Origin: a virus
Virus record (IMG/VR): IMGVR_UViG_3300036768_001879
Coordinates: 3,441-67,440 of that record
Strand: one strand, 5' to 3'
DNA: 64,000 nucleotides
The notes under the pieces: model-generated
Seen by the model: the letters and a program-made list of their open reading frames with translations, nothing else
What the model was told of the DNA's origin: nothing
The model's database searches: none
In this document: positions 1 to 64,000 of the stretch, piece by piece
How positions within the stretch are numbered: the stretch's first letter is position 1
Layout of the letters: each line of letters starts with the position of its first letter
Position numbers and translations under genes: made by a program

Positions 1-36
1 GCCACAATCAACCCCTGACCTGAAAGGAGACAGCCT

Positions 37-336
37 GTGAAACGACACATCATTGCGGCAGCGCTGCTGCTCGCCATCCCCGTCGCGCTCTGGATGCACC
101 ATCGGGCTGCAGCGCTGACAACGACAACCGCAGCGGCACCGGCGCAGACGCTCTGCAACTGCGACGGCAGCTGCTGCCCGTCCAATTGCGCCTGCAGCGG
201 GATGACGGAAAGTTTCGGCTATCTGCCGGATCTCGGATGCCGTTCGTCCTGTTGTAAAATCACCAACAAGGTCTGCAATACCGACCATAACATTACGACA
301 AGCTACCGGATCTGCATCTGGAGTCTGTGCGGCTGA
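37..336 (+). CDS. small exported cysteine-rich protein
   Basis: GTG start after AAAGGAG RBS; N-terminal hydrophobic signal-like segment; 12 Cys in the mature part. Confidence 0.6.
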   Translation: MKRHIIAAALLLAIPVALWMHHRAAALTTTTAAAPAQTLCNCDGSCCPSNCACSGMTESFGYLPDLGCRSSCCKITNKVCNTDHNITTSYRICIWSLCG

Positions 337-383
337 ATCCGGCAGCGCCTCAAACAGTCAGTGAAAGGAGCTGAAAAAAAACC

Positions 384-1016
384 ATGAAAAAAGCGATCAC
401 ATCAAGCCCGGCGCTCCTGCTGGTCTGCTGCATTCTCGTAATGCTGACAGTGCTGGCGCGCGAGCGCCTGACAAAGCAGCAGGACGTGAAGGTGGACGAA
501 AAGACCGGCTTCACCGTGACGTGGGTTGAAACACAACTCGACAAGCAGGGACGCGGCACGTTTCTCAATCACGTGGCCACGCGGCTTATCCGGAGCGACG
601 GGCAGTTTGTCGAACTGCAGAAATACTTCACCGGCAAAGAGGCGGTCGGATGGAGTCAGGGCGAACGCTTCCTGACCTGGTTTGAAGGCGACACGGTGAT
701 TCACGACATTGGCCGCCGCCTGCAGCCGCAGGACGCGCTTGCCGCTTTTGAGCGCGTCAACCGCGCCGACCTTGACGCTCCGCCGTTTAGCGCGCTGCAC
801 GGCATCAAAGTGGTCAACGTCAAACCGGACGCCGAAGGCGCAGTCCGGTCGTACTCGCCCGAGATGGGCGGGCTGACGCTCAGAAAGCTCAGCCATGCGG
901 GCGGGCTGACCTGGGGCAGAGAGACGGTAGCCATTATGCGCGGTGAGCCTGACCAGAAGCTGTGGGACGCTTTTATGAAGAAAGTCCCGGCAGGGCTGTC
1001 GGTAGTCATTGACTGA
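384..1016 (+). CDS. hypothetical exported/membrane-anchored protein
   Basis: AAAGGAG upstream; N-terminal hydrophobic helix; 210 aa. Confidence 0.65.
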   Translation: MKKAITSSPALLLVCCILVMLTVLARERLTKQQDVKVDEKTGFTVTWVETQLDKQGRGTFLNHVATRLIRSDGQFVELQKYFTGKEAVGWSQGERFLTWFEGDTVIHDIGRRLQPQDALAAFERVNRADLDAPPFSALHGIKVVNVKPDAEGAVRSYSPEMGGLTLRKLSHAGGLTWGRETVAIMRGEPDQKLWDAFMKKVPAGLSVVID

Positions 1017-1077
1017 ACGAACCAGAACCTGAAAGACGGGCGGCAGCCGCAGGCGAATCGCCCGTCACTTCGCTGCC

Positions 1078-1515
1078 ATGAATCACGGTCTGTACAACGA
1101 TCCCGATATTCCGGCCTTCAAACCGGAACCGCTTGCCGCGCTGCGCGCGCGCTTTCCGCAGGCCATTGCCGAGCAGTTCACAGACCCCTGCGATCCGCGC
1201 CTGCGCCGCCCGCTGCACTTCTTCGATTTTGAGGACAATTTCCGTCTCCACATCAGCCGCGACCTGAACCGGTACGGCTCGTTCATCACTGTCAGCGGCT
1301 GGCCGACGAGCGGCAGACAGCTGCCGATCCCGATCCTGCTCATCAGACTGACGCTGCATTTCGGCGCGCTGTCCGATCACCGCTACGGGATGGGCGAATT
1401 CGTGGTGACCGGGCCGGAAGCGGCGGTGCTGATGGTCAGAGTGGATGACGCGCCCGCCGCCGAACCGGAATGGCCTGAATTCATCACGCTCGACAATGAC
1501 TCTGCAGGAACTTGA
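1078..1515 (+). CDS. hypothetical protein
   Basis: 145-aa ORF in operon orientation, overlaps next gene. Confidence 0.55.
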   Translation: MNHGLYNDPDIPAFKPEPLAALRARFPQAIAEQFTDPCDPRLRRPLHFFDFEDNFRLHISRDLNRYGSFITVSGWPTSGRQLPIPILLIRLTLHFGALSDHRYGMGEFVVTGPEAAVLMVRVDDAPAAEPEWPEFITLDNDSAGT

Positions 1516-1903
1516 ACTCAACATCCGACAGGCAGCCGCCGAACTGCGCGAAGCGAACGCGCTGCTCAAGCAGGCGGCGCAGGACTGGCCGCACGCCGAG
1601 CGGCGCTACCGTCAGGCCTACGCTGAAGCCTTCGTCCGGCTGTGCGAGAACCCCGACGCGCGCCGCATGACCAACCCCGAGAAAGACGCGCGCTGCACGC
1701 TCGAAACCTCCGACCAGTGGCTGGCGGCGCATCTGGCCGAAGGCTCGCTGACAGCGGCCAGAGAGCTGGTGCGCTCGCTGCAGGCCACGCTCTCGGCCTG
1801 GCAGACGCTTTCAAACAACCTGCGCGCCGAACTCGATCTGACGCGCTACCCTCACGAGAACCGCCCGGTCGCGGCACCGCGCCCGCCGCAGCCTGCGCGC
1901 TGA
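1496..1903 (+). CDS. helical protein, possibly UvsY-like recombination mediator
   Basis: Start trimmed to ATG 1496 (MTLQELE); coiled-coil pattern AERRYRQAYAEAF...LSAWQTL resembles UvsY-like phage proteins. Confidence 0.45.
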   Translation: MTLQELELNIRQAAAELREANALLKQAAQDWPHAERRYRQAYAEAFVRLCENPDARRMTNPEKDARCTLETSDQWLAAHLAEGSLTAARELVRSLQATLSAWQTLSNNLRAELDLTRYPHENRPVAAPRPPQPAR

Positions 1904-1969
1904 CAACCAGCGCCCGGCGCGAAGCTGCCGGGCGGCGCTGACGGTCACTCCGAAGGTGACTTTACTTTG

Positions 1970-1983
1970 TTGACCGAAATCAA
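1970..1983. promoter_or_regulatory. TTGAY-N4-RTCAA operator-like palindrome
   Basis: TTGACCGAAATCAA within TTGTTGA-N6-TCAATAA; same motif recurs in several intergenic regions. Confidence 0.55.
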
Positions 1984-2026
1984 TAAAATAACGCTCGCAA
2001 TAAACACAAGGGCTGACACTCCTTGT

Positions 2027-2056
2027 TTGACCTGACAGTTCACGGACGGGTATACT
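2027..2056 (+). promoter_or_regulatory. sigma70-type promoter of the replication operon
   Basis: TTGACC-N18-TATACT; overlapped by inverted repeat TGACAGT(2033-2039)/ACTGTCA(2054-2060). Confidence 0.65.
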
Positions 2057-2062
2057 GTCAAC

Positions 2063-2150
2063 AAGCCTCTTAGTGAGGGCTGGCTCCTTCCGACTTGTCA
2101 CCGGAAGCAGAAACCCGTCAGCCAGCTTTCACTAAGGGGCTTCTCTTTTT
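2063..2150 (+). terminator. structured leader / attenuator upstream of the replication initiator
   Basis: 20-bp stem 2065-2084/2121-2140 (with G-U pairs), inner hairpin CTTCCG/CGGAAG, followed by TTCTCTTTTT. Confidence 0.55.
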
Positions 2151-2158
2151 CTCACGCC

Positions 2159-3754
2159 ATGATCCATCGCAAGAAAGACAGAACCGGCAGCACGCCGATT
2201 GATCGCAGGCTGCTGCAGGACAGTTCGATCAGTTTTGAAACGCTCGGAATGCTCTGCTACCTGCTCTCGCACGCCGACACGTGGGAGATCACGCTGCACG
2301 ACATTGAGCGGCAGGGCGGGATCAAAGCCGCGCGGCGACAGCGCATGATGCGCGAAGCCGAGCAGGCGGGATATCTGGAACGGCGCGAATGCCGCACCAG
2401 CGGCAAAGTGACGTACCGGACAGACCTGCACGAAATCCCGCTCCCGCCCGAACGCCGCACCAGCCTCCGCTGCAATCATCGCCCTCAGTCAAAACCGCCG
2501 CAACCGGCCCGACCGCAAACGGAAAAACCGTCTGCGGCAAAGCGCACCGCAGACGGAAAACCCGCTTGCGGCAAGCCCGCACGCAGCCGCACCGCAGACG
2601 GAAAACCCGCTTGCGGCAACGCAGCCAGCGCGCCCGTCAAAGCATTCAAAACAAAGCGAAAAGAGGTGTCACCGCAAGCGGAAAACCCGTTTGCGGTGCA
2701 GCCGCAGCCGGGCGTACCGCAAGCGGGTAAACCGCAAGCGGGTAAACCGCAGACGGAAAAACCGCAGACGGAAAACCCGCTTGCGGCTATAAATAAATTA
2801 CATGCATGTGAATTACATACATGTGAATTACATGAAAGTGAAAAACATGAAATACCAGAAACATGGGATCAAAAGAGAGAAGTGAAAACAAAACATGCCG
2901 ACCCGCCAGCAGACGCGGACGGGCTGCCGCCCGCCGCGCAGCCTGAAGATTCGCTCTCTGCGCCGTCCGGCTGCGGCTGCACAACGCCGGAAAGCGCAGC
3001 AGGCGCGCCCGGCAACGAGCAGGCAGCGCCGGAGAGCGAACTGACGCGCGCGCGCTGGACCTGCGCCGCCCAACCCGCGCTGCCGAGCCTGCAGCCGGGC
3101 CTGAGCGCGAACCGTGAACTGCATCTCTGGCACAGGTGGTGCGCCAGCTGCTTCGGGCATTACTGGCAGCAGCGGTATCAGCCGCAGCGCTGGCGCTGCC
3201 GCGAAGCCGACGCCGTGCGCCTGCACGAACTGATCCGGGCGCATCAGGAGATCACCTTCCGCGACTGGCGCATCGCTATTCGCAATTACCTCGCCACGCC
3301 GCAGGCGCGCCACACGCTGGCCGATCTGGCGCAGCGTTACGAAGTCTTTCGCGCGCACCCGCTCAATCAGTTCAAGCAGCCTCAGGCCGGATACCAGGAG
3401 CGTCCGACGGACGGGCTGACGCCCGCCGAGATCGCGCAGCTTTTTGAGCACCGCGAACGTCAGGCGCTGCGCTACAACGCCACCTGCCGGATTCAGGAAC
3501 TGATGCGCCGCCGCCTGCTCTACAACGAGGCTCCCGACGAGTGGGAGGTCGAATGGTGCAACCGGCTGCTGGCGGGCGAGTTCGATCCGCTGCAGTACCC
3601 GCGCGCCTACCAGTACCGCCGCGAATACTACGCGCGGCGCGGGCTGTCCGTGCCCGCACAGACGCCGGAAGCGCAGGCGCAGCTGGCGCAGATTCTCGCG
3701 GCAGCCGGTCAGGCCGGGCTGCCGGTGATGGAGGTTTCGCAATGGCAGAACTGA
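2159..3754 (+). CDS. phage replication initiator (N-terminal wHTH, replisome organiser type)
   Basis: LQDSSISFETLGMLCYLLSHADTWEI motif typical of phage HTH replication proteins; internal iterons; precedes primase-helicase. Confidence 0.75.
   Translation: MIHRKKDRTGSTPIDRRLLQDSSISFETLGMLCYLLSHADTWEITLHDIERQGGIKAARRQRMMREAEQAGYLERRECRTSGKVTYRTDLHEIPLPPERRTSLRCNHRPQSKPPQPARPQTEKPSAAKRTADGKPACGKPARSRTADGKPACGNAASAPVKAFKTKRKEVSPQAENPFAVQPQPGVPQAGKPQAGKPQTEKPQTENPLAAINKLHACELHTCELHESEKHEIPETWDQKREVKTKHADPPADADGLPPAAQPEDSLSAPSGCGCTTPESAAGAPGNEQAAPESELTRARWTCAAQPALPSLQPGLSANRELHLWHRWCASCFGHYWQQRYQPQRWRCREADAVRLHELIRAHQEITFRDWRIAIRNYLATPQARHTLADLAQRYEVFRAHPLNQFKQPQAGYQERPTDGLTPAEIAQLFEHRERQALRYNATCRIQELMRRRLLYNEAPDEWEVEWCNRLLAGEFDPLQYPRAYQYRREYYARRGLSVPAQTPEAQAQLAQILAAAGQAGLPVMEVSQWQN
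2513..2870. repeat. putative replication origin: iterons plus AT-rich unwinding element
   Basis: Repeated CCGCA(A/G)(A/G)CGG / CCGCTTGCGG units at 15-bp period (2513-2786), then AT-rich 15-bp repeats TTACAT(G/A)CATGTGAA. Confidence 0.7.
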
Positions 3755-5613
3755 ACGCACAGTCAATGCTCGATGCCGCGCTCGAATACGCCGCGCGCGG
3801 CTGGCACGTGGTTCCGCTGCACACGCCGGATGAGCGCGGAGCCTGCTCCTGTCGGCAGGGCGCGGCCTGCGACAACTCCGGCAAGCATCCGCGGACGCTC
3901 AACGGTCACAGCGATGCCACCGCCGACGAGCAGAAGATCAGGCAGTGGTGGAGCATGTGGCCGAACGCCAACATCGGCATCGCCACCGGGCCGTCAGGCC
4001 TCTTTGTGGCCGACATTGACCCGAAGGATCGCGGGCAGGAGACCTGGCGCGCGCTGATTGCCCGCCACGGCGGCAGCGGGCGCGGGCGCGTGGCCGTGAC
4101 CGGCAGCGGCGGCTGGCACGTCTACTACCTGCGCGGCGACTGCCAGCTCTCGCAGGGCAACAGCAAGTCGGGCATCGGGATCGGCCCTGGCGTGGACTAT
4201 CGCGCCGCCACCGGGTATGTCGTCGCGCCGCCGTCGCTGCACGCGAGCGGCGGGCGTTACCGCTGGAAACACGCCGACGATCCCGAACCGCTGCCCGCCT
4301 GGATTCCGGCTGAGATCGCGCAGCAGCAGCGGCAGGCCGCAGGCAGCGCGGCTGAAATGCAGAGCCTGCGCGCCGCCGCGCAGATTCCGCGCGGCGTGCG
4401 GCACCGCTACCTGCGCAACGTGGCGGCAGTGGCGCGGCACGACGGCTTTGACCGCGAAGGCATCCTGGCGCTGCTGCGCGCGGAAAATCGCAAGTGCGAT
4501 CCGCCCAAGAGCGATCAGGAACTGATCGGGCTGGCCGAATGGTTTGCGAAGAAGGAGCCGGGCCGGGCGCTGGCTGAAGTGATCGAACACACCGGGCTGC
4601 AGGCAGCGCAGCCGGACGCCGCCGAGCCGTTCACGCTGCCGACGCTCGAAGAGTACCGCGCCAGCATCCTTGAGATTTACGAGCGCGGGCTGCAGCGCGG
4701 CGTCTCGACCGGATGGGATGCGCTCGACCGTTACTTCACGGTGCTGCCCGGAGGGCTGACCGTCATCAGCGGTTTCTCGACGATGGGCAAGACGGCTTTC
4801 CTGTCGGCGCTGGTCTGCAATCTGGCCGCGCAGCAGCGCTGGAAGTTCGGCCTCTTCACGCCGGAGATGCGGCCCTATGCCAGCTACTTCTTCCGGCTGG
4901 CCGAAACCTGGAAGGCGCGCAGCTTCTCGCGCTGGACAGCGGAGCGCGGCAGTCGGGCCGAACTCGAAGACGCCATCACCGAGATGGCGGCGCGCCTGTT
5001 CCCGCTCGACGCGCTCAACGAGGCGGCGTTCACGTTTGACTGGTTTATTGACGCCGTGCAACGGCTTGATGATCGGAGTAAACTCGACGCCATCGTCGTT
5101 GACCACTGGATGAAGCTGATTCATCCGGCACCGCGCGGCGGCGAGAGCCGGTCGGACGTGGTCATCCGGCAGGTCAATCAGCTCAAGGCGCTGTGCGAGC
5201 AGCGCCGGATTCACTGCTTTCTGGTCGTGCATCCGCGCGTGCTGGGCCGGTTGTCGGACGGATCGCTGCCGGTGGCCGACATTGACGATCTGCCCGACAG
5301 TCGCGGCTGGCCCGCGCTGATTGACAATTTTCTGGTGCCGCACCGCGACAAGCGCGACGGCGACAACCGCGTCACCATTCACGTGCGCAAGCGCAAGCCC
5401 TGGTGGATCGGCGAGGAAGGCAGCTGCGAGCTCTGGTACGACGCGCTGACCGGTTGTTACTCGGATTCGCCGGAGGCGGGCGCGTTCGCCCGCGAAGTCT
5501 ACGCCGACTACAAGACGCGTTCAGCAGCCGATGATTCAGCGGACGCCGCGCCGCCCGCCGCCGCGCCCGCAGCGGCTTCGGACGATGAGGCTGCCGTCAA
5601 AATGCCCTTCTGA
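3742..5613 (+). CDS. bifunctional primase-polymerase (Prim-Pol) + PriCT + SF4/DnaB-like helicase
   Basis: ATG 3742 after GGAGG; ALEYAARGWHVVPL, NIGIATG, ADIDPK, GGWHVYY, GYVVAPPSLHASG; Walker A GFSTMGKT; IVVDHW and LVVHP motifs. Confidence 0.85.
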   Translation: MAELNAQSMLDAALEYAARGWHVVPLHTPDERGACSCRQGAACDNSGKHPRTLNGHSDATADEQKIRQWWSMWPNANIGIATGPSGLFVADIDPKDRGQETWRALIARHGGSGRGRVAVTGSGGWHVYYLRGDCQLSQGNSKSGIGIGPGVDYRAATGYVVAPPSLHASGGRYRWKHADDPEPLPAWIPAEIAQQQRQAAGSAAEMQSLRAAAQIPRGVRHRYLRNVAAVARHDGFDREGILALLRAENRKCDPPKSDQELIGLAEWFAKKEPGRALAEVIEHTGLQAAQPDAAEPFTLPTLEEYRASILEIYERGLQRGVSTGWDALDRYFTVLPGGLTVISGFSTMGKTAFLSALVCNLAAQQRWKFGLFTPEMRPYASYFFRLAETWKARSFSRWTAERGSRAELEDAITEMAARLFPLDALNEAAFTFDWFIDAVQRLDDRSKLDAIVVDHWMKLIHPAPRGGESRSDVVIRQVNQLKALCEQRRIHCFLVVHPRVLGRLSDGSLPVADIDDLPDSRGWPALIDNFLVPHRDKRDGDNRVTIHVRKRKPWWIGEEGSCELWYDALTGCYSDSPEAGAFAREVYADYKTRSAADDSADAAPPAAAPAAASDDEAAVKMPF

Positions 5614-5623
5614 AAGGAGCGTT

Positions 5624-6079
5624 ATGTATCTGCTGGAAAGCCTGCTGCTGGAAATACTCGCACTGCTGCCTGCATCGCATCGCAGGCCGCACATCATCAT
5701 CACCGTCCGTGAACCGCATTCACGGCTCAGCATCAAGGGAGGAAACAAAATGGGTATTGTACTGACCGATACGCAGTTCGTTGAACTCGGGCCGATTCAG
5801 GCCGTGGACGCGCGCGGCAACCCGGCGCGCATTGACGGCGCGCCAGCCTGGAGCGTTTCAGCGCCGGAACTGATCTCGCTCACGGTGTCGGCTGACGGAC
5901 TCTCGGCCACTGCCGCCGCAGCCGGGCCGCTCGGCTCGGCGCAGATCATCGTCAAAGCGGACGCCGACCTGGGCGAAGGCGTGACGGAAATCACCGGCAC
6001 GCTCGACGTCGAGGTCATTGCCGGGCAGGCAGTCGGCATCAGGATCCCTGCCGGACAGCCTGCCGAAGCCGGGCAGTAG
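5624..6079 (+). CDS. Ig-like domain protein
   Basis: ATG 5624 after AAGGAG (alternative start 5750 after GGGAGGA); beta-rich DARGNPARIDGAPAWSVS...ADADLGEGV. Confidence 0.55.
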   Translation: MYLLESLLLEILALLPASHRRPHIIITVREPHSRLSIKGGNKMGIVLTDTQFVELGPIQAVDARGNPARIDGAPAWSVSAPELISLTVSADGLSATAAAAGPLGSAQIIVKADADLGEGVTEITGTLDVEVIAGQAVGIRIPAGQPAEAGQ

Positions 6080-6144
6080 CCGCGCGCGTACCCGCAGGGC
6101 GCGCGGACTCGCACGCGCGCTCTGCGGGGCAGTCGGGAGGCGCA

Positions 6145-6591
6145 ATGAACAAAGCCATCATCAGTTGCGACGGGCTGGCCGAGCCGGCCAATCCGGGCCA
6201 CGCTATCTGGGCCTTCGTCGCCATCCCGCCCGATGACCGCGCCGTCATCACGCAGGCCGGTTACATCGGCCCGGAGATCAGCAACAACGTGGCCGAATAC
6301 TACGCCGTCGGCATGGCGCTCAAATATGCCAGCGATCAGCAGTGGCAGGCCGTCGAGGTGTGGACGGACAGCCTGGTGGTGGTCAGGCAGGTGACGGGCG
6401 ACTGGCGGTGCAATCGCGATTCGCTCATCAGGCTGCGCGACCGGATCAGAACGCTCAGTCAGCAGTTCGCGCAGTTCAGTCTGCAGTGGCATCCGCGCGA
6501 GCAGAACCACCTGCCCGACCGCGCCTGCCGCGAACTTTACAAATCAATGTTCGGCGCATATCCGCCCGAACGCGAAAGGAAACGCTCATGA
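6145..6591 (+). CDS. rnhA: ribonuclease HI family protein
   Basis: DG..NPG, SNNVAEYYA, TDSLVVVRQVTGDW, WHPREQN..D motifs of RNase HI. Confidence 0.85.
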   Translation: MNKAIISCDGLAEPANPGHAIWAFVAIPPDDRAVITQAGYIGPEISNNVAEYYAVGMALKYASDQQWQAVEVWTDSLVVVRQVTGDWRCNRDSLIRLRDRIRTLSQQFAQFSLQWHPREQNHLPDRACRELYKSMFGAYPPERERKRS

Positions 6592-8162
6592 CAACTCTGG
6601 CCGCAAACAAACCCATGAAGATTCAGCTGATTGACCACAAACTGATTGTGCCGTCGGCTGACAATCCGCGCCGCAGCTGCGACGAGCGCAGGCTGCAGGA
6701 ACTGGCCGCCTCGATCCGCGAGCACGGCATTCTGGAACCGCTGCTCGTGCGCCCGGCGCAGAAGAAACAGCGATTTGAAATCATCAGCGGCGAACGGCGC
6801 TGGCGCGCTGCCGCTATTGCCCGGCTCAGGGCGCTGCCCTGCGTCGTGATGAGCGCCGACGATGAGCGCGCCTTTCAGATGCGCATCATCGAAAACCTTC
6901 AGCGCGAGGACGTTCATCCGCTCGACGAGGCGCAGGCTTTCGCTGAAATGATGACGCGCTTCGGGCGCGAAGCCGGGGAGATCGCTGCCGGCATCGGGCG
7001 CTCGACCGGCTACGTCTGGCGTCGCCGCCAGCTGGTTGAACTGCCCGAGCGGGCGCAGCAGGCGCTGCGTGACGGCTCGCTGCACCTGAGCGTGGCTGAA
7101 CTGCTCGTCACCGTTGCGCCGGAACTGCGCGACGAGGCGCTCGGCGATCTGATGATGCCGCACGTGACCACGCTCTCAGCCGCCCGCCGCATCATCGAAG
7201 CGCGCTACCGCACGCAGCTCAAGGGCGCGCCCTTCGATGTGCGCGACGCGCAGCTGTACCCTGAAGCCGGTTCCTGCGCGCGCTGCCCGCGCAAGTCCGG
7301 CAACGCGCCGCTGCTCTTTGAGGATGAGGAACAGCCCAAAAACATCTGCCTCAATCCGGCCTGCTTTGCCGAGAAAGTCAGACGCGCCACCGGGCGCGCG
7401 CTGGAACGCGCCCGCGCTGAAGGCGTGCAGGTGATTGAAGATGAAAAGACGTTGCGGCAGATTTTTCCTTACACTGGCAGCAGCGTTTCGACCGCGTGCG
7501 CGTTCGTTGACGCCGACGCAACCTGCCCGGATGACATTGAGCGGACGTGGCGGCAGGTGATCGGCGACCGCCTGCCGCTCTACGCCGCAGTTGACCCGGC
7601 GGGCCGGGCGCACTTTCTCTACAAACGGCGCGAGGCGCGCCGTGCTGTCGAGGAACTGCTGCCGCCGCGCCCGGACCCGGCAGTGAATTTTCAGGATGAT
7701 GACGCCGCCGACGCCGCTGCGGAGCCCAGCCCGTCCGAACTGCGCGCTGAAGCCGCGCAGCGGCTGGTAGGTTGCATTGCGCAGCGCGCGCTTGAGAACG
7801 GCATCCAGAAGGACTGGTGGCGCGCAATGTGCCGCCTGGCGCTGAAGGACTTCTTCAGCGGCAACCTTCAGGCGCTGGCCGCGCGTTACGACCTCAAACC
7901 GGGCGATGCCGCGGAAGCCGAAACCATGCTCAGCGATCTGCTGGAAACCATGACCGTGGCGCAGCTGCAGGCGTTTCTGCTCGTGCTGATTGTGGCGAGC
8001 AGTTTCGAGCGGTATCGCTATCAGGCCGGGCGGCTCGAAGATATTGAAGCCGAAGCCCGCGACCTGTTCGGCTTTGATCTGAAGACCATCTGCGAGCAGG
8101 TGACGAAGGAACGCACCGCGTCCGCCCGCGCGGCGCGCAAAACAGCGGAGGCGGCGCGATGA
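6588..8162 (+). CDS. parB: ParB/RepB/Spo0J family protein
   Basis: NPR, ELAASIREHGILEPLLVRP, ISGERRWRAA, IENLQREDV, HTH; CARCP..CLNPACF zinc site; ATGA overlap. Confidence 0.85.
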   Translation: MTTLAANKPMKIQLIDHKLIVPSADNPRRSCDERRLQELAASIREHGILEPLLVRPAQKKQRFEIISGERRWRAAAIARLRALPCVVMSADDERAFQMRIIENLQREDVHPLDEAQAFAEMMTRFGREAGEIAAGIGRSTGYVWRRRQLVELPERAQQALRDGSLHLSVAELLVTVAPELRDEALGDLMMPHVTTLSAARRIIEARYRTQLKGAPFDVRDAQLYPEAGSCARCPRKSGNAPLLFEDEEQPKNICLNPACFAEKVRRATGRALERARAEGVQVIEDEKTLRQIFPYTGSSVSTACAFVDADATCPDDIERTWRQVIGDRLPLYAAVDPAGRAHFLYKRREARRAVEELLPPRPDPAVNFQDDDAADAAAEPSPSELRAEAAQRLVGCIAQRALENGIQKDWWRAMCRLALKDFFSGNLQALAARYDLKPGDAAEAETMLSDLLETMTVAQLQAFLLVLIVASSFERYRYQAGRLEDIEAEARDLFGFDLKTICEQVTKERTASARAARKTAEAAR

Positions 8163-8554
8163 GTTTTCATGTGCCTGAACGTTACCGGATCAGAAGCGGG
8201 CCGCTCGGCAGCGGCCCGGACTACGGCAACAACGGCGCATTCCTGATCCCGCCGTCGCTCGCCGGAAAGCGGCCCGCGCTGCGCGTGATCGCCACCGACA
8301 ATGACGGCTGGGAACACGTCTCGGTTTCGACGCCCTCACGCTGCCCGACCTGGGATGAAATGTGCCTGGTCAAACTGCTCTTCTGGGACGCCGAGGACTG
8401 CGTGATGCAGCTGCACCCGCCCGAAAGCCGGTGGATCAACAATCACCCGCACTGCCTCCATCTCTGGCGACCGCAGGCAGTTGAAATCCCGCAGCCGCCA
8501 GCCTGGATGGTGGGCGATCCGAAATCCAATCTGACACGGGAGGCTCGCAGATGA
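8159..8554 (+). CDS. conserved phage protein (DUF7694-like)
   Basis: GWEHVSVS..RCPTWDEMC..K..FW..QLHPP..NNHPHCLHLW signature. Confidence 0.7.
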   Translation: MSFHVPERYRIRSGPLGSGPDYGNNGAFLIPPSLAGKRPALRVIATDNDGWEHVSVSTPSRCPTWDEMCLVKLLFWDAEDCVMQLHPPESRWINNHPHCLHLWRPQAVEIPQPPAWMVGDPKSNLTREARR

Positions 8555-9030
8555 CCGAAACAACCGGACACGTCCGCGCGCTCAGTGAACTGCTCGACGA
8601 ACTGTGCCGGGCGCGGCAGGCGGCGGCTGAATCAGCGGCGCTGCTCGCCGCGCGACGGCGCGCCTTCGACGACGAACACGCCGAACTGCTGGCCGAAGTG
8701 GCCGCCGACAGCGCGCTGGTTGCGCGGCTGGAAGAGCAGGCGCGGCGGCTGGCGCTCGCCGTTTACGCCGCCACCGGACAGCGGGAACCCGTCGCCGGGT
8801 GCCGCGTCATCGAGGAGGTCAGGCTCGCTTACGATCAGCAGCGGGCGCTGCGGTGGGCGCGGACGCACGGCGTCTGTCTCAGGCTGGACACGGGCGCGTT
8901 TGAGCGGCTGGCCGCGCAGACCGCCGACTTCAGGGCGCAGGATCTGGACTTCGTGACGGTCGCGCGCCAGCCGCAGGTGCTGATTGACGAGGCTCCGGCG
9001 CGGGCGCGCGGGCGCGCTCAGGATTCCTGA
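8551..9030 (+). CDS. hypothetical protein
   Basis: ATGA overlap, GGAGG RBS, coiled-coil N-terminus. Confidence 0.6.
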   Translation: MTETTGHVRALSELLDELCRARQAAAESAALLAARRRAFDDEHAELLAEVAADSALVARLEEQARRLALAVYAATGQREPVAGCRVIEEVRLAYDQQRALRWARTHGVCLRLDTGAFERLAAQTADFRAQDLDFVTVARQPQVLIDEAPARARGRAQDS

Positions 9031-9101
9031 ACGTCCGCCCGCTTTACCGCCGTCAATGCGCGCCGGCAGGGCAGCCTTGACGGCGACATCAGGGAGCACC
9101 G

Positions 9102-9629
9102 ATGGGCAAGCGATTCACGATTGGAATTGACGCGGGCCGTCGCACGGGCGTGGCGGTCTTTGACCGGGCGCAGCGGCGGCTGGTTTATCTCGGCACGCTG
9201 GACTATTTCGGCGCGCGCGAGTACCTGAAGAAGAATTTCGCGCCCGGCGAATGCGACGTGCTGATCGAAGACCCGACGCGCCTGCGCCCGGCCTTTCTGC
9301 GTCCGACCAGTCTGTCCGACGAAGCTGCCGCGCAGCGCGTGCAGATGCACATTGCTCAGAAGGTGGGCGCTGTCAAACAGCTGACCGCGCTGCTCATCGA
9401 GGATCTGCGCCGTCTCGGGTACAACGTCGTGCCGGTCGCGCCGCAGCCGAAACGCCAGCGCGCCAAAAACGACGCGCGGCAATTCAAACTGCGCACCGGC
9501 TGGCCAGGCGCCAGCAACGAGCACACGCGCGATGCAGCCATGCTCTGCTACGGCGTGATGAGCGTGGCGCAGCCGGTGCCGGTCAGGGTCCAACCATTCC
9601 CGGCGCGCCGCCGCGCGCGCCGCTCATAA
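9102..9629 (+). CDS. RuvC-like Holliday junction resolvase
   Basis: IGIDAGRRTGVAV, LIEDP, NEHTRDAA RNase H-fold catalytic motifs. Confidence 0.75.
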   Translation: MGKRFTIGIDAGRRTGVAVFDRAQRRLVYLGTLDYFGAREYLKKNFAPGECDVLIEDPTRLRPAFLRPTSLSDEAAAQRVQMHIAQKVGAVKQLTALLIEDLRRLGYNVVPVAPQPKRQRAKNDARQFKLRTGWPGASNEHTRDAAMLCYGVMSVAQPVPVRVQPFPARRRARRS

Positions 9630-9648
9630 CCGAAAGGACATTCCTCAC

Positions 9649-9927
9649 ATGGATTGCTTCTCTCTGCTGCGGGGCCTCATCCGCAGCCTGCTGCATGACA
9701 CCGAAGAAATACCGTCCGGCAGCCCGGCGCGCACCGTTCAGAGAGCGCGCCGCGACGAACCTTACCGCGTCGTCGAGCGGCCATCAGGTTACGCCATTGA
9801 GCGTGCCGGGCGGCTGATCTTCCCATTCGATGATGCGCGGCTGGATCGCGCGCGCGCCGAGGAAATGGCCGCCGCGCTCAACCGCAACCGTGAAATCAGG
9901 GAACGCTACAGCGGGGTATCGCCATGA
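9649..9927 (+). CDS. hypothetical protein
   Basis: AAAGGA RBS, ATGA overlap with next gene. Confidence 0.55.
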   Translation: MDCFSLLRGLIRSLLHDTEEIPSGSPARTVQRARRDEPYRVVERPSGYAIERAGRLIFPFDDARLDRARAEEMAAALNRNREIRERYSGVSP

Positions 9928-10199
9928 AAGGGCGGGAAGAAGAACAAGCCGGAGTCTGGATCAACAACGAACACCTTGAACCGGGCGAAGCGCTGGCGCG
10001 CACGCACTACGCGGTGCTGATTATGTGCTGCCTGCGCCGCTGGGACTACGACCTGACGGCGCTCGGGCGCTGGCTGGCGGCGCAGAACGTGTCGCTCGCG
10101 CAGCAGCCGGTCTGCGTGCAGCGCCGCCTGACGCGGCAATGGCTGCTGGCGCTGCTGCCCGACCCGGTTGAGGAAGCCTGCCGGGCGCAGCGCGCCTGA
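9924..10199 (+). CDS. hypothetical protein
   Basis: Coupled ORF in operon. Confidence 0.5.
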   Translation: MKGREEEQAGVWINNEHLEPGEALARTHYAVLIMCCLRRWDYDLTALGRWLAAQNVSLAQQPVCVQRRLTRQWLLALLPDPVEEACRAQRA

Positions 10200-10211
10200 A
10201 AGGAGGAACCT

Positions 10212-10589
10212 GTGCAGTTGATTACGCCTGAAGAACAGCAGCAGCTGGCCCGGCGCGGCGTCCGGGTGCTGACGCTGGAGGCTTATCTGGCGCAGTTCGA
10301 GCCGGAGAGCCGCGAAGCGCAGCTGACGCTCGAAGACCTTGAACGCGCCGAAGCCGAAGCCTGTGATCCGCCCGCCGCGCCGCCGCGCGCGCCTTCAGCC
10401 GCGACAGCCGCAGCCGGGCCTGACGCCGCCGCGCCGGAGGCTGAACGCTGGCCGAAAAGCTGGCGCGCCCGCCGCCCGGAGCGTTGTCAGCAGTGTCGCG
10501 CCGTCATCCCGCTGCGCGCCACGGTGGTTGCGCTCAGCCCGCAGCGGCGCATCTGCGGCACCTGCTATGACCGCAGGGAAGCGCAATGA
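10212..10589 (+). CDS. hypothetical protein with C-terminal CxxC..CxxC zinc ribbon
   Basis: AGGAGG RBS + GTG; CQQC...CGTC. Confidence 0.55.
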   Translation: MQLITPEEQQQLARRGVRVLTLEAYLAQFEPESREAQLTLEDLERAEAEACDPPAAPPRAPSAATAAAGPDAAAPEAERWPKSWRARRPERCQQCRAVIPLRATVVALSPQRRICGTCYDRREAQ

Positions 10590-10703
10590 ATCACCTGTAC
10601 GCCGCACTGTGGATGCTGCTGGCCGGTGTGCCGCTGGCCGCTGGCGCGCTGCTGGCCGCAGTGCTGCTCGCCACCAGAAACTTCAATCGCCGGAGGGAAC
10701 GTC

Positions 10704-11015
10704 ATGACTGATCTCAGACTGCTGCCCTGCCCGTTCTGCGGCTCGACGCTGATCGCGCTCGCGCGCCTCGTGCCGTCGCAGCCCGCGCAATGGCAGGTCT
10801 GGTGCGGCACCTGCGATGCCGCCGTCCGGCCAGCCGTGACCGAGCAGCTGGCCGTTGAGGCGTGGAACCGGCGCGCCGGTTCCATGGCCGCCGAAGAATC
10901 CTTCGCCGCGCAGTATCACACGCTGGCGCAGCGGCACGCCCGCGCCGTCGAGGAACTGCTCAGGCTGCGCGCGCGCCTCGCGCGAGGCGGCGCAAGTTAC
11001 GGAGAACAACCATGA
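10704..11015 (+). CDS. Lar family restriction-alleviation protein
   Basis: LLPCPFCG...VWCGTC...AVEAWNRR. Confidence 0.75.
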   Translation: MTDLRLLPCPFCGSTLIALARLVPSQPAQWQVWCGTCDAAVRPAVTEQLAVEAWNRRAGSMAAEESFAAQYHTLAQRHARAVEELLRLRARLARGGASYGEQP

Positions 11016-11299
11016 ACGCTCACGAGAATCTTCTGCCCTGCCCGTTCTGCGGTTCCACAACCGTCTCGCTCATCAGGCCGAGCGCCAGACTGTGGACGGT
11101 GCTGTGCGGCGTCTGTTCGGCGTCGTCGCGTCACGCCAACAGCCGCGACGGCGCTGCCGCCGACTGGAACCGGCGCGCCAGCCCGGCGCAGCTTGAGAAC
11201 GCTTTTGCCAAACGCTACTTCGCGCTGGCCGCGCAGTACGATCAGGTGGTCGCCGAACTGCTCGATCTGCGCGCAGCCGGATGCCACCACAAACACTGA
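11012..11299 (+). CDS. Lar family restriction-alleviation protein (tandem paralog)
   Basis: LLPCPFCG...VLCGVC...AAADWNRR; ATGA overlap. Confidence 0.75.
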   Translation: MNAHENLLPCPFCGSTTVSLIRPSARLWTVLCGVCSASSRHANSRDGAAADWNRRASPAQLENAFAKRYFALAAQYDQVVAELLDLRAAGCHHKH

Positions 11300-11992
11300 G
11301 TCCGCTGGCTCCCGCGCCCGGATTCTTTCAGACAGGAGCATTGCCAATGCCGAGAAAAAGACTCAGACCCGAATACACTCAGAAGAACTACAAGTTTCAT
11401 TGCAGGATCATAGGCGACGTGCCGCAGGTTGTGTGGATCAGATCGTTGATGAAATTCTGAAGCTGACCGACCGGCGTTGTGAAACGCTGTCGCTGTTTGA
11501 ATACATAAAGATTCTGGAAGCCGTCAGAGAGGAAATTGAGATCCGTCTTGATGCGGCTGATTACGACCTTCGCCGGAAGGCAAACGAAGATGATGACAGT
11601 TCCGACTGAATGGAGGAATGAGCGAATGGAAAGCGAACTCATCTGCGGCAGCCTGACCGTGGATTTCAACGCCGCGCTGCCTGCGCTCACGCATCAGGTG
11701 TCGCTGCCGGACGGCACGCGCGCCGCCACGCTGCGCTACGTGCAGACGGCTTGGAATCACTGGACGTGGGAGCTTGCCGCCGACACCTGCGCGCGCAGGG
11801 GGCAGCGCGCATTCGCTGCTCGACGCGCTGGCCCGCGCCCGCGCGGCCTGCCTTGAATGGCTGACTGACGACTGCCAGCCTGCGGAGACTGCATGAATCC
11901 CGACAACGCCGAACTGTAAGTCATCGTCCTGCAGGCGCGCAGGCACGAACGAATGGACTGGTATCAGCTGACCGGGGAAAGGAACATCGCGG

Positions 11993-12934
11993 ATGGGCGA
12001 ACAATCAAAGATCGAATGGACTGACCACACCTTCAATCCGTGGACGGGCTGCGAGAAAGTCAGCCCGGCCTGTCGCAACTGCTACGCCGAGGCGCTCGCG
12101 CGCCGCGCGCCGCAAACCTTCGGGCAGTGGGGCGGCGATCAGCCGCGCCGCCTGACTTCAGCCGCAAACTGGCGGCTGCCGCGCCGCTGGAACCGGCAGG
12201 CGCAGGCGGCGGGCGAGCGCAGGCGCGTCTTCTGCGCTTCGCTGGCCGATGTGTTTGAGGATAAACCTGAACTGCGCCGCTGGCGGCGCGAGCTGTTCCG
12301 GCTCATCAGCGAGACGCCGCTGCTGGACTGGCTGCTGCTGACCAAGCGGGCCGACCGGATTGAGGATCTGATCTGGCAGGCGCTCGCGCCTGAGTACGAC
12401 GACATGGCCGAGCCGCACATCCTGATGGTCGAGCGATTCAGCGACCTCTTTCCGCACGTCTGGCTGGGCGCAACGGTCGAGGATCAGGAGCGCGCCCGCG
12501 AGCGCCTCACGGCGCTGCGCGAAACGTCGGCGCGCGTGCGCTTTCTCTCCTGCGAACCGCTGCTCGGGCCGCTCGATCTGACGGCGTGGCTCGCGCCGGT
12601 GCCGGAAATTGACTGGATCATCATTGGCGGCGAAAGCGGGCCTGCCGCGCGCCCGTTCCATCTCGATCACGCGCGCGCTCTCATCAGGCAGTGCCGCGCG
12701 GCGGGCGTGGCGGTCTTCGTCAAGCAGCTGGGCGCGGTGCCGGTGCTGCCCGCAGCCGACTGGGAGCGCCTGCGCCCGCAACCGCTCCTCGCCGCGCGCC
12801 ATCACTACCGGATTCCAGCCGGGTACGTGGCCCTGCGGCTGAACGATCCGCAGGGCGGCGACCCCGCCGAATGGCCCGCCGATCTGCGCGTGCGCGAGTT
12901 CCCCGCCCGCACGCGTCGGGAGGTTTCACTATGA
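11993..12934 (+). CDS. phage Gp37/Gp68 (DUF5131) protein
   Basis: SKIEWTDHTFNPWTGCEKVSPACRNCYAE, VFCASLADVF, LLTKR, FLSCEPLLG, IIGGESG. Confidence 0.9.
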   Translation: MGEQSKIEWTDHTFNPWTGCEKVSPACRNCYAEALARRAPQTFGQWGGDQPRRLTSAANWRLPRRWNRQAQAAGERRRVFCASLADVFEDKPELRRWRRELFRLISETPLLDWLLLTKRADRIEDLIWQALAPEYDDMAEPHILMVERFSDLFPHVWLGATVEDQERARERLTALRETSARVRFLSCEPLLGPLDLTAWLAPVPEIDWIIIGGESGPAARPFHLDHARALIRQCRAAGVAVFVKQLGAVPVLPAADWERLRPQPLLAARHHYRIPAGYVALRLNDPQGGDPAEWPADLRVREFPARTRREVSL

Positions 12935-13230
12935 TTCACGAACTGAAGATCCTGCCGGAATACTTTGCCGAGGTCGCAAGCGGCAGCAAGACCTTTGAAC
13001 TGCGCCGTAATGACCGGCAGTTTCGCGTCGGCGACGTGCTGCGGCTGTGCGAATACGAGCCGGAGTGCGGGCGTTACACCGGCAACCGTGTGGACGCGGT
13101 AGTGACTTCGCTGCTGCCTGGCGGCAGGTTCGATCTGCCGGACCATCTCTGCGTGATGAGCATTCGGGTGATCCGGCAGCCGCCCGGCCCTGCTGCGCCA
13201 GCCGCAATCATCAAACCCTTCAACCAGTGA
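12931..13230 (+). CDS. ASCH/DUF3850 domain protein
   Basis: HELKILPEYF...KTFELRRNDRQFRVGDVLRLCEY. Confidence 0.8.
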   Translation: MIHELKILPEYFAEVASGSKTFELRRNDRQFRVGDVLRLCEYEPECGRYTGNRVDAVVTSLLPGGRFDLPDHLCVMSIRVIRQPPGPAAPAAIIKPFNQ

Positions 13231-13237
13231 GGTGTGT

Positions 13238-13744
13238 ATGCACAATCATTTTTCTTCACCGTTCGACCAGCCGCTGCCCGCTCAGAGCGCCAGCGCCGCC
13301 AGCGCGCAGGTAGTCGTGACGCCCGAGCCGGTCGAACCGTCCGGCGCGCTCACGGAGAGCGAATTCGAGCGCCTGCGCTTTCTGCTGCCGCCCGATCTGC
13401 TGCTGAAGATCGAACGGCTCAATCAGCGCGCGCGCAGCCGCTTTCTGGTCTGCGGCGACGTAACGCTCGATCTTGAGGACGGCGTGCTTTTTGGCCGGGC
13501 CGGGCAGTGTCAGCTGACCCGCTATGAGAGTCGCCTGCTGCGCCTGCTGATGGAACAGCGCGGTCAGGAACTGACGGAGCTGCAGATTCTGCTCGCCGTC
13601 TGGAAGCGCGAACGCCAGAGCAATCTCGTCGCCGTCTACGTTTCCTATCTGCGCGCCCGGCTGCGCCAGGTCGGTTCGGCGCTCTCAATCACCAAACCGC
13701 GACACGGAGGCTACGCGATCACCGATGGCTCACGAAAACAGTAA
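13238..13744 (+). CDS. OmpR/PhoB-type winged-helix DNA-binding protein lacking a receiver domain
   Basis: GDVTLD..LTRYESRLLRLLM..ILLAVW..NLVAVYVSYLRARL..GGY. Confidence 0.75.
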   Translation: MHNHFSSPFDQPLPAQSASAASAQVVVTPEPVEPSGALTESEFERLRFLLPPDLLLKIERLNQRARSRFLVCGDVTLDLEDGVLFGRAGQCQLTRYESRLLRLLMEQRGQELTELQILLAVWKRERQSNLVAVYVSYLRARLRQVGSALSITKPRHGGYAITDGSRKQ

Positions 13745-13973
13745 TCCCGCGCCTTTCAGCGCCACGCACCCGCATTACATCGGGCAGTGCCCGGCCTGCG
13801 GCGATGGCGTGCGCGTGGATCCGAACGACCCTGAACGCGCCGTTCACAAACCGGCCAGCCTGGGCTGGCGCGCCACCTTCGGCGTGCGCCTGGTTGATGC
13901 TGACCGCCGCGATCAGACCGACCTGCTGGCGGCGGTGGCCGAGTACTGCCGCCAGCGCACGCGGCGCGACTGA
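13725..13973 (+). CDS. hypothetical protein
   Basis: GGAGG RBS, CPAC motif. Confidence 0.45.
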   Translation: MAHENSNPAPFSATHPHYIGQCPACGDGVRVDPNDPERAVHKPASLGWRATFGVRLVDADRRDQTDLLAAVAEYCRQRTRRD

Positions 13974-14006
13974 AGCGCGCCCGCAGTGTTGCTCATGCAC
14001 AACGTA

Positions 14007-14024
14007 TTATTGATTCTGGTAAAT
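14007..14024. promoter_or_regulatory. late-operon regulatory motif TTATTGATTCTGGTAAAT
   Basis: Exact 18-mer repeated at 24255-24272; both copies intergenic and upstream of late genes. Confidence 0.6.
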
Positions 14025-14137
14025 GATTTGTGGTAGGGTGAACGCGGTATTGGCATGAGACGTTCCCTTCCGGGCTGCACCCGCAGATCCGTGCAGCCCG
14101 GCTTTTCTTCGGCCCGATCAGACCAGGGAGAAAATCA

Positions 14138-14317
14138 ATGAACGATCCAAAGACCACGATGAGCGGCGTTATCACGTTCGTGGCGTGGCTGCTGGCGCAC
14201 TTCGGCATCGTCCTGCCGACGAGCGCCAAAGAACTGATTCTGGCACTCGGCGTGGCAGTCATCGGTTATCTGGCCCGCGACAGATCGAAGAATCCCGCAC
14301 AGCCGGAGCAGCCCTGA
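14138..14317 (+). CDS. putative holin (59 aa, two TM helices)
   Basis: Not in ORF track; MNDPKTTMSGVITFVAWLLAHFGIVLPTSAKELILALGVAVIGYLARD; GGGAG RBS. Confidence 0.6.
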   Translation: MNDPKTTMSGVITFVAWLLAHFGIVLPTSAKELILALGVAVIGYLARDRSKNPAQPEQP

Positions 14318-14634
14318 TGCGTCACCTGCTCGGACGATTGTTTTTGTTTCTGGCTGAAGCCGCCGACCCGCAGCTGCGGATTCAGCTGGAAGAGTACGAG
14401 CGCGAGCGCGATCAGCTGCTGCGCGAAATCAGCTTTCAGCAGGCGCAGGTTGCGGCGCTTGCCGCCCAGGCCGAACACCTCACGCATGAACGCGACGAAG
14501 CCCGTGAAAGAATCGCCTCACTCGAACGCGCCACGGCGCAGATTGCCGCGCGCCTGGGGCAGGATCACACTGCCGGTCGCAGCGATGCTGATGTGCTGCG
14601 TGGTGACCTGTTCGGCGCAGAACGCCCGCGCTGA
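14317..14634 (+). CDS. putative inner-membrane spanin-like coiled-coil protein
   Basis: TGATG coupling to the holin; hydrophobic N-terminus then coiled coil. Confidence 0.45.
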   Translation: MRHLLGRLFLFLAEAADPQLRIQLEEYERERDQLLREISFQQAQVAALAAQAEHLTHERDEARERIASLERATAQIAARLGQDHTAGRSDADVLRGDLFGAERPR

Positions 14635-15040
14635 ACCGGATCCTTCGAGCGAGGGCGCGCGCATCACTGAACGCCTGCCGGACGGCACGCTCATTGTGCT
14701 CGCTGGCGGACAGGAGTACCGCGCGCTGCCCGCCGCCCGGATGCGCGAACTCGACAACGCGCTTGAGGACAAGCGCCTGCTGGCGGAAAAGGTGGCGCTG
14801 CTTGAGGCGCAGCTGGCCGAGCGCCGCCGCGCCGCTGAACTCGACGCGCGCGAGCGCCAGCTGTACGCCAGCCAGCTGGCCGCCCGCGAACGCGAAACGG
14901 CGCTCTGGCGGCAGCTGTTTGAGAAGGCCGACAAGGCGGCTCGCCCTGGCCGCGTGCGCCGCTTTCTGGATCATCCGGTCGCGGCCATCCTGCTGGAAGC
15001 TGTCGTCCCGGTGGTTACGCTGGCCCTCAGAATGCGTTGA
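14585..15040 (+). CDS. putative outer spanin-like protein
   Basis: Overlaps previous gene; Cys-containing signal-like N-terminus, coiled coil, hydrophobic C-terminus; start uncertain. Confidence 0.4.
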   Translation: MLMCCVVTCSAQNARAEPDPSSEGARITERLPDGTLIVLAGGQEYRALPAARMRELDNALEDKRLLAEKVALLEAQLAERRRAAELDARERQLYASQLAARERETALWRQLFEKADKAARPGRVRRFLDHPVAAILLEAVVPVVTLALRMR

Positions 15041-15060
15041 AAACACAACCGGAGACTCCC

Positions 15061-15801
15061 ATGACTGAAAAAATGAAAACCGCCCGCGCCGCCGAACCAG
15101 CCCGGCTCAGTATCGAATACCTGCCGCTGCGCCGAATCCGCCCGCTCCCGCGCAACGCCAAACAGCACGACCTCGAAGCGATCATCGCTTCAATCAGCGA
15201 GTTCGGCTTTCTTGACCCTATCGGCATCAACAAGCGCACCGGACACGACCTTGACGGCAATGGCCGCCTGGAGGCGCTGCAGGAGATGGAGCGGCGCGGA
15301 CTGCCGCCGCCGCGCGGCATTGTGGCGGGCCGCAACGGCTGGGAAGCGCCCACCGTGGCGGGCATCAGCCTTGACGCAGCCCGCGAAGCCCGCGCCGCGC
15401 TGGCCCTGAACCGCACCAATGAACTGGGCGGTTTCGACGAGCAGCTGCTGCTTGAGATCCTGCGCGAATGCGAGCAGGAAGGCGGACTGGAAGCCACCGG
15501 CTACACGCCGGATTTCATCAACAGCCTGATGATGCGTCTTGACCCGCCCGCCGCCGCGCCCGCCGCCGCCGCGCCGGCAGTGTCGCTGGATCTGGTCAGC
15601 GCGCCGCCATCGCAGGTGCGGATGGTGCAGTTGTTCTACACCGCCGAAACGCAGCCCGTTCTGCTCAGTCGCGCTGCGGATCTGATTGACGCCGGTGCGG
15701 TGCTCGATGATGCGGGCGCGCCCGTGCGCGACCTCTCGGAACTCGTCTTCGCTTTGATTCGCAATGCTCACGCTCAACTTGAAACCGGTGCTGACCGATG
15801 A
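15061..15801 (+). CDS. ParB/Srx-like N-terminal domain protein heading the DNA-modification operon
   Basis: RNAKQHD..IIASISEFGFLDPI..LDGNGRLEAL..LALNRTNELGGFD. Confidence 0.75.
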   Translation: MTEKMKTARAAEPARLSIEYLPLRRIRPLPRNAKQHDLEAIIASISEFGFLDPIGINKRTGHDLDGNGRLEALQEMERRGLPPPRGIVAGRNGWEAPTVAGISLDAAREARAALALNRTNELGGFDEQLLLEILRECEQEGGLEATGYTPDFINSLMMRLDPPAAAPAAAAPAVSLDLVSAPPSQVRMVQLFYTAETQPVLLSRAADLIDAGAVLDDAGAPVRDLSELVFALIRNAHAQLETGADR

Positions 15802-16672
15802 AGAGACGGCGGCGCTGGCCGGACGACTGCTGCCCGCCAGCGCCGCGCCGCTCGTGCTGCGCGAAGACGCCGACGTCTGGCGGCCTGACGGCACACTGCT
15901 GCTGCGCTTCCGCAAGCGCGTCTTCGGGTTTGACGAATGCCGCACGGCCTGGCGCGCGCTGCGCGCCGCCGCCGTGACGACGGACAATCGCGGCGTGGCT
16001 GCCGGAGCCATTGACGATCCCGGCGCGACCGAGCGCCCGGCTGCCATTGTCACCGGCACGCGCTACCGCCCGCTCAAGCGCGATGGCACCGTCTCGAACA
16101 CCAACTTCGCAAAAAAGGTCAGGAGCGGCGTGATCGGGTTCTTTGACCGCAATGTGCGCATCCCCTACTGCCGCCAGACGGCCTTCAACATCAACCACGC
16201 TTCAAGGTTCGCCGCCGCGCTGCCGTTTATTCAGAGCGTCAGCCGGGTCTTCCAGCGCGAACTGCCGGAACGCTGGGCGGCGCAACGCGCCATCTGCGAT
16301 CAGACGCACCCGGATTTCCTGATTCCGGGTACCGTCTTTACCACCGTCACGGTCAATCGCAACTGGCAGACCGCCGTTCACAAGGATGCCGGCGACCTGC
16401 CGGAAGGCTTCGGCGTGCTGAGCGCCCTGAGCGTGGGCGATTACGACGGCTGTTACTTCTGTTTTCCGCAGTACGGCGTGGCTGCCGATCTGCGCACGGG
16501 CGATCTGCTGCTCGGCGATGTTCACGCCTGGCACGGCAACACGCCGCTGCGCGGGCGCGGCAATTACGAGCGCCTGAGCCTGGTGTTTTACTACCGCTCG
16601 CGCATGCGCGACTGCGGCAGCGCCGAAGCCGAACTGTCCCGCGCCCGCTCCGGCCTGCGCACCCTGCGATGA
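15764..16672 (+). CDS. TET/JBP-family 2-oxoglutarate/Fe(II) DNA pyrimidine dioxygenase
   Basis: CRQTAF, FTTVTVNRNWQTAVHKDAGD (HxD), WHGNT (distal His), RLSLVFYYR (2OG-binding Arg). Confidence 0.88.
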   Translation: MLTLNLKPVLTDEETAALAGRLLPASAAPLVLREDADVWRPDGTLLLRFRKRVFGFDECRTAWRALRAAAVTTDNRGVAAGAIDDPGATERPAAIVTGTRYRPLKRDGTVSNTNFAKKVRSGVIGFFDRNVRIPYCRQTAFNINHASRFAAALPFIQSVSRVFQRELPERWAAQRAICDQTHPDFLIPGTVFTTVTVNRNWQTAVHKDAGDLPEGFGVLSALSVGDYDGCYFCFPQYGVAADLRTGDLLLGDVHAWHGNTPLRGRGNYERLSLVFYYRSRMRDCGSAEAELSRARSGLRTLR

Positions 16673-17451
16673 AACTAACGCGCACATACCTGCAGCACCG
16701 CGACGTGACCGCCTTTGGCCGGGCGCTGCTGGCTGCGCGCGACCTGGATCCGGTCTATGAAGCCTTCGGCTGCGCCGGGTTCACGCGCGCCGAGCGTTCG
16801 GCGCTGGTGCTCGCCTACTCGTGGTTTTATCACGCGGGCGTGGCCGCCGACATTGCCGAGCAGCCGGACTTCTGGCGCGCCGCCCGGCTGGCCTACGAAG
16901 CCAATGCGCCGCGCGGCACCGAGCGCCGCCATTTTCGCGGCCCGCGCGGACTGGCGGCCATTGAATGGGTGCGCGCCCGTTTTGCCACGCCCGAAGCCGC
17001 GCTCGATGCGCTGCTTGCGCCGACCTTTGGCGCTTTCCGCGCGCGGGCGCTCGCCTGGCCGCAGACCGGCGACTGGATGGCCTTCAAGCTGGGCGACCTG
17101 CTTGAGCGCGTGCGCGGCGACCGCATCTCGTTTGACGATTGCGCCCTGGCCTTTTACCGCGAACCGCGCCGCGCTGCGCTGCTGGTGGCTGAAGAACGCG
17201 GCCTGACGGCGGGCGTTGACGCGCTGGCGCGGCTGATCGTGGCGGAGTTTGACGGCGTGGCTGCCCCGCCGCACGCCGACCGGCCCTGCGGCCTGCAGGA
17301 GATTGAAACCATGCTCTGCAAGTACAAGGCGCACCGGCACGGCTTTTATCCGGTTGGCAGGGATCGCGCTGAAATCGTGGCCGCGCTGCGCGCCCGGCCC
17401 GTGATGGGCGCTGGCGCCTTCCGCGCCCGGATGCTGGAGGTGCTCGCATGA
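16669..17451 (+). CDS. amino acid:DNA transferase (aGPT-PPlase clade 2-like)
   Basis: DLDPVY, WFYHAGVA, RGTERRHF, FKLGDLLER, QEIETMLCKYK motifs; operon context. Confidence 0.8.
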   Translation: MKLTRTYLQHRDVTAFGRALLAARDLDPVYEAFGCAGFTRAERSALVLAYSWFYHAGVAADIAEQPDFWRAARLAYEANAPRGTERRHFRGPRGLAAIEWVRARFATPEAALDALLAPTFGAFRARALAWPQTGDWMAFKLGDLLERVRGDRISFDDCALAFYREPRRAALLVAEERGLTAGVDALARLIVAEFDGVAAPPHADRPCGLQEIETMLCKYKAHRHGFYPVGRDRAEIVAALRARPVMGAGAFRARMLEVLA

Positions 17452-18350
17452 AGCCGGTTCACCTGTCCGGCATGGGGATGCTCGGCTGCGCAGCGGCGCT
17501 GGCGCTCGATGCTGCCGGGCGCGCCTTCACCTGGGACGATGCGGACGCGGTCAGCGCCTGGCCTGCAAGCAGCGGGCAGATTGTCACCGACGCGGACTCG
17601 CCGCAGCTGGAAGCCGCCCGCGCCGCGTGGGAGGCCCGCCAGACCGGCCTTGCCCCCGATGCGCCCGCTTACGCGCCGTTCCTGCGGCGCGCCGCCCGCT
17701 GGCTGCTGCTGAGCCGCGCGCCCGCCGCCGCCCGCGCCCAGGCGCGCCACGCCGCCGCCTGTGCAGGCAGGTTCTGGCGCGCTGGCGATGACGATCTCTT
17801 TCTGGATGTGCCCGGCTTTGTCGGCAGCGTCCGCGCCCGCTACGCGCACCTGCGGCGCACCGGCCCGCCCGCCGACGCCCGGCCCGTCACCGCGCACGGC
17901 TTTGCCCGCGCCCGCTGCTTCCTGTGGGGCTGGAGCGCCGCCTGCGCCGAACTCTGCCTGCCTGCCGGACTTGAAGCCGCCAGCCTCCCGCTGCCCCCAG
18001 CGCTGCATGTGCGCCCGCACCGCTTTATGAGCGCCTGGGTGGTGCCGCACGGTCGCGCCGGATACCTGATCGGCACGTCCTACGTGCGCCAGACCGAGCC
18101 GCGCCAGCCGCAGCACCCCGAACAACTCATCGCCCGCACGCTCGAACGGCTGGGCAGTTACGGCGTGCGCGTTGCGGCCACCGGCCCGGTGCGCTACGGC
18201 TGGCGCCCGCTGGCCGTCAGGGGCGAACCCCAGGTCACCGTCGCGCGCCACAACGGACACCTGATGCTGCCCGCGCTCGGCATGTACGGCGTCACGCTGA
18301 GTCCGCTGGCTGCAGCCGCGCTGCTCCGGGCGCTGGAGGATGAGCCGTGA
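17448..18350 (+). CDS. FAD-dependent oxidoreductase (DAO/glycine oxidase-like)
   Basis: N-terminal GMGMLG dinucleotide-binding motif, SAWPASSG, YGWRP, C-terminal GMYGVTLSP. Confidence 0.7.
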   Translation: MKPVHLSGMGMLGCAAALALDAAGRAFTWDDADAVSAWPASSGQIVTDADSPQLEAARAAWEARQTGLAPDAPAYAPFLRRAARWLLLSRAPAAARAQARHAAACAGRFWRAGDDDLFLDVPGFVGSVRARYAHLRRTGPPADARPVTAHGFARARCFLWGWSAACAELCLPAGLEAASLPLPPALHVRPHRFMSAWVVPHGRAGYLIGTSYVRQTEPRQPQHPEQLIARTLERLGSYGVRVAATGPVRYGWRPLAVRGEPQVTVARHNGHLMLPALGMYGVTLSPLAAAALLRALEDEP

Positions 18351-18898
18351 AAAGACTGATCGGTATTGGCGGCCCGCCCGGAGCCGGAAAAAGCCACCTG
18401 GTACAGTGCGCGCTGGCGGCGCTCGACCGCCACCGCTTTGTCATGCAGCAGGAAGGCACGATCCAGTACCTGCAACACCTGCGCCTGCCGCTGATCGTGC
18501 TGGGCAGCTACGCGCCCGGCGATGCCACGCCCGGCACCGACCGCCTGCATCTGTGCGTCCACCCGGAAGCCAAACGGTTCCTGGCGCGCCACGCCGCCGC
18601 CAGCGCCGATCTCTGCTGCCTGTTTGAAGGCGACCGCTTCTGCAATGAGCCGTTCCTTGCCGCCGCCGCCGCCTGGTTTGACGATGTGCGCCTGCTGCTG
18701 CTCGATGTGCCGCGCGCGGTGCGCGACCGCCGCTGCCAGACACGCGGTGCGCGGCAGGCTGAAACCTTTCTGCGAGGGCGGGAAACCAAATACCGCAATC
18801 TGGCCCGTCTGAGCTGCGCCGAAGTGCTGCCCAATTTCACCGCCGCGCACGCCGACGCCCTGCTTGAGCGCCTGCTGCGGCTGATTGAACTGCAATGA
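18347..18898 (+). CDS. P-loop kinase, 5-hydroxymethyluracil DNA kinase-like
   Basis: GGPPGAGKS Walker A, GTDRL, LFEGDRF, RCQTRG; context next to the AADT gene. Confidence 0.78.
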   Translation: MKRLIGIGGPPGAGKSHLVQCALAALDRHRFVMQQEGTIQYLQHLRLPLIVLGSYAPGDATPGTDRLHLCVHPEAKRFLARHAAASADLCCLFEGDRFCNEPFLAAAAAWFDDVRLLLLDVPRAVRDRRCQTRGARQAETFLRGRETKYRNLARLSCAEVLPNFTAAHADALLERLLRLIELQ

Positions 18899-19725
18899 AT
18901 TACCGGATTGTCATTCCGACACACCGCCGCGCCGCCACGCTGGGCGCGCGCACCCTGAAATGGCTGCGCGCCTGCGGCGTGCCCGATGCGCGCGTGACCC
19001 TGCTGGTCAGCGACGAAGCCGACGCCGAGGCTTATCGCGCGGCCTACCCGGACTGCTGCGTGCCGACGGTGCCGGCCTTTGACTGTCTGCGCGACAAACT
19101 GAACTACCTGCACCGCACGGCCCGGCCCGGCGAACGCGTGCTGGTCATCGAGGACGATCTGACCGGACTGCTCCGCAAGCGCGACAACCGCGCGCCGCTC
19201 ACGCACGACCTTGACGCGCTCGTGGCGGACGGCTTTGCCGCCTGCGAGCGCTACGGGACGGCGCTCTGGGGCGTCACGCCCACCAACAACGGACTCTTTA
19301 TGAAGGAGCGCGCCAGCGCCGAACTGCGCTTCTGTGTCGGGTACTGCTACGGCTTTGTCGGAACCGGCGACCCGCGCCTCGAAGTCACGCTCAACTTCAA
19401 ACACGACTATGAACGCACGCTGCTTTACTTCATTCGCTATGGCGCGGTGGCGCGCCTGAACTACGTGGGCGTTGAAACGCGCAGCTTCAGCGCGCCGGGC
19501 GGGCTTCAGGAGTATTCCGCGGAAGCCCGCCGCGCCGCCGAACTGGCCAGCAACGAATACCTGCTGCGCCGTTACCCGCATCTGGTGGCGCGCGCGGCGC
19601 GCCTGAATCGCACGCTCAACGCTTACACCGAACTTCGTCTGAATGCCCGCGCCAGCCGCGATACCGACTGGATGGCGCTGCAAAGGCTGCACGATGCTGC
19701 AAATGGTTTTCCCGGCTGCTGGTAA
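18895..19725 (+). CDS. TET/JBP-associated GT-A glycosyltransferase (TAGT/GREB1-like)
   Basis: IVIPTHRRA, VLVIEDDL, KHDYERTL, APGGLQ motifs. Confidence 0.78.
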   Translation: MNYRIVIPTHRRAATLGARTLKWLRACGVPDARVTLLVSDEADAEAYRAAYPDCCVPTVPAFDCLRDKLNYLHRTARPGERVLVIEDDLTGLLRKRDNRAPLTHDLDALVADGFAACERYGTALWGVTPTNNGLFMKERASAELRFCVGYCYGFVGTGDPRLEVTLNFKHDYERTLLYFIRYGAVARLNYVGVETRSFSAPGGLQEYSAEARRAAELASNEYLLRRYPHLVARAARLNRTLNAYTELRLNARASRDTDWMALQRLHDAANGFPGCW

Positions 19726-21478
19726 GGGCGAACGTTTCAGGCGCGCCGGTTGGCGCGACGACAAGCCCTTTATCCGGATCAATGGCCTGACGCTGCTTGA
19801 ACGCGCGCTGGCGGCTGCCGCCTGCCCGCCCGAGGTGCGCGTCCTGGTGGCGCTCGGCGACAAGTACCGCAACACGCCGCTCGTTGACCGGCTGGCCGCG
19901 CAATGGCGCTTTGAACCGGTCTTTGTGCCGCCCACCGGGAGCGTCGTTGACACGCTGCTGGCCTGCGCCAGCCGTCTTGACCCGGAACTGCCGCTCGTCT
20001 GCCACGACGCCGATATTCAGCTGCCGCTCGGCTGGCCGCTCCCGCCCGGCAACGGCCTCTGGTGGACTCCCGACGAAGGACCGCTGGCGCAGTACAGCTA
20101 CCTGCGCGCCGATCAGGCCGGGCGTCTGCTTGAGATCCGCGAAAAACAGCGCATCTCGGAGCGGGCCTGTTGCGGCGTCTACAAGTTTGAGCGCGCGGGC
20201 GAATTCCTTGCCGCCGCCCGCGCGACCACCGCGCCCGGCGAACGCTACCTCTCGCACGTCATTGCCCGGATGCTCGCTGCAGGCGCTACCTTTCACGCCT
20301 GGCCCGCTACCGGCTGGATCAACAACGGAACTCCGCAGCAGCTGGCCCTGAATGCCGCCGCCCGGCCCGCCCGGCCTCATACATTCTGCTTTGACCTCGA
20401 TGGCACGCTCTGCGGCCCGCCCGCCACGCCCGGCGATTACAGCACCTGCCGCCCGCTGGAACGCAACATCGCCTGGCTGCGCGCCCTGCACGCCGCCGGA
20501 CACCGGATCATCATTCATACAGCCCGCCGCATGCTCACGCATCGCGGCAATGTGCAGGCCGTCGTTGACGAGATTGGCGAACTGACGCGCCAGCAGCTGC
20601 GCGATTTCGGCGTGCCTTACCACGAACTCGTCTTCGGCAAGCCTTACGCCGATTTCTACGTTGATGACAAAGCCGTCAATGCCGAACTCGACCCGGAGCG
20701 CGAAACCGGCTTTTACGCCAGCACCGGCCTCGCGCCCAGGCACTTCAATCAGATCACCCAAACCGCGCGCGGGCTGCGCAAGACCGGCGACCTGCGCGGC
20801 GAACGGTTCTTCTATGAGAACTGCCCGGAGGACTTCAGGCCGTTTCTGCCCCTCATTCACGACGCCTCGGACGCGGCCATCGAAATGCAGCGCCTGCCCG
20901 GCCCCACTTACGCGCAGGCCCTCGTCAGCAATGAACTCGCGCCCGCTGACCTGCGCGCCGCGCTCGATGCGCTCGCCGTGCTGCATCGCCAGCCGGACGC
21001 GGGCGCTGACACCGCCAGCCTCTATCTGGAAAGGCTCGAAGCCCGCTACGCGCAGGCTCCGGCGCTCTACGCCGCCCTGCCACAGAGCGCCCGCGTCCTT
21101 GAAGACCTGCGCGCCTTCTTTGAAGGTTACGCCTTTGAGCCGCGCCGGATGCACGGCGACCCGGTGTTCGGCAACATTCTGTTCGGCCCGCGCTTCATTG
21201 ATCCGCGCGGGCGCGTCGGCGCGCAGCTGACGCTCTGCGGCGACCCGAACTATGATCGCGCCAAGCTCCTGCAGTCGCTCACTGGCTACGATGCCGTCCT
21301 GCTCGGACGCGCGCCAGCCCGGCGCACCGTTGAACGCCTGATTGCTGAACTCAATCCGCAGCCGGACGTCTGGCGCATTACGCTGGCGCATTACTTCTGT
21401 CTGCTGCCGCTGCACACCGAACTGCATCAGGAGTTCTGGCAGATCGCCCTTGAACTTCATCGCCAGTGGTTCGGCTGA
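19694..21478 (+). CDS. trifunctional nucleotidyltransferase - HAD phosphatase - APH/choline-kinase-like protein
   Basis: FPAAGKGERF..KPFI (NTase); CFDLDGTL, IHTAR, FGKPYADFYVDDK (HAD); HGDPVFGNIL..FIDPRG (kinase). Confidence 0.82.
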   Translation: MLQMVFPAAGKGERFRRAGWRDDKPFIRINGLTLLERALAAAACPPEVRVLVALGDKYRNTPLVDRLAAQWRFEPVFVPPTGSVVDTLLACASRLDPELPLVCHDADIQLPLGWPLPPGNGLWWTPDEGPLAQYSYLRADQAGRLLEIREKQRISERACCGVYKFERAGEFLAAARATTAPGERYLSHVIARMLAAGATFHAWPATGWINNGTPQQLALNAAARPARPHTFCFDLDGTLCGPPATPGDYSTCRPLERNIAWLRALHAAGHRIIIHTARRMLTHRGNVQAVVDEIGELTRQQLRDFGVPYHELVFGKPYADFYVDDKAVNAELDPERETGFYASTGLAPRHFNQITQTARGLRKTGDLRGERFFYENCPEDFRPFLPLIHDASDAAIEMQRLPGPTYAQALVSNELAPADLRAALDALAVLHRQPDAGADTASLYLERLEARYAQAPALYAALPQSARVLEDLRAFFEGYAFEPRRMHGDPVFGNILFGPRFIDPRGRVGAQLTLCGDPNYDRAKLLQSLTGYDAVLLGRAPARRTVERLIAELNPQPDVWRITLAHYFCLLPLHTELHQEFWQIALELHRQWFG

Positions 21479-21494
21479 ATGAACTGTTTGACCG

Positions 21495-22208
21495 ATGATG
21501 AAAGAACGCCGTAAACAATCAACGCCCGCGCAGCCCTGGGAACGCCTCCCGGATGAATCCGCGCCCGCCTGGGCTGCCTTTGTCGAGTACCGCGAACTCG
21601 GCCCTGAACGCAGCACGGAAGCAGTCGCCAGAAAGGTGGCAAAAAGTTGGCAGCTGATCCGGCGCTGGTGCGCCCGCCACGACTGGGTGGCTCGCACTGC
21701 CGCCTACGACTCGTGGCTGGCCGAACTCCGGCAGCAGGAAGCCGAAAAAGCCATCCGCGAGGAACAGCGCAGGTGGGCCGAGCGCGAACGCCAGCAGCGC
21801 GAGGAACTCTGGGAAACGCGCAACCTGCTCATTCAGAAGTACCGCGAAATGGCGCAGATGCCCATGCGCGAAATCACCCGCGTTGCGCCCGATCCGGAAG
21901 CGCCCGATCAGCTGGTGCAGGTCACGATCAAGCCCGTGCGCTTCAACGCCAATTCGCTGGCGCATCTGGCGCGCGCCGTGGCTGAGGTCGGCAACCTGGC
22001 CGTTGAGCGCCCGACACAGCACGCGCAGATTGATCTGAACGCGCAGGTCGGCTTCAGAGGCATTGAAACGCGCCAGCAGGCCGAGGCTTACCTGAAACAG
22101 TTTGCCGAGCGCCTGCGCCAGCAGCTCAACATCAGCGCCGAGGAAGCCGCGCAGCTGGCCCGCGATGCCTGCCCGGCTGAAACCGCCCTGCTCGAAATGC
22201 CCGAATAA
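21495..22208 (+). CDS. putative terminase small subunit
   Basis: WERLPDESAPAWAAFVEYRELGPERS..RWCARHDWVARTAAYD HTH; upstream of TerL. Confidence 0.65.
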   Translation: MMKERRKQSTPAQPWERLPDESAPAWAAFVEYRELGPERSTEAVARKVAKSWQLIRRWCARHDWVARTAAYDSWLAELRQQEAEKAIREEQRRWAERERQQREELWETRNLLIQKYREMAQMPMREITRVAPDPEAPDQLVQVTIKPVRFNANSLAHLARAVAEVGNLAVERPTQHAQIDLNAQVGFRGIETRQQAEAYLKQFAERLRQQLNISAEEAAQLARDACPAETALLEMPE

Positions 22209-22221
22209 CAGGAGAACAGCT

Positions 22222-22470
22222 ATGGACGACATCAGCGCGATCAATTCCTTCGACTTTGAGTTCAGAGAAGGCGGCTATGTCGGGTGGTGCCATTGCGGCG
22301 CGCAAAACGGCTGGCGCTCGACTGTCGACCTTGACGACGACTGCGGCGGCACGGGCGTCCTCTACTGCTGGTGCGGAGGCGATCTGTGCGTCTGTCACAA
22401 TCACGGCGAAACTCCGTGCTTCGGCTGCGAGGAATGCGAGGGCGATGACGACGATGATTATTGCGATTAA
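22222..22470 (+). CDS. small acidic Cys-rich protein
   Basis: AGGAG RBS; about 10 Cys in 82 aa. Confidence 0.55.
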   Translation: MDDISAINSFDFEFREGGYVGWCHCGAQNGWRSTVDLDDDCGGTGVLYCWCGGDLCVCHNHGETPCFGCEECEGDDDDDYCD

Positions 22471-22488
22471 CAGCCGCGCGAAACTCCT

Positions 22489-24129
22489 GTGACCTTCACT
22501 GAATCACAACCAGACGCCGCGCCCGACGCCGACCTGCGGCGGCGCGTGCAGGCCTTCAAGCTGAAATTCGACGACGACCTCTGCGCCGGACGCATTCCGT
22601 TTGCGCCCGCCGTCGCGCCGCTGCCCTCGCAGTGGATCGAGCAGAACGTCTACGATTACACGACCGTCAACCTTGAGAACTTCGATTTCCAGCGCGCCGC
22701 CCGCCTGCGCCTGACCGCGCGCCAGCGGCGCATCATTGACCACGTGCTCGCGCCGCGCGCCGACGGACGCCTGCGCTATGACACGGTGGTCTGGAGCGAA
22801 CCCAAGAAGTCCGGCAAGACGATGGTCGCCTCGGCGGTGGGCGCCTACTTTGCCGCCGTGATTGACCCGCCCAATGTGATCTACTGCGTGGCCAATACCG
22901 AACATCAGTCGTCGAGCCGCATCTTCGGGCAGATGGCTCCGACGCTCTACCGGCTGGCGGGCCGCTTCCCCCGCGCGCAGACCGCACGCCCGATGGTGCG
23001 GCTGCCGAGCGGCACCGTGGTGCGCGCTCTGCCCAACAACTACCGCGCCGAAGCGGGCGGCAACTACGGCCTCACGCTCTGGTCGGAGGCCTGGGCGATG
23101 AAGCACGAAGCCGATCAGCGGCTGTGGGATGAACTGGTGCCGGTGCCGACGCGCCGCATCTCGCTGCGCTGGGTCGAAACCTACGCCGGATTCGTGGACG
23201 AGGACACGCCGCTGCGCCGGTTGCATCAGCAGATCTTCACGGACTTCGATGAGCGCGCTCTGTGCGACGGCGTGCGCCGCGTGCCGGAACTCTCCGACCT
23301 GCCCTGCTACGAACTGCCCGCCGCGCGGCTCTTTGTTTACTGGTCGCACGACCGGCTGATGCCCTGGCAGCAGGGCGAGGCGGGCCGCGAGTATTACGCC
23401 GCGCAACGCCTTGAACTGACCAGCAACGCCTTCCGTCGCCTGCACGAAAACTGGTTTGTGCAGTCGGTGGGCAACTTCCTCGACGAGGAACTCCTGCGCG
23501 ACAGCCTGCGGCTGTCCGGCCCGCTCGCCGTGCCGATGGTCTTCGCCGCCGACGCCTCGCAGCGTCACGACACAACGGCGCTGGTCGGCGCGCGCCGCGT
23601 GACGGGCGCAACCGGCGATCTGTACCAGACCGGCTACGTGCGCGTCTGGAATCCGCAGGGCGAGGACATTGATCTCGAAGCCACGCTCGCCGACACGGTG
23701 CGCGAACTCTGGCGCAACGGGCTGTTGCGCGAACTCTGGTACGATCCCTTCCAGCTGCATCAGGTGATGCTCAAGCTGCGTCAGGAAGGGCTGCCGGTCT
23801 TTGAGTTCAATCAGGGGCAGGAACGCATCAGGTCGGACACGTTCCTCTCGCTGCAGTACCGCCAGCGCAACATCGAGAACTACCGCGACGATGATCTGCT
23901 CTCGCACCTGCGCGCGGCGCGCGCCCAGGAGATCGAGGGACAGAAGATTCGCCTCGTTAAAGGCACGCTCAGCAGCGCCAGCCTGATTGACGCCGCCGTG
24001 GCGCAGTCAATGGCCGTTTACAAGGCCAGCCTGCAGCCGCCCGAACAGCCGCAGGCCGTGGCTTCGGATTACTACTCCGACCCGGAAGACGCGCTGCGCT
24101 GGGATCTGCTCACGTCCGACATTGCCTGA
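22489..24129 (+). CDS. terL: terminase large subunit
   Basis: PKKSGKT Walker A; FRRLHENWF linker; nuclease FAADAS..DTTAL, YDPFQ, IDAAVA. Confidence 0.85.
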   Translation: MTFTESQPDAAPDADLRRRVQAFKLKFDDDLCAGRIPFAPAVAPLPSQWIEQNVYDYTTVNLENFDFQRAARLRLTARQRRIIDHVLAPRADGRLRYDTVVWSEPKKSGKTMVASAVGAYFAAVIDPPNVIYCVANTEHQSSSRIFGQMAPTLYRLAGRFPRAQTARPMVRLPSGTVVRALPNNYRAEAGGNYGLTLWSEAWAMKHEADQRLWDELVPVPTRRISLRWVETYAGFVDEDTPLRRLHQQIFTDFDERALCDGVRRVPELSDLPCYELPAARLFVYWSHDRLMPWQQGEAGREYYAAQRLELTSNAFRRLHENWFVQSVGNFLDEELLRDSLRLSGPLAVPMVFAADASQRHDTTALVGARRVTGATGDLYQTGYVRVWNPQGEDIDLEATLADTVRELWRNGLLRELWYDPFQLHQVMLKLRQEGLPVFEFNQGQERIRSDTFLSLQYRQRNIENYRDDDLLSHLRAARAQEIEGQKIRLVKGTLSSASLIDAAVAQSMAVYKASLQPPEQPQAVASDYYSDPEDALRWDLLTSDIA

Positions 24130-24254
24130 CGGCGCGCCCGCCCGGATGCGCCACCGTTCACCCGTCACTGACCGCGCGCCAGCGCGCTGGCAGCGGCGCT
24201 CGCCTTCAGCCTTTCCTAACGCTCAACGCCCGCCTTTTTTTGACTTCACAAACG

Positions 24255-24272
24255 TTATTGATTCTGGTAAAT
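24255..24272. promoter_or_regulatory. second copy of TTATTGATTCTGGTAAAT
   Basis: Identical to 14007-14024. Confidence 0.6.
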
Positions 24273-24337
24273 ACGATGTTGCCCGCACGCAATAAGACTG
24301 AACGAACAGTCAGCTTCACTGACAAACGCCAACTTCA

Positions 24338-24865
24338 ATGCCTGTCCTGTCGCCGCAGCGCATCCCGGTTCTGACAAGCACGCAGGTGCAGTTCGCCACG
24401 ACTGCGCCCGCGCCGGTGGTGTGGGACGCCGACAACGGCACGATCAGCCCGAACGGTCTTTACACGGCACCCGAGACGCCCGGCGTGGCGCTGGTGTCCT
24501 GCACCTCAAACGGCGAAACCCTGCTCTCGACGGTCTTCATCTGCGAGGAATTCCGCTGGAGCGGGCAGTTCGGGCAGGGCGGCACGCTGGTCGTGCCCGG
24601 CAAGGTTTCGCTGGCGATGGATCGCAGTCGGCAGGCGCGGCGGCGCGGACAGATGCGCGCTACCTGGAAGCTCCAGATGCGGCTTGAGGACTTCGACTTC
24701 CGCGAATTCATGGACTTCTACGACGCCACGCATCTGCGCCGCCCGTTCTGGTACGACGACGGGCAGACCGAAGTGAAGGGCTTCTTCTGGTTTGACAGCG
24801 ACGTTGAGTTCACCTACGCGCAGGTGCTGACCTGGGACGTCCAGGTTTCAATCCATCAATTCTGA
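24338..24865 (+). CDS. putative distal-tail/minor tail protein with N-terminal Ig-like segment
   Basis: GTISPNGLYTAP; FMDFYDA..RPFWYDD..FDSD pattern of lambda gpM/DUF2460-like proteins. Confidence 0.5.
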   Translation: MPVLSPQRIPVLTSTQVQFATTAPAPVVWDADNGTISPNGLYTAPETPGVALVSCTSNGETLLSTVFICEEFRWSGQFGQGGTLVVPGKVSLAMDRSRQARRRGQMRATWKLQMRLEDFDFREFMDFYDATHLRRPFWYDDGQTEVKGFFWFDSDVEFTYAQVLTWDVQVSIHQF

Positions 24866-24877
24866 ATCGGGTTCCGC

Positions 24878-25315
24878 ATGAATCTCAGCGAACATTTCAC
24901 GCTTGAGGAAATGATCTTCTCGCAGACGGCTGTGCGGCACGGCATCACCAATCTGCCCGGCCCGGCTGAGATCGAAAACCTCCGGGCGCTCTGCGCCGGC
25001 GTGCTGGAACCGCTGCGCCTGCTCGCCCGCCGCCCGCTGCACATCACCAGCGGGTACCGCTCGCCGGAACTCAACCGGCGCATCGGCGGCGCGGTGACTT
25101 CGCAGCACTGTCGCGGCGAGGCGGCTGATCTGGTTGCGCCCGGCCTGACCGTTGAGCAGCTGATCGAACTGGTGGCGCGCGCGCGCCTGCCGGTGGATCA
25201 GGCGATTCACGAAGGGACGTGGCTGCACGTCTCGCACACGGCGCGCCGCCCGAATCGCGGCGAATTCCTGCGCGCCACCTTCACGCGCCACGGCGTTGTT
25301 TATTCGCGCCTGTAA
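24878..25315 (+). CDS. peptidase M15A endolysin
   Basis: LSEHFTLEEM, ITSGYRSPELN..IGGA..SQH..GEAAD, WLHVS. Confidence 0.88.
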   Translation: MNLSEHFTLEEMIFSQTAVRHGITNLPGPAEIENLRALCAGVLEPLRLLARRPLHITSGYRSPELNRRIGGAVTSQHCRGEAADLVAPGLTVEQLIELVARARLPVDQAIHEGTWLHVSHTARRPNRGEFLRATFTRHGVVYSRL

Positions 25316-25343
25316 GCGCACCGCCCGCTTTCACTGAATCCTG

Positions 25344-28300
25344 ATGAATCCCGTTACCGTCAACGTTCAGAATGCTGCGCTGCCCGTCACCATTGGCGTG
25401 CCGTTTGCGCAGTCCGAAAACCTGCTCTCAACCGCCGCGCTGCGCGTCAGAAACCCGTCCGGCACGGTCATTGCGGGCAGCGGCGCGTTTGAAATCCTCG
25501 CCCGCTGGGGCGGGCTCAAAACCGACACCGCCAGGCCGATAATGATCGCGCTCGTGTCGTTCAAGCCTTCAACCGGCGTCGCCGGTAACTACACCATTGA
25601 CGACAGCAACGCCAGCTTCACGCCCGCGCCGATCACCGTCACCAGCAATCCAGGCGACTACCGCGTCCAGAACGGCGCGATTGATGTGCGGATCAGCAAG
25701 ACGTCCACCGATCTGCTCACCTCTTTTCAGATCAGCGGCAGCGAGCAGCTGGCTGCCGGATCAAAGCCGCGCCTGAACGCGGTGGCGTCGGCCAGCGCCA
25801 TCAGGACCACCGGCGTTGCTGACGTCGGCACCAACACGATCACCGTCACTTCGACCACCGGCCTGTCGGTCGGCACGCAGATCAGGCTCAAATGGGACGG
25901 CCCGCTGCTCTACATTCAGGGCGGCGCGGTCGTGGCGAGCGGCGATTACGGTTTCTACTCCAACTCGCTGACGCCCAAGCGCACCTTCTGGATCAATCGC
26001 GGCGGCGCAAATCAGGAATCGCTGACGGCGGATTTCGTCTATCCCGGCTCAGGCACCTCAGAGTGGTACTACGTCAGCGCGCCTGCCAATTCGCACAGCG
26101 CCGGCGAACTGGTCGAGGACAAGTCGCTGCTCGACGACTTCAACGCCAGCGGCGCTTACACAATCAACGCCATCAACGGCAACACGCTCACGCTCAATCG
26201 CAATCTCGGCGTGCGCGTGATCGAGAACACGCAGCTTGAAGTGCAGGGCGGCGGCACCGGCCCGGTGACTGCGCCCTTCCAGCCCGCCAGCTGCAGCGTT
26301 GAACGGCAAACCGATAATTACGTGGTCATCAGGCAGGTCGGCCACTTCACCAGCAACGTCAATCCGCTGGTTGAAGTCACCGTGCGCTGGCACATCTACA
26401 ACGGAATGTCGTGGCTGCGCGCGCAGGTGCGCCTGAACAACTACTCCGCCGACACCAGTGTCACTGCCACCGATGCGCCCTTTGATGAACTGCGCATGGA
26501 CGTGCCAACGGCCAGCGCCGCGTCGGGCAGCGATGCGGTGTCGGACAACGCTACAGCCGTCAGCCGCGTCAACGCCGGAACCACAACCGTGACGCTCTCG
26601 GCGGGTTCGTTCCAGATTTCGGTGCCGGAGTTTGCCGAGAAGTACCCGAAGAGCATCGCGGGCGATGCGGGCGGTTTTCACTTCGGCATCTTTCCGGCTG
26701 CGACAAATCAGCAGCTGCCCGGCGACCGCGCCATCTCGCACGAATTCTATCTCGGCAATTCAACCGCCACTCCAGCCACGCTCACCAGCCGCCCGACCAA
26801 CTGCGCGCTGCAGCCTTCGTATGTCGTCAACACGCAGGCGCACCGCGCCGTGACAACCGTGGCGCAGACTTACACGGCGGCGCAGTTCGGCGGCGACTCC
26901 GAGATGGCTGAAGCCGCCAACCGCAACGAGGATGCGCTGGCCGTGATCTATGACGTCTCAAAGGCGGTCGCCTACGGCTCGCAGCCCGCGCAGTCGGCAA
27001 AGGAGTTTCGCAATCGCGGCGAGTACGGCGACGGTTACGGCTGGACGATCTTCGGCACCTTCCCCTGGCAGGACAATCCGCGCTGCTACAACCACTACGA
27101 CACGCAGTTTCACACGCTCGTGCAGTATCTGCGCACGGGCGATCTGCGCGCGCTGCAGCTCGGCTCCGAGTGCGCCCGCTACATGGCCGATTACGGGATG
27201 ATCCAGTCGCGCATCTTCGGCGGCGGCAACCCGTACAACCAGTATCAGGGGCTGGCGCGCTTTGAGGATGAAGACCGGCGCGGGCCGGGCTTTCTCTCGC
27301 ACACGTGGCACGAAGGGCTGTGGCTCTACTGGGCCGTCACCGGCGATCAGGCGGTGTTTGACTCAGCCATGCTGACCATTGAAGGCAGGGATCAGACCGG
27401 CGCTACGCAACCCGGCTGCCTGAAGGCTGCCGACTGGTATCCGGCTGGCACGGGCCTCTATCCCGGCTCCTACTACGGACACGGCGCGAGCTTCAACATC
27501 TGGACGGGCAATGACGGCACGCGCTGGACCGGCTGGCCCATCCTCGGCCTGATGGCTGCTTATCGCTACACCGGGCGCAGCGACCTGCTCACGCTGGCCG
27601 GGCAGTATGCCAGCTGCTTCACGCAGACTGAAGCGGCGCAGGGCAATCACGGCTACTTCATTCAGGACGGCAGCTTCGCTACAGCCAATTCGGCTGATCC
27701 GCCGGGCAACGCGCCGAGCTTCATTCAGTACGGCTACACGCTGATCGGCATGATCGAGTACTGGAAGCAGACCGGCGACCAGACGGTGCGCGATTACATC
27801 AGCCGCGTCGGGCAGATGCTGCTCAAGGGCGATTCGCAGGCGGCGCAGGCGCGCAAGGATAACGCGCTGAGCGGCGGCGTGAGCTTCGCCGGACAGTATC
27901 TGGCTATTGAAGGCAACTACTTCTGGTGGCCGCTCGCGCAGACGACGCTCGCCTCCGGCATCAACAACACGGTGACTTCGATCACGCTCACCGACGCCTC
28001 GAAATTTCCGTTCTGGGGCTCAATCGCCATTGATGACGGCATCAACATCGAATACTGCACGGTCAGCAATCGCAGCGGCAACACGCTCACTGTCGCGCGC
28101 GGCAAGTACGGCTCGACGGCGCGCACGTGGAGCGCGGGCGTGACGGTCTACGTGCAGGCGTGGGACGGCGACGGGCCGACGAGCGGGCGCGCCATTGACT
28201 ACCTGCCCTGCATCAGCACGGCGGCCAAAATTACCGGCGACACCGGACTGCAGAACCTCGCCAAACGCATCTTCAAGGACACGGCCTTCTATTTCGGGCA

Positions 28301-30698
28301 GGGCGGGCCGCTGCTCAACCCGGCTGTGCGGTTCCCGATCAATCTGCGCACGGACGGTTTTCCGGGCAGTTCGATCAAGAACTGGGGGCAGCGCGCCTAC
28401 GGCGTCGAGCAGTATCTGGCCGATGTGCTGGCCAATCCGGTGCCGAGCCTTTCATCAATCAGCCCGAATACGAAGACAGCCGGTGATCCGCAGTTCACGC
28501 TCACGGTCAACGGGCTGAACTTCATCAGCACTTCAGCGGTGCGCGTCGGCGGCAGCGACCGCACGACGACCTTCATTTCAGCCACGCAGCTGCAGGCGAC
28601 GATTCCGGCCTCGGACGTTGCCGCGCCGGGCACGCTGCAGATTACGGTCTTCAATCCGGGGCCGGGCGGCGGCACCTCGAACGCCGTCACTCTGACGGTC
28701 AACGCGGGCGCGGGCGCGCCCACGATCAGCAGCCTGTCGCCTGCGTCGGCAGTGGCGGGCGGCGCGCAGTTCACGCTCACCGTCAATGGCGCGAATTACC
28801 AGAACGGCGCAGTAGTACGGTGGAACGGCTCGAACCGCACGACGACCTTTGTTTCGGCCACGCAGCTGCAGGCCACCATCCCTGCTACCGACATTGCTTC
28901 GCCCGGCTCGGCTACGGTCACGGTGCAGAACCCGGACGCACAGATCAGCAACGGCGCTACCTTTACGATCACCGCGCCAGCGCCCACGATCAGCAGCCTG
29001 TCGCCCGCGTCGGCTACAGCCGGTGGCGCGCAGTTCACGCTCACGGTCAACGGCTCGAACTTCCAGAGCGGCTCGACCGTGCGCTGGAACGGCTCAAACC
29101 GCACGACGACCTTTGTGTCCTCGACGCAGCTGCAGGCGACGATTCTGGCCGCTGATATTGCTTCGCCCGGTTCGGCTACGGTTACGGTTGTTAATCCCGA
29201 CAACCAGGTCAGCAACGGCGCGACGTTCACCATCAACAGCGCTTCCGCGCCCACGATCAGCAGCCTGTCGCCCGCGTCAGCGGTGGCGGGCGGCGCGCAG
29301 TTCACGCTCACCGTCAATGGCGCGAATTACCAGAACGGCGCAGTAGTACGGTGGAACGGCTCGAACCGCACGACGACCTTTGTTTCGGCCACGCAGCTGC
29401 AGGCCACCATCCCTGCTACTGACATTGCCTCGCCCGGCTCGGCTACGGTTACGGTGCAAAACCCGGACGCGCAGATCAGCAACGGCGCAACGTTCACCAT
29501 CAACGCCGCCAACAATCCGGTGCCGGTGCTCAACGGCATTTCGCCTTCAGCGGCTTCAGCGGGCGGGCCGCAGTTCACGCTGACGCTCAATGGGTCGAGT
29601 TTTATTTCTTCCAGTCAGGCCAGGTGGAACGGCCAGCCGCTGACCACGACCTTCGTTTCAACCACGCAGCTGACAGCGGTTGTTCCGGCTTCGCTGATCG
29701 CGGTGCCGGGCAGCGCGACCGTGACAGTCTTCAACCCAACGCCGGGCGGCGGAACGTCAGCCGGGCGGATATTCACGATTTCGGGAGGCCAGAGTATGCC
29801 GCCACCAGGGATCACTTCGCTCTCGCCTTCGCAGGTGGTCATCAACAGCGGTTCGTTTACGCTCGTGGTTACGGGCGGGGATTTCGTTTCGGGCATTGCG
29901 GGCAAGATTCAGAACGTGCAGCGCCCGACCACCTTCGTCAGCGAATCGCAGTGCAACATTGCGGTGCAGAACGCCGACATTCAGACGCTCGGCCCGCACG
30001 ATGTGGTCGTTGTCAATCCGGACGGTCAGGCGAGCAACGTCGTGCAGTTTCAGGTAGTCAATCCTTCAGGGCCGACAATCTACGGGCTGTCGCCGTCGAG
30101 CGCGCCGGAAGGCACGCAGGGGCTGACGCTCGTGGTCACGGGCGTCAACTTCGCTTCGGGCGCAGCGGTCAGAGTCAACGGGCAGGCGCGTTCGACGAGC
30201 TTCGTCAGCAGCACACAGCTGCGGGCGCAGCTCACAACAGCCGACCTGCAGACGCCCGGCGTGCTCAATATCACGGTCGCCAATCCGAACAACGACGTCT
30301 CTCCGGCTGTCGGCTTCACGGTGATTGCGGTCAACCGCTTTGCGCCCACGCCCACCATCAGGCCGAAACTTGAAACCATCTACCTTGAAACGGGCGACAA
30401 GTTCAGCGCCCGGCGCGTCTTCCGGCGCGGCTCGGACATTCTGGATCTGACCGGCTGCAAGGCCGAGTTCGAGGTCAAACGTTCGCGCACCGCGCCCGCC
30501 ACCGATGCGCCGCTCCTGCTGCTGACGTCGGACGCGGGCGACATTGCGCTCGACCTGAACGCGGGCAGCATGACGGTCAACGCCAGCGAACTGACCATCA
30601 ATCAGCAGCAGTGGCGGCTCGGGTGGTATCGCTGGCGCGTCATTACCGCTGCCGGCGAACACGTCACGCTGCTGCACGGCGAAATCTGGAGGCGCTGA
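25344..30698 (+). CDS. large virion adhesin: YetA/PcRGLX-like lyase-fold domain + 7 IPT/TIG repeats
   Basis: PVTIGVPF N-terminus, NHYD, SHTWHEGL, RWTGWP barrel motifs; seven P(T/S)ISSLSP..FTLTVNG.NF repeats; C-terminal DLTGC..adaptor domain. Confidence 0.7.
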   Translation: MNPVTVNVQNAALPVTIGVPFAQSENLLSTAALRVRNPSGTVIAGSGAFEILARWGGLKTDTARPIMIALVSFKPSTGVAGNYTIDDSNASFTPAPITVTSNPGDYRVQNGAIDVRISKTSTDLLTSFQISGSEQLAAGSKPRLNAVASASAIRTTGVADVGTNTITVTSTTGLSVGTQIRLKWDGPLLYIQGGAVVASGDYGFYSNSLTPKRTFWINRGGANQESLTADFVYPGSGTSEWYYVSAPANSHSAGELVEDKSLLDDFNASGAYTINAINGNTLTLNRNLGVRVIENTQLEVQGGGTGPVTAPFQPASCSVERQTDNYVVIRQVGHFTSNVNPLVEVTVRWHIYNGMSWLRAQVRLNNYSADTSVTATDAPFDELRMDVPTASAASGSDAVSDNATAVSRVNAGTTTVTLSAGSFQISVPEFAEKYPKSIAGDAGGFHFGIFPAATNQQLPGDRAISHEFYLGNSTATPATLTSRPTNCALQPSYVVNTQAHRAVTTVAQTYTAAQFGGDSEMAEAANRNEDALAVIYDVSKAVAYGSQPAQSAKEFRNRGEYGDGYGWTIFGTFPWQDNPRCYNHYDTQFHTLVQYLRTGDLRALQLGSECARYMADYGMIQSRIFGGGNPYNQYQGLARFEDEDRRGPGFLSHTWHEGLWLYWAVTGDQAVFDSAMLTIEGRDQTGATQPGCLKAADWYPAGTGLYPGSYYGHGASFNIWTGNDGTRWTGWPILGLMAAYRYTGRSDLLTLAGQYASCFTQTEAAQGNHGYFIQDGSFATANSADPPGNAPSFIQYGYTLIGMIEYWKQTGDQTVRDYISRVGQMLLKGDSQAAQARKDNALSGGVSFAGQYLAIEGNYFWWPLAQTTLASGINNTVTSITLTDASKFPFWGSIAIDDGINIEYCTVSNRSGNTLTVARGKYGSTARTWSAGVTVYVQAWDGDGPTSGRAIDYLPCISTAAKITGDTGLQNLAKRIFKDTAFYFGQGGPLLNPAVRFPINLRTDGFPGSSIKNWGQRAYGVEQYLADVLANPVPSLSSISPNTKTAGDPQFTLTVNGLNFISTSAVRVGGSDRTTTFISATQLQATIPASDVAAPGTLQITVFNPGPGGGTSNAVTLTVNAGAGAPTISSLSPASAVAGGAQFTLTVNGANYQNGAVVRWNGSNRTTTFVSATQLQATIPATDIASPGSATVTVQNPDAQISNGATFTITAPAPTISSLSPASATAGGAQFTLTVNGSNFQSGSTVRWNGSNRTTTFVSSTQLQATILAADIASPGSATVTVVNPDNQVSNGATFTINSASAPTISSLSPASAVAGGAQFTLTVNGANYQNGAVVRWNGSNRTTTFVSATQLQATIPATDIASPGSATVTVQNPDAQISNGATFTINAANNPVPVLNGISPSAASAGGPQFTLTLNGSSFISSSQARWNGQPLTTTFVSTTQLTAVVPASLIAVPGSATVTVFNPTPGGGTSAGRIFTISGGQSMPPPGITSLSPSQVVINSGSFTLVVTGGDFVSGIAGKIQNVQRPTTFVSESQCNIAVQNADIQTLGPHDVVVVNPDGQASNVVQFQVVNPSGPTIYGLSPSSAPEGTQGLTLVVTGVNFASGAAVRVNGQARSTSFVSSTQLRAQLTTADLQTPGVLNITVANPNNDVSPAVGFTVIAVNRFAPTPTIRPKLETIYLETGDKFSARRVFRRGSDILDLTGCKAEFEVKRSRTAPATDAPLLLLTSDAGDIALDLNAGSMTVNASELTINQQQWRLGWYRWRVITAAGEHVTLLHGEIWRR
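28716..29510 (+). repeat. three tandem ~265-bp IPT/TIG-coding repeats
   Basis: GCGCCCACGATCAGCAGCCTGTCGCC at 28716, 28980 and 29247; copies 1 and 3 nearly identical. Confidence 0.85.
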
Positions 30699-30812
30699 AT
30701 GGACTGCGAGATTCAGGTTGTCTTTGACGATGAAGCAGTGGAGGTCAGCTTCGATGATGAAGTCGTGCAGATTGACTTCGATGATGAAACCGTAGAGCAG
30801 CAGCAGTGCTGA
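30699..30812 (+). CDS. 37-aa acidic peptide
   Basis: ATG directly after the adhesin stop; three FDDE repeats. Confidence 0.4.
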   Translation: MDCEIQVVFDDEAVEVSFDDEVVQIDFDDETVEQQQC

Positions 30813-30822
30813 GCGGCCCGGT

Positions 30823-31242
30823 ATGAAGACTCAGGTGTTCCACAACTTTTTCACCGCAAACCCCGTTGCGCGGCAGAAACGGAGTTCGATGAAGATGTCC
30901 GAATTGACCGGTGAGATTGTCAAGATGGCAGTGGCGGCGGCAGGCGCGGCGGTTTCAGGCTGGCTGGCAGCTTCGCTCAGAAAGGTTTCACCGCGTCAGC
31001 TGGATGAACGCCTTGCGCCGCTCGCAAAGGAACAGCTGGCGCTGGAAGCGCACCTGGCGGCGCTGGAGGCGCGCACCGCTGACCGGCTTGAACAACTCTC
31101 CCTGCAGTATGTCACACTGCGCCAGTTCGAGGCTTCAATGGAGGCGTTCGCGCAGCGCATTGGCGACGTCAACGCGCAGCTGACCGAAATGCGCCACTCG
31201 CTCAGCGAACTGCTGCGGCAGGGCGGGAAGCGCGGCCCGTAA
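30823..31242 (+). CDS. membrane-anchored coiled-coil protein
   Basis: Hydrophobic helix AVAAAGAAVSGWL then coiled coil; true start may be 30889. Confidence 0.5.
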   Translation: MKTQVFHNFFTANPVARQKRSSMKMSELTGEIVKMAVAAAGAAVSGWLAASLRKVSPRQLDERLAPLAKEQLALEAHLAALEARTADRLEQLSLQYVTLRQFEASMEAFAQRIGDVNAQLTEMRHSLSELLRQGGKRGP

Positions 31243-31379
31243 AACCGCTTTATTGATTTCAGTAGACAGCGTGTTGATTACACGCTACAGTGCGCGAAAA
31301 CCGCGCTGAAGGGTGACAGCGCGCGCGCGTCCTGATTCGCGCGGGGGGCCTTGCGAATCAGGACGCCCACCAGAGAACC

Positions 31380-32828
31380 ATGAAGCGACGACACCGGAAA
31401 GCTCAACCGCCGCCGCGCCGCAGCGCAGCCACTGCCGCCGCCGTGCAGCCCGCGCCAGGCTTTGATCCGACGCAGGATTACGTGTCCGGCGGGCAGCGCA
31501 TGCCCGGCGCTGAAGCGCGCGCGCTCGGCATTGAACCGCTCGACCAGGATCATCGTCAGCGGTTTCAGACCTACGAGCGGATGCTCGACGACGCCGACAT
31601 TGCCGCGCCGCTGATGATCCTGAAGAACGCCGTCCTGAACGCGCCCATTCAGGTGCTCTCGCGGGTTGACGATGACACCGCGCCGGATTACGCCCGCGCC
31701 ACCGAGCTTGCCGCCTTCGGCGAATGGGCGCTCAGTAACCTGCAGACGCCGCTGCGCCGGACGCTCTACCAGATGCTCGACTCGCGCGTCTTCGGCTACA
31801 AGATCGCCGAGCAGACCTGGATGCCCGTGACCGAAGGCCCGTACAAAGGCAAGACCACCGTGCGCTCGCTCAAGGTCAAGCCGGTGCGCAACCTGGCCTT
31901 TGTGACCGATCAGTTCAACAACATTGTCGGGTTCCTCTACGTGGGCAAAAACAGCCCGCTGGTGGCGGCGGCGCAGGGCGTGGTGGACCCGCAGCGGCTG
32001 CTGCCGCGCTCCAAATGCGCCGTGCTCAATCACAACCTGATGGACGAGGATCCGCGCGGGCGCAGCAGCCTGCGCCCGCTGGTGGGCGACTGGATCATGC
32101 GGCGGCAGCTGAAGCCGGAGTATCTGCGGCATCTGCAAATCTTCGGCGGCGGCTTCATCGTGGGCGAAACCGCGCCCAATGCGCCCGACGAGGAGCGCCG
32201 CGACGAGACGACCGGCGAACTCGTGCTCAAGGACGGCAAGCCGGTCAGGATCTCGGCTGTCGCCTATATGAACTCGCAGCTGCGCAAGCTGCGGCAGGGC
32301 GGCACCATCGCCGTGCGCAACGGCGCAAAGATCAACATCATTCAGGCCGAGAACGACGGCGAAGCCTACATCAAGGCGTTCAACTGGCTGACGCAGCGCA
32401 GCGTGCGCGCGCTGCTCGGACAGACGCTCGCCGTGCTTGAAGGCGAACACAACGCGCGAGCGGCGGCTGACACGGCGCTGCGCGTGCTCTGGATGCTGAT
32501 TAAATCCGTCAAGCAGGACATTGAGGAAATGCTGCAGCAGGACGTCCTCAAGCCGCTGCTGATTGAAAACTATGGGCGCGCGGCAACCGAACTGCTGCCG
32601 CGCGTCAGCCTGGGCGACGTCGAAGCCAAGGACGTGGCCGCGCTGGCCAATGCGGTAGCCGCGCTCGGGCAGATCAACTGGTGGGAAGAAGATCAGAAGG
32701 ATGCGCTCAACACGATGATGAACTTCCCGACTTCGCGCCGCCGTCAGAGCGGCGACAGCACAGGCAATGCCGGAACCGGAGAACAAAACCAGGGCCAGGG
32801 GCCGGGCGCTGCGCCGCAGCGAGCGTGA
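31380..32828 (+). CDS. portal protein (DUF935/Mu gp29-like)
   Basis: YERMLDDADI, FGYKIAE, DPRGRSSLRP, ALLGQTL motifs; position before head genes. Confidence 0.8.
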   Translation: MKRRHRKAQPPPRRSAATAAAVQPAPGFDPTQDYVSGGQRMPGAEARALGIEPLDQDHRQRFQTYERMLDDADIAAPLMILKNAVLNAPIQVLSRVDDDTAPDYARATELAAFGEWALSNLQTPLRRTLYQMLDSRVFGYKIAEQTWMPVTEGPYKGKTTVRSLKVKPVRNLAFVTDQFNNIVGFLYVGKNSPLVAAAQGVVDPQRLLPRSKCAVLNHNLMDEDPRGRSSLRPLVGDWIMRRQLKPEYLRHLQIFGGGFIVGETAPNAPDEERRDETTGELVLKDGKPVRISAVAYMNSQLRKLRQGGTIAVRNGAKINIIQAENDGEAYIKAFNWLTQRSVRALLGQTLAVLEGEHNARAAADTALRVLWMLIKSVKQDIEEMLQQDVLKPLLIENYGRAATELLPRVSLGDVEAKDVAALANAVAALGQINWWEEDQKDALNTMMNFPTSRRRQSGDSTGNAGTGEQNQGQGPGAAPQRA

Positions 32829-32957
32829 CCTGCGACGGCTGGCCGCCGTCACCCGGCAGCGCATTGACTACGCGCGCGATCTGGCGCGCCGCGCCGACGC
32901 CGCCGACTTCATGGAAGCCGAGCCGGTCAGCGGCGCAGCCGACGATGAGGAAAGCTG

Positions 32958-33575
32958 ATGGCCGTCAGGTGGGACACAAAGGCGCGGCGATTCCGCGGCG
33001 CTGACGGCGCGTTTGTGGCAGCTGGCCGCGTGCGCCAGGCAGCCGGGCGCATCAGCGAGCAGCTGGAGAAGGATTTCCTCGCGCTCGGCAAAAAGCTCGA
33101 ACGCGGGATGCGGATTGAAACCTGGCAGACGCGCATGGAACACCTGATCCGCTCCGGACACATTGCCACCAGCGCCATTGCGCGCGGCGGCTGGAAGAAT
33201 CAGTCGCGCGCCGCGCAGCGGCAGGTCGAAGCGCGCATCGCGCGCGAACTGCGCCACCTGGGCAATCTGGCGCTGGAACTTGAAAACGGGCTGCCGCTGG
33301 ACGGGCGCTTCACGAACCGTCTGCGGATGTACGCGCGGGCCGTCATCGGCACCTACGAGCAGCAGCGCCGCGCCGACCTGAACGAGCATCGCGAAGTAAT
33401 CAGGGAGCGCCGCCTGCTGCACGCCGAGGAGAGTTGTGACGACTGCATCGGCTACGCGCGGCGCGGCTGGCAGGAGCCGGGCGTGCTGCCCGGCATTGGC
33501 GAGGAATGCGCCTGCAAGAGCAACTGCCGCTGCACGTTCGAACTGCGCTACAAGAGGAAGAACCGCCATGAATGA
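32958..33575 (+). CDS. head morphogenesis protein (Mu gpF-like)
   Basis: ESCDDC...CACKSNCRC C-terminal motif, after portal. Confidence 0.7.
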   Translation: MAVRWDTKARRFRGADGAFVAAGRVRQAAGRISEQLEKDFLALGKKLERGMRIETWQTRMEHLIRSGHIATSAIARGGWKNQSRAAQRQVEARIARELRHLGNLALELENGLPLDGRFTNRLRMYARAVIGTYEQQRRADLNEHREVIRERRLLHAEESCDDCIGYARRGWQEPGVLPGIGEECACKSNCRCTFELRYKRKNRHE

Positions 33576-35103
33576 ACGCACACGCCTGATGACGGACTTC
33601 GTTTACAACGCGCCCTGGCTGATTACGGAAGCCGGGCTGCGCGCGCTGGCGGCAAGCCTTGAGGACGGCGCGGCGCGTTCGCCCGAACCCGAAGGCGAAC
33701 GCGCCGAACGCCTGGCGGCAGCCTCCGTGAACGAAGCTGCCAAAACCTTGAACAAGACCGAGGACGGGATCGCCGTGATCCCGGTTCGCGGGCCGCTCGT
33801 CGGCGCGCTGACGCTGTGGCAGATGATTGCGGGCGGCGCAACACTGACCGGCGCACTGCGCAACCGCATCGCTGCCGCCGCCGACGCGCCCGACGTTTCG
33901 GCCATCGTGCTGGACATCAACAGTCCGGGCGGGCAGGTGACGGGCATTGCCGAGACGGGCGCTGAGATTGCGCGCGCCGCCGAGCGCAAGCCGGTCATTG
34001 CCTACGCGGGCGGGATGTGCGCGTCGGCGGCTTACTGGCTGGCCTCGCAGGCGACGGAGATCGTAGCTGACCCGACCGCCGAACTGGGCAGCATCGGCGT
34101 GGTGGTTGAATGGGCCGATACGCGCGGTTTCTGGGAGCAGCTGGGCGTGCGCTTTCACACTTTCGTCAGCAGCCGCGCGCCCAGGAAGCGCATTGATGTG
34201 CGGTCGGACAACGGGCTGGCGCGGCTGGAGATCACCGGGTTGCTCGACAAACTTGAGGAACAGTTCTATCAGGCGGTGGCTGCCGGGCGCGACGTGACGA
34301 CCGAGAAGATTGCGCGCGACTTCGGGCAGGGCGGCGTGATGATTGCCGCCGATGCCATCCGGGCCGGAATGGCCGACCGCACGGGCTTCTTCGGCGAAGC
34401 TCTCGCAGCGGCGCGCAAGCGCCGCCGCAGCTATGGAATGTCGGGCCTGCGCGCCGCTGCGCCCGAACCTTCAGATCAGTCTGCGCCCGGCGCGCCGCCC
34501 GAGGCGTCCACCTCAACCGAAAACCCGCCGACCTCCGGGTCGGCAGCCACTGTGGAGGAAAGTATGTCCCTTATTGAAAAAATCCAGAAAGCGCTCGGCC
34601 TTGAGCGCGCCGACGCTGAAGCCGCCATCCGCACCGCAGCGGCTGAAATCGCACCCGCCGCCGCTGAAGCCGCTCACAGTCAGGCGGAACTGGAAGCCGA
34701 ACGCCAGCGCCGCGAAGCCGCCGAACAGGCGCTCGCCGCTGCGCGCAGCCGCACCCGCGAACTGATGATCCAGGCCACTTATACCGAGCTTCATATTGGC
34801 GCCTGCATTGCTCCGGCGCAGGAAGCGCGCTTCCGCGAACTGGCCGCGCAGATGCTCGACGACGATCACGCGCATCCGCTCGCAACAGGCTCGCGCTTTG
34901 ACGCGCTGCGCGAACTGCTGCGCGCCGCGCCGCGCCACGACATGTTTGCCGAACAGGTGGAGGGCGCGCGGGCGCTCAATCCGGATCCGGCTGACGACGA
35001 AGCGGCGGCAGAAGCGCACACCGCCGATCAGTACGCCGACGTGCTGCGCCAGACGCCGCTCGGACGGCGCGCGCTGGCGCTGGTGGAAAACAAGGGCGCA
35101 TAG
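33568..35103 (+). CDS. S49 family prohead protease with C-terminal scaffold
   Basis: LDINSPGG, CASAAYWLASQA, GSIGV; internal GGAGG-ATG at 34564. Confidence 0.88.
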   Translation: MNERTRLMTDFVYNAPWLITEAGLRALAASLEDGAARSPEPEGERAERLAAASVNEAAKTLNKTEDGIAVIPVRGPLVGALTLWQMIAGGATLTGALRNRIAAAADAPDVSAIVLDINSPGGQVTGIAETGAEIARAAERKPVIAYAGGMCASAAYWLASQATEIVADPTAELGSIGVVVEWADTRGFWEQLGVRFHTFVSSRAPRKRIDVRSDNGLARLEITGLLDKLEEQFYQAVAAGRDVTTEKIARDFGQGGVMIAADAIRAGMADRTGFFGEALAAARKRRRSYGMSGLRAAAPEPSDQSAPGAPPEASTSTENPPTSGSAATVEESMSLIEKIQKALGLERADAEAAIRTAAAEIAPAAAEAAHSQAELEAERQRREAAEQALAAARSRTRELMIQATYTELHIGACIAPAQEARFRELAAQMLDDDHAHPLATGSRFDALRELLRAAPRHDMFAEQVEGARALNPDPADDEAAAEAHTADQYADVLRQTPLGRRALALVENKGA

Positions 35104-35152
35104 GCCGCGCGGCCTGCGCTGATCGCTGACCCACACTCTCAAGGAGACAATT

Positions 35153-35563
35153 ATGCCGCAGACCTTTCTTCATCAGTTCGCGCCGGACTTCTTCAAACCG
35201 GCCTACGACAACGAACGCAACTTCACGGATGCCTTCCAGTTTGAACCGAACCAGAACATCCCCAAAGGTTCGCCGCTCGGCATCGTCACTGCGAGCGGCA
35301 AGCTGAAGGTGCGCAACGGCGCAGCCTCTGACGGTTCGCAAACGGCTGTCGGGTTCGCCAAATACGACATGCAGGTGGACGCCAACGGCAAAATCACGCT
35401 CTCCTCAACCTCGGGGCAGTCGGGCGGTTTCTCCTACGAGAAACTCGATCACGCCGAAATCTGGCTGGGCGGCGCTTTCAACACTGCGCAGATTCCGGGC
35501 TGGACGGCGGCCATTGCCGGCGAGGTCAACGGGCGCGTGGTCGCGGGCGTGCTGATCTTCTGA
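35153..35563 (+). CDS. head decoration protein (lambda D-like)
   Basis: GSPLGIVTASGK..ASDGSQTAVG motif; AAGGAG RBS. Confidence 0.75.
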   Translation: MPQTFLHQFAPDFFKPAYDNERNFTDAFQFEPNQNIPKGSPLGIVTASGKLKVRNGAASDGSQTAVGFAKYDMQVDANGKITLSSTSGQSGGFSYEKLDHAEIWLGGAFNTAQIPGWTAAIAGEVNGRVVAGVLIF

Positions 35564-35589
35564 ACCGGAGCCTGCGGCTGCTTCGGGTA

Positions 35590-35696
35590 TTGATTTTCAT
35601 CAATGGCTGATTGATTTGCGTCAACAACCGTTACGCCCGGAGCCGTTGCCTGCGCCGGGCATTGATTTCAAACAATGGCTGATTGATCTGCGTCAA
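35590..35696. promoter_or_regulatory. four TTGAT-N4-RTCAA boxes in a 72-bp direct repeat before the capsid gene
   Basis: Boxes at 35590, 35611, 35662, 35683; the first is TTGATTTTCATCAA. Confidence 0.65.
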
Positions 35697-35721
35697 CAGC
35701 CGTTCTGCAAGGAGAACACTG

Positions 35722-36744
35722 ATGAGCGTTTTTGCCTACAAATCGAATGAACAGTGGCAGGAGATCGCGCGGCTCAAGATGCAGCCGATGACCACCGGCG
35801 AATCGGCTGATCCGATCTTCCGGTACTTTCCGGTCGTGGAGAAGCAGACCGACCGCCTGCGCTGGGAGCAGAAGGATCTTTACGCCGGATTGCAGCAGGT
35901 GCGCGGCCTCGGCTCGCAGTTCCGCAGCGTGGCGCATCGCGGCAGCCGGTTGTTTGAAGTGACGCCGGGCTATTACGGCGAATACAAGCTGCTCGACGAG
36001 CGGCAGCTGACGCAGCGCGCCGCCTTCGCCGGCGACGGCCCGGTCAACGTGGACGACCTTGTCAGCGAGGCGCAGGACGAACTGCTGGTGCGCGAAGTGG
36101 CGCTGATCCGCTACATCCTCTGGACGCTCGTGACGACCGGCACCTTCGCCGTCAGCGATGGCACGCGCGTGCAGTACACCGACACCTATCCGATCCGGCA
36201 GTTCACCATGTCGGACTGGTCGAACACGGCTGCGGCCACGCCGCTCGATGACTTCCGGCAGAACTCCACGCGCGGGCGCGGTTATGGCGCAACGTTCGGG
36301 CAGGGCGCGCTGGCCGTGATGAACCAGACGACCGCCAACTACATGTTCAAGAACACGAACGCCAGCGACCTCGGCGGGCGACGCATTGGCGGCGGCAACA
36401 CGGTCAACGGACTGGCGGGCGTGACGCAGATTCTGCGCGATGAACTGCTGCCCGACATTGCCGTCATGGATGACACCTGGACGGATGAAAGCGGCAACGA
36501 GAATCCGTTCATCGCCGACGACAAGGTGGTGATCTTCGGTCGCCGCACGGACGGCAACCCGCTCGGCAACTATGCGCAGACGCTCAACGCCAACCGGCTG
36601 GTTGACGGCGCGGCGGTCACAGCCGGGCCATTCAGCTACGTCAAATCGAGCGACGAGCCGCCCGTTGAGATCAAGGTCTATCAGGGCCACAACGGCGGCG
36701 TCGAACTCTGGTATCCGGGTTCGATCATCGTGCTCAACGTCTGA
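35722..36744 (+). CDS. major capsid protein (lambda gpE-like)
   Basis: Follows protease and decoration genes; DWSNTAAATPLDD, FIADDKVV; AAGGAG RBS. Confidence 0.8.
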   Translation: MSVFAYKSNEQWQEIARLKMQPMTTGESADPIFRYFPVVEKQTDRLRWEQKDLYAGLQQVRGLGSQFRSVAHRGSRLFEVTPGYYGEYKLLDERQLTQRAAFAGDGPVNVDDLVSEAQDELLVREVALIRYILWTLVTTGTFAVSDGTRVQYTDTYPIRQFTMSDWSNTAAATPLDDFRQNSTRGRGYGATFGQGALAVMNQTTANYMFKNTNASDLGGRRIGGGNTVNGLAGVTQILRDELLPDIAVMDDTWTDESGNENPFIADDKVVIFGRRTDGNPLGNYAQTLNANRLVDGAAVTAGPFSYVKSSDEPPVEIKVYQGHNGGVELWYPGSIIVLNV

Positions 36745-36833
36745 GGCGCGCCCCGGACGCTGAACCAAACAATCAGGCGGCACGGGCGAGCGCTGGCCAG
36801 CGCCCGACTGCTCGCCGCGCAGGGAGAGTTTCA

Positions 36834-37217
36834 ATGGCAGAGAAAAAATTCGTCGTGCTGCACGACGCCGTCAAACTCGACGACAGCCTTGACGGCATAA
36901 AAACAAAGGGTTCGGTGGTGGCAATCGCCGAGCAGTCGCTCGTTGACCGGCTGCTCGGCTTTGGCGCAATTCGCCCGGCGCTGGCCGAGGAAGCCGCGCT
37001 TGAGCGCGTTGAGATCGTGGAATCGCTGGCTTCGGCTGAGGTCTTTGCGGCAGCGCAGCTGCGCGAAGCCGCCGAAGCGCGCCAGCAGCTCAACATTGCG
37101 CTGGCGCGGATCGCGCAGCTTGAAGCCGAAAACGCCGAACTCCGGCAGGCGCTTGAAGCGGCGCAGGCGGCGGCAGCGCAGTCCGAGACGGCCAGACAGC
37201 CTGCCGGGAAGAAGTAA
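36834..37217 (+). CDS. hypothetical virion protein
   Basis: After MCP; coiled coil. Confidence 0.55.
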   Translation: MAEKKFVVLHDAVKLDDSLDGIKTKGSVVAIAEQSLVDRLLGFGAIRPALAEEAALERVEIVESLASAEVFAAAQLREAAEARQQLNIALARIAQLEAENAELRQALEAAQAAAAQSETARQPAGKK

Positions 37218-37690
37218 TGCCCATTCTGACGCCGGAAGAATTCGCTGATCGGTACCCCGTGCAGGGCGTCAACGCCGGACTGCTGCGCGACACGCTGCTC
37301 TACGCCGAACAGCAGGTGCGGCGCAGCATCACCGCTGGCGTTTACGAGCAGGTGGCGGGCAGTCCCGACAGCGATCAGGCGCGGCTCGTGGCGCTGGCCG
37401 AAGGGCAGTACGCCTGGGCCTGGCTGCTCGGCAACCGGTCGCTCGCGCTGCTCTCAACCGGCGCGGCCATCAGGCTCCGGCTGCCCGATGGCGTTGAGGT
37501 TCAGAACGCCACGCCGGAACAGATCGCCGCCGCCGTGGCAACGCTCGAACGAGCCGCCGCCGCAGCCGTCAGTTCGCTGGTCGCCGGGGATGAAACCATT
37601 CACCTGCCCGATATTGACGTAGCCGTGATTGACCCGTTTGGCGATCTGGCCTGCACCGACCGCCAGATTGACGAAAGGAACGTGCTGTGA
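37217..37690 (+). CDS. putative head-tail adaptor
   Basis: Position, TAATG coupling, ILTPEEFADRYP start. Confidence 0.5.
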   Translation: MPILTPEEFADRYPVQGVNAGLLRDTLLYAEQQVRRSITAGVYEQVAGSPDSDQARLVALAEGQYAWAWLLGNRSLALLSTGAAIRLRLPDGVEVQNATPEQIAAAVATLERAAAAAVSSLVAGDETIHLPDIDVAVIDPFGDLACTDRQIDERNVL

Positions 37691-38373
37691 ACCTGCTCGA
37701 AGCCATGTACGGCGAACTGCTGCAGACGGCGCACGAACTGCGCCGCTCATCGTCGTCCGACACGGCTGCGCCGCTCTCGGTGCTGATGCTGAGCTACGGC
37801 CCGCAGGTCGAGGGCGGCGGCTGGTCGGCTTTTGCCGAACTGCGCGAACGCTGGGTCGTGCGCGAACGCAGGGAGCAGGTCACCGGGCGGCAGGAAACGC
37901 TGCTCATCTGCGACCTCGACAGCCTGCAGACCGGCACGCGGGCAATGGTGGTGGCCAATACGTCGGGCGTGGTCATCAACAATCTGATCTTTCGCGCCGC
38001 GCTGCGCGACTCGCTGGTGCATCCGTATTCAACGGTCTTTGCGCTCGAAGCCACCGGCGAAACCTGGGACGGGAGCGGCCTGCGGTCGGAAGAGCCGCTG
38101 CTGCCGGTTCCCGCAGGCGGCGGCACGGGCGGCACTCCCGCGCCATCTTCGGGCCTGTTCATCATCGGAGAAACGCCGTCCGGAGCCGTCAATGGCAGCA
38201 ATGCCACCTTCACTACGGCTTACGACTTCATCCCGGAAACGGTTGAAGTGCAGGTCAACGGGCTGGTGCAGCGCCCGGTAGCGGACTTCATCACGACCGG
38301 CACGCGAACCATCACGCTGACCAGTTCGCCGCAGCCGGGCGAAACAATTCAGGTTGATTACCAGAGGGCATAA
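37687..38373 (+). CDS. putative head-closure protein with C-terminal beta-sandwich
   Basis: Position; C-terminal ETPSGAVNGSNATFT..VNGL domain shared with next gene. Confidence 0.5.
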   Translation: MNLLEAMYGELLQTAHELRRSSSSDTAAPLSVLMLSYGPQVEGGGWSAFAELRERWVVRERREQVTGRQETLLICDLDSLQTGTRAMVVANTSGVVINNLIFRAALRDSLVHPYSTVFALEATGETWDGSGLRSEEPLLPVPAGGGTGGTPAPSSGLFIIGETPSGAVNGSNATFTTAYDFIPETVEVQVNGLVQRPVADFITTGTRTITLTSSPQPGETIQVDYQRA

Positions 38374-38375
38374 CT

Positions 38376-39203
38376 ATGGCAACCACGCAGATCGTAAACC
38401 GACAGATCGCCAACGGCGCGATTGATGACAGCAAAGTGGCGGCGGGCGCAAACATCGCTTCCTCGAAGCTGGCCGACGGCGCGAACTTCGTCAAGAAGGA
38501 CGGCTCGGTGGCAATGACCGGGAACCTGGATCTCGGCTCGCAGCGCATTGTCAACGTCAGCACGCCGTCAGGCAACAATGACGCCGCCAACAAGAGCTAC
38601 GTTGACACGCAGATCGCCGCGCTCAATTCGATCTTCGACACCAAGCCTTCGGCGCGCGCCGCCACGACCGGCAACATCACGATCAGCAATCCCGGCACGG
38701 CGGTCTTCGACGGCGTGACGCTCTCAAACGGCGACATCCTGTTTGTGCGCGCGCAGTCGGCGGCGGCTGAAAACGGCCTCTACACGTTCAACGGCAGCGG
38801 CGCGGCGCTCACGCGCATTTCGCAGATGGACGCGTGGGCGGAGTTTCCGGGCGCGTTCTTCGCCGTCGAGGAAGGCTCGGTTTACGCCGACACGCTCTGG
38901 CTCTGCACGGTCAGTCAGGGCGGCACGCTCGGCTCAACGGCGGTCACGTTCGTGCAGGTGAACGCAGCCGGGCTGACCAGCTCGAACTTCGTTGACAAGG
39001 AGACGCCCAGCGGAGCCATCAACGGCAGCAACACGACCTTCACGCTCGCCAACACGCCGGTGGCCGGTTCGGAACACGTCTATCTGAACGGCATCCTGCA
39101 GGACGTGGGCGCGGGCAACGATTACACGATCAGCGGCGCGACCATCACCATGCTGACCGCTCCGGCAACGGGCGAGAAGCTGCGCGTCAGTTATCGCAAG
39201 TAA
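38376..39203 (+). CDS. head/neck fibre or decoration protein
   Basis: GSVAMTGNLD, DAANKSYVD, ENGLY, ETPSGAINGSN motifs. Confidence 0.6.
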   Translation: MATTQIVNRQIANGAIDDSKVAAGANIASSKLADGANFVKKDGSVAMTGNLDLGSQRIVNVSTPSGNNDAANKSYVDTQIAALNSIFDTKPSARAATTGNITISNPGTAVFDGVTLSNGDILFVRAQSAAAENGLYTFNGSGAALTRISQMDAWAEFPGAFFAVEEGSVYADTLWLCTVSQGGTLGSTAVTFVQVNAAGLTSSNFVDKETPSGAINGSNTTFTLANTPVAGSEHVYLNGILQDVGAGNDYTISGATITMLTAPATGEKLRVSYRK

Positions 39204-39210
39204 ACCCTGA

Positions 39211-40005
39211 ATGGCGAGCACAGTCATCGCAGAACGCAGTCTGCCACACACGTGGTCGCAGCAGCTGGTGCTGCCGTCAAACGACGGCAACGAGAACAAC
39301 AACAACGCTGCGACCACGGCGTTCGTTCGCGCCTGGGTTGATTCGGTTTATCCGGGCTGGAAGCGGGCGAGCGAGTGGACGCTGTTTGATGATTTCCTGA
39401 ACGCGCTGACCGGCTCAGCGCTGGCTTCAGCGGTTTCGGGCACCGGCGCGGCAACTTCGGTCGGGCAGTCGGACGCGAACCATCCGGGCCTGCTCACCTG
39501 CAGCACCGGCACCACGGCCACGGGCCGGGCGGGCGCGCTGACCGGCGCGTCAATCATCCGCTTTGGCGGCGGGCTGATTACGCTTGAAGCGCTCATCAAC
39601 ATCGGCACGCTGAGCAATGCGACCGACCGCTACATCATCCGCCTCGGGCTGCTGGATACGGTCAGCGCCGACGCGGTTGACGGCGCTTATTTCGAGTACG
39701 ACGAATCAACGAGCGCCAACTGGCGCACCTGCACGGCCAGCAACAGCGCGCGCACCAAGACGAGCAGCAATCAGGCCGTGCAGACCGGCTGGCACAAGCT
39801 GCGGATTGATGTCTGGTCGAACGCTTCGAGCGTGGACTTCTACTACGACGGCGCGTACCTGCGCTCCGAGACGACCAACATTCCAACCGCAGCGGGCCGC
39901 GAAACCGGCGTCGGGTTCTGGATTGTCAAGAGCGCCGGAACCACGGCGCGCTCGTTTGATGTGGATTACATCTTTCTGCGACAGACTTTCGGGACAACGC
40001 GATGA
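39211..40005 (+). CDS. virion protein with lectin/ConA-like domain
   Basis: AATTAFV fibre motif, LFDDF, GWHKLRID..VDFYYDG, FDVDY. Confidence 0.55.
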   Translation: MASTVIAERSLPHTWSQQLVLPSNDGNENNNNAATTAFVRAWVDSVYPGWKRASEWTLFDDFLNALTGSALASAVSGTGAATSVGQSDANHPGLLTCSTGTTATGRAGALTGASIIRFGGGLITLEALINIGTLSNATDRYIIRLGLLDTVSADAVDGAYFEYDESTSANWRTCTASNSARTKTSSNQAVQTGWHKLRIDVWSNASSVDFYYDGAYLRSETTNIPTAAGRETGVGFWIVKSAGTTARSFDVDYIFLRQTFGTTR

Positions 40006-40472
40006 GCGTCAACGTTCAGGTCAGGCTCAACCGGCGCTGGAACACGGCGAGCGCCGCCGTGCGCGACGAATTCCAGCGCGCCGGGCGCGAAGCCGCCTCG
40101 CAGCTGACGCGCGCCTTCAAGCGCGAAATCCGCGCCGCTGGCGCAGTGGCTTCGGCGGCGCTCGTTGACAGCGTCAGCACGCGCTACGCGCAGCGCGGCA
40201 GCATTCAGCAGTTTGAAGTGACGGCAGCCGCGCACTGGATCTACGTGGAGCGCGGGCGCAAACCAAAGAGCGCGCTGCCGCCCGTTGCGGCCATTGCCGA
40301 GTGGATGCGCCTGCGCGGGCTGACCGGTTCGGCCTGGGCCATTGCCGTCAGCATTGCGCGGCGCGGCATCCGGGGCCGTTACCCGCTGCGCCACGCGATT
40401 GAAAAGACGCGCCCGGCCATGCGCGCCGCCTTTGACCGGGCTGTAGCGCGGCTGAAAGGCAGGTTCAGGTGA
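40002..40472 (+). CDS. neck protein (HK97 gp10-like)
   Basis: YVERGRKP..PP..AIAEW..AIAVSIARRG. Confidence 0.65.
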   Translation: MSVNVQVRLNRRWNTASAAVRDEFQRAGREAASQLTRAFKREIRAAGAVASAALVDSVSTRYAQRGSIQQFEVTAAAHWIYVERGRKPKSALPPVAAIAEWMRLRGLTGSAWAIAVSIARRGIRGRYPLRHAIEKTRPAMRAAFDRAVARLKGRFR

Positions 40473-40951
40473 TTACGGAACTCGACGCGCGCCGCCAGTT
40501 GAAGAAGCTCATCCAGGCTGCCGCGCCAGCGGCGCGCGTCTACGACGACTGGCCGCTGGAAGCCGATGAAACCTGGAACGCCAACGCGCTCAAATCGCCC
40601 GCCGACGGCAATGAGGTTCACTGCTGGATGATGCAGCGCGCCGCGCGCACCGAGGAAGCAGCCGGAACCGGGCGCGATCTGGTGCAGTGGACGTTTGAAA
40701 TCTGGCTCTTTTACGGCGCGCGCAGCCGGGCGCAGGAGCCAGCTTCAATGACGATCTTTCAGCAGGAAATTGACGCGGTGGCAGCCTACCTGGCGCAGCG
40801 CCGCACGCTCGAACTCGATGCGCCGGGTTCCGGCGTGCGCGGACACCGCGGACTGCAGATGTATCAGGGCGATAAATTTCCGCTCTCTGGCCGGACGGTT
40901 CATATCGCCAAGTGTCAGCTGGTGCTGGAACTCTACCAGCACTGGTGCTGA
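40469..40951 (+). CDS. putative tail terminator
   Basis: Position before the tail tube gene; GTGA coupling. Confidence 0.5.
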   Translation: MITELDARRQLKKLIQAAAPAARVYDDWPLEADETWNANALKSPADGNEVHCWMMQRAARTEEAAGTGRDLVQWTFEIWLFYGARSRAQEPASMTIFQQEIDAVAAYLAQRRTLELDAPGSGVRGHRGLQMYQGDKFPLSGRTVHIAKCQLVLELYQHWC

Positions 40952-41026
40952 GTTCATTGATCCGACTCTGATCTATCGCCAGCGCACAACCGCCCGCAGG
41001 TCGCTCGGCCACAAGGAGCAAGCACG

Positions 41027-42097
41027 ATGCCTGAATATCGCATAGAAACTCTTGAACTGGGCATATCAAAGCTCAGGGAAACCGCCTACAACACAGTCAC
41101 CGAGGACGGCGCTAATTACATGCGCGTCAAGACGACCTCCACCGAATGGCCGGTGCCGTACCCGGAGAAGGTCAGCGACGCGGGCAAAATCGGCGCTGGC
41201 TACGGCTACCCGACCTCATACCGCAATGATTACTGGCATCAGCCTTCAATCCAGATCATTGAGGATATGAACGTGGACTTCTTCGCCTACCTGCTGGCGC
41301 GCGCGCTGGGCGGCGCTTGCACGCCAACACAGGTGGTGGCAGGCCCGCCCGTCGTCAACGACTGGGAAATCCTTCAGCAGAACATTGCGGGCGGCGGCGC
41401 GCAGCTGCCGTCTTCGGGCTTCTTTGCCCGCATTGGCGGCTACGACACGCTCTTCTACGGCATGTGCGTCACGCAGATGACCATTGCCCAGCAGAAGGGC
41501 GGCACGCCGCAGGGCACCTTTGAACTGGTCGGCTCGGGCAAATACAAGAAGCTTTCGACCATCACTCCGGCCTTCGCCATGCCGCAGGCGCTCACGAAGT
41601 ACCAGTACATGATTGCGCCCGCCACGCGCATCACGTACTTCGACGGCACCGGCACGGTTGACCTGTGCGGGCGCATTCTGAACTGGCAGCTGCAATTAAA
41701 CAAGAACGCGCAGGTGCAGGATCGCCGTCCCTGCGATCCGGCTGTCAACGACGACTACACGCAGGGTGCTTACCAGAACCGCATGCTCTCGGGCATCCCG
41801 ACCTGCCAGATTCAGATTGATCTGAGCGTGGACAACAATCAGAACGAACTGACGCTGGCCGCTGCCAATCAGGACATTACGAACTTCAAGATCGCGCTCC
41901 AGGGCGAGAAGCTCGCCGCAGGGCCGGAGCGCGCCGAGATTGATCTGATCGTGCCGGTGGCCACGATCACGTCAATTCCCGGCACGGCGGTTGACGGCAC
42001 GGCGGCCATTCGCCTGACGCTGGACGCCAAGCTCGATCCCGTCACGCAGGGGCTCATCAAGGCGCGCGTGCGCAACCTGATGACGGCGCTCGAATAA
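41027..42097 (+). CDS. major tail tube protein
   Basis: AAGGAG RBS, RETAYN start, size and position; followed by terminator. Confidence 0.65.
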   Translation: MPEYRIETLELGISKLRETAYNTVTEDGANYMRVKTTSTEWPVPYPEKVSDAGKIGAGYGYPTSYRNDYWHQPSIQIIEDMNVDFFAYLLARALGGACTPTQVVAGPPVVNDWEILQQNIAGGGAQLPSSGFFARIGGYDTLFYGMCVTQMTIAQQKGGTPQGTFELVGSGKYKKLSTITPAFAMPQALTKYQYMIAPATRITYFDGTGTVDLCGRILNWQLQLNKNAQVQDRRPCDPAVNDDYTQGAYQNRMLSGIPTCQIQIDLSVDNNQNELTLAAANQDITNFKIALQGEKLAAGPERAEIDLIVPVATITSIPGTAVDGTAAIRLTLDAKLDPVTQGLIKARVRNLMTALE

Positions 42098-42131
42098 GCG
42101 CGGCGGCTCATTCAGGCATTCTGTTGATTCT

Positions 42132-42167
42132 CCTGATGCGCTCTGCGGGGCGCATCAGGCATCTTTT
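42132..42167 (+). terminator. intrinsic terminator after the tail tube gene
   Basis: CCTGATGCGCTC-TGCG-GGGCGCATCAGG hairpin + CATCTTTT. Confidence 0.55.
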
Positions 42168-42178
42168 CGGAGCAGCGC

Positions 42179-42502
42179 ATGAACAAACCAACCGATCTTT
42201 ACGCGAAACCCTTCAGCGAACTGACCGCCGACGATCTCAACGTGATTCAGGCCTGGGCCGCACTGAGCGGCGACCCGGACGCGCTGGTGCCGGACGGCAC
42301 CCGTCTGGTCACGGTCACGGAATACAAACAACGGCGCGGGCTGCTGCCCGCTCCAGCCGACAGTCCTGGCCCGGCTGCCGCCGCTGCCGTGGACAACGAC
42401 TCCGACAACGACAACTCTGGCACAGACACCAAACCCATCAAGGAGACTGAAACAAAATGGAAGAAGCCCGCACTGACGCCGCAAACCCGGCCTGGGAACT
42501 GA
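42179..42502 (+). CDS. hypothetical protein
   Basis: GGAG RBS; overlaps the chaperone gene. Confidence 0.4.
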   Translation: MNKPTDLYAKPFSELTADDLNVIQAWAALSGDPDALVPDGTRLVTVTEYKQRRGLLPAPADSPGPAAAAAVDNDSDNDNSGTDTKPIKETETKWKKPALTPQTRPGN

Positions 42503-43260
42503 ACGTAAACACCTGGACAATACCCGTGATGGTGTTGCCCGGCCCGCCGCCGCTGGTGACGCTGCACCGGCTGCGCAAGCCGACACGGGAGCAGCTTTAC
42601 GCGCGCGAACAGAAGATCCACGCCTCACAAATCCAGCTCAACCGCAACGCCATCAAACGCGAGCCGGTCAGCACCGAGGCGGCTGACGCCTGGCTCTACG
42701 ATCAGATTGCCGAAGGCTACGCCGAATACCGCCCGTCGCAGCCGGGCGCGCAGTATCAGGGCGAGTTCACCAGGCTCAGCGCCGAGCAGCTGGCGGCGCT
42801 GCCGGGCGGCATCAAGTCGGCGGTTTTCAGGGAACTGTGGAAGGCGCGCGCCACGGTCGAAGGCACTGCCGGCGAGGACGGTTTCGTGCTGCTCTCGACG
42901 CGGCAGCTGTGGATTGTCCGGCTCGACCTGCAGGAGGACGCCAGCAACATTCCGCGCTACGTCACGCGCCACTACTTCAAGGCTCCGACGCAGGAACAGC
43001 GCGACCGCTACCGCGCGCAGAACCACGAGGAGATCATCACGACGCAGGGCGCAAAGGTGCGCACCACCTTCACGGCGCACCTGAAACCGGCAGTTGATCT
43101 GTACGAGGAACTGATCGTGCGCGCCGAAGGCTTCACGTACGACGGCGCGGCGTGGAGCGAGGAGCGGCGCAGCGACTTCCTGGCCGCCATTGATCCGTTT
43201 TTTATGCGCGAGGCGGTGCGCGCGCTGCTCGACGTCTTCGAGGGCACGCTGTCGGACTGA
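42457..43260 (+). CDS. tail assembly chaperone (G)
   Basis: AAGGAG RBS; between tail tube and tape measure. Confidence 0.6.
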   Translation: MEEARTDAANPAWELNVNTWTIPVMVLPGPPPLVTLHRLRKPTREQLYAREQKIHASQIQLNRNAIKREPVSTEAADAWLYDQIAEGYAEYRPSQPGAQYQGEFTRLSAEQLAALPGGIKSAVFRELWKARATVEGTAGEDGFVLLSTRQLWIVRLDLQEDASNIPRYVTRHYFKAPTQEQRDRYRAQNHEEIITTQGAKVRTTFTAHLKPAVDLYEELIVRAEGFTYDGAAWSEERRSDFLAAIDPFFMREAVRALLDVFEGTLSD

Positions 43261-43676
43261 CCGGGCGACTGCGCGAGTGGCTGCGCCGGTACCTGACGGC
43301 GAGCGCCGCCTGGGGGCGCTGCCTCGGCGAAGACTGGTGCCAGCGCAGCTACCGGCTGGCGCGCGCGCAGTTGCAGATTGAAAACGGGCTGAACACGGTC
43401 GAGCAGATTTGCGGCGGCTGCGAACGCCGCGAAACCAAACCCACCGAACTGCCGCCCGGACTGGAACGCTGGATCAGCCGGTTGTCTGATCTGCGGCTGC
43501 TGAAGGAAGCCGGAGCGGTCTATGAATATCCGGCGGCGCTGCTGCCCGACGAATGGGACGGCCTGCGCGCGTGGCAGGCTGCGGTGGCTGACTTCGAGCA
43601 GGAAAAGGCCGAGCGCGAACGCGAGCGCGAACGCGTGGAGGAAGCAGTGCGGCGCAACCGGCAACGTCCCTGGTGA
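43194..43676 (+). CDS. tail assembly chaperone T part (probable -1 frameshift product)
   Basis: The -1 frame is open 43194-43676 with no convincing own start; classic G/GT position. Confidence 0.5.
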   Translation, partial: SVFYARGGARAARRLRGHAVGLTGRLREWLRRYLTASAAWGRCLGEDWCQRSYRLARAQLQIENGLNTVEQICGGCERRETKPTELPPGLERWISRLSDLRLLKEAGAVYEYPAALLPDEWDGLRAWQAAVADFEQEKAERERERERVEEAVRRNRQRPW

Positions 43677-43679
43677 GCT

Positions 43680-46600
43680 ATGGCTGAGGACATTGTTTTC
43701 GAGATCAGGTGGAACACGGGCGACGCCGAAGCCGGAGCGCGCCGCATGCAGTCGGCGGCGCACGCGCTCTATGAGGATCTCTCGCGCACGGCGGCTGGCG
43801 CGCGCCACCTGGGCGAATCGGCGCAGCGCGGGTTCACCGTGGCGGCGGACAGTCTCAGCCGGGCGCGCTCGTCGCTGGATCTCGACGCCGTGCTGTTTCA
43901 GCTCGATCAGCTGCGCATCGGGTTCTCACAGCTTGGGCGCGGTTCGCTGGGCGGGCTGCCGAACGTGCTCAAGGCATTTCAGCGCGCCGGGCAGGAAGCC
44001 GCAGCCGTCGTCAGGCAGTCCGGCTTCACTGAAGCCATCCGGCAGCTGGAACTGAACCTGACCGGGCTGGATGAGAAATTTGCCGCCCGCCCGCTCTTCA
44101 AACAGTTCCAGCAGAGCCTGCTTGAAGCGGCCACAAAGAGCGACGCCTTTGCCGCCGAACTGAAAGCCGCCTTCAAGGACCTCGGCGTTGAGATTGAACA
44201 GGCGCTCCTGCGCCCGGAGAAAGCCTTTGCCGATCTCGTCAAACGCATTGGCACCGTGCAGCCCGCGCTGGTGCGGGCGCGCTCGTCGCTGGGCAGCGTG
44301 ATTGAGGGCAGCGGCCCGCTGGCCGCGAACTTCCAGCAGAACGCCATTCTCGCCACCACGCAGGACACGCAGCGCGCGCGCCAGCTGCGCGCCGATTTTG
44401 CCGCGCTCGGCATAGACGTGAAGCAGGCGGCGCAGGGCGGCGAAGCCGCCTGGGCGCGTTTCCGCGCCGTGCTGCAGGAAGCCGAGAAATCAACCCTGCG
44501 GCTGCGCGGCCTCAATGTCATTCTCGGCACCGAATCCGACCAGTTGAGCGGAGCCTTCGGGCGAGCCGGACAGGCGCTCAACCGGCTCGACAACGAAGCG
44601 TCGGCAGCGGCGCGCGCCATGAGCGGCGTGAGCGGCGGAATGAGCGTGGCAACGGTGGCGGCAACCGTGCTGGGCGTGGCGGTGCTGGCGGCGGTGGCGG
44701 CGTTTGTGTCGCTCGGCGCTGAGGGCGTCAGGCTCGGCGCTGAACTCTTTCAGGTCAGCCAGCGCACCGGGCTGACGGTTGAAGCGTTGTCGCGGCTGCA
44801 GGCGGCGGGCGCTGATCTGAATAAAATCAGCGCCGCCTTTGACACCTTCAAGCAGAAGGCGCGCGAGGCGGCGCTCGAAAACGAACGGCTGCGCGCCGTC
44901 TTTACGGCGCTCGGCCTCGACGCGCGCGAGGCGGCGCGCCACCCGGCAGAAGCCTTTGCGCAGCTCGAACAGTCGCTGACGAAAATCACCGATGCGCAAA
45001 CCCGGCTGCGCGCGGCGCAGGCGCTGCTCGGCGCTTCGGGCGCTGAACTGCTGACCACCTTTATCGCCCTGCGCGAAAACAACGGCGCGCTCAACAGCGA
45101 ACTCGAACGCCTGGGCGTGATTACCAGCACCGGCACGGCGCGCCAGCTGAACGAGGTTCACAAGCAGGCGCGGCTGGTGGGCGCGCAGTTCGATGCGCTC
45201 AAAATCCAGATCGCCGCCGAACTCGGCCCGACCTTCATCGAAGTGCTGCAGAAGATGAAGGAGGCGCTCGTTGAACTCAAACCCACCATCGTTGAGATCG
45301 CCAATCTGCTCGGCCTGGCAGCCAAAGCCTTTGCGCTCATCAACAGCGGCCCGAACATTCCGAACCGGCTGGCCGACAGATTCTTCGACGACCGCAACGC
45401 TCCGCAACCCGCAGGCCCGCCCGTGTCGCGGCCATTCGATTTCGGAGTGCCGACGGCGGTGCAGAGCGGCGCGCGCAGGCCGGACATTGATCGCCGCCTG
45501 ATCGGCCCGCTCAACTTCCCTGCCCCGTCGCCCGCCGCATCCGCGCTGGCCTTCCGCAACGCTACGCGCGGCCAGACAGCGCCGGTGCAGCGCCCGGAGG
45601 TACAGGCAGCGGCTGACTTCTTCCGCGCGCAGGGCCGACAGCAGCAGCAACCGGCAGCCGCGTCCGACAACCGGCAGCTGAACCGCGCGCTGGACGCGCT
45701 CAACACGCGCCAGCGGGCGAGCCGCAACGCTGACGCCGAAGCGCGCGCCGCCGCGCGCGCCCGGCTCGAACTGACGCGAGCCGAACTCACAGCGGAAACC
45801 AGCCTGATCCGCGAACAGCTGCGCGCGCGCGAACTCGACCTGAAGGCCAGCTACGACGCCACGCTGATTACCACCGAGCAGTACTACGCGCAGAAGCTGG
45901 AACTTGAGCAGACCAGCCTGGCGCAGGAGATCCGCGAGAACCGCGCCGCCATTGCCGCCATTGACGCCGAGATTGCCGCCGCCACCGCGCGCCACGCCAG
46001 ACAGAGCGAACTGCTGCAGCTGCGGGCGCAGAAGGCGCGCCTGGAAGGCGAAGGCGCAGTGCTGCGCGAACGCCAGCTGGCGCTGCCCGCCGCCAATGAC
46101 GCTGCCCGGCGCGCTGCCCAGGAGCAGGAACGCCGCACGGTTGAGCAGATCAGGATCGCGTACCTGGAACTGACCGGCGCAGAGCAGCAGGCCTTCGACC
46201 GGCGACTGGCCGAGGAATACGCTGAAGCCGTCAAAACGGCGGCGCAGGCCGGACGCCGCGACATCCTCTCGCTGATCGAAAAGCTCCAGACGCTGCGTTC
46301 GGCGCACTTCGCGCTGGCGCAGCAGATCAAACAGAGCCAGTTGCGCTTCGACGTGCGGCAGTCGCAGCTGAACGTCATCGAGGAAACCATTCGCGGCGCG
46401 CAGACGCGCGGGCTGCTCGACGACACCGAAGCCACCGATGCGGCCATCATTGCGCGCCGCCGTTTCCGCGAGGAACTGCTGGCTGAAGCCGCCGTGCAGC
46501 AGCAGCTGCTCCAGCAGAAGGTGCGCCTGGGCGGGTCGGAAGCTGAAAGCGCGCAGCGCGACCTGCTGCAGATCAACGAGCGCATTGCAGCGCTGCGCAA

Positions 46601-49600
46601 CCTCGGCGCTGAACTGACCAGCCAGGAACGCATTCAGCAGCAGCTTTCCGACAATCAGGTGTTCCGGCAGGACAGAGCCAACCGGCTGTTCCTGCAGCAT
46701 CTGGCCGAACAGAAGAGTCTGACGCAGGCCGTGGCCGACGCGCAGATAAAGGCTTACGAAACGTTTGTCGGCGCGCTGGAAAAGGGCATTGACAAACTCA
46801 CGTCAAAGCTCGGACTGTTCGGCGAGGTGGTGGCTGATCTGCTCAAGACCATCACGCGCAACCTGATTACGCGCGTGCTGGCGCCGGCAGCGGGCAGCGG
46901 TGGATTCGAGGGTCCCGGCCAGCCCGCTGCCGGTGGCGCGCTCGGCCTGCTCGGTTCGCTGCTCTTTGGCGGGCAGGCCGGTGCGCCCGCGCAGGCGGCG
47001 CAGGTCGGCCCGCTCGGCGTGCTGCTCGGCGCGCTCGGCCTGGGCAATGCCGCTGGCGCGCGCACGCCGCCCTTTGTGCCGCAGCAGAGCGCCGTGAATC
47101 CGGCGCTGCTGCTGCCGCTGCTGCTGCCGCAGGCGGCAGGCGCAGGCGGCGCGCAGGCTGGCGGCAGCACCCTGAGCGCCATCGCCGGGCTGCTTGAGTT
47201 CGCACAGGCGCGGCAGGCGGCGGGCGTCCAGGCTCCGCTCGGTCAGGCGTTCAGCGAAGGCGGGCAGATTCTGGCCGGGCTGACCGGCACGGGCGCGCAG
47301 GCGTTCAAAAAACTCAGCGGAATCATTCCTGGCGCAGACACGGCTGCTGGCGGGCTGCAGACGCTGACCGACCTGTTCCTGAACCAGTCGCGGCTCAGTC
47401 AGGCGGCGCGCACGCCGCCTTTTGTGGCGCAGGCCGGGACGGCGGCAGCGGGCGCGGCGGCAAAGGGCTCGTTGTTGCAGGGGCTGGCTCCGCTGGCTCC
47501 GCTGCTGGGGCTTTCGCTGGGGTCGCAACTGGGCGGGCAGAGCGGACTGGGGCGCGTGCTGGGCGGCGCGGGCGGACTGCTGCTGGGCGGTTCGGTGCTG
47601 GCGGCGGCAGCGCCGGGCGCAATCACCGGGCTGCTCGGAGCCATTGGCTTTGGCGGCACCAACAGCGCCATTCTCGGCAGCGCCATTGCCGGGTTCCTGA
47701 CCAATCCGATCACGATTCTGGCCGGCATCGGGCTGCTGATCGGCAGCTTCTTCCTGGGCCGCGCCAAACAGCGGCGGCAGGATGAGCGCAACGCCGACGC
47801 CATCTGGAAGGCTGAAGCCGACCGGCTGGCCGAACTGACAAGGCTCGTCAACGCTGACCGCATTGACGGCGCGCAGGCGCTGGCTGAAGCCGCGCAGCTG
47901 CGCCAGCAGACGATTGCCGCGCTCAATCAGATCAAAACGAAATCGGTCAGAGAGTCGCGGCTGAAGAACCAGCTGGCCGACGTGGATCGCGTCTACGTCG
48001 TGCCGCTCAAGGAAGCCGTCGAGCGGCAGCAGAAGCGCAAGGGCATCAACGATCTGCTGCTGCCCACGTTTGCCGGCGGCGGGTTTACGGGCCGCGTGCC
48101 GGGCGTCTTTGACGGCGCGGACGACAAACTGATCCGCGTGACGGGCAACGAAGTCGTGCTCAATCCGCACCAGCAGGCCACGCTGGCCGATCTGCTGCTG
48201 ACCGCCGCCCGCCAGCGCGCGCTGCCCGCCGTGCGCGAGCGTCAGGCTCAGCGCGCCAGCCAGCCAGCAGCCAGCCGACAGCAGGACGCCGCCGCCGCGC
48301 CAGCCGATGCGCGCACCGTGGAGCGCGCGCTGCGCCGCGTGCTTGAAGAACCTGCCAGCCCGGCTGCGCGCCGCGTGATGCCTCTCGCGCTCAGCACGAG
48401 CGCGCGGCGCTTTGCTGAAGGCGGCTTCACGGGCGCAGCCGGTTCAGGCCCGGCGCAGGCCGCGCCCGCCAGCGCGCCCGCGCCAGCCCGCCCGGCTGCG
48501 CTGGCCGGACTGCTGCTGACGGCGGTGCGCAACCACCTGCTGCCAGCCGGTCAGGCCGCAACGGGCGGCGCGTCAGGTGCGACGGCGCAAGCCGGACAAC
48601 CGGCGAGCAGTGCGCGGGCGCAGCGCAGCGAGCGGTCAGCGACGCAGCCTGCCGCGCCTGAAGTTGAACATCCGACGCCGCAACGCGCCTTCGCTGCCGC
48701 TGCAACGCGCGACCGCGCGCCGTTGCGGTCAGTTGTCAACCCGAACGCAGTCGCGCCAGCAGCGCCCGCGCAAACCGCCGCCCGCGAACACCTGAACGCT
48801 GCGGCTGCTTCGCCCGCCGTGCGGGTCAGGCAGCAGCGATTTGCGCCGCTGACGGAACCCGAGCCGGGCGTTGAAGCCTTCAGCCGCCAGAACGCAGTCA
48901 TCCGGGCGCAACAGCCGACAGCGCCAGCCGCCGTGACGGTCGCTTCAGCCGGGTCGCTGCGGGCAGCCGCGCCCGCCAGCGCCATCAGCCGGATTGCCGC
49001 GCCGCAGCAGCCACCGGCGATTGCACAGCGCGCCGCCCTGCCGCGCCTTGCAGAGCGCAGCCTGAGCCCGCCGCCGCTGCTGACTGCTGCAAGCTTCAAC
49101 GCGCCCGCCCGGCCTGCTGCAGCGAGCCTGCGGCGGTCAGCGCCCGCTGCGCCGCCCGTGCTGGCGGCAGCGCAGCAGGAGCGGCAGGAAAGTGAGCGCG
49201 CCGCGACCGCGCGTCTGCAGCCGCTGGCGGGCATTGAAAGAGAGCGCCGCGCCGCCGCCGCGCCGCCAGCAGCGGGCGCGCTTCAGCCGGGCCGGGCGCA
49301 GGCCGCGGAAGACCGCAGCTTCCTGAGCGCCAGCCGCGACGAATTGCGCACCACCGTTCAGTTTCAGCAGGTTGCCCGGCTCACGGGCGCGTTTGCGCGC
49401 ACCGAAGCGCAGATTGCCAGCCCGCCGCGCCGCCCGAGCGAACCGCCCGCCGCCTTTGTGCGCAGCCTGCTGCAGCAGGCACCGACGAGCCGCCTGGCGC
49501 AGTCAGCCGGGCGGGCAGGTGAAGCGGCGGCGCTGGCGCGCCTGACGCCTGATGCGCAACGCGAACGCGCGCTGCCGCGCCGCGCGGGCGGCGGGCTGGC

Positions 49601-50006
49601 GGTGCCGGGCGTGTTCACCGGTGCTGACGATCTGCTGATTCGCGTCAGCGGCAACGAACTGATCCTGAACGCGCACCAGCAGGCAACGCTCTCCGCAATG
49701 CTGCTTGAAGCGGCGCAGCGGCGCGCCCTGCCGTCAACGCCCGCGCCCGCGACAGCGCTCATCCCGGAACAGCCGCGCGCCAGCGCCAGCGCCAGCGTTT
49801 CAGCCGCCACGCCCACCGTGCAGCCGATCACAGTAGTCGTCAGCAACAGCTTCGAGCTTGGCCTGTCCGATCAGACGAAGATCGTCACCAACGCCTTCAA
49901 CACCGCCGACGGGCGGCGCGCGGCGGTGCGCGTGATTCGCCGCGACGTGCGACGTCAGGGCGCATCCGGGCTGGCCGGAGATATTGAATCGGCCCTGTCG
50001 GGCTGA
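43680..50006 (+). CDS. tape measure protein
   Basis: 2108 aa, Ala/Gln-rich helices, SQRTGLTVEALSRL motif, Gly-rich TM region, FAGGG motif. Confidence 0.85.
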   Translation: MAEDIVFEIRWNTGDAEAGARRMQSAAHALYEDLSRTAAGARHLGESAQRGFTVAADSLSRARSSLDLDAVLFQLDQLRIGFSQLGRGSLGGLPNVLKAFQRAGQEAAAVVRQSGFTEAIRQLELNLTGLDEKFAARPLFKQFQQSLLEAATKSDAFAAELKAAFKDLGVEIEQALLRPEKAFADLVKRIGTVQPALVRARSSLGSVIEGSGPLAANFQQNAILATTQDTQRARQLRADFAALGIDVKQAAQGGEAAWARFRAVLQEAEKSTLRLRGLNVILGTESDQLSGAFGRAGQALNRLDNEASAAARAMSGVSGGMSVATVAATVLGVAVLAAVAAFVSLGAEGVRLGAELFQVSQRTGLTVEALSRLQAAGADLNKISAAFDTFKQKAREAALENERLRAVFTALGLDAREAARHPAEAFAQLEQSLTKITDAQTRLRAAQALLGASGAELLTTFIALRENNGALNSELERLGVITSTGTARQLNEVHKQARLVGAQFDALKIQIAAELGPTFIEVLQKMKEALVELKPTIVEIANLLGLAAKAFALINSGPNIPNRLADRFFDDRNAPQPAGPPVSRPFDFGVPTAVQSGARRPDIDRRLIGPLNFPAPSPAASALAFRNATRGQTAPVQRPEVQAAADFFRAQGRQQQQPAAASDNRQLNRALDALNTRQRASRNADAEARAAARARLELTRAELTAETSLIREQLRARELDLKASYDATLITTEQYYAQKLELEQTSLAQEIRENRAAIAAIDAEIAAATARHARQSELLQLRAQKARLEGEGAVLRERQLALPAANDAARRAAQEQERRTVEQIRIAYLELTGAEQQAFDRRLAEEYAEAVKTAAQAGRRDILSLIEKLQTLRSAHFALAQQIKQSQLRFDVRQSQLNVIEETIRGAQTRGLLDDTEATDAAIIARRRFREELLAEAAVQQQLLQQKVRLGGSEAESAQRDLLQINERIAALRNLGAELTSQERIQQQLSDNQVFRQDRANRLFLQHLAEQKSLTQAVADAQIKAYETFVGALEKGIDKLTSKLGLFGEVVADLLKTITRNLITRVLAPAAGSGGFEGPGQPAAGGALGLLGSLLFGGQAGAPAQAAQVGPLGVLLGALGLGNAAGARTPPFVPQQSAVNPALLLPLLLPQAAGAGGAQAGGSTLSAIAGLLEFAQARQAAGVQAPLGQAFSEGGQILAGLTGTGAQAFKKLSGIIPGADTAAGGLQTLTDLFLNQSRLSQAARTPPFVAQAGTAAAGAAAKGSLLQGLAPLAPLLGLSLGSQLGGQSGLGRVLGGAGGLLLGGSVLAAAAPGAITGLLGAIGFGGTNSAILGSAIAGFLTNPITILAGIGLLIGSFFLGRAKQRRQDERNADAIWKAEADRLAELTRLVNADRIDGAQALAEAAQLRQQTIAALNQIKTKSVRESRLKNQLADVDRVYVVPLKEAVERQQKRKGINDLLLPTFAGGGFTGRVPGVFDGADDKLIRVTGNEVVLNPHQQATLADLLLTAARQRALPAVRERQAQRASQPAASRQQDAAAAPADARTVERALRRVLEEPASPAARRVMPLALSTSARRFAEGGFTGAAGSGPAQAAPASAPAPARPAALAGLLLTAVRNHLLPAGQAATGGASGATAQAGQPASSARAQRSERSATQPAAPEVEHPTPQRAFAAAATRDRAPLRSVVNPNAVAPAAPAQTAAREHLNAAAASPAVRVRQQRFAPLTEPEPGVEAFSRQNAVIRAQQPTAPAAVTVASAGSLRAAAPASAISRIAAPQQPPAIAQRAALPRLAERSLSPPPLLTAASFNAPARPAAASLRRSAPAAPPVLAAAQQERQESERAATARLQPLAGIERERRAAAAPPAAGALQPGRAQAAEDRSFLSASRDELRTTVQFQQVARLTGAFARTEAQIASPPRRPSEPPAAFVRSLLQQAPTSRLAQSAGRAGEAAALARLTPDAQRERALPRRAGGGLAVPGVFTGADDLLIRVSGNELILNAHQQATLSAMLLEAAQRRALPSTPAPATALIPEQPRASASASVSAATPTVQPITVVVSNSFELGLSDQTKIVTNAFNTADGRRAAVRVIRRDVRRQGASGLAGDIESALSG

Positions 50007-50017
50007 AAGGAGAGCGC

Positions 50018-51403
50018 ATGCCGCGCGAACTGAGCAGTCAGATTCTCGGCCCGGTGCTGGCCGGTGCCGCGCACACACAGCAGGCGGTGGAAATCATCGT
50101 GCCCGGCCCGCGCGCCGTTGATCCGGGCAACATAGGGCAGCTGCGGTCGTGGTACCGGGCCGACGACCTGACGCTCAACGACGGCGAAACCGTGGCGCTC
50201 TGGCCCGACCGCAGCCCGAGCGAGATTGACGCCGGGCAGGGCGTGGTGGCGCGGCGTCCGCGCCTGCGCCTGGGCGTGCTCAACGGGCGTCCGGCAGTTG
50301 AATTCGACGGCACGGACGACGCGCTGATCGGCCCGCCCGGTCCCGGCTCGCAGATGACGGTCTTTCTGGTGGCGCGCGGCTCTCCGCGCTCGCTGCTGCG
50401 CTTTCAGGAGAACGAAACCGACTACGTGGTGGTGGGCGATGCGAACGGGCAGTTCGCGGTCAGCAATCAGGGCGCGCTGCCGCTCGGCCTGACGGACAAT
50501 CGCTGGCACATCATCACGGCGCGGCTGGCAGTGGGGCAGAGCGGCGGGCTGCACACCTGGCTGGACGGCGTGACGCAGGGCGTCACAGACGCCAGCAGCA
50601 ACGGACTCGGACAGACGACGCTCTATCTGGGCGCTAAATACGATGGCACCGAGGCTTTTCAGGGCGCGCTGGCTGAAGTGATCTCCTATTCGCGAGCGCT
50701 CTCGCTGCTCGAACGCCAGCGCGTCGAACAGTATCTGGCTTCGCGCTACAACCTGCCGCTCTACTACGAAACGACCGATCAGTTCACGCTGCGCGCCGCC
50801 ACCATTCCGCTGCAATGGAACGACTGGAACTGGGAGGGCGACCTGCGCGGCGCGCCGGAAATCCGCTTCAGCGAGGGGCGCGCGCCCGACAACGCCGAAC
50901 TGACGCTGACCAATCTCAGCCTGCGCTACGGCGCGGCAATGATTGATCCGGCGCGGCAGCTGGACGGCGCGCGCGTCAGAATCTACTGGCTCTTTGAGCG
51001 ACCGGACGGCACCTGGGACGGCGACGAGGTCTTCAACGGGCTGGTGGTTGCGCCGGAACTGGTGGACACCGGGCCGGACGAACTGCTCAAGCTGGAAATC
51101 GCCAGCGACATCAACCCGCCCGGCGTGCGGCTGGGCGCGCGCCCGCGCAGCTTTCACTGCGTGCTGCAGTTCAAGGGACCGAAGTGCGGCGCGGTGACTG
51201 CGGCTGTTCACTGTTCGCGGCTCTTTGATGACGCCGTGGAAGGCTGCAAGGCTTACGGGCGGCAGCACCGGTTTCAGGGGCTGCCGACAATGGGCGCGCT
51301 GGCCACGCAGGCGGTCACGGGCGGCGTTGATCCGACGCTCGACCCGCAGACCGGCTGGCCGCGCCATCCGATCCGCTGGAAAGACGCCTGGGAGTTGCTC
51401 TGA
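50018..51403 (+). CDS. tail tip/hub protein with LamG-like insert and C-terminal Cys cluster
   Basis: WYRAD, NGRPAVEFDG, AEVISYSRAL..VEQYLASRY; CVLQFKGPKC..CSR..GC..RFQG (gpL/DUF2163-like). Confidence 0.65.
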   Translation: MPRELSSQILGPVLAGAAHTQQAVEIIVPGPRAVDPGNIGQLRSWYRADDLTLNDGETVALWPDRSPSEIDAGQGVVARRPRLRLGVLNGRPAVEFDGTDDALIGPPGPGSQMTVFLVARGSPRSLLRFQENETDYVVVGDANGQFAVSNQGALPLGLTDNRWHIITARLAVGQSGGLHTWLDGVTQGVTDASSNGLGQTTLYLGAKYDGTEAFQGALAEVISYSRALSLLERQRVEQYLASRYNLPLYYETTDQFTLRAATIPLQWNDWNWEGDLRGAPEIRFSEGRAPDNAELTLTNLSLRYGAAMIDPARQLDGARVRIYWLFERPDGTWDGDEVFNGLVVAPELVDTGPDELLKLEIASDINPPGVRLGARPRSFHCVLQFKGPKCGAVTAAVHCSRLFDDAVEGCKAYGRQHRFQGLPTMGALATQAVTGGVDPTLDPQTGWPRHPIRWKDAWELL

Positions 51404-54276
51404 TGCCGATTCTCTCCGACAAACTGGCCGGTTCAAATGTCGTGCTGCCTTACGGCATGCACATCACCGCTGGCAGCACTGTGGCCTACGCGCGCGACAC
51501 CCGCAGCAACCGCATCAAGCTGATCTCGCTGCTCTCGGAAGGCGTCTGCGATTCGCAGGTCGTCGGCGGGCTGGAAAAAGCCGTGACGGTCTACTACGCG
51601 GGCGAGGAGATTCCGGAGTTCGACAGCAACAATCAGCGCAACTGGAAGTACCATCCGGGGCAGCTTTCAGCCGGATTTGACGACCCGGTGCAGGGCGCGC
51701 CTTACTTCTGGCAGCCGCCCTGGGATCCCACGCTGCAGTTCACCTTTTCAGGTTCGGCTTACCTTGAACTGCTGCTTCCCGAAGCCTTCAGCGAGGGCGA
51801 GGAAGAACCCACGCGGCTCAAGGTCTACTACCGCACGCTTCAGGTGCCGGACTACGATCAGTTCGGCAACTGGCAGGGCGACAGCTACAGCAGCAATCTG
51901 GCGCGCGTGGCGCTCGATCTGCTGCTGCGCCGGATGGGGCTGCCCGAGCGCCGCATCAACTGGGCGTCGTGGTATGAGTTCCGTCAGCGGTGCGGCGAAC
52001 TGATCCCCTGGAATCCGGGACCGGGCGGCAGAACGGCCACGGTTGATGTGAACGGCAGCGTGCTGACCTGGAAGAGCGGGCGCAGGTTTGAATCCTTCTG
52101 GACGGGCACGGTCTTCGTGGCCGGGCAGGGCTACCAGATTCAGAGCGTGGACAGCGACACGCAGATCACGCTGACCGCCGCGCCACCGGCAGCGCAGGAC
52201 GTGAATTTCCGCTGGGGTTATGTTGAGCGGTTCCAGGCCAACGTGGCGTTTTCAAACGTCCCGGCAGGCGAGGCGTTTGTCTATCTGATGGCGCTCGCGC
52301 CGGGCTGCACGTGGCAGGACGTCAACGGGCAGATCAGGTTTATCACAACGCCCGTGCGCAGGCCGGTGCATCATTTCCGCTTCGATACGGAATCGGTCAA
52401 CCCGTCGAACATCGTGGCCGATACGGTCACGTTCTCGCGCATCCGGCAGGAGGAACGGCCCACGCTGCTGCGCGTCAAATTCCGCAATCTGGACGACCTG
52501 TACCTGGCCGAGAAGGAGATCAGCGAGATCCGCGACACCGGCGCTGGCTTTGAGCGCGGCGTGCCGGAGCCGCTCAACTGGGGCGTGATGACCGAAAGCC
52601 AGGCGCAGCGCGCGCTGCGCACGCTGATGGTTGAGAATCACGACCTCGACGTGCTGGCCACGCTGCACGGGCAGGGCGACAGTTACCGCGTGGCCAGGGG
52701 CGACGTGGTGGAACTGAGCTTTGAATCGCTCGGCGTGCGCGAGAGCGCGCCGTTGCAGATGCTGGTGCGCGAGGAAACCTTCCAGAGCACGGCCACCGGC
52801 GAGGACGAGCGCGTCTTCAAGCTCCAGCTTTACGACCCGGAATTCTACAGCGACGAACTGCACGGGCCGGTGCAGCCGGTCATTGTCACCGATCTGCCGC
52901 CGCTGGCTTCGCCGGGCATTGCGGCGCGCACGCGCGCGCGCCGGGCGATTGACCCGACCGGGCGCTATCGCGGCAGGGACACGGGCGTCTTCGACCGCGC
53001 GCGGCTGGTCAAAGTCACCTACAACGACATTCAGATTCTGGAAAACGGCCTGCAGATGAGCTTCCGGCTCTACGGCGAGATTGACAACGGCGACGGGCGC
53101 GCCAACGCCGACAGCCTTGAGGCAGCGTGGCTGAAGGTGTACGACAAGTTCGGCAATCTGATTTACGACAACAAGTACCCGTTCAGAGGGCAGGGCAAGC
53201 TGGGCGGCGGCGTGATCCTGCGCGCCAACGCAGATCCGCGCGAGGAGGCGGTGTTTGAAATCCGGCTGATGAACGCCTTCGGCTGGTCGCAGCCGCGCTT
53301 CATCACGTGGCGTCCGTGGTCGGGCGTGGCCGGTGAACTGCTCAACAATCTGCCATCGTTTTTGAACCCGGACGACTGCCCGCAGAACCTGAAAGCCGTG
53401 CCGGTCAGCGACAAGCAGGTCAGGCTGACCTGGACACCGGCGCGCAACGGCGGAGCAAATCAGGCGGCGTTCATCAAGTACCCGCTGCTCGGCTACGAGG
53501 GCTGGACGTGGCTGACGCCTCCGGTCGCGCCGTATGTTCCGGCGCTATCGCCCGCCGAGAACACGCTGCTGGTGGGCGTGGAGGCTCCGCTGCAGCCCGA
53601 TTCGATTTACGACTTCGCCATCTGGCGCAGCGCCAACGGCGAGTTCCGGTCGAACATCGCTTTTGTGCGCACGCTCAATCAGCCGATTGTCGTTGACACG
53701 CAGCGCAGCGCGCCGGGCAGTCTGGCGGCGGTGCCGCTCGATTCAACGCACGTCAAGCTGACCTGGACGCGCAACGCCGGCGACAATGACGCCGTCGAAG
53801 TCGAGGAGGATGGCGCAGTGGTGACGACGCTCACGCCCGGCTCCACAACCGAATACACGCGGGCGGTGGCGGCGGGCAGCACGCACACCTGGCGCGTGCG
53901 CAACAAATGGATGAGCGGCGTGACGTACTCCGAATGGAGCAACGCGGCGCAGGCCACAACGCCCGCAGGAACGGCAGGCGACCCGTCGCAGCTGTCGGCG
54001 CACGCCACGGGCGCGCGGGCCGTGGCGCTCGCCTGGAACAACAACGGGAACACGGGCGCGGTGACGCTGAAGTGGCGCGAAGCCGGGCTGACGGCCTGGA
54101 ACACGCAGCTGCTGGCGGGCGGCACCACCAGCTACACCAAATCCGGACTGCAGCCGGAAACCGAGTACGAGTTTCAGATTGAGATCACCGGCGCTGCGCA
54201 GCCGTCGAACATCGCCTATGCGATCACTGATCCGATCATCAGAGACGACCCTTACGGCGGCGGCAGCGTCCTCTGA
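51403..54276 (+). CDS. central tail fibre / host-specificity protein with fibronectin III domains
   Basis: SNLARVALDLL, INWASW, GDVVEL; C-terminal FN3 repeats (LTW..., GLQPETEYEF). Confidence 0.75.
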   Translation: MPILSDKLAGSNVVLPYGMHITAGSTVAYARDTRSNRIKLISLLSEGVCDSQVVGGLEKAVTVYYAGEEIPEFDSNNQRNWKYHPGQLSAGFDDPVQGAPYFWQPPWDPTLQFTFSGSAYLELLLPEAFSEGEEEPTRLKVYYRTLQVPDYDQFGNWQGDSYSSNLARVALDLLLRRMGLPERRINWASWYEFRQRCGELIPWNPGPGGRTATVDVNGSVLTWKSGRRFESFWTGTVFVAGQGYQIQSVDSDTQITLTAAPPAAQDVNFRWGYVERFQANVAFSNVPAGEAFVYLMALAPGCTWQDVNGQIRFITTPVRRPVHHFRFDTESVNPSNIVADTVTFSRIRQEERPTLLRVKFRNLDDLYLAEKEISEIRDTGAGFERGVPEPLNWGVMTESQAQRALRTLMVENHDLDVLATLHGQGDSYRVARGDVVELSFESLGVRESAPLQMLVREETFQSTATGEDERVFKLQLYDPEFYSDELHGPVQPVIVTDLPPLASPGIAARTRARRAIDPTGRYRGRDTGVFDRARLVKVTYNDIQILENGLQMSFRLYGEIDNGDGRANADSLEAAWLKVYDKFGNLIYDNKYPFRGQGKLGGGVILRANADPREEAVFEIRLMNAFGWSQPRFITWRPWSGVAGELLNNLPSFLNPDDCPQNLKAVPVSDKQVRLTWTPARNGGANQAAFIKYPLLGYEGWTWLTPPVAPYVPALSPAENTLLVGVEAPLQPDSIYDFAIWRSANGEFRSNIAFVRTLNQPIVVDTQRSAPGSLAAVPLDSTHVKLTWTRNAGDNDAVEVEEDGAVVTTLTPGSTTEYTRAVAAGSTHTWRVRNKWMSGVTYSEWSNAAQATTPAGTAGDPSQLSAHATGARAVALAWNNNGNTGAVTLKWREAGLTAWNTQLLAGGTTSYTKSGLQPETEYEFQIEITGAAQPSNIAYAITDPIIRDDPYGGGSVL

Positions 54277-54353
54277 GCTTGCTGCGCTCTGGCCAGAGAG
54301 TCGCAGCGAGACCGCGCAGACCTGCGGGCAGGTCTGACGGTTTGTTCTGGAGC

Positions 54354-54389
54354 GCCGGGAGCGCGAGAGCTTCCGGCCTTTTTTTTTTT
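54354..54389 (+). terminator. intrinsic terminator ending the late operon
   Basis: GCCGGGAGC-GCGAGA-GCTTCCGGC + T11, between convergent genes. Confidence 0.8.
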
Positions 54390-54796
54390 CACACGGAATA
54401 TGTCACGCGGTCGCCCGGACGCTCGCCGCGCACGCCGACCTCGCGGATTCCGGCGCGCTGAAGCTGCTGCTGCCGGGCATCCATCCAGGCGCGCACCAGC
54501 CCTGCGCCCTCGCCCACATCGAACGAATAACGATTGAAGAACGGATGCACGGCCAGCAGGCGGTCGCGCTCGATGACGACGCGCACGTTGTTGAAGGCGG
54601 GCCAGGCGCGCGCAATCAGGCTGTCGTATTCAGCGATCAGCGCGGCGCGCAGTTCCGGCGTTGACGCGGGCAATGGCGCGGGCGCGCTGGCGGGAGCGGC
54701 AGGCTGCCGCCGCTCATCGCCCGCGCCTGACAGCCACAGAGCGATGAGCGCCAGCAGAGAGAGCGCGACCAACAAACGGCGCGTTGAATTGTGCAT
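54389..54796 (-). CDS. membrane-anchored protein (possible superinfection exclusion)
   Basis: N-terminal TM LLVALSLLALIALWL; co-oriented with the putative repressor. Confidence 0.55.
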   Translation of the reverse strand: MHNSTRRLLVALSLLALIALWLSGAGDERRQPAAPASAPAPLPASTPELRAALIAEYDSLIARAWPAFNNVRVVIERDRLLAVHPFFNRYSFDVGEGAGLVRAWMDARQQQLQRAGIREVGVRGERPGDRVTYSV

Positions 54797-54801
54797 AAAG
54801 G

Positions 54802-55029
54802 TCAGGCGGCGCGCGGCCCGCGCTTGCGCCCTTTGATCCAGCCGCGCGGCGGCGGATTGAAGGTGTGGATGAAATCCTCGGGGATCATCCAGTATGAGCC
54901 GCGCGCGTCCTGCATCAGTCGTGCGCCAGGGATGCGCCCGCGCCGCAGATGGAGTTTGAAGCCCGCCAGCGACAACCGGCTGCCGGTGCGCTCGCACCAC
55001 AGCCGGTGTGCCTCGCGGACGGTCAGCAT
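54802..55029 (-). CDS. small MerR/Xis-like HTH DNA-binding protein, candidate repressor
   Basis: MLTVREA..LRRGRIPGA..YWMIP pattern, basic tail; divergent from the early operon; alternative start 55056. Confidence 0.65.
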   Translation of the reverse strand: MLTVREAHRLWCERTGSRLSLAGFKLHLRRGRIPGARLMQDARGSYWMIPEDFIHTFNPPPRGWIKGRKRGPRAA

Positions 55030-55064
55030 TCGCGTTGCAGAGTTCACGTTGTGCATACTCCGAT

Positions 55065-55190
55065 AAAATAATCGCTCAGTCAATTTATTCAAAATTCCGC
55101 ACTCGTAACACATTGATTTTTCAGCACTTATCGGAAAAAATTACAGACCGGTAATTTTATCTTGACATAAAATTACAGGCCGATTATTTT
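55065..55190. promoter_or_regulatory. divergent switch: rightward sigma70 promoter and three 22-bp operators
   Basis: TTGACA(55162)-N17-TATTTT(55185); operators AAAATTACAGACCGGTAATTTT (55137), AAAATTACAGGCCGATTATTTT (55169), AAAATAATCGCTCAGTCAATTT (55065). Confidence 0.75.
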
Positions 55191-55196
55191 ATTTGC

Positions 55197-55856
55197 ACGC
55201 TGAGAGCGAAACCCGAAGCGGATTAATAAGTAGTTCCGGCGTCGCCGAATCGTGCGATTTCGGCGGTTGTTTGAAAATCGAATCTGATCGGGAGATGGCC
55301 GTAGGGAAACCCGGCGACGATGGGATTAACAAGTAGCGCGCGAAACCGCAGGACGGAATAACAAGTAACGCAGCGAAACCCGGAGCCGGAAGTAACAAGT
55401 ACCCGCCGACGCTGTAAAACCAGCACACGGATGGCAGAAGGGTCGAGACAGTTGTGAGAACTGGCGCACCTGATCGGGCGTGAGAGTGATCGCGCGACGC
55501 AGAATCGGCGCGAATCGTTCGTGGCGACCCCACGGGCGCAGAGATCGGGGCTGTAACCCGAAGGGAACGGAAAACGCAGGAACGGCGGCAGCGAAACCGC
55601 GAAGCGGAATAACAAGTAGCCAGCCCGCGACGACCCGAAGTGAAAAGCGTTTCAAGTTCCCCGCATAAACCCGTCAGCGAAATCCCGGTCAGACGAAACC
55701 CGAAGTGGATTAACAAGTAGTCGGAGGGAACCTAACAAGTAGCTGACTGGCTGCTGTGGCGCGAAACCCGAAGGCGAAACCGCGAAGCGGATTAACAAGT
55801 AGCCAGGGACGTAAGAAGTAGCGCCGCAGGAAGGCGAAACGCGCCGCGTGCGCGTC
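55197..55856 (+). ncRNA. ~660-nt non-coding leader RNA with a hairpin-TAACAAGTAG repeat array
   Basis: About 9 copies of GAAA-CC..GG hairpin-A(T/A)TAACAAGTAG with covarying stems; bounded by the promoter and the hammerhead cleavage site. Confidence 0.65.
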
Positions 55857-55895
55857 TGTCCGCGCCGGGCAAGCGGACACTGATGAGCCAGCCCG
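55833..55895 (+). ncRNA. type II hammerhead ribozyme with pseudoknot
   Basis: GGC-GAAA-stem III-GUC(55856)-stem I UGUCCGC/GCGGACA-CUGAUGA-GCC; loop I CGGGC pairs with downstream GCCCG. Confidence 0.88.
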
Positions 55896-55945
55896 AACAA
55901 CCGCAGGCGAAGATTCTTCGCCCGCCTTACGAAAAGGAGATTCGC

Positions 55946-56371
55946 ATGAAACCATCACGCACCACTCCGAACACCGCCGCGACTCAGAACGAAGAACTGG
56001 AAGCCCGCCGCGCACGCGCGCACATGCTCGCCGCGCGGGAAGCCGAAGACTTCCGCAAAGCTTTCGATACCGACCCGGTTTACGCCATCAAGTGGCACGG
56101 CGACTCTCTGTTGCGCCGCTCATTTGAGGCGCGCCTGACCGATGACGTTATCAGCAGGCTGCTCACGGTCGAGCCTGCCGCCCGCGTGCGCGCGCTGGAG
56201 CAGATGCGGCGGACCGCGTTCAACTCCTTCCTCGCTGAAGTCACCGCGAGCGGGCCGGGCACGATCAATCAGATGGTTTCCCGCCTCGACTTCGAGGCGC
56301 TGGGCGCGGCGCTCAGAGCGCACGGCCTGTTCGATGAACTGGCCAGCCTGCTCGCTGAGCGCCCGGAATAA
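55946..56371 (+). CDS. hypothetical early protein
   Basis: AAGGAG RBS before ATG 55946. Confidence 0.6.
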   Translation: MKPSRTTPNTAATQNEELEARRARAHMLAAREAEDFRKAFDTDPVYAIKWHGDSLLRRSFEARLTDDVISRLLTVEPAARVRALEQMRRTAFNSFLAEVTASGPGTINQMVSRLDFEALGAALRAHGLFDELASLLAERPE

Positions 56372-56429
56372 CGCTGACCGCGCTGTTGATCCAGGTCAGC
56401 AAAACGTTTCCCTGACACAAAGGAGCCTT

Positions 56430-56687
56430 ATGAACACAAACGCAGTGGCGCGTCACAGCGTCAACACCTTCCCCTGCCTGGACGCGGCCATCGGGTTTAT
56501 CGAAACCCTGGTCACCTTCTGGCCCACGCTGCACGATGCCGAGATCACGCTGCGCGGCACCGAGGTGCGCGCCGTCATCACGCTCGACGCGGCGGGCGGT
56601 TCGCCGGAACGTCTCGACAGCCTGCTCGCTGACGTGAACCTGTTTGCCCGCGCTTACGGGCGCGGCTACCAGCGCGGGCGCGCTTAG
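56430..56687 (+). CDS. hypothetical early protein
   Basis: AAGGAG RBS. Confidence 0.55.
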   Translation: MNTNAVARHSVNTFPCLDAAIGFIETLVTFWPTLHDAEITLRGTEVRAVITLDAAGGSPERLDSLLADVNLFARAYGRGYQRGRA

Positions 56688-56784
56688 AGCGGCCTGCGAC
56701 CGACACAACAAAGGCGTGAAGCATTCGAGCCGGAATGCCTCCCGCCTTCATTTCCTGTCTAACCACAACAGAAAGGATACCACC

Positions 56785-57285
56785 ATGTTGCACAATCCAG
56801 CTTCAACAAGCAACTCGGTTCGCATCTTCAGACTTGAAGTCAGCGCCAACCCGTACTCGCCGGTCGCGTATGCGCCCGCCGCCGAACGCGCCCGCGTGGC
56901 CGCGCGCCGCAGCGAAGCCTTCAACCACATCCGGATCAATCCGGCAGCCGAACGGCGCACGCCGGAGCCGCGCCCCGCCGCGCTGCCCGTTGAATTCAGA
57001 GAGCAGGCTGAGAACGCCTTTGACGCCGCGCCCGCCACGACGCCGGAACGCGGGCTGAACGGCGTCAGGCCGAGCCGGGTAGCGGTGGCGCAGGCGCTGC
57101 GCCAGATCGCTCCGGCGCTCACGGGCGTGCGGCTGCTCGACCTGCTGGGCGTCAATCACAGCGGGCGCAGCTACCGGCGCTACGTTCACGGCACCGAAGG
57201 GCGCGCGTGGGCCGCGCGGTCGCACGAAGAACGCGCCGCAGCCGGATGGGTCGCCCTGCAGCTGCTCTCACAGGCCGGACTGTGA
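56785..57285 (+). CDS. hypothetical early protein
   Basis: AAAGGA RBS. Confidence 0.55.
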   Translation: MLHNPASTSNSVRIFRLEVSANPYSPVAYAPAAERARVAARRSEAFNHIRINPAAERRTPEPRPAALPVEFREQAENAFDAAPATTPERGLNGVRPSRVAVAQALRQIAPALTGVRLLDLLGVNHSGRSYRRYVHGTEGRAWAARSHEERAAAGWVALQLLSQAGL

Positions 57286-57321
57286 AGGCGCGGTCAACAA
57301 CACAGAAACAGGAGAACAGCC

Positions 57322-57972
57322 ATGACCAATACCAACGAATATGGAGCGCTGATCCGGGTGCCGGAGTGGGCGCTGCTCCTGATGCAGGAGCTTGAGCAGG
57401 CCGGCGCCTGGACGACCGGCATTGAACACGTCGGCTCGCGCGGCGGCTTTCAGGCCGTCAATATCGCCTGCTATGCTGCTGACGATGCGCGCGAGCTGGC
57501 CGTGGTGCAGGTGCGCGAAGCCTTCAAGCGCAAGGCTTCGCACTGGCTGCGCGTCAGGAAGAACTACTTCCTGATCGGGCGCAACGAGAACGGGCGCGCC
57601 TTTGCGCACGCCATTCCCTCGCCTCGTCGTTTCACTGCCGACGCCGTGGAATTTGCGCTGTGCAGCATCTGGAGATGCACGCCGCGCCAGCTTGAGCGCG
57701 TGGTGCGCAACGGCGACGTGGGCTTTGTTCCGGCGCGACGGCCCGCCGATCTTGAGCCGATTGACTTCCCGGTCGCGCTGGCCGAATCGCACCTGGTGCG
57801 CGGGCGGCTGTTCTTCTCGCCCTCGCGCGGCGAACTCTACGCCGAGGGCGAAGCCGAGATCCGGCACCTGAAGGAACAGCACGCACCGGCGCGCATCAGC
57901 AGCGGTTTTTATGCCGTGCGGGCAGGGTTCCGCGCGGCAACGTGGAACTTCAGCCGGCAGACGGCTGATTGA
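57322..57972 (+). CDS. hypothetical early protein
   Basis: AGGAG RBS, 216 aa. Confidence 0.65.
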   Translation: MTNTNEYGALIRVPEWALLLMQELEQAGAWTTGIEHVGSRGGFQAVNIACYAADDARELAVVQVREAFKRKASHWLRVRKNYFLIGRNENGRAFAHAIPSPRRFTADAVEFALCSIWRCTPRQLERVVRNGDVGFVPARRPADLEPIDFPVALAESHLVRGRLFFSPSRGELYAEGEAEIRHLKEQHAPARISSGFYAVRAGFRAATWNFSRQTAD

Positions 57973-57985
57973 AAGGAGAACGAAA

Positions 57986-58732
57986 ATGGCAATCGAATGG
58001 ACATGGAATGATGGCCTTAGCGCAAGAAGTCGTCTGTCCGCCTGTCTGGTCGTCACGGCAGACGGCGAGGTTCACCGATTTGTCGGGAAGGATATTCCGG
58101 GCACGGTGAAAATCTTGAACGAGAAGTTCGAGAAAAACGGTAAGTGGAGCAACACCACTTACTATTGCCTCAGCGCCGACGGCACAGCCGTCATCTCCTG
58201 GAAACAGGACTGGGAGAACGGCCTGTTCTGGCCGCAGTCAAGCTGGCAGGAAGCCATCGAGTGGGTGCGCTCGCAGGCCCCACTGGCTTCGCCCGCCAGC
58301 GTGGAAAGGCTCATCCGCGAGGAGTGGCCGAAAGCCGCTCAGAAATTCGACGAGAACGCGGCGGCGTTCTCGCAAATGAGCCAGCGCCCGACCCGGCAGC
58401 GCTACCTGCTGAACAGCGCGGTCATTACCGCGCCGGGCAGCTACGAATACGTCCTGCTGGATCAGGACGCGGCGCGCGACTGGCTGATGGACGGGGAGTT
58501 CATCAGCACCTGCGGGTACGCCGAGACGGCGCAGGTGCTGGAAACGTTGACCGGCGTACCTGTCCCGGTCAACCGCCAGACGATCCGGATGGAGCCGGGC
58601 GATGAGGCTCTGGTGTTCCGGCTGGCATTCCAGCCCGGCCAGGCGCGCATCAACCCGGGCGACAAGGGCGCGCTGACGCCCGAATTCGTGCGCGAGAACT
58701 GCGAGTTCGGAATCCTCAGACGAACCCGCTGA
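57986..58732 (+). CDS. fusion of an unknown N-terminal domain with a C-terminal DUF1874/AcrIII-1-like ring-nuclease domain
   Basis: YLLNS..FISTCGYAETAQVL..TGVPVPVNR..IRMEPGDEALVFRL matches the STIV B116/AcrIII-1 family pattern. Confidence 0.72.
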   Translation: MAIEWTWNDGLSARSRLSACLVVTADGEVHRFVGKDIPGTVKILNEKFEKNGKWSNTTYYCLSADGTAVISWKQDWENGLFWPQSSWQEAIEWVRSQAPLASPASVERLIREEWPKAAQKFDENAAAFSQMSQRPTRQRYLLNSAVITAPGSYEYVLLDQDAARDWLMDGEFISTCGYAETAQVLETLTGVPVPVNRQTIRMEPGDEALVFRLAFQPGQARINPGDKGALTPEFVRENCEFGILRRTR

Positions 58733-58820
58733 ACGCGCCGCTGACGGCTGGAAGTGGTTTCGGATTGCCCGTTTGTTGATTATAGTCAACAACGCGACGG
58801 GCAGACGAAACGGAGGCTGC

Positions 58821-59195
58821 ATGAAAACGGAACTGATGCCTGTCTTCGGACGCCACAGGGCGCTGCGCTGGGAGCGCGCGCCCTCGGGCGAACTGCTGAC
58901 GAACGTGCCGCACAGCGTCCGGCATCATTCGCCGGACGGCTTTGAGATCGGCTACGCCGGTTCAGGCCCGGCTGATCTGGCGCTCAACGCGCTGGCCAGC
59001 CTGTTTCCGGCGCGCCGGTCGCGCCAGTGCGTGGAGTGCTTTGACGGGCGCGTGAGCGCGACCGCCTGGCGGCTGCACCAGCAGTTCAAGTCTGATTTTC
59101 TGATCCGCGCCGACCGGCAGCGCGGCGAGATCGCCTGGGAGCGCATTCTCGCGTGGCTGGAACGGCACATCTTCGCCGGAGAAGAACGCTCATGA
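58821..59195 (+). CDS. DUF6166-like protein
   Basis: HHSPDGFEIGYAGSGPADLAL, HQQFK motifs. Confidence 0.75.
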   Translation: MKTELMPVFGRHRALRWERAPSGELLTNVPHSVRHHSPDGFEIGYAGSGPADLALNALASLFPARRSRQCVECFDGRVSATAWRLHQQFKSDFLIRADRQRGEIAWERILAWLERHIFAGEERS

Positions 59196-59458
59196 ACACC
59201 ATTCAGTACTTCGACTTCAAGCCTGACCCGGACGGAATCGAATGGATCAGGCTTGAGATCCTCTGCACTGCAGCTGAAGCCTTCGCGCTGCAGCAGTCCT
59301 ACTGCGATGCGCTGCTGGCGCGCGCCCGCACCACTGACAAAAAGGAACGCGCCCGCCAGCGCCTGAAGATGACCGCCGCCGTGCGCCATGCGCGCCGGAT
59401 TCAGGCTCCGCCGCGCGCGGTTGCCGCGCCGCCGCCGCAGGCGCGCCTCTCAAACTGA
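59192..59458 (+). CDS. hypothetical protein
   Basis: ATGA coupling. Confidence 0.5.
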   Translation: MNTIQYFDFKPDPDGIEWIRLEILCTAAEAFALQQSYCDALLARARTTDKKERARQRLKMTAAVRHARRIQAPPRAVAAPPPQARLSN

Positions 59459-59481
59459 CTGCCGGAAAGGAACGTCAATAT

Positions 59482-60984
59482 ATGATTGAACAGTACCGCA
59501 GAGCGCGGCGCGCCGGGACGCCGCTCATCGCCATCACTACGCCCGACCCGGAAGCCACGATGCAGGCGGTGGCGGGCGACGACCAGCAGCCCGTCATCCA
59601 GTGGGACATCTGCAACGGCTGGCGCGCCCGCAACGCTGCCGCTCAGACCGTGCTGCGCCAGATCAGCGCGGGCAACGATCTGCAGATGATGACCGCCAAC
59701 CCGGCTGAGATGGTCATGCTGGCTGCGCAACTGCCCGCGCAGACCACGCTCTTTGTTTTGAACGCGCACCGCTACCTGACCGCCGACAACACTCCGACCT
59801 CTGCCGGGTTCGCGCAGGGGCTGTGGAACCTGCGCGATCAGTACAAGGCGGCGGGCGCGGCGGTGGTGCTGCTCGCGCCGCAGCTGACGCTGCCCGTCGA
59901 ACTGCAGCAGGACGTGCTGGCGCTTGACGAGCCGCTGCCGGATGAAGCCGCGTTGCGCGCGGTCATCAGCGCGCTGTGCGAAAGCAACGAACTGCCCTGC
60001 CCTGACGCGGCCACGCTCGACCGCGCGGTGGATGCGCTGCGCGGGCTGGCGGCGTTTCCGGCTGAACAGGTCACGGCCATGTCGCTCGCGCGCAGCGGGC
60101 TGAAGGTGGACGAACTGTGGGAGCGCAAGCGGCAGATGATTGACGCCACGCCGGGTCTGGCGGTCTGGCGCGGCGGCGAAACGTTTGCCGACGTGGGCGG
60201 CTCGGCGGTGGTCAAGGACTTCCTGACGCGCATCCTGACTGGCCGGGCGCGTCCGCGCGTGATCGTCTTCATTGACGAGATCGAGAAGGCGATGGGAGGC
60301 GCGCAGGGCGACACATCGGGCGTCAGCCAGGACTTTCTCGGCACGCTGCTGACCGAGATGCAGGACACGCGCGCCGTTGGTTCAATCTTCATCGGCCCGC
60401 CCGGTTCAGGCAAGTCGGCGGTAGCGAAGGCGGCGGGCGCTGAGGGCGGCATCCCGACGATTGCGCTCGATCTGTCCGGAATGAAAGCCTCGCTGGTGGG
60501 CGAGAGCGAACAGCGGCTGCGCCAGGCGCTGAAGGTGATTCGCGCCGTGGGCAGCAATCAGGCGCTCTGGCTGGCGACGTGCAACCGAATCGCCTCGCTG
60601 CCGCCCGAACTGCGGCGGCGCTTCACGCTCGGCACGTTCTTCTTCGATCTGCCTTCGGAAGAGGAGCGCCGGGCGATCTGGGAAATCTATCTCAGAAAAT
60701 ACAACCTGCCAGCGCCCGAAGGCGTGAACGACGACGGCTGGACGGGCGCTGAGATCCGGCAGTGCTGCGACATTGCCTGGCGGCTCGATGTGCCGCTGCG
60801 CCAGGCAGCGCAGTTTGTTGTGCCGGTGGCGCGCGCGGCGGCTGAGGAGATCGAACAGCTGCGCCGTCAGGCGGCTGGCCGGTTTCTGTCGGCCTCCTTC
60901 CCCGGCACATACGAATACCAGACGAGCGCGCCCGCGCCAGCGGCTCGCTCAAACAAGAGCCGTTCAGTCGGCCTGGAGGATTAG
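59482..60984 (+). CDS. Ycf46-like AAA+ ATPase (internally permuted)
   Basis: ETFADVGG, FIDEIEK, GPPGSGKS, SLVGESE, ATCN..LPPELRRRF..FFDLP, WTGAEI. Confidence 0.85.
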   Translation: MIEQYRRARRAGTPLIAITTPDPEATMQAVAGDDQQPVIQWDICNGWRARNAAAQTVLRQISAGNDLQMMTANPAEMVMLAAQLPAQTTLFVLNAHRYLTADNTPTSAGFAQGLWNLRDQYKAAGAAVVLLAPQLTLPVELQQDVLALDEPLPDEAALRAVISALCESNELPCPDAATLDRAVDALRGLAAFPAEQVTAMSLARSGLKVDELWERKRQMIDATPGLAVWRGGETFADVGGSAVVKDFLTRILTGRARPRVIVFIDEIEKAMGGAQGDTSGVSQDFLGTLLTEMQDTRAVGSIFIGPPGSGKSAVAKAAGAEGGIPTIALDLSGMKASLVGESEQRLRQALKVIRAVGSNQALWLATCNRIASLPPELRRRFTLGTFFFDLPSEEERRAIWEIYLRKYNLPAPEGVNDDGWTGAEIRQCCDIAWRLDVPLRQAAQFVVPVARAAAEEIEQLRRQAAGRFLSASFPGTYEYQTSAPAPAARSNKSRSVGLED

Positions 60985-60987
60985 GTT

Positions 60988-61311
60988 ATGCCCTGCTGGG
61001 AACGCAGAGAGATCACGGTGCAGCTGGACGCGGCTGACCCGGCGCTGTTGCGCGCCGGGCTGCGGGCTGCCGGATTTGAACTCGAAGAGCGCGGCGACAC
61101 GCTCTACGTCAGGCGCGCCGGGCGCATCAGCATCGGCGCAGCGGCCCGCATCACGGGCGGGCAGGTGATCGTTGACGAAGCCGACCGGGAGATTGTCAAC
61201 GAGATCACACGCGCCTACAGCGCTGAAGTCGTCCGGGCAACGGCCCGGCGCTTCGGCTGGACGGCGCAGGAAACCGGGCCGAACCGGCTCAAACTGGGCA
61301 GGAGGTTCTGA
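60988..61311 (+). CDS. DUF1257/Ycf35-like protein
   Basis: [27 protein letters not shown]; adjacent to the Ycf46-like ATPase. Confidence 0.55.
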
Positions 61312-61568
61312 TGGCTGTCTGCAAATACTGCGGGCAGGAGATGCTCCGCGCGCCGACCTGTCATGCCAACACGGTCATTGAATATCCTGGCGGCGAAAAG
61401 CTCCCGGCTGTTCGCTGGGACGGCCCGGCAGCCGGCAGCTGTCCGGACTGCGCGGTCGAGCCGGGCGGTTTCCATCATCCGGGCTGCGACTGCGAACAAT
61501 GCCCGCGCTGCGGCGGGCAGCTGCTCAGTTGCGGGTGCCTTGACGAGGAGGAAGATGATGACGCCTGA
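61311..61568 (+). CDS. Cys/His-rich zinc-binding protein
   Basis: [27 protein letters not shown]. Confidence 0.7.
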
Positions 61569-61845
61569 CGCGCCCCGCCCGGCTGACGACCGGATTGCGC
61601 AGCTTGAACGCAACCCGCATTTCCTGCAGATCGTGAACGAACTGGTCGCCGACCCGCAGCTGCTGGCGCGGCTTGAAGCCGGGGAACCGGACGTATTGCG
61701 GGAAGCCAGCAACCGTGCGGCAGATCACTTCCTGCTGCTCACGCTGCGCCAGCCCGCCTTCAACGAACTCGCTCGGCTGCTGAGCGATCTGGTCTACGAC
61801 CGGATCAGAAAGGAAAAACCTGATGATCGAAGTCATCGCCATTGA
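61555..61845 (+). CDS. hypothetical protein
   Basis: GAGGAGG RBS, coupled to previous gene. Confidence 0.5.
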
Positions 61846-61956
61846 ACGCACCGTCTGCGCCTGCGCCGATGTGCAGGCAACAGTCGGCAGCCAGCGGTGA
61901 AGGGCGCTTTTTTATAAATCCGCCAGCGCAGGGCTGGCACAACCAGGGAGAAACTT

Positions 61957-62166
61957 ATGAACAGAGTTGAGAAATTCGCTCGCATGACTCAGCGCGCCGC
62001 TCATCTGAGGGCGTGCTGCCCGCCGGACAGCCTGCCCTCAGTGGGCTGGCGGCGCAAAATCCGGCCTGATCGTCGGCCCGCACATCAGCGCGTGGCTCGT
62101 CTCCGCGCGGGAGTGCATACCGCCAAACTGGAATTTTACCGGCAGCGTGTCAACCTGCCCAATTGA
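61957..62166 (+). CDS. hypothetical protein
   Basis: GGGAG RBS; weak support. Confidence 0.35.
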   Translation: MNRVEKFARMTQRAAHLRACCPPDSLPSVGWRRKIRPDRRPAHQRVARLRAGVHTAKLEFYRQRVNLPN

Positions 62167-62184
62167 CCGATAAGGAGAACAGAG

Positions 62185-62397
62185 ATGAACGAGAAATCAA
62201 TCACGGTGGAAATCCTGCCCGACGGGCGGGTGAAAGTCGAGACGGGCGACCTGTCCGGCCCGCAGCACATGAAGGCCGACCAGTTTCTGCGCGAGATGGC
62301 GCGACTGCTCGGCGGCGACGTGACCGTCGAGAAGCTCAACCACCACCACCACCATCACCACCATCACAATCACAATCACAACAAGCGCAAAAACTAA
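62185..62397 (+). CDS. DUF2997-like protein with poly-His tail
   Basis: ITVEILPDGRVKVET..LARLLGG; C-terminal HHHHHHHHHNHNHN. Confidence 0.65.
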   Translation: MNEKSITVEILPDGRVKVETGDLSGPQHMKADQFLREMARLLGGDVTVEKLNHHHHHHHHHNHNHNKRKN

Positions 62398-62425
62398 GCA
62401 ACCAGACCAGGCAGAAAGGAACGTT

Positions 62426-63376
62426 ATGTCCAGAGCCACCGACAAACAACTCGCTTCAGTACCCGCCACTGCCGCGCGCATCAATCAGGACACGGTCTGC
62501 ATTGATCTGCAGATCACTTCGCCGGGCGTCCGGCGCAAGCTCGATGTGAAGCGGCTCAACGTTGAGGCCGACCGCGAGATGATTCACGCGGGAAAAGACA
62601 TTATCGAATCGGCGGCGATGCAGCCGATCTGGAACCGCGACGGGCGCATGCGCGACCGGCTGAAATCGCGCGCCGTGCCGGTGTCAATGCTGCGGCCCGG
62701 CCTGTACCTGGTGCCGGTGCAGCTGATCCCGCAGATCGAGCGGGAGATGGAGCAGTACCAGAGCGAGCGCGAAGAACTGATTGACGCCTTCTTCGCGCGC
62801 TACCCGGAACTGATTGCAGCCGCGCGGGAGCGGCTTGAGCCGCAGGGGCTGTTCGATGCAGACGATTATCCGCCCGCTGAACAGCTGCGCCGCGCCTTCG
62901 CGGTCAGGCTGCGTTACCTGACTTTCAACGTTCCGGCAGCGCTCGAACAGGTCAACCGCAGGCTGTTCGAGCGCGAGCGCGAGCGCGCCGAGCGCGAATG
63001 GCAGGAAGCGGTCACGGAAATCCGCGAAGCGCTGCGGCTCGGCTTTGCCGACCTGGTCGGGAAGATGGTCAACCGGCTGGGCGAAACAAAGAACGGCACG
63101 CGCAAGGCGCTGCGCGACGACGCCCTGGAGGAGATGAACGACTTCCTGGCGATCTTCGAGGCGCGCAACCTGACCAACGACGCCGAACTGTCGCGGCTGG
63201 TGACGGCGGCGCGCAACGTGATGAACGGGCTGAGCGTGGACGCGCTGCGCGGCAAAAACAGCGCAGCGCTGCGCCAGGACGTGCGCCGCGACTTCGAGCA
63301 GCTGGGCGCGAAGCTGGAAACGCTCGTCAAACCTGCCGGTCGCCGGGTGCGCTTTGATGATGACGATGAACAGTAA
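62426..63376 (+). CDS. DUF3150-like protein
   Basis: GLYLVP, FFARYP, DDYPPAEQLRRAF, RNLTNDAEL. Confidence 0.6.
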   Translation: MSRATDKQLASVPATAARINQDTVCIDLQITSPGVRRKLDVKRLNVEADREMIHAGKDIIESAAMQPIWNRDGRMRDRLKSRAVPVSMLRPGLYLVPVQLIPQIEREMEQYQSEREELIDAFFARYPELIAAARERLEPQGLFDADDYPPAEQLRRAFAVRLRYLTFNVPAALEQVNRRLFERERERAEREWQEAVTEIREALRLGFADLVGKMVNRLGETKNGTRKALRDDALEEMNDFLAIFEARNLTNDAELSRLVTAARNVMNGLSVDALRGKNSAALRQDVRRDFEQLGAKLETLVKPAGRRVRFDDDDEQ

Positions 63377-63593
63377 ACCGGTAACAGCCGGGCCGGGCGG
63401 GTGCTGCGATACCCCGCCCGGCCTGACCGAACGCACGCGCCGCCGCTGGTTTGAACTGCGCCCGTCGCAGCGCCGGAGAATTCTGGTCGCGCTGCGGCGC
63501 TACGAAACCGCCTGCGCGATGCTTGATGTTGACCCTGACCGCGAGGAATGGGTTGCCGACGCCATTGCATGGCAGAAAGGACAGGACAGATGA
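63366..63593 (+). CDS. hypothetical protein
   Basis: Coupled ORF between the DUF3150-like and Rad52-like genes. Confidence 0.4.
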   Translation: MNSKPVTAGPGGCCDTPPGLTERTRRRWFELRPSQRRRILVALRRYETACAMLDVDPDREEWVADAIAWQKGQDR

Positions 63594-64000
63594 GTCAGAC
63601 ACAACCTCAAACCAAAGAAGCACCGGCCTTCCGCCGCCCGATCCGCGAGATCATTGCCGACCTGAGCAAGCCGATCCCTGACCGCTTTCTGAAGGAGAAG
63701 ACCATCAAGAACAGCAAGCTGACCTACATTCCGTGGCATTACGCCGTGAAGCTGCTTGACTGGTACGCGCCGGGCTGGTGCTATGAAGTGCGCGACATTA
63801 CGCCCATCGGCGGGCAGACGGTGCTGACCGTGCGGCTGACGATTCCGGCTGCGGAAGGCGACTTCTGGCGCGAGGCCACGGGCATCGAGGAAGACGAAGT
63901 GACCGGCTACGGGGACACTTCGAGCAACGCCGAATCAATGGCGCTGCGGCGCGCTGCGGCCAAGTTCGGGCTGGGGCTGTACCTCTACGAAAAGAAGTAA
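63590..64000 (+). CDS. Rad52/Rad22-family single-strand annealing protein
   Basis: LTYIPW..LLD..APGW, VRLTI, REATG, NAESMALRRAAAKFGLGLYLY. Confidence 0.85.
   Translation: MSQTQPQTKEAPAFRRPIREIIADLSKPIPDRFLKEKTIKNSKLTYIPWHYAVKLLDWYAPGWCYEVRDITPIGGQTVLTVRLTIPAAEGDFWREATGIEEDEVTGYGDTSSNAESMALRRAAAKFGLGLYLYEKK

Follow-up and report, generated by a model that had tools for sequence, protein, structure and literature searches.

Walker B ahead of Walker A in a phage AAA ATPase: evidence for an internally permuted catalytic module

Introduction

Walker A, Walker B and sensor 1 are taken to follow one another in a fixed order in AAA+ proteins and related P-loop ATPases. A gene in a metagenome-derived provirus (IMG/VR record IMGVR_UViG_3300036768_001879) departs from this order. 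This raises the question whether its catalytic module is truly permuted, or whether the protein has lost its activity, has changed its fold, carries a look-alike of the Walker B motif or is the product of a faulty assembly. The window, i.e. the whole stretch of DNA that was analysed, comprises 64,000 nucleotides. A large family that breaks the order with every catalytic residue kept would show that the ASCE core tolerates non-cyclic rewiring, and would serve as a natural experiment in folding and in the way chain connectivity relays the nucleotide state to the pore loops. It would also flag a blind spot in homology-based annotation, since annotation profiles assume a fixed motif order and therefore give split and weakened matches here.

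Results

Motif order in the ATPase

The ATPase gene is a single uninterrupted ORF on the plus strand (59482-60984) that encodes 500 amino acids (aa). In its translation the Walker B motif VIVFIDEIEK (aa 260-269) is followed by the Walker A motif GPPGSGKS (aa 305-312, nt 60394-60417), whose lysine lies 46 residues further on, and then by sensor 1 (N368 in ATCN, aa 365-368). The segment PRVIVFIDEIEK begins at aa 258 (nt 60253), with VIVFIDE at nt 60259-60279 (aa 260-266); LVGESEQRLRQAL occupies aa 338-350, and PPELRRRF (aa 374-381), with the arginine cluster R378-380, is situated downstream of Walker A. A preliminary description of this DNA had claimed this order, Walker B first and sensor 1 last, and translation of the ORF confirmed it position by position. 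The gene can be divided as follows.

59482..60984, plus strand: whole ATPase gene, read as a two-module Ycf46/Cdc48-like classical AAA with an internally permuted catalytic module (ORF, PF00004, phrog_8638, AF2)
59482..60156, plus strand: N-terminal module, aa 1-225, a D1-like alpha/beta domain and a helical part (VIA-align, conservation)
60157..60252, plus strand: linker and helix alpha0 of the catalytic module, aa 226-257, VGG..K.FL (AF2 helix 242-252; aligns with the IGGLENLK helix of normal-order relatives)
60253..60378, plus strand: relocated unit, aa 258-299, with beta3 carrying Walker B (D265, E266), the pore-loop-2-like DTSGVS and helix alpha3 (LLTEMQD) (hhalign; block HMM aa 261-298; AF2 strand 260-264, helix 281-295)
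60379..60561, plus strand: beta1, P-loop (G305, G308, K311, S312), alpha1, beta2, pore loop 1 (LVGESE) and alpha2, aa 300-360 (block HMM aa 303-356; AF2 strand 299-304, helix 311-322, strand 326-329, helix 341-357)
60562..60657, plus strand: beta4 with sensor 1 (T366, N368), arginine cluster PPELRRRF (R378-380) and beta5, aa 361-392 (conservation; AF2 strands 361-367, 385-387)
60658..60891, plus strand: helical lid domain, aa 393-470, with WTGAEIRQCC (AF2 helices 393-464; aligned on p97 D2 to chain residue 763)

The P-loop is absent from the N-terminal module, which has a conserved TPDP at the equivalent place; P14 and D22 are invariant and T20 and P23 nearly so. In the lid domain W420, G422 and I425 are invariant.

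Relationship to AAA proteins of normal motif order

Pfam PF00004 matched the protein in two stretches (E 1.9e-17, 64.3 bits against a cut-off of 21.2), the best of which aligned aa 302-354 with profile positions 2-54, and phrog_8638 matched in four (E 3e-50). When the PDB was searched with phmmer, residues 521-578 of Cdc48 D2, the Walker A part, fell on query residues 298-355, and Cdc48 residues 577-629, the Walker B part, on 255-304. The two halves of D2 thus align in swapped order, and the expected pair of out-of-order profile matches was obtained. Comparison of the permuted with the normal-order family by hhalign gave one alignment over nearly the whole length (query 2-477 on template 12-526, probability 100%, E 8e-50, 430 columns, 27% identity), which skips template residues 351-392; a second alignment placed query residues 259-299 on exactly these residues (97.5%, E 6e-12, 37% identity).

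Several features of a classical AAA protein are present, namely the PF00004 match, Walker A, a Walker B of the form hhhhDE, the sensor-1 asparagine and the arginine finger(s), as is the combination of a homologous N-terminal module and an AAA module found in Ycf46-like proteins (hhalign, phrog_8638). The linear order Walker A, Walker B, sensor 1 of classical AAA proteins is not that of this family. A reading as a defence gene was rejected, as NCBIfam and PADLOC gave weak partial matches (IteA/IetA, CDC48, TRIP13) far below their cut-offs.

We favour, at a probability of about 0.8, the reading that a temperate tailed phage here encodes a Ycf46/Cdc48-like classical AAA ATPase with two modules, the catalytic one carrying an internal, non-cyclic permutation. 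In this arrangement a unit of about 41 residues (beta3 with D265 and E266, the loop and alpha3) is encoded directly after alpha0 and ahead of beta1, the P-loop, alpha1, beta2, pore loop 1 and alpha2, and alpha2 continues without a break into beta4, the sensor-1 strand. No more than three connections are changed, alpha0 to beta3, alpha3 to beta1 and alpha2 to beta4. The sheet order of AAA+ domains is 5-1-4-3-2. Because the newly joined strands would lie side by side or almost so in this sheet, with the handedness of the crossovers preserved, the relocated strand could regain its slot between beta4 and beta2; with the strand back in that slot, the normal nucleotide site would be rebuilt.

Conservation of the catalytic residues

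Among the 269 sequences of the family, the Walker A residues K311 and S/T312 and the Walker B residue E266 are present in all, and D265 in 266. In the second region of homology N368 and R380 are likewise found in 269/269 and R379 in 256/269, the roles of sensor-1 asparagine and arginine finger being assigned via alignment to p97 and HJ05. Inteins occur within the family in the P-loop (P0159, P0184) and after sensor 1 (P0121, P0211), which suggests that these catalytic sites are important.

Other positions are less regular. The second glycine of GxxxxGK[ST] is kept in the protein of the window and is replaced in 155 of the 269 sequences, by alanine in 131, serine in 20 and threonine in 4. Such a replacement could lower or alter nucleotide binding. 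The position of the pore-loop-1 aromatic residue is occupied by leucine in 216/269, and substrate threading is therefore not assured. Both peculiarities would suit a weak or dead pseudo-ATPase that serves partner proteins only as a nucleotide-binding scaffold or switch. We regard this as unlikely, since the Walker A lysine and serine/threonine, the Walker B aspartate-glutamate pair, the sensor-1 asparagine and Arg380 are invariant or nearly so, a pattern that is expected for hydrolysis and goes beyond binding alone, and since inteins are inserted at the catalytic sites. The protein would be an active, ring-forming, ATP-driven protein remodeller.

When the Walker A motif was sought with the strict pattern G..G.GK[ST], it was recovered in 29 of 120 first matches. 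This pattern was abandoned: the motif is not absent, and the count is low because alanine, serine or threonine replaces the second glycine.

Predicted fold and co-evolution of the relocated unit

The AF2 model of the ATPase was confident (pLDDT 94.1, pTM 0.87); most 10-residue blocks of the region reached a pLDDT of 95 or more, and only the loop block 271-280 dropped, to 79. Cdc48/p97-type structures were retrieved by Foldseek at E about 1e-13. With VIA-align the whole model was superposed on p97 D1-D2 (7lmz_C; Z 19.1, rmsd 4.2, 398 aligned, model 1-468 on chain 212-763). On p97 D2 alone (3cf0_A; Z 16.5, rmsd 2.5 Å) 203 residues within model residues 223-468 were aligned, and the residues left unaligned correspond roughly in size to the relocated unit. 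The model is AAA-like, and its strands and helices follow one another along the chain in the order listed above; the order of the strands within the sheet is inferred rather than seen in the model.

Co-evolution was analysed by mean-field DCA on residues 1-400 in 420 sequences (Meff about 318); couplings from some 300 effective sequences are noisy and confounded by relatedness, and they share alignment information with AF2. The top pair was V260-G357, which links the start of the relocated strand to the end of alpha2, two places that lie within a few chain residues of each other in normal-order proteins. Further pairs connected the relocated unit with beta4 (262-363, 264-363, 267-365) and alpha3 with alpha2 (284-343, 288-346, 292-354).

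These data bear on the possibility that the fold has changed together with the chain order, through a new sheet order or an inter-subunit domain swap, so that the active site is altered. Three connections are new, and sequential structure aligners cannot test the place of the relocated unit. Moreover, the connection from alpha3 to beta4, which serves inter-subunit signalling in other AAA proteins, is severed. Against this, the 203 residues superpose on p97 D2 at 2.5 Å, the pLDDT is high throughout the region except in block 271-280, and DCA sets strand 260-267 against positions 363 and 365 in beta4 and positions 353 and 357 at the end of alpha2, the neighbours that it has in the normal fold. 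A changed fold is quite unlikely; the favoured reading predicts that the relocated strand occupies slot 3 of a 5-1-4-3-2 sheet.

Alternatively, the upstream hhhhDE might belong to the N-terminal D1-like module or be a look-alike, the catalytic module being devoid of a true Walker B. An N-terminal AAA-like module does exist, and the strand placement in the model is, as stated, deduced. However, residues 259-299 are homologous to the normal-order Walker B unit, the motif stands behind helix alpha0, which belongs to the second module, and D2-only chains align from model residues 223-227 onward. Of the 100 strongest DCA pairs, 22 join the Walker B unit to residues 299-400 and a single one joins it to the N-terminal module of 224 residues (36 and 8 among the top 200). 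The gap between alpha2 and beta4 is only about 4 residues and therefore leaves no room for another Walker B strand. We consider this alternative very improbable: the preliminary description would have been overturned had IDEIEK formed part of a separate upstream AAA module, and although such a module exists, co-evolution ties the Walker B unit to the C-terminal one.

Motif order among relatives

The permuted order is shared by the whole family. With block HMMs built from 120 normal-order proteins (the group of Aeromonas phage HJ05 gp65), Walker A came first in 120/120 of the latter and Walker B first in 255/269 relatives of the ATPase, the two sets having each been chosen by similarity to one query. 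In the remaining 14 relatives the Walker B HMM stayed below threshold, and hhhhDE.EK is visible ahead of the P-loop when the sequences are aligned. At related loci (80 from IMG/VR and 80 from species genomes) 156 of 160 fitted the pattern of Walker B followed by Walker A, and the other 4 did likewise on inspection. The spacing from DE to the Walker A lysine is 43-52 residues in 418 of 420 sequences. The permuted order is also present in gp103 of a cultured phage, Tunturiibacter phage Tunturi_3. The search for homologues of the same order was thus answered by all 269 protein relatives and all 160 loci, and the proposal that the beta3-alpha3 block had moved ahead of the beta1-alpha2 block with the catalytic motifs intact is supported family-wide by the block HMMs, the alignment and hhalign.

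The record is a metagenome-derived provirus, and the Logan contigs of three runs, each of which carries window positions 59900-60900 unbroken, with neither differences nor joints across the junctions, may come from its own source samples and then give no independent support (one additional sequencing run contains merely a short part of the stretch); nevertheless, an assembly error, a chimeric contig or a rearrangement or pseudogene private to this one provirus has a negligible probability and is already refuted by the conservation of the order in relatives from many independent assemblies and in the isolate Tunturi_3, and by an open frame with invariant catalytic residues, as had been anticipated from the continuity of the frame.

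The pentapeptide RAVGS occurs twice, at aa 297-301 (nt 60370) and aa 354-358 (nt 60541). Its presence at both junctions was noted correctly in the preliminary description; its suggested meaning as a mark of the rearrangement was not upheld. A word of at least 4 residues is shared by both junctions in just 2 of the 269 relatives, so that a recombination scar was discarded; judged from these sequences, the repeat is a coincidence.

Discussion

Comparison with known systems

The closest normal-order counterparts are the phage Ycf46-like AAA proteins of phrog_8638 (Aeromonas phage HJ05 gp65, OQ594355.1, and 119 relatives). They belong to the same length class and share the N-terminal module, alpha0, the Walker A unit, the Walker B unit, sensor 1, the arginine cluster and the lid. 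Unlike the permuted family, they have Walker A before Walker B and retain the customary linker leading into beta1, in which PKG immediately precedes the strand; in the permuted proteins the Walker B unit has taken the place of this linker. Genes for DUF1257 and DUF2997 follow both the normal-order HJ05 gp65 (gp67, gp68) and the permuted Tunturi_3 gp103. A DUF3150-like gene was not detected by Pfam in HJ05 (gp66 and gp69 had no match, gp70 only Phage_rep_O); the profile PF11348 also passes over most members of neighbour cluster c1.

The best structural matches, the tandem D1-D2 unfoldases Cdc48/p97/VAT, NVL/Rix7 and Afg2, have only 13-25% identity. The Cdc48/p97 class and the phage ATPase have in common the sensor-1 asparagine, the arginine cluster and a lid motif of the GAE/GAD type. 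The phage protein differs in its N-terminal module without a P-loop, its relocated Walker B unit and its lack of an N domain for ubiquitin adaptors.

Cyanobacterial and plastid Ycf46 is encoded by a cellular gene and has the normal motif order. The Ycf46-Ycf35-DUF2997 system has a role in CO2 use, and we know of no DUF3150-like partner in it. The same three families, Ycf46 (AAA), Ycf35 (DUF1257) and DUF2997, come together in cyanobacteria and red-lineage plastids: one report lists a cyanobacterial gene cluster DUF2997-ycf35-fed7 (PMC4284462), and according to another, ycf35 and ycf46 were lost together in freshwater red algae (PMC5940233).

Non-standard motif order with a preserved active site is also found in the circularly permuted GTPases of the YlqF/RsgA type, an analogy in kind with a different fold and family. 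In these GTPases the whole domain has undergone a true circular permutation, whereas in the phage ATPase two internal segments have changed places and the domain keeps both its termini. An internally permuted palm in some viral RNA polymerases was reportedly described by Gorbalenya and colleagues in 2002; here too the analogy is one of kind, with motifs reordered and the active site kept in a different fold and family. No description of a permuted AAA+ was found in the literature searched, and the main text of the Tunturi phage paper (PMC11924767) contains neither ATPase nor AAA.

Origin and consequences of the permutation

The permutation would have arisen once. The simplest route would be a tandem duplication of the segment from beta1 to alpha3, after which the first copy of the Walker A unit and the last copy of the Walker B unit would have been lost; an intermediate with duplicated Walker units was encountered in none of 389 proteins. 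On a broader view, to which we give somewhat less than an even chance, the family goes back to one ancient origin and consists of active AAA+ motors with the wiring alpha0-beta3-alpha3-beta1-alpha1-beta2-alpha2-beta4, comprising at least about 1,200 clusters at 50% identity in phages of Acidobacteriota and several other phyla; it would be, as far as is known, the first natural AAA+ in which Walker B precedes Walker A.

If this view is right, the coupling between the nucleotide state, the pore loops and the neighbouring subunits may differ from that in all AAA+ rings studied, because alpha2, which lies behind pore loop 1, is fused directly to the sensor-1 strand and alpha3 is cut loose from that strand. 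As Tunturi_3 and Tunturiibacter psychrotolerans are a cultured phage-host pair that carries a permuted member, this can be tested at the bench.

Neighbouring genes

The ATPase gene sits in a widespread, uncharacterised module of AAA, DUF1257 (Ycf35) and DUF2997 genes, which probably lies in the part of the phage genome that serves early functions, replication and recombination. The ATPase may act on or with the neighbouring DUF1257-like, DUF2997-like and DUF3150-like proteins.

60988..61311, plus strand: DUF1257 (Ycf35)-like small partner, 107 aa (profile comparison, alignment)
61311..61568, plus strand: 85-aa Cys-rich ORF between the two small partner genes (translation only)
62185..62397, plus strand: DUF2997-like small protein, 70 aa, His-rich tail (profile comparison, alignment)
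62426..63376, plus strand: DUF3150-like helical protein, 316 aa (locus counts, PF11348 sub-threshold, ESM Atlas, AF2)

The most constant neighbour of the ATPase is the DUF3150-like gene (78/81 loci). It is named DUF3150-like only, as its match to PF11348 is under the cut-off (E 3e-4, 20.6 bits against 24.9) and its nearest ESM Atlas clusters bear DUF3150 (features 0.97, TM 0.79-0.85). Two of 10 relatives reach 22.0 and 24.1 bits, and PF11348 misses most members of neighbour cluster c1. The AF2 model (pLDDT 91.7) retrieved nothing from the PDB with Foldseek at E <= 0.001, and VIA-align against 48,161 chains gave a best Z of 9.6 with generic helical bundles, which is uninformative. No relevant paper on DUF3150 was found in the literature.

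The DUF1257-like gene was found in 32/81 loci. The protein encoded at 60988-61311 has no Pfam match of its own; compared with DUF1257-positive neighbour families it scored 96.0% (E 4.4e-9) and 91.9%, against about 1% for controls. In the neighbour clusters DUF1257 is recognized by Pfam in 3 of 10 members of c3 and 6 of 7 members of c8. By profile comparison, then, a gene of the DUF1257 family adjoins the ATPase gene; in the alignment its MPC N-terminus is nearly invariant. The Cys-rich ORF that follows had no Pfam, PHROG or PADLOC match, and its membership of the module is uncertain.

The assignment of 62185-62397 as DUF2997-like rests on one of two profile comparisons, in that its family scored 95.3% (E 2e-8) against cluster c2, which is DUF2997 by Pfam in 10/10, and just 5.7% against the DUF2997-type cluster c9 (control 1.3%), with no direct Pfam match. 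In this protein His28 occupies the position of the cysteine in standard DUF2997 members.

Motif order in P0001

The gene for P0001 is a single open frame of 500 codons (window 59482-60984, + strand). Its translation placed the motifs as follows.

aa 260-269, from nt 60259, + strand: Walker B-like VIVFIDEIEK
aa 297-301 and aa 354-358: RAVGS
aa 305-312, nt 60394-60417, + strand: Walker A GPPGSGKS
aa 338-343: pore-loop-like LVGESE
aa 365-368: ATCN
aa 374-381: PPELRRRF

Walker B was thus found ahead of Walker A, with all motifs at the positions assigned in the preliminary description. The out-of-order profile matches that it anticipated were obtained as well. Pfam PF00004 scored well over the cut-off with its match split into two stretches, and in a phmmer comparison with the PDB residues 521-578 of Cdc48 D2, the part with Walker A, were aligned to query residues 298-355, and the following Walker B part (577-629) fell on the preceding query stretch 255-304. 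The idea that RAVGS marks the rearrangement was rejected, as such a repeat was present in just 2 of 269 relatives.

Anatomy and predicted fold

When the permuted profile was aligned to that of the normal-order family (Aeromonas phage HJ05 gp65 and relatives), query residues 2-477 matched template residues 12-526 (probability 100%, E 8e-50), with template residues 351-392, the Walker B unit, left out. In a second profile alignment query residues 259-299 fell exactly on this unit (97.5%, E 6e-12, 37% identity). The chain order of P0001 therefore follows from the two alignments.

aa 1-225: N-terminal module, first in the chain
aa 242-252: alpha0, after the N-terminal module
aa 258-299: beta3 with Walker B, DTSGVS loop and alpha3, after alpha0
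aa 300-360: beta1, P-loop, alpha1, beta2, LVGESE and alpha2, after the Walker B unit
C-terminal to alpha2: beta4 with sensor 1, then the arginine cluster, beta5 and the lid

The AlphaFold2 model, computed with 91 family members, had a pLDDT of 94.1 and a pTM of 0.87, and its strands and helices were predicted in this permuted order. The N-terminal part is modelled as a D1-like module, since the whole model matches D1-D2 of p97, Cdc48 and NVL (Foldseek E about 1e-13; VIA-align with p97 D1-D2, Z 19.1, 398 residues aligned). No P-loop was found in the sequence of this module, which has a conserved TPDP at its place. The catalytic module was superimposed on p97 D2 with a Z of 16.5 and an rmsd of 2.5 A (203 of 246 in-range residues); the residues left unaligned roughly equal the relocated unit in number, which is the outcome to be expected when an aligner is bound to sequence order.

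Coupling of the relocated unit to the catalytic module

The preliminary description would be refuted if IDEIEK belonged to a separate upstream AAA module. Mean-field direct-coupling analysis of 420 family sequences (Meff about 281-318) favoured the catalytic module. Among the top 100 couplings within residues 1-400 the Walker B unit had 22 with residues 299-400 and 1 with the N-terminal module (224 residues); the corresponding numbers for the top 200 were 36 and 8. The top coupled pair within residues 225-470 was V260-G357, which connects the start of the relocated strand to the end of alpha2, places that lie a few residues apart along normal-order chains. The relocated strand was further coupled to beta4 (262-363, 264-363 and 267-365) and alpha3 to alpha2 (284-343, 288-346 and 292-354). 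These couplings support a normal spatial arrangement of the relocated unit, short of proof because kinship inflates the scores and AlphaFold2 uses the same signal. The AAA+ sheet order is 5-1-4-3-2. On this order the three new connections would join neighbouring or near-neighbouring strands with the crossover handedness preserved, and this would account for the tolerance of the rewiring.

Permutation across the family

A word-indexed protein search, in which 8,000 candidates were scored, gave 2,329 relatives of P0001 at E <= 0.001, the best 120 of which showed 50-73% identity over 94-100% of the query. When 1.84 billion cluster representatives were searched exhaustively, 7,058 matches were obtained at this threshold, 3,607 at E <= 1e-10 and 1,246 at E <= 1e-30; among the 150 matches listed, 140 consisted of one full-length stretch and 10 of two. 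Separate HMMs for the Walker A and Walker B units were trained on 120 normal-order proteins, the relatives of HJ05 gp65, whose normal order had been verified. They found Walker A before Walker B in 120/120 of this set and Walker B before Walker A in 255/269 relatives of P0001. In the remaining 14 the Walker B HMM stayed below threshold, and the aligned hhhhDE.EK was still upstream of the P-loop. At the DNA level, a relative was encoded in 201 of 227 matched IMG/VR stretches and in 224 of 359 from species-representative genomes, and 80 loci were retained from each. The Walker-B-first pattern was detected in 156 of these 160 loci and, on inspection, in the other 4. DE and the lysine of Walker A were 43-52 residues apart in 418/420 sequences. 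The permuted order also occurs in gp103 of the cultured Tunturiibacter phage Tunturi_3 (annotated 'ATPase', 39% identity). The junctions were intact in contigs of three public runs, which may derive from the source samples.

An assembly error, already considered improbable in the preliminary description, is unlikely for an order common to 269 relatives, 160 loci and a cultured phage; the permuted order is a family trait and not an artefact. Relocation of the Walker B unit with the catalytic motifs kept is supported by profiles, conservation and couplings, and the P0001 family is a lineage of classical AAA ATPases in which an internal permutation is conserved. Analogous changes of motif order are known from GTPases with a circular permutation and from viral polymerases with permuted motifs. 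Full-text literature searches for a permuted AAA+ protein returned no description of one, and the main text of the Tunturi phage paper (PMC11924767) does not mention the ATPase. For specialists in AAA+ structure or in the evolution of proteins, such a lineage is clearly of interest.

Catalytic residues

The catalytic residues were fully or almost fully conserved in 269 sequences. Walker A Lys and Ser/Thr, the Walker B Glu, the sensor-1 Asn and Arg380 were conserved in all, the Walker B Asp in 266 and Arg379 in 256. We infer an active, ring-forming ATPase. The second P-loop glycine, present in P0001, is replaced by Ala, Ser or Thr in 155/269, and the pore-loop-1 position is Leu in 216/269; both features argue against a textbook unfoldase. 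Inteins with homing-endonuclease domains (LAGLIDADG or HNH) were seen in four members, inserted at catalytic sites of the ATPase: directly after the sensor-1 Asn in P0121 and P0211, and in the P-loop in P0159 and P0184. An intein is also carried by the normal-order P0274.

Partner module

The window, part of a 67,440-base provirus record, contains a single copy of the ATPase gene. A DUF3150-like protein lies beside it in 78 of 81 loci (80 IMG/VR loci and the window), and a small-protein pair, in one of three versions, also accompanies it. By Pfam these pairs are DUF1257 (6/7 in neighbour cluster c8, 3/10 in c3) and DUF2997 (10/10 in c2, 3/8 in c9). The window carries the following small genes.

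60988-61311 (+): DUF1257-like protein
61311-61568 (+): 85-aa Cys-rich ORF with several CxxC-type pairs, between the two small partner genes
62185-62397 (+): DUF2997-like protein

Neither of the window's two partner proteins had a Pfam match. The family of the first scored 96.0% and 91.9% against the DUF1257-type versions, and that of the second 95.3% against c2 and only 5.7% against c9 of the DUF2997 type (controls about 1% in both cases). Because the same partner types follow normal-order HJ05 gp65 (gp67, gp68) and permuted Tunturi_3 gp103 (gp102, gp101), the permutation arose within a conserved functional module. Our best guess for the function of the module is a putative remodeller, powered by ATP, that would act on the small partner proteins or together with them. 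In the literature passages on DUF1257 and DUF2997, these appear only in gene clusters or presence/absence lists.

Most members of the 62185-62397 family (alignment A4) have a His-rich tail with HxHxH repeats, and an invariant His stands where standard DUF2997 members have a conserved Cys (G..C). These features suggest metal binding. The N-terminus of the DUF1257-like version (A3) is a nearly invariant Met-Pro-Cys, and the six c3 sequences printed begin with Met-Ser-His; such conservation of the extreme N-terminus is unusual. At the place of the Cys-rich ORF other loci have either a CxC...CxH protein (c11), which looks SWIM-like, or a protein with RASHVEP (c5); neither these nor the ORF gave a Pfam match.

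Genome context and hosts

All genes of the window are on the + strand and include primase-helicase, ParB-like, terminase, portal, protease, capsid, tape measure and tail genes. A short way upstream of the ATPase gene lies a DUF6166 protein (58773-59195, +; PF19663, E 1.2e-11). At the right end, directly after the module and cut by the window end, is a Rad52/Rad22-type single-strand annealing protein (63548-64000, +; PF04098, E 9.2e-7). The flanks at other loci encode SNF2 and DEAD helicases, a DnaB-like helicase, primase, Ku, sigma-factor-like and DUF5131 proteins, which points to a location in the early region of these phage genomes, that of replication and recombination. The hosts named in the genome records are mostly Acidobacteriota (Bryobacteraceae, Terriglobia), besides Myxococcales, Gemmatimonadetes, Nitrospirota, Planctomycetota, Chthonomonas and others.

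Residues 165-239 of a 273-aa protein (57911-58732, +) are STIV_B116-like (PF08960, E 1.5e-13) and also match PADLOC Csx16 (E 2.1e-15) and phrog_5063. Viral ring nucleases directed against type III CRISPR (AcrIII-1) belong to this fold family, and the protein may represent a candidate anti-CRISPR of the phage, joined to an uncharacterised N-terminal part. Other loci do not have its gene conserved beside the ATPase. A 1,784-aa ORF (25344-30698, +) is located between the terminase and the portal genes; its one PHROG match, phrog_28393 at residues 1311-1356 (E 4.2e-7), is uninformative. The provirus encodes two separate ParB-like proteins (6342-8162, +, and 15037-15801, +), the second of which also matches the DNA methyltransferase PHROG phrog_498 at residues 10-172.
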